From: Candidatus Parcubacteria bacterium
GTDB lineage: Bacteria; Patescibacteriota; Patescibacteriia; CAIXNZ01
Assembly (NCBI GenBank): GCA_026395755.1
Contig: JAPLYC010000095.1
Location: 1-12,208, forward strand
Direction: 5' to 3'
Length of the DNA: 12,208 bases
Shown in pieces: positions 1-12,208 of this stretch (position 1 is its first letter; each line of letters opens with the position of its first letter). The notes beneath the pieces were generated by a model that worked only from the letters and a program-made list of their open reading frames with translations, searched no databases and was not told the DNA's origin. The position numbers and the translations under genes were made by a program.

Positions 1-6400: not shown

Positions 6401-6757
6401 GCGCTCAAGGCAGAAGACGATGCCAAACTCGTGGAGTTCAGTAAGGCTTTGGCCGACATTCAGGCCGCGCTTTACACTTCTGAGGCTGAGGCTGATGCCA
6501 AGCGCATCGCAGCTCTCCAGGAAAAACTGGTGGAAGCGATCGAAGGACTGGGCAATAAGCAGGTTCTGGCTGAACTGGCTCAGCACCTGCCCGGAGCCAC
6601 TGGCACTCTCGGATTACTTCTGGGCAAAGGCGGCTTAGACGCCATCGAAGGAATGTGTGGGGGCACGAAGCTTATCGATGCCATTCACAATTTAACCGGC
6701 AGGATTCAGCAACACAAAGAGGAATCTGCAAAAGTCGGTGAGGAGTTGAAGTCCTGA
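3497..6757 (+). CDS. Major Vault Protein (MVP) homolog, full-length architecture (N-terminal vault repeat domains, SPFH/band-7-like shoulder, long cap-helix coiled coil, cap-ring), 1086 aa with a disordered insert
   Basis: Shine-Dalgarno site AAAGGAGAA 8 nt upstream of the ATG. Several segments resemble metazoan MVP as recalled from memory (no alignment could be run): N-terminal ...LKPHQYAVIHNPV... (cf. VPPRHYCTVANPV); ...TYIPPTGIEV... (cf. GTYIPRKEVEV); ...GIYVMKVETGEVELVKG... (cf. GIYVQDVKTGKVRAVIG); ...RVVLGPQTTLLEFDE...FLWVTGNRPTD...ITADKAVIKVDVQYEVEF (cf. RVVFGPELVSLGPEE...LLLGPDFFTD...[21 protein letters not shown]); shoulder ...AAEQVSFAVLKDSISEFVRNVILG (cf. [27 protein letters not shown]). 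A 180-aa A/E/K/Q-rich heptad-like coiled coil follows (residues about 780-960), then a G-rich C-terminal cap-ring-like tail. Confidence 0.9.
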   Translation: MVAEVRKSPLLLGQFVWVASKKDGTIKLIIGPDPLEVTEDDIPMMPNAQNPWEFGPVEITQAVQRFVTLKPHQYAVIHNPVDSDTDTDYPNGKYNKGKNEMKPLKYGTKRVVIAGHFPVWPGQWVEVREIHRLDSKQYITVVVEKVPVDVKAPYYELTVACADIKKAVVDENTVSKEPAKEVVNESGNDPAKGTESAQNQNSSQPAATSEKPQATVQPAATSEKPQAKVPEKPQVSPLEKGVSGKDPDAPVFKVGQRIIIPGSKTETYIPPTGIEVDRNKAVKQPESTRHLDPKEELQDKITSGQIKIETMEQLIKRVGLEDDLFEAVRDRYTSLREAGKNRNALYEAITSIFDRSHLMKLLSIFMENTAVNQQATRDSDEAVCEAVVLGPTEFCVVVDENGMPNSHKGPGRVFPGPNDTFRTQGSRNRVYDAYHLREDRGLLLRVVADQITKKDLLEKLPEAVANQLNKEKYTKGDEIFISGFDAYLVPYYSVFEVIDPETRNPHIGNSHGGVYVQAIGIDQKSGIYVMKVETGEVELVKGKAKLLLDPRKQKHMKRRVPGKIWNLLIGYGEPHKAVSPDSVVESPWALSVQVPNNMAMLLTSRTGRRVVLGPQTTLLEFDESPEILHISVNRPKTEKDTKQTVFLWVTGNRPTDQVELITADKAVIKVDVQYEVEFSASDPKEQEKWFLYKNYVWMLASNARSRLRNAAEQVSFAVLKDSISEFVRNVILGKKPEGVAHRPGLPFETCNLRVTEVEVLDWVVDDPEIAKALATANKAAVNREIQVGEEKSALEAEQAKDQIAVEKAALVLRQTKRSAETELGKRRIVDESEKSALQISQEREARMAEAELTKSRLVEQTAAVKDEINIEAAKRTAAAQLEQSQIIDQKAAKELELKKAAALRDAAAKEEINKQEQALKKLVVELQQEIELIRLANCSVLSLKQQELDIKMSDVNRELHEKDTRSQMALKAEDDAKLVEFSKALADIQAALYTSEAEADAKRIAALQEKLVEAIEGLGNKQVLAELAQHLPGATGTLGLLLGKGGLDAIEGMCGGTKLIDAIHNLTGRIQQHKEESAKVGEELKS
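4106..4183 (+). repeat. perfect-core tandem repeat 2 x 39 bp inside the MVP gene, encoding QPAATSEKPQATV / QPAATSEKPQAKV within a P/Q/A/S/T/E/K-rich linker
   Basis: cagccggcagctacttcggaaaaaccacaggcca occurs at 4106-4139 and again at 4145-4178 (34/34 identical); unit length 39 nt, in frame. It lies within a ~75-aa low-complexity insert (residues about 175-250) that interrupts the vault-repeat region. Confidence 0.9.
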
Positions 6758-6798
6758 CAGTAGAACCCAAGCTGTCAACTTCATAATTATTAACAATA

Positions 6799-6835
6799 AG
6801 CCCCATTCCGCATTGCGGGGTGGGGCTTTTTCTTA
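6799..6835 (+). terminator. rho-independent terminator downstream of the MVP gene
   Basis: AGCCCCA...TGGGGCT 7-bp GC-rich stem around a loop containing a nested CCGC-ATT-GCGG hairpin, immediately followed by TTTTTCTT (6827-6834). It lies 42 nt after the stop codon. Confidence 0.7.
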
Positions 6836-6846
6836 TCCGTCATAAT

Positions 6847-6875
6847 TTGACCAAAAAATAGGGGGGTGATATAAT
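6847..6875 (+). promoter_or_regulatory. near-consensus sigma70-type promoter: -35 TTGACC (6847-6852), 17-nt spacer, extended -10 TGaTATAAT (6867-6875)
   Basis: The -10 hexamer TATAAT is perfect and has a TG at -15/-14. The -35 matches 5/6. It sits 33 nt upstream of the ArsR-family gene start. Confidence 0.65.
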
Positions 6876-6893
6876 TTAGACAGTTATCTAAAT
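6874..6893 (+). promoter_or_regulatory. operator-like perfect inverted repeat ATTTAGA-cagtta-TCTAAAT overlapping the -10/+1 region
   Basis: Perfect 7-bp arms with a 6-bp spacer, positioned at the transcription start of the ArsR/SdpR-like repressor gene. This is the typical geometry of autoregulatory ArsR-family operators. Confidence 0.45.
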
Positions 6894-6908
6894 ATCTAAT
6901 GTTTTTTT

Positions 6909-7169
6909 ATGAATTTGCATAATACAATTTCGGCTATGGCCGATCCTACCCGTCGTAAGATCCTGGAGCTTTTGAAAAGGGAAGATATGGCTGCTGGCCA
7001 GATTAATAAGCATTTCCAGATCACGGCGCCGTCTTTGACTCACCATTTGAATATTTTGCGCCAGGCTGATTTGGTAACCAGCCAGAGACAGGGGCAGGAA
7101 ATTATTTATTCCCTGAATTTAAGCGTGTTTGAAGAAGTGGCTCAGGCGCTTATTAAATTTTTCAAATAA
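6909..7169 (+). CDS. ArsR/SmtB-family winged-helix transcriptional repressor (SdpR-like), 86 aa
   Basis: ...DPTRRKILELL...MAAGQINKHFQITAPSLTHHLNILRQADLVTSQRQGQEIIYSL... is the canonical ArsR helix-turn-helix plus wing. No metal-binding Cys motif is present. It is followed 33 nt later by an SdpI-family gene. Confidence 0.85.
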   Translation: MNLHNTISAMADPTRRKILELLKREDMAAGQINKHFQITAPSLTHHLNILRQADLVTSQRQGQEIIYSLNLSVFEEVAQALIKFFK

Positions 7170-7202
7170 AAATTAATAATTAGTAATTAAAAATTTGTCT
7201 AT

Positions 7203-7874
7203 ATGTCTAATCCAATTAAACCAACGATAAAAACTGAAATCATTCCGCTTCTTTTAATTATTATTTCTGTTGTGGCTTCCTTTTATTTTTATGCCAATTT
7301 TCCCGAACAGGTTCCCATGCATTGGAATATAGCCGGCCAGGTGGACGGCTGGGGCAGCAAGACCACCGGAGCCATTATTTTGCCGTTGGTAATCATTGCT
7401 ATGTATGTGATGTTTTTATTGATCCCATATCTTGATCCGAAAAAAGATCGCTATGAACAATTTGTCAAAGTCTATCATATCTTTAAAAACTATCTTATCG
7501 GTTTCATGGTTTTGGTTTATTTAGTCACGGGTCTGGCCGGGCTTGGTTATGATGTGCCTGTTGGCCTGATTATTCCTATTGGCGTAGGCATTTTATTTAT
7601 TTTGATTGGCAATTACATGGCCAAGATAAAAATGAATTGGTTTATGGGTATCAGAACACCCTGGACTTTGTCATCGGAAGAAGTTTGGAATAAGACCCAT
7701 CGCATGGGCGGTAAGATTTTTATGCTGGGCGGATTTTTGATAATTTTGACCGGTATAGCACCCCTTAGTTGGCGTTTACCCATCTTTATTCTGACCATGG
7801 TTTTGTTGATATTTGGTACGATAGGGTATTCATATTGGGTTTATCGAATTGAGAAAAATAAAAAAGTTGGTTGA
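7203..7874 (+). CDS. SdpI/YhfL-family integral membrane immunity/signal-transduction protein with N-terminal DUF1648, 223 aa
   Basis: Four or more hydrophobic transmembrane segments. DUF1648-like motif PMHWNIAGQVDGWGSK. The SdpI-family signature region, quoted from recalled family consensus (the B. subtilis SdpI sequence itself was not reliably recalled), is ...NWFMGIRTPWTLSSEEVWNKTHRMGGKIFMLGG. Confidence 0.8.
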   Translation: MSNPIKPTIKTEIIPLLLIIISVVASFYFYANFPEQVPMHWNIAGQVDGWGSKTTGAIILPLVIIAMYVMFLLIPYLDPKKDRYEQFVKVYHIFKNYLIGFMVLVYLVTGLAGLGYDVPVGLIIPIGVGILFILIGNYMAKIKMNWFMGIRTPWTLSSEEVWNKTHRMGGKIFMLGGFLIILTGIAPLSWRLPIFILTMVLLIFGTIGYSYWVYRIEKNKKVG

Positions 7875-7906
7875 TGCGAATATCAGCTTTATTAAACCGG
7901 TAATAT

Positions 7907-7934
7907 TTGATATAATTATTGAAATACATATAAT
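7907..7934 (+). promoter_or_regulatory. candidate sigma70 promoter for the efflux operon: -35 TTGATA (7907-7912), 16-nt spacer, -10 TATAAT (7929-7934)
   Basis: Perfect -10 box and a 5/6 -35 box, 33 nt upstream of the ATG at 7968. The AT-rich context raises the chance of a chance match. Confidence 0.4.
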
Positions 7935-7967
7935 TCATTTAAAACGATTAAAAAATAAATAAAAACT

Positions 7968-9791
7968 ATGTCCTGGATTTTCAATACACTCAAAAGATTA
8001 GCCAAAAAGAAAAGCTTTTGGATTGTTTTAATTATTGTGGTAATTATCGTGATAGTTATTTTAAATATGATCAAAGGCAAAAAAACAGTCTATACCATGG
8101 AAAAGGTTAAGCTGGGCAATTTAGTTCAGACAGTTTCGGAAACCGGAACCGTGGAATCAGCTTCGGCCATTGACCTGAATTTCAAAGGCAGCGGGAAATT
8201 GGCTGAATTGAAAGTTAAAGAAGGCGACAAGGTCAAGTCAGGACAATTGCTGTCTCGTTTGGATGCCGGTTCTTTGGAAATTGCAGTGCGTCAGGCACAG
8301 GCCAATGTTGATATTGCTCAGGCTAATTTAAACAAATTGTTAGCCGGTGCCAGCGCCGAGGATCTTAAAGTCACGGAAGAGACGGTTAATAATGCCAGAA
8401 TTGCTTTTGAAAATGCCAAAAATAATTATGACAATTCTTTACTGAAAATTGACGCTGATACCACGACTTATGAGCAGGCAGTTACGGCAGCGCAAACAAG
8501 CTTGGATAATACTAAAAATACTTATACCAAAAGTGTGTCTGATGCCCGACAGAATTTATTAACCACCTTGCGCAATAAAGCCAATGTGGCTAATACCAGT
8601 TTGGATTTCATCAATTACCAGTATAATAATTTAAACAATGTCAGCGATCAGCAGGCCAAGTCCAATACCATGTGGTCATATAATTTAGCCATGGATAATA
8701 AAACTAAATTGGTTAATTTTTTAAACAAATCAGATCAGTCCATGAGCGAGGATGAAATTACCCAGGCAGGTGCGACTGCAATTACTCTTTTTGAGCAAAT
8801 AAATGACAGTTTGAATAATTTATTTAATTGCATTAGCTCAACCGTGATTGATGCCCGTTTTTCTCAGCTTTTGGTAGATAATGCCAAAGCCTTAGTTAAA
8901 GCCGAGCAGACAGCGGATAGCGCAAATTTATCAGCCTTGCAGGCTGCTGACCAGACTTACAAGACAGCAAAATTAAGTTATACCAGCGTGGTTGATACTG
9001 CTACTTCAAATCTGACTACTGCTCAAAATAATCTGAATTCTGTCTTGGCTAATAAGGATGTTTCCACGGTTACAGCTAAAGCGGCTTTAGATTCAGCCCA
9101 AGGGGCATATAATCTGGCCAAAGCGCAGTTTGAACTGAAAAAGGCCAAGCCGCGTCTCGTTGATATTGGATATTATCAGGCTCAGGTCAACCAGGCCGCA
9201 GCCGCCCGAGATTTAGCCCTGAATAATTTAAATGATTATATTATTTTTGCGCCGACAGACGGCGTAGTGACTTTTGTTAATTATAAATTAGGCGAACAGA
9301 TCGGTGTGGCTAGCACTAAATCTGCAATTTCCATGCTGGGTACGGGTGATTTTCAGATTAAAGTTGACGTTCCGGAATCAGATATCATTAAAATTAAAGT
9401 CGGCGATCCGGTGAAAATTACTTTGGATGCCTATGGCAGCGCGGATGTTTTTGAAGGCAAAATAGTCTCCATTAATATTGCCGAGACTGTGATCCAAGAT
9501 GTGGTTTATTATAAAGTTACCGCGCAAATAGATCCCACTGACAAAGAAATTAAATCAGGCATGACAGCCAATGTTGATATTATTACGGCTACAGCGGAAA
9601 ATGTCTTATCTCTTTCCGGTCGGGCAATTAAACAGGATGAAACCGGTAAAAAATATGTGGAGATTTTAAAATTCGGCAATAATGTTGAAAAAGTTATGAT
9701 TGAAACAGGAATCAAGGCTGATACCGGAACAGAAATTAAAAGTGGTTTGCAGGAAGGCCAGGAAGTCATAATTTCAAAAACTCAAAAATAA
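7968..9791 (+). CDS. HlyD/MacA/YknX-type periplasmic adaptor (membrane fusion protein) with N-terminal transmembrane anchor and an unusually long N/Q/T/A-rich alpha-helical hairpin, 607 aa
   Basis: N-terminal transmembrane segment FWIVLIIVVIIVIVIL. The biotinyl/lipoyl-like half-motifs (...LAELKVKEGDKVKSGQLLSRLD... and ...FAPTDGVVTFVNYKLGEQI...) flank about 300 aa of heptad-like low-complexity helix. The C-terminus has beta-barrel/MPD-like segments. It is followed at 4-nt spacing by the ABC ATPase. Confidence 0.85.
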   Translation: MSWIFNTLKRLAKKKSFWIVLIIVVIIVIVILNMIKGKKTVYTMEKVKLGNLVQTVSETGTVESASAIDLNFKGSGKLAELKVKEGDKVKSGQLLSRLDAGSLEIAVRQAQANVDIAQANLNKLLAGASAEDLKVTEETVNNARIAFENAKNNYDNSLLKIDADTTTYEQAVTAAQTSLDNTKNTYTKSVSDARQNLLTTLRNKANVANTSLDFINYQYNNLNNVSDQQAKSNTMWSYNLAMDNKTKLVNFLNKSDQSMSEDEITQAGATAITLFEQINDSLNNLFNCISSTVIDARFSQLLVDNAKALVKAEQTADSANLSALQAADQTYKTAKLSYTSVVDTATSNLTTAQNNLNSVLANKDVSTVTAKAALDSAQGAYNLAKAQFELKKAKPRLVDIGYYQAQVNQAAAARDLALNNLNDYIIFAPTDGVVTFVNYKLGEQIGVASTKSAISMLGTGDFQIKVDVPESDIIKIKVGDPVKITLDAYGSADVFEGKIVSINIAETVIQDVVYYKVTAQIDPTDKEIKSGMTANVDIITATAENVLSLSGRAIKQDETGKKYVEILKFGNNVEKVMIETGIKADTGTEIKSGLQEGQEVIISKTQK

Positions 9792-9795
9792 GGTT

Positions 9796-10521
9796 ATGAC
9801 AAAAAATTTACTAATTAAATTGGAAAAGATTGAAAAGGATTATACCAATGAAGAGGTGGTCACCCGAGTTTTAAAGGGTGTAAATCTGGAAATTGCCCAG
9901 GGGGAATTTGTGGCTGTGATGGGTCCGTCCGGCTCCGGCAAGTCAACCCTGATGCATATTCTGGGTTTTTTGGATAAACCTACGGCGGGTAGGTATCTGT
10001 TCAAGGGTAAAGATGTCAGTAATCTGGCGGATGATGAATTGGCTGAAATCAGGAATGAAGAAGTAGGCTTTATTTTTCAGGCATTTAATCTGCTGCAGAG
10101 AACCAGCGTTTATGATAATGTGAAATTGCCTTTGACCTACAGTAGTAAAAAATTTGATAAAAACAAGGTGACTAGCGCGATCAAGTCTGTCGGCTTGTAT
10201 CATCGTCTGAATAATTTATCCAATCAGCTTTCCGGCGGTGAAAAACAGAGGGTGGCGATTGCGCGTGCCTTGGTCAATGACCCGTCAATTATTTTTGCTG
10301 ACGAGCCGACCGGTAATTTGGACTCCAAATCAGGCAAACAGATTATGGAAATATTGCAGGATTTAAATGAGGACGGTAAAACGATTATTTTGGTTACTCA
10401 TGAAAAATATACGGCTGAACATGCCCGCAGGATTATAAAAATCGTGGACGGAGAAATCGTTGATGATTATCAGGTTAAAGAACGTCTGATTGCCAAATTC
10501 GAAAAAGATTTAACCAAATAA
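9796..10521 (+). CDS. ABC transporter ATP-binding protein, MacB/YknY/LolD/FtsE-type, 241 aa
   Basis: Walker [11 protein letters not shown]-loop, ABC signature [15 protein letters not shown], Walker [13 protein letters not shown] and H-loop VTHE are all present. Confidence 0.95.
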
Positions 10522-10525
10522 TAAT

Positions 10526-11767
10526 ATGGAATTGACTTCTACTTTAAGACTTGCCTTTAGTGGTTTGAAGTCAAAAAAGACCCGAACATTTTTAACAATG
10601 CTCGGGATTATTATTGGCATTTCCTCAGTTATCATTATTATTTCCGTCGGTGCCGGCGCTCAAAGTCTGATTTTAAATCAGATCAAGGCTTTGGGTTCCA
10701 ACCAGATTTCCATTTTTCCCGGGGCTTCGGAAGAATCAGGCCCGCCACCGAGTGTTTTTGGCTCAGCCAATACCAGTCTGAAAATTGAGGATCTGGACGC
10801 TCTTAATAATAAACAAAATGTGCCGCACGTAGTAGCTATTACTTATTATGTCAGGGGGACAGCGACAATGAAATGGCAGGATAGTGAATTTAACGGCACC
10901 TTTGTGGCTACGACAGCGAGTTACCCCGAAGTTCATGATATTGCGGTGGCTCAAGGCAGATTCTTGGATCAGGACGAGGAAAAAAATCTGGCCAAAGTTG
11001 TGGTCTTGGGCGCCAATGTCAAAGATGAACTGTTTGGAGATGAAGAAGCTATCGGTCAGCTGATTAAAATAAAAAAACACGAGTTCCGGGTCATCGGCGT
11101 GATGGCCAAAAAGGGAACCACGGGTTTTGAAAATCAGGATAATTATGTTTTTATCCCGGTTTCTACCGGACAAAAGATAATGTTGGGAATTGATTATATT
11201 TCTTTGGCCAGGGTGAAAATTGATTCTCAGGAAAATGTTAATCAGGCAGTTGCAGACATTAAGGCTGTTTTGCGTGACCGCCATAATCTGGATAGTAAGG
11301 AACTGGATGATTTCACGGTACGCGCCCAGGCGCAGGCCATTGAGATTTTTTCTTCTATTACCAATTCTTTGACTTATTTTTTGGCAGCAATTGCCGCGAT
11401 CTCACTTTTGGTCGGAGGTATCGGCATCATGAATATTATGTTAATAGCGGTAACGGAAAGAACCAGGGAGATCGGTCTGCGCAAGGCTTTGGGCGCCAAA
11501 AGAAAAAATATTTTAAGCCAATTTTTAATTGAGTCAATAGCCGTTACTTTACTCGGCGGAATTATAGGCATAATTTTTGGTATTGTAATATCATTATTGG
11601 TGGCCTTTATTGCCAGATATCTTGGCTATAACTGGGATTTCGTAATTTCCATTTCCGCGGTATTTTTATCATGTACAATCTCAATTATGGTTGGTTTGTT
11701 TTTCGGACTTTACCCGGCTTTCAAGGCTTCGGAATTAAATCCGATTGAGGCCCTTCAGTACGAATAA
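10526..11767 (+). CDS. ABC transporter permease, MacB/FtsX family (N-terminal transmembrane helix, large extracytoplasmic MacB-PCD-like domain, C-terminal FtsX 3-transmembrane bundle), 413 aa
   Basis: The N-terminus has a TM helix LTMLGIIIGISSVIIIISVGAGAQ; a ~230-aa extracytoplasmic domain follows, then FtsX-like helices ...LLVGGIGIMNIMLIAVTERTREIGLRKALGA.... Spacing is 4 nt from the ATPase gene. Confidence 0.9.
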   Translation: MELTSTLRLAFSGLKSKKTRTFLTMLGIIIGISSVIIIISVGAGAQSLILNQIKALGSNQISIFPGASEESGPPPSVFGSANTSLKIEDLDALNNKQNVPHVVAITYYVRGTATMKWQDSEFNGTFVATTASYPEVHDIAVAQGRFLDQDEEKNLAKVVVLGANVKDELFGDEEAIGQLIKIKKHEFRVIGVMAKKGTTGFENQDNYVFIPVSTGQKIMLGIDYISLARVKIDSQENVNQAVADIKAVLRDRHNLDSKELDDFTVRAQAQAIEIFSSITNSLTYFLAAIAAISLLVGGIGIMNIMLIAVTERTREIGLRKALGAKRKNILSQFLIESIAVTLLGGIIGIIFGIVISLLVAFIARYLGYNWDFVISISAVFLSCTISIMVGLFFGLYPAFKASELNPIEALQYE

Positions 11768-11770
11768 TGC

Positions 11771-11899
11771 TACAAATATACAAATATTGTAACAAATGAT
11801 TACAAATAAGGTTTTATGAAGTTATAAGAGGTTATATTATGTTGTAAAAGGTTGCTGGAAAAAATTTGTAGTAATTTGTATTTGATTTGTATATTTGTA
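11771..11899. repeat. AT-rich intergenic element bounded by a 15-bp inverted repeat (TACAAATATACAAAT ... ATTTGTATATTTGTA) and studded with TACAAAT/ATTTGTA heptamers
   Basis: 11771-11785 tacaaatatacaaat and 11885-11899 atttgtatatttgta are exact reverse complements. Additional ttacaaata / tttgtagtaatttgtatttgatttgta iterations lie inside both arms. The element occupies the whole 141-nt gap between the two permease genes. Confidence 0.5.
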
Positions 11900-11908
11900 A
11901 CCTAATTT

Positions 11909-12208
11909 ATGTTTACACAGATAAAAAAATCAATTGACATTGCCAAGTCAGCGCTGGTACGCCATAAATTGCGTGCTGTTTTGACGATCCTGGGTATAAC
12001 TGTCGGTATTACGGCGGTGATTGTGGTTTTATCCGCAGGTAAAGCGATTGAACTTTTTATTACCAGTCAGGTAACTCAATTTGGCACTGACTGGATTCAG
12101 GTGGAAGTCAAAGTGCCGGCTACTTCTCATACTTCAGTTGAAAATGCCGGCGGTCAGGCTCAGGGAATTACGATTACCACCATGAAAGAAAAAGATGCCG
12201 TGGAAATT
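11909..12208 (+). CDS. second MacB/FtsX-family ABC permease, N-terminal 100 aa (3'-truncated by window edge)
   Basis: MFTQIKKSIDIAKSALVRHKLRAVLTILGITVGITAVIVVLSAGKAIELFITSQVTQFG... has the same N-terminal transmembrane helix and extracytoplasmic domain onset as the upstream permease. The frame stays open to the window end. Confidence 0.8.
   Translation, partial: MFTQIKKSIDIAKSALVRHKLRAVLTILGITVGITAVIVVLSAGKAIELFITSQVTQFGTDWIQVEVKVPATSHTSVENAGGQAQGITITTMKEKDAVEI

Follow-up and report, generated by a model that had tools for sequence, protein, structure and literature searches.

Does an SdpR-SdpI regulator and immunity pair that lies directly before an efflux operon form one defense system with it? 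The question is raised by a 12,208-nucleotide stretch (the window) of a Candidatus Parcubacteria (Patescibacteria) metagenome-assembled genome, which an earlier note read as a fused, coherent defense locus against membrane-active peptide toxins. Based on a comparison with ~85 related genome pieces, we think it likely that the window holds two independent transcription units side by side, the juxtaposition of which is a deletion scar and not an evolved joint system. The family assignments of the earlier note stood, and its unified sensing-and-export system did not survive the adjacency test in relatives. All six described genes were found at the positions given in Table 1, on the plus strand. 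The 80 comparison loci were the best tblastn matches, nearly all from Patescibacteria, and 68 of them, each with at least 1.5 kb of downstream sequence, were informative for the gene 3' of sdpI.

Table 1. Features of the sdpRI and pump region, in window coordinates
Feature	Position	Strand	Properties or matches
Intrinsic terminator of upstream vault-like gene	6798..6828	+	14-bp stem, 9 G-C pairs, T tail
sdpRI promoter, -35 TTGACC, 17-nt spacer, TG-extended -10 TATAAT	6847..6875	+	11/12 consensus matches
Putative SdpR operator, TTAGACAGTTATCTAAATATCTAA	6876..6899	+	24 bp, begins directly after -10 box
sdpR, 86-aa minimal winged-helix ArsR-family repressor, SdpR subfamily	6909..7169	+	NF033789, HTH_5
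sdpI, 223-aa six-helix membrane protein, DUF1648 + SdpI domain	7203..7874	+	PF13630, PF07853
Pseudogene remnant, last 26 codons + stop of abrB/mazE-like gene	7882..7962	+	Frame translation ISFIKPVIFDIIIEIHIIHLKRLKNK, then stop
Promoter-like site TTGATA-16-TATAAT in remnant	7907..7934	+	11/12 consensus matches
Membrane-fusion adaptor, MacA/YknX-like, 607 aa	7968..9791	+	TIGR01730, HlyD_3, HlyD_D23, Biotin_lipoyl_2
ABC ATPase, MacB/LolD/YknY type, separate polypeptide	9796..10521	+	ABC_tran
Permease 1, MacB-type (FtsX family), extracytoplasmic MacB_PCD domain	10526..11767	+	PF12704, PF02687
AT-rich inverted-repeat spacer between permease genes	11771..11907	+	TACAAAT/ATTTGTA units
Permease 2, MacB-type, first 100 codons, cut by window end	11909..12208	+	PF12704

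The regulator, its operator, and its membrane partner

On its 5' side, the sdpRI unit is bounded by the terminator of the vault-like gene. The strong promoter with an operator palindrome proposed in the earlier note was borne out by its consensus matches and by retention of the operator in relatives, and a TTGACA...TGnTATAAT layout likewise precedes sdpR in most related loci. The palindrome, TTAGACAGTTATCTAA (6876 to 6891), is a portion of a 24-bp putative operator element in which a 7-2-7 inverted repeat, TTAGAyA-NN-TrTCTAA, is joined by a third half-site, TATCTAA. The operator consensus, TTAGAyAGTTrTCTAAATATCTAA, directly adjoins the -10 box in 47 of the 57 sdpR-carrying loci, a conservation far above chance. 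When 1.24 Mb of related loci were scanned with a weight matrix, operator matches lay exclusively 5' of sdpR (once in the window), with none at pump operons. Overlap of this operator with the promoter of its own operon implies autorepression.

As the earlier note had supposed, the regulator is of the ArsR/SdpR type and not a metal sensor. It scored 115.4 bits against the NCBIfam "autorepressor SdpR family" model NF033789 (cutoff, 100) and 51 bits against ArsR HTH_5. That it could instead be a standard ArsR/SmtB repressor responding to metals or metalloids, with a metal-related transporter or sensor as its membrane partner, is suggested by an 80.5-bit match to the generic ArsR/SmtB model NF033788 and by a P-type ATPase family (cluster c26, six members) that recurs near sdpI. 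We consider this highly improbable. The SdpR-specific model gives the higher score, above its cutoff, and the 57 aligned sequences conserve no Cys at any position that aligns with the window SdpR, nor a His/Asp/Glu ligand set in the last helix; the sole conserved His residues are His45 and His46, both in the recognition helix. The model score, the ligand residues, and the two SdpI-family motifs carried by the partner together rule against a metal-sensing identity.

The assignment of the membrane protein to SdpI (PF13630) and DUF1648 (PF07853) held at 77.1 and 65.5 bits (cutoffs, 28.2 and 28.7). In an AlphaFold2 model (pLDDT 86), the chain forms six long helices, with a beta hairpin at residues 36 to 52, and the published SdpI-family motifs 1 and 2 (PMC2910880) match residues ~30 to 58 and ~128 to 178. 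Based on homology with Bacillus subtilis SdpR/SdpI, we infer that SdpR binds the 24-bp operator and blocks transcription. SdpI would detect a signal outside the cell or in the membrane via its external motif 1 hairpin and would then hold SdpR at the membrane via its cytoplasmic motif 2 loop, so that the operon is derepressed.

sdpR lies directly 5' of sdpI in 57 of the 80 loci (tblastn). The two genes are a conserved unit across Patescibacteria, and a SpoU methyltransferase is usually next (the next large ORF after sdpI in 18 of 68 informative loci). Median identities between genome pairs are 71% for SdpR, 57% for SdpI, and 51% for the SpoU methyltransferase, and SdpI is more similar than its neighboring methyltransferase in 164 of 190 pairs. 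The pair is probably a self-contained, autorepressed module that is vertically inherited. Loci with a P-type ATPase as the recurrent neighbor near sdpI include L033, L072, and L074.

The export pump

The HlyD-like, ABC ATPase, and FtsX-permease genes described as YknXYZ type, plus a second permease, were upheld by domain matches and by MacA and MacB structure matches; judged from its sequence, the pump belongs to the MacAB/YknXYZ type of exporter and has two permeases, and it would form an export unit separate from sdpRI. The adaptor scored 117 bits against TIGR01730 (RND_mfp; cutoff, 94.9), carries ~260 additional residues in its helical hairpin region, and is matched by MacA structures only at residues 40 to 127 and 396 to 604. 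The ATPase scored 117 bits against ABC_tran, with the ATPase part of MacB as its top NCBIfam match (E, 3e-72). Permease 1 (PF12704, 156 bits; PF02687, 72 bits) matches MacB 5gko over its full length (E, 1.5e-63) and also 5xu1_M, a chain deposited as "ABC transporter permease" (E, 2.8e-51).

Permease 2 scored 30.1 bits against PF12704 (cutoff, 27). Its blastn match in the 89%-identical sister L002 lies at 15019 to 15317, where FtsX-like tblastn hits run to ~16276. The spacer between the permease genes contains 23-nt and 16-nt inverted repeats, has an RNA fold of -29.7 kcal/mol (z = -1.7), and is an insertion relative to L002, which has 38 bp there (the blastn match skips 11769 to 11908). Overall, the pump and sdpRI genes are ordinary members of known families.

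The junction between sdpI and the pump

The pump operons of two relatives, L082 and the more distant orthologue L084, have a TG-extended promoter, the palindrome AGTATGATAAATCATACT, and an intact 76- to 78-aa AbrB/MazE-like first gene (PF04014 at 40 and 38 bits), the end of which is separated from the adaptor start codon by 5 nt in L082 and by 11 nt in L084. The native palindrome in relatives reads AGTATGAT-AA-ATCATACT. Both promoter and palindrome are missing from the window. Here the 93 bp that separate sdpI from the adaptor gene (7875 to 7967) are no plain spacer, a nuance missed in the earlier note: they are the 3' remnant of the AbrB/MazE-like gene, with a second promoter-like site inside it. 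The remnant translation aligns with the C terminus of the intact genes in L082 and L084, the window and L002 share their right-hand deletion boundary in a three-way alignment, and the last codons and stop of sdpI coincide with the deletion junction. This remnant was left by a deletion of ~640 bp. In the window lineage, the pump lost its promoter and palindrome, along with the greater part of the AbrB/MazE-like gene, to deletions. The window additionally lost a small convergent gene; as a consequence, the pump now lies 93 bp 3' of sdpI.

In a joint defense, SdpI would sense a membrane-active peptide toxin, derepression would yield one long transcript, and the pump would export the same toxin. 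All genes are on one strand, the gap is short and has no predicted terminator, the modules adjoin (~0.5 to 0.8 kb) in three close relatives (the window, L002, and L082), and SdpI and YknWXYZ both protect B. subtilis from SDP (PMC2910880, PMC4887032). We nevertheless regard this reading as unlikely. Only members of a shallow clade, with SdpI identities of 87% or more, have the modules as neighbors: among the informative loci, L002 alone has the adaptor as the first large ORF 3' of sdpI, and the adjacency is absent from 67 of the 68, so that the gene order failed the conservation check in relatives proposed in the earlier note. MurF, not sdpRI, is upstream of the pump in L084. Other MacAB-like operons, in four loci, are 2.9 to 7 kb from sdpI on either side and are paralogue level (adaptor identity, 25 to 31% where aligned). 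Even in L002 and L082, a convergent gene for a 79/95-aa membrane protein splits the modules, and L002 adds a terminator hairpin. Neither a YknW-like gene nor the toxin precursor gene anticipated nearby was evident in the window or the sister contig. Synteny, operator exclusivity, the convergent gene, and the pump's own control region rule against a unified toxin sensing and export system.

As the window has no predicted terminator in the gap before the adaptor gene, transcription from the SdpR-controlled promoter could physically run on into the pump, in this genome only. One could thus envisage an accidental rewiring, in which the pump is read mainly via that promoter as a new six-gene operon without a long history. 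The junction of the sdpI stop codon to the remnant and the loss of the native promoter and palindrome would be consistent with it, but we find it improbable. L002, with the same truncation, retains the convergent gene and hairpin after sdpI, which means that its pump must be transcribed from a promoter within the remnant region. At the remnant site, the window and L002, where the gene is truncated, have TATAAT as the -10; of the two relatives with an intact gene, L082 has TATATC and L084 lacks the -10. The window site is also closer to consensus than that of L002 (CTGATA-16-TATAAT), and repression of the strong sdpR promoter is expected most of the time.

We therefore favor two independent units, with the remnant site as a candidate replacement promoter of the pump operon; consensus-like sites in this AT-rich DNA numbered 19, versus 17 expected from shuffles. 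The pump is probably expressed from this site, perhaps with some read-through. Given their neighborhood in three close genomes, sdpRI and the pump may be weakly coupled in this lineage.

Comparison with known systems

The sdpR-sdpI pair of B. subtilis is an immunity and signaling operon (Ellermeier et al. 2006, as summarized in PMC2910880). The pair in the window shares its order, an ArsR-family SdpR-type repressor followed by a six-helix SdpI-family protein, its motif placement (motif 1 in the helix 1-2 loop and motif 2 in the helix 4-5 loop), and the overlap of operator and promoter. Unlike in B. subtilis, no sdpABC/SdpC toxin genes were evident in the window or sister contig, and the Patescibacteria pair is vertically inherited and conserved in housekeeping neighborhoods, unlike the cannibalism locus.

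The cell envelope of Patescibacteria has no outer membrane. Such an envelope is shared with YknWXYZ, the SDP-resistance exporter of Bacillus (PMC4887032), which likewise combines a membrane-fusion protein with an ABC ATPase on its own polypeptide and a MacB-type permease that bears an extracytoplasmic domain. The window pump differs in having no YknW (Yip1-type) component and two different permease genes instead of one. Whereas YknWXYZ is under sigma-W, native control in the pump's relatives would be by the AbrB/MazE-like gene and its own palindrome.

We also compared the pump with MacAB of E. coli, Acinetobacter, and Aggregatibacter and with Streptococcus pneumoniae Spr0693-0695 (PMC5768738). 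Permease 1 matches MacB across its full transmembrane and periplasmic part, and the adaptor matches the lipoyl, barrel, and membrane-proximal domains of MacA, although its hairpin region exceeds that of the solved MacA chains (341 to 371 aa). Unlike for MacAB, no TolC partner was identified for the window pump. As in reported Gram-positive MacAB versions, the ATPase is not fused to the permease in one polypeptide, and the pump's second, paralogous permease, a further difference from MacAB, suggests a heterodimer as in LolCE.

The SdpR-SdpI pair and its operator

We called genes from six-frame ORFs together with Pfam and NCBIfam scans, and all listed window features lie on the forward strand (see table). 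The regulator scored 115.4 bits against the NCBIfam model NF033789 (cut-off, 100), more than the 80.5 bits obtained with the generic ArsR/SmtB model NF033788, and it fell far under the cut-offs of CmtR, BigR, and the other specific metal-sensor models. In an alignment of 57 SdpR sequences, the window protein and 56 homologues, no Cys is conserved at window-aligned positions and the sole conserved His residues, His45 and His46, are confined to the recognition helix; thus, an ArsR/SmtB-type metal site is absent. We rejected a metal-sensor reading on both grounds, model scores and missing metal ligands, and kept the SdpR-like assignment made in the earlier note.

Features of the window, with the native pump control region of two related contigs (L082, sister contig; L084, more distant pump orthologue)
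Feature	Position	Strand	Matches and remarks
GIY-YIG ORF	389-643	+	
tRNA-Glu(CTC)	748-820	+	
Protein with PEP-utilising mobile domain	811-1920	+	
59-aa ORF	in listed order	+	
Acidic 358-aa ORF	2365-3441	+	no family match
1,086-aa protein, major-vault-protein shoulder domain	3497-6757	+	PF11978, 61 bits
Strong terminator	6798-6828	+	
sdpRI promoter	6847-6875	+	TTGACC-17-TGaTATAAT
Putative SdpR operator	6876-6899		TTAGACAGTTATCTAAATATCTAA; directly 3' of promoter
sdpR, 86 aa	6909-7169	+	NF033789, "autorepressor SdpR family"
sdpI, 223 aa	7203-7874	+	PF13630 and PF07853
Promoter-like site in AbrB/MazE-like remnant	7907-7934		TTGATA-16-TATAAT; 11/12 matches
MacA-like adaptor	7968-9791	+	RND_mfp, 117 bits; MacA structures, E ~1e-24
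ABC ATPase	9796-10521	+	
Permease 1, MacB_PCD and FtsX	10526-11767	+	PF12704, 156 bits; PF02687, 72 bits
AT-rich hairpin spacer between permease genes	11771-11907		TACAAAT/ATTTGTA units; -29.7 kcal/mol, z = -1.7
Permease 2, MacB-type	3' of 141-bp spacer, cut by window end	+	
Native pump control region	L082 1180-1251; L084 765-843		TG-extended consensus promoter, palindrome, AbrB/MazE-like gene

The assignment of the membrane protein to the SdpI family also held. The SdpI domain PF13630 (residues 141 to 210) scored 77.1 bits against a cut-off of 28.2, and DUF1648 (PF07853), likewise above its cut-off, scored about 65 bits. In the AlphaFold2 model (pLDDT, 86) there are six long helices, with motif 1 (FPEQVPMHWNIAGQVDGWGSK) forming a beta hairpin in the helix 1-2 loop and motif 2 (GNYMAKIKMNWFMGIRTPWTLSSEEVWNKTHRMGGK) in the helix 4-5 loop. 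Both fit the published family motifs, for which a sidedness has been proposed (PMC2910880); going only by the positive-inside rule, we infer that motif 1 lies outside and motif 2 on the cytoplasmic side. Structure gave no functional lead, as sequence searches matched no solved structure (the best, at E = 0.013, was an unrelated SLC34 segment) and Foldseek found no fold match in the PDB at E ≤ 0.001.

A protein search with SdpI returned over 1,400 relatives. The hundred or so that matched best are 57 to 67% identical and named almost without exception as Patescibacteria metagenome-assembled genomes (MAGs). A look-up of the exact window SdpI added only a contig of 4.1 kb, which brought no further context. 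Scanning one genome per species, we confirmed 573 sdpI loci and kept the best 80 (L002 to L081). Directly upstream of sdpI, sdpR is present in 57 of these 80 loci, as counted by tblastn with the window proteins; a greedy ORF picker sometimes took antisense shadows over sdpR instead. This pairing was already known, since sdpI homologues often sit after sdpR-like regulators (PMC2910880). In 164 of 190 genome pairs, SdpI shows higher identity than the housekeeping SpoU methyltransferase encoded next to it (medians, 57% and 51%, respectively; SdpR, 71%). An immunity gene caught up in an arms race against a variable toxin would not be expected to behave this way. We conclude that sdpR-sdpI is a conserved, self-contained two-gene unit.

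Alignment of the 110 nt 5' of each sdpR start gave a phylogenetic footprint in which a consensus TTGACA...TGnTATAAT promoter is followed at once by TTAGATAGTTGTCTAAATATCTAA. This 24-bp operator is built as a 7-2-7 inverted repeat (TTAGAyA NN TrTCTAA) with a third half-site, TATCTAA. By strict pattern, it directly adjoins the -10 box at 47 of the 57 sdpR loci, usually 27 to 38 nt from the start codon. A weight matrix made from these sites and run over both strands of 1.24 Mb of loci matched at ≥14 bits only at operator positions upstream of sdpR; no copy was found upstream of any other gene or in loci without sdpR, and the window holds exactly one. The strong promoter with an operator palindrome described in the earlier note is therefore confirmed, and at the sequence level SdpR would repress its own promoter through this element. 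We regard the phylum-wide operator as a modestly interesting by-product.

Several side observations concern these loci. Inserts of short-period repeats separate the operator from the sdpR start codon in L020, L012, L064, L021, L014, and L023. A 152-aa ORF without family match begins 1 to 4 nt after sdpI in L016, L026, L031, and L056, and a multi-pass membrane protein of ~530 aa, also without family match, precedes sdpI in four loci lacking sdpR (L026, L031, L065, and L070). These neighbors, which sit around 8000-11100 in six loci, three with titles naming Buchananbacteria, may be alternative SdpI partners. Finally, many binchicken TPA assemblies with a typical Patescibacteria locus (L007, L010, L013, and others) are titled "uncultured Gammaproteobacteria bacterium," apparently because their taxonomy was mislabeled at the source.

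The pump and the origin of its position beside sdpI

Profile and structure matches bore out all four pump genes, which had been read as YknX, YknY, and YknZ equivalents plus a second permease. The adaptor, with an unusually long hairpin, matched MacA 5nik_D (E = 8e-24), and permease 1 matched MacB 5gko (E = 1.5e-63) and chain 5xu1_M (E = 2.8e-51). With its permease architecture (N-terminal helix, large extracytoplasmic MacB_PCD domain, and C-terminal FtsX helix bundle), cognate ATPase, and MacA-like adaptor, as in MacB-type (type VII) exporters, the pump is a MacAB/YknXYZ-type exporter, and the two permease paralogues suggest a LolCE-like heterodimer. In the sister contig L002 the hairpin insert is absent and the inter-permease spacer measures 38 bp, versus 141 bp in the window. 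Together with the similar sdpR-leader repeats, the hairpin spacer may belong to a class of small repeats that are mobile or can expand in these genomes.

The earlier note had joined the pair and the pump into one coherent locus for sensing and exporting peptide toxins. Taking the 68 loci in which sdpI is followed by 1.5 kb or more of sequence, we found that the next large ORF encodes a SpoU-type RNA methyltransferase (PF00588) in 18 and a MacA-like adaptor in a single locus, L002 (SdpI, 89% identical to the window protein); the others carry various, mostly nonrecurring genes, among them those for FtsQ-like protein, TyrRS, MutM, and a P-type ATPase. Within the examined surroundings of sdpI, 5 of the best 80 loci have a MacAB-like adaptor gene. 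Four of the five genes lie in MacAB-like operons at a distance of 2.9 to 7 kb from sdpI, in either direction, and thus do not cluster beside it; with only 25 to 31% adaptor identity where aligned, the four operons are paralogues. An adaptor-based metagenome scan yielded 2 loci, including L084, where the orthologous pump (adaptor, 65% identical) is preceded by a MurF fragment and a small AbrB/MazE-like gene, with no sdpRI. We found no literature linking sdpRI with MacAB-type pumps in Patescibacteria.

The sister contigs L002 and L082 (SdpI, 89% and 87% identical) place a convergent gene for a 79- or 95-aa membrane protein after sdpI, and L002 adds a hairpin terminator. This hydrophobic protein (L002 10728-10967 and L082 813-1100, both on the minus strand; C-terminal end, GIGAGWPGHYDDW) has no Pfam match, and its gene has been lost from the window. 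The pump operon of L082 and L084 has a control region of its own, with a perfect palindrome, AGTATGAT-AA-ATCATACT (in L082, AGTATGATAAATCATACT), that is present in only these 2 of 85 loci and bears no relation to the SdpR operator. The AbrB/MazE-like gene encodes 76 to 78 aa (PF04014 at 40 bits in L082 and 38 bits in L084) and is separated from the adaptor start codon by 5 nt in L082 and by 11 nt in L084; its product is probably an autoregulated repressor of the MacAB-type pump.

Both the window and L002 have had this native control region deleted. Read in one frame, the seemingly intergenic 93 bp between sdpI and the adaptor gene encode ISFIKPVIFDIIIEIHIIHLKRLKNK followed by a stop codon, the C terminus of the AbrB/MazE-like gene. 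In a three-way alignment of the window, L002, and L082, with losses counted relative to L082, L002 lacks 238 bp that span the promoter, the palindrome, and the start of the AbrB/MazE-like gene (~46 codons). The window lacks ~640 bp, from the last sdpI codons to exactly the right-hand boundary of the L002 deletion, and its sdpI stop codon arises at the junction. As judged from this alignment, the juxtaposition of sdpI and pump in the window is a deletion scar. In the simplest history, a deletion common to the window and L002 would have removed the pump's regulator, and a later one in the window lineage would have removed the convergent gene.

These comparisons argue against a link between sdpRI and the pump. 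The family calls behind the proposed defense locus were right, but joint function is not supported, given the lack of conserved adjacency, an SdpR operator solely upstream of sdpR, and the pump's different native palindrome. The genes are ordinary new members of known families, an SdpR-SdpI pair beside a MacAB-type pump, and the composite claim of peptide-toxin defense should therefore not be carried forward. The locus is a clear example of a small deletion mimicking operon fusion and a caution for inferring function from gene neighborhood in a single genome.

The present expression of the pump bears on what is left of the fusion idea. The equivalent of the promoter-like site reads CTGATA-16-TATAAT in L002; in the genomes with an intact AbrB/MazE-like gene, the -10 reads TATATC (L082) or is absent (L084), so TATAAT is reached solely in the two truncated genomes. 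We rejected a pump promoter conserved in all relatives, as the site is AbrB/MazE-like coding sequence in L082 and L084. In L002, the convergent gene and terminator hairpin mean that the pump is presumably not transcribed from the sdpR promoter and would need some promoter in the remnant region, and by extension the window would use the same promoter, which may have improved after the native one was lost. Because no terminator is predicted in the 93-bp gap, part of the transcription that starts at the sdpR promoter may run on into the pump genes, in the window genome only, and this read-through is possibly the sole surviving part of the proposed fusion.

Other features of the window

The true start of the ORF with the PEP-utilising mobile domain is probably later than listed, given its overlap with the tRNA. 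Rfam detected this tRNA alone, and thus no riboswitch or leader RNA in the locus. Short repeats (337-378, 686-731, and 748-827) flank the GIY-YIG ORF next to tRNA-Glu, and the same repeat matches L002 3099-3145, suggesting that a small GIY-YIG element has inserted close to a tRNA gene. The vault-like protein has weak Vault repeat matches and a long coiled-coil tail, and its gene has a GC content of ~51% versus 35 to 40% in the flanks. The stretch 827-6860 is not common to L002. Of ~90 homologues of the vault-like protein (mostly 37 to 51% identical), nearly all belong to Patescibacteria MAGs and one to a Nanoarchaeia MAG, and some were named "major vault protein" by JGI; we found no literature linking vault proteins with Patescibacteria.

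Relation to known systems

The search for a toxin precursor of the kind presumed in the earlier note gave no candidate: no scanned window ORF matched a toxin or bacteriocin-precursor family in Pfam or NCBIfam, no SdpC-like gene was seen in the window or L002, and the best 80 loci share no gene for a small secreted peptide near sdpRI. Downstream of its second permease, L002 has two ORFs without Pfam match and then hrcA-grpE-dnaK. We tentatively raise, as a rather unlikely reading, that SdpR-SdpI of Patescibacteria is an ancient, vertically inherited core sensor of an envelope signal and not a toxin-specific immunity pair. On this reading, the near-invariant 24-bp operator and an extracellular motif-1 hairpin more conserved than neighboring housekeeping genes would imply that the ligand or membrane cue is conserved, has nothing to do with SdpC, and is possibly tied to a host-attached lifestyle. 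Under the same tentative reading, the deletion may add, in the window genome alone, partial SdpR control over a regulator-less MacAB pump.

The window pump shares adaptor, ATPase, and MacB-type permease homologues with YknWXYZ but differs in that the fourth component, the Yip1-type membrane protein YknW, is absent from 7968-12208 and was not seen downstream in L002. By domains and topology, the window SdpI belongs to the SdpI/YfhL family (PF13630; TCDB SdpI family, PMC2910880), a very large family of which Bacillus subtilis SdpI is the only characterized member (PMC11995493). The module spans the superphylum with a sharply defined operator and without an SdpC toxin gene in the examined loci, making it a testable handle on what SdpI-family sensors answer to outside Bacillus. 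The window pair has all the sequence hallmarks of the SdpR and SdpI families and, by analogy, most likely operates as its B. subtilis counterpart does, with autorepression relieved when SdpI captures SdpR, in response to a ligand that, as far as these data show, is not SdpC.
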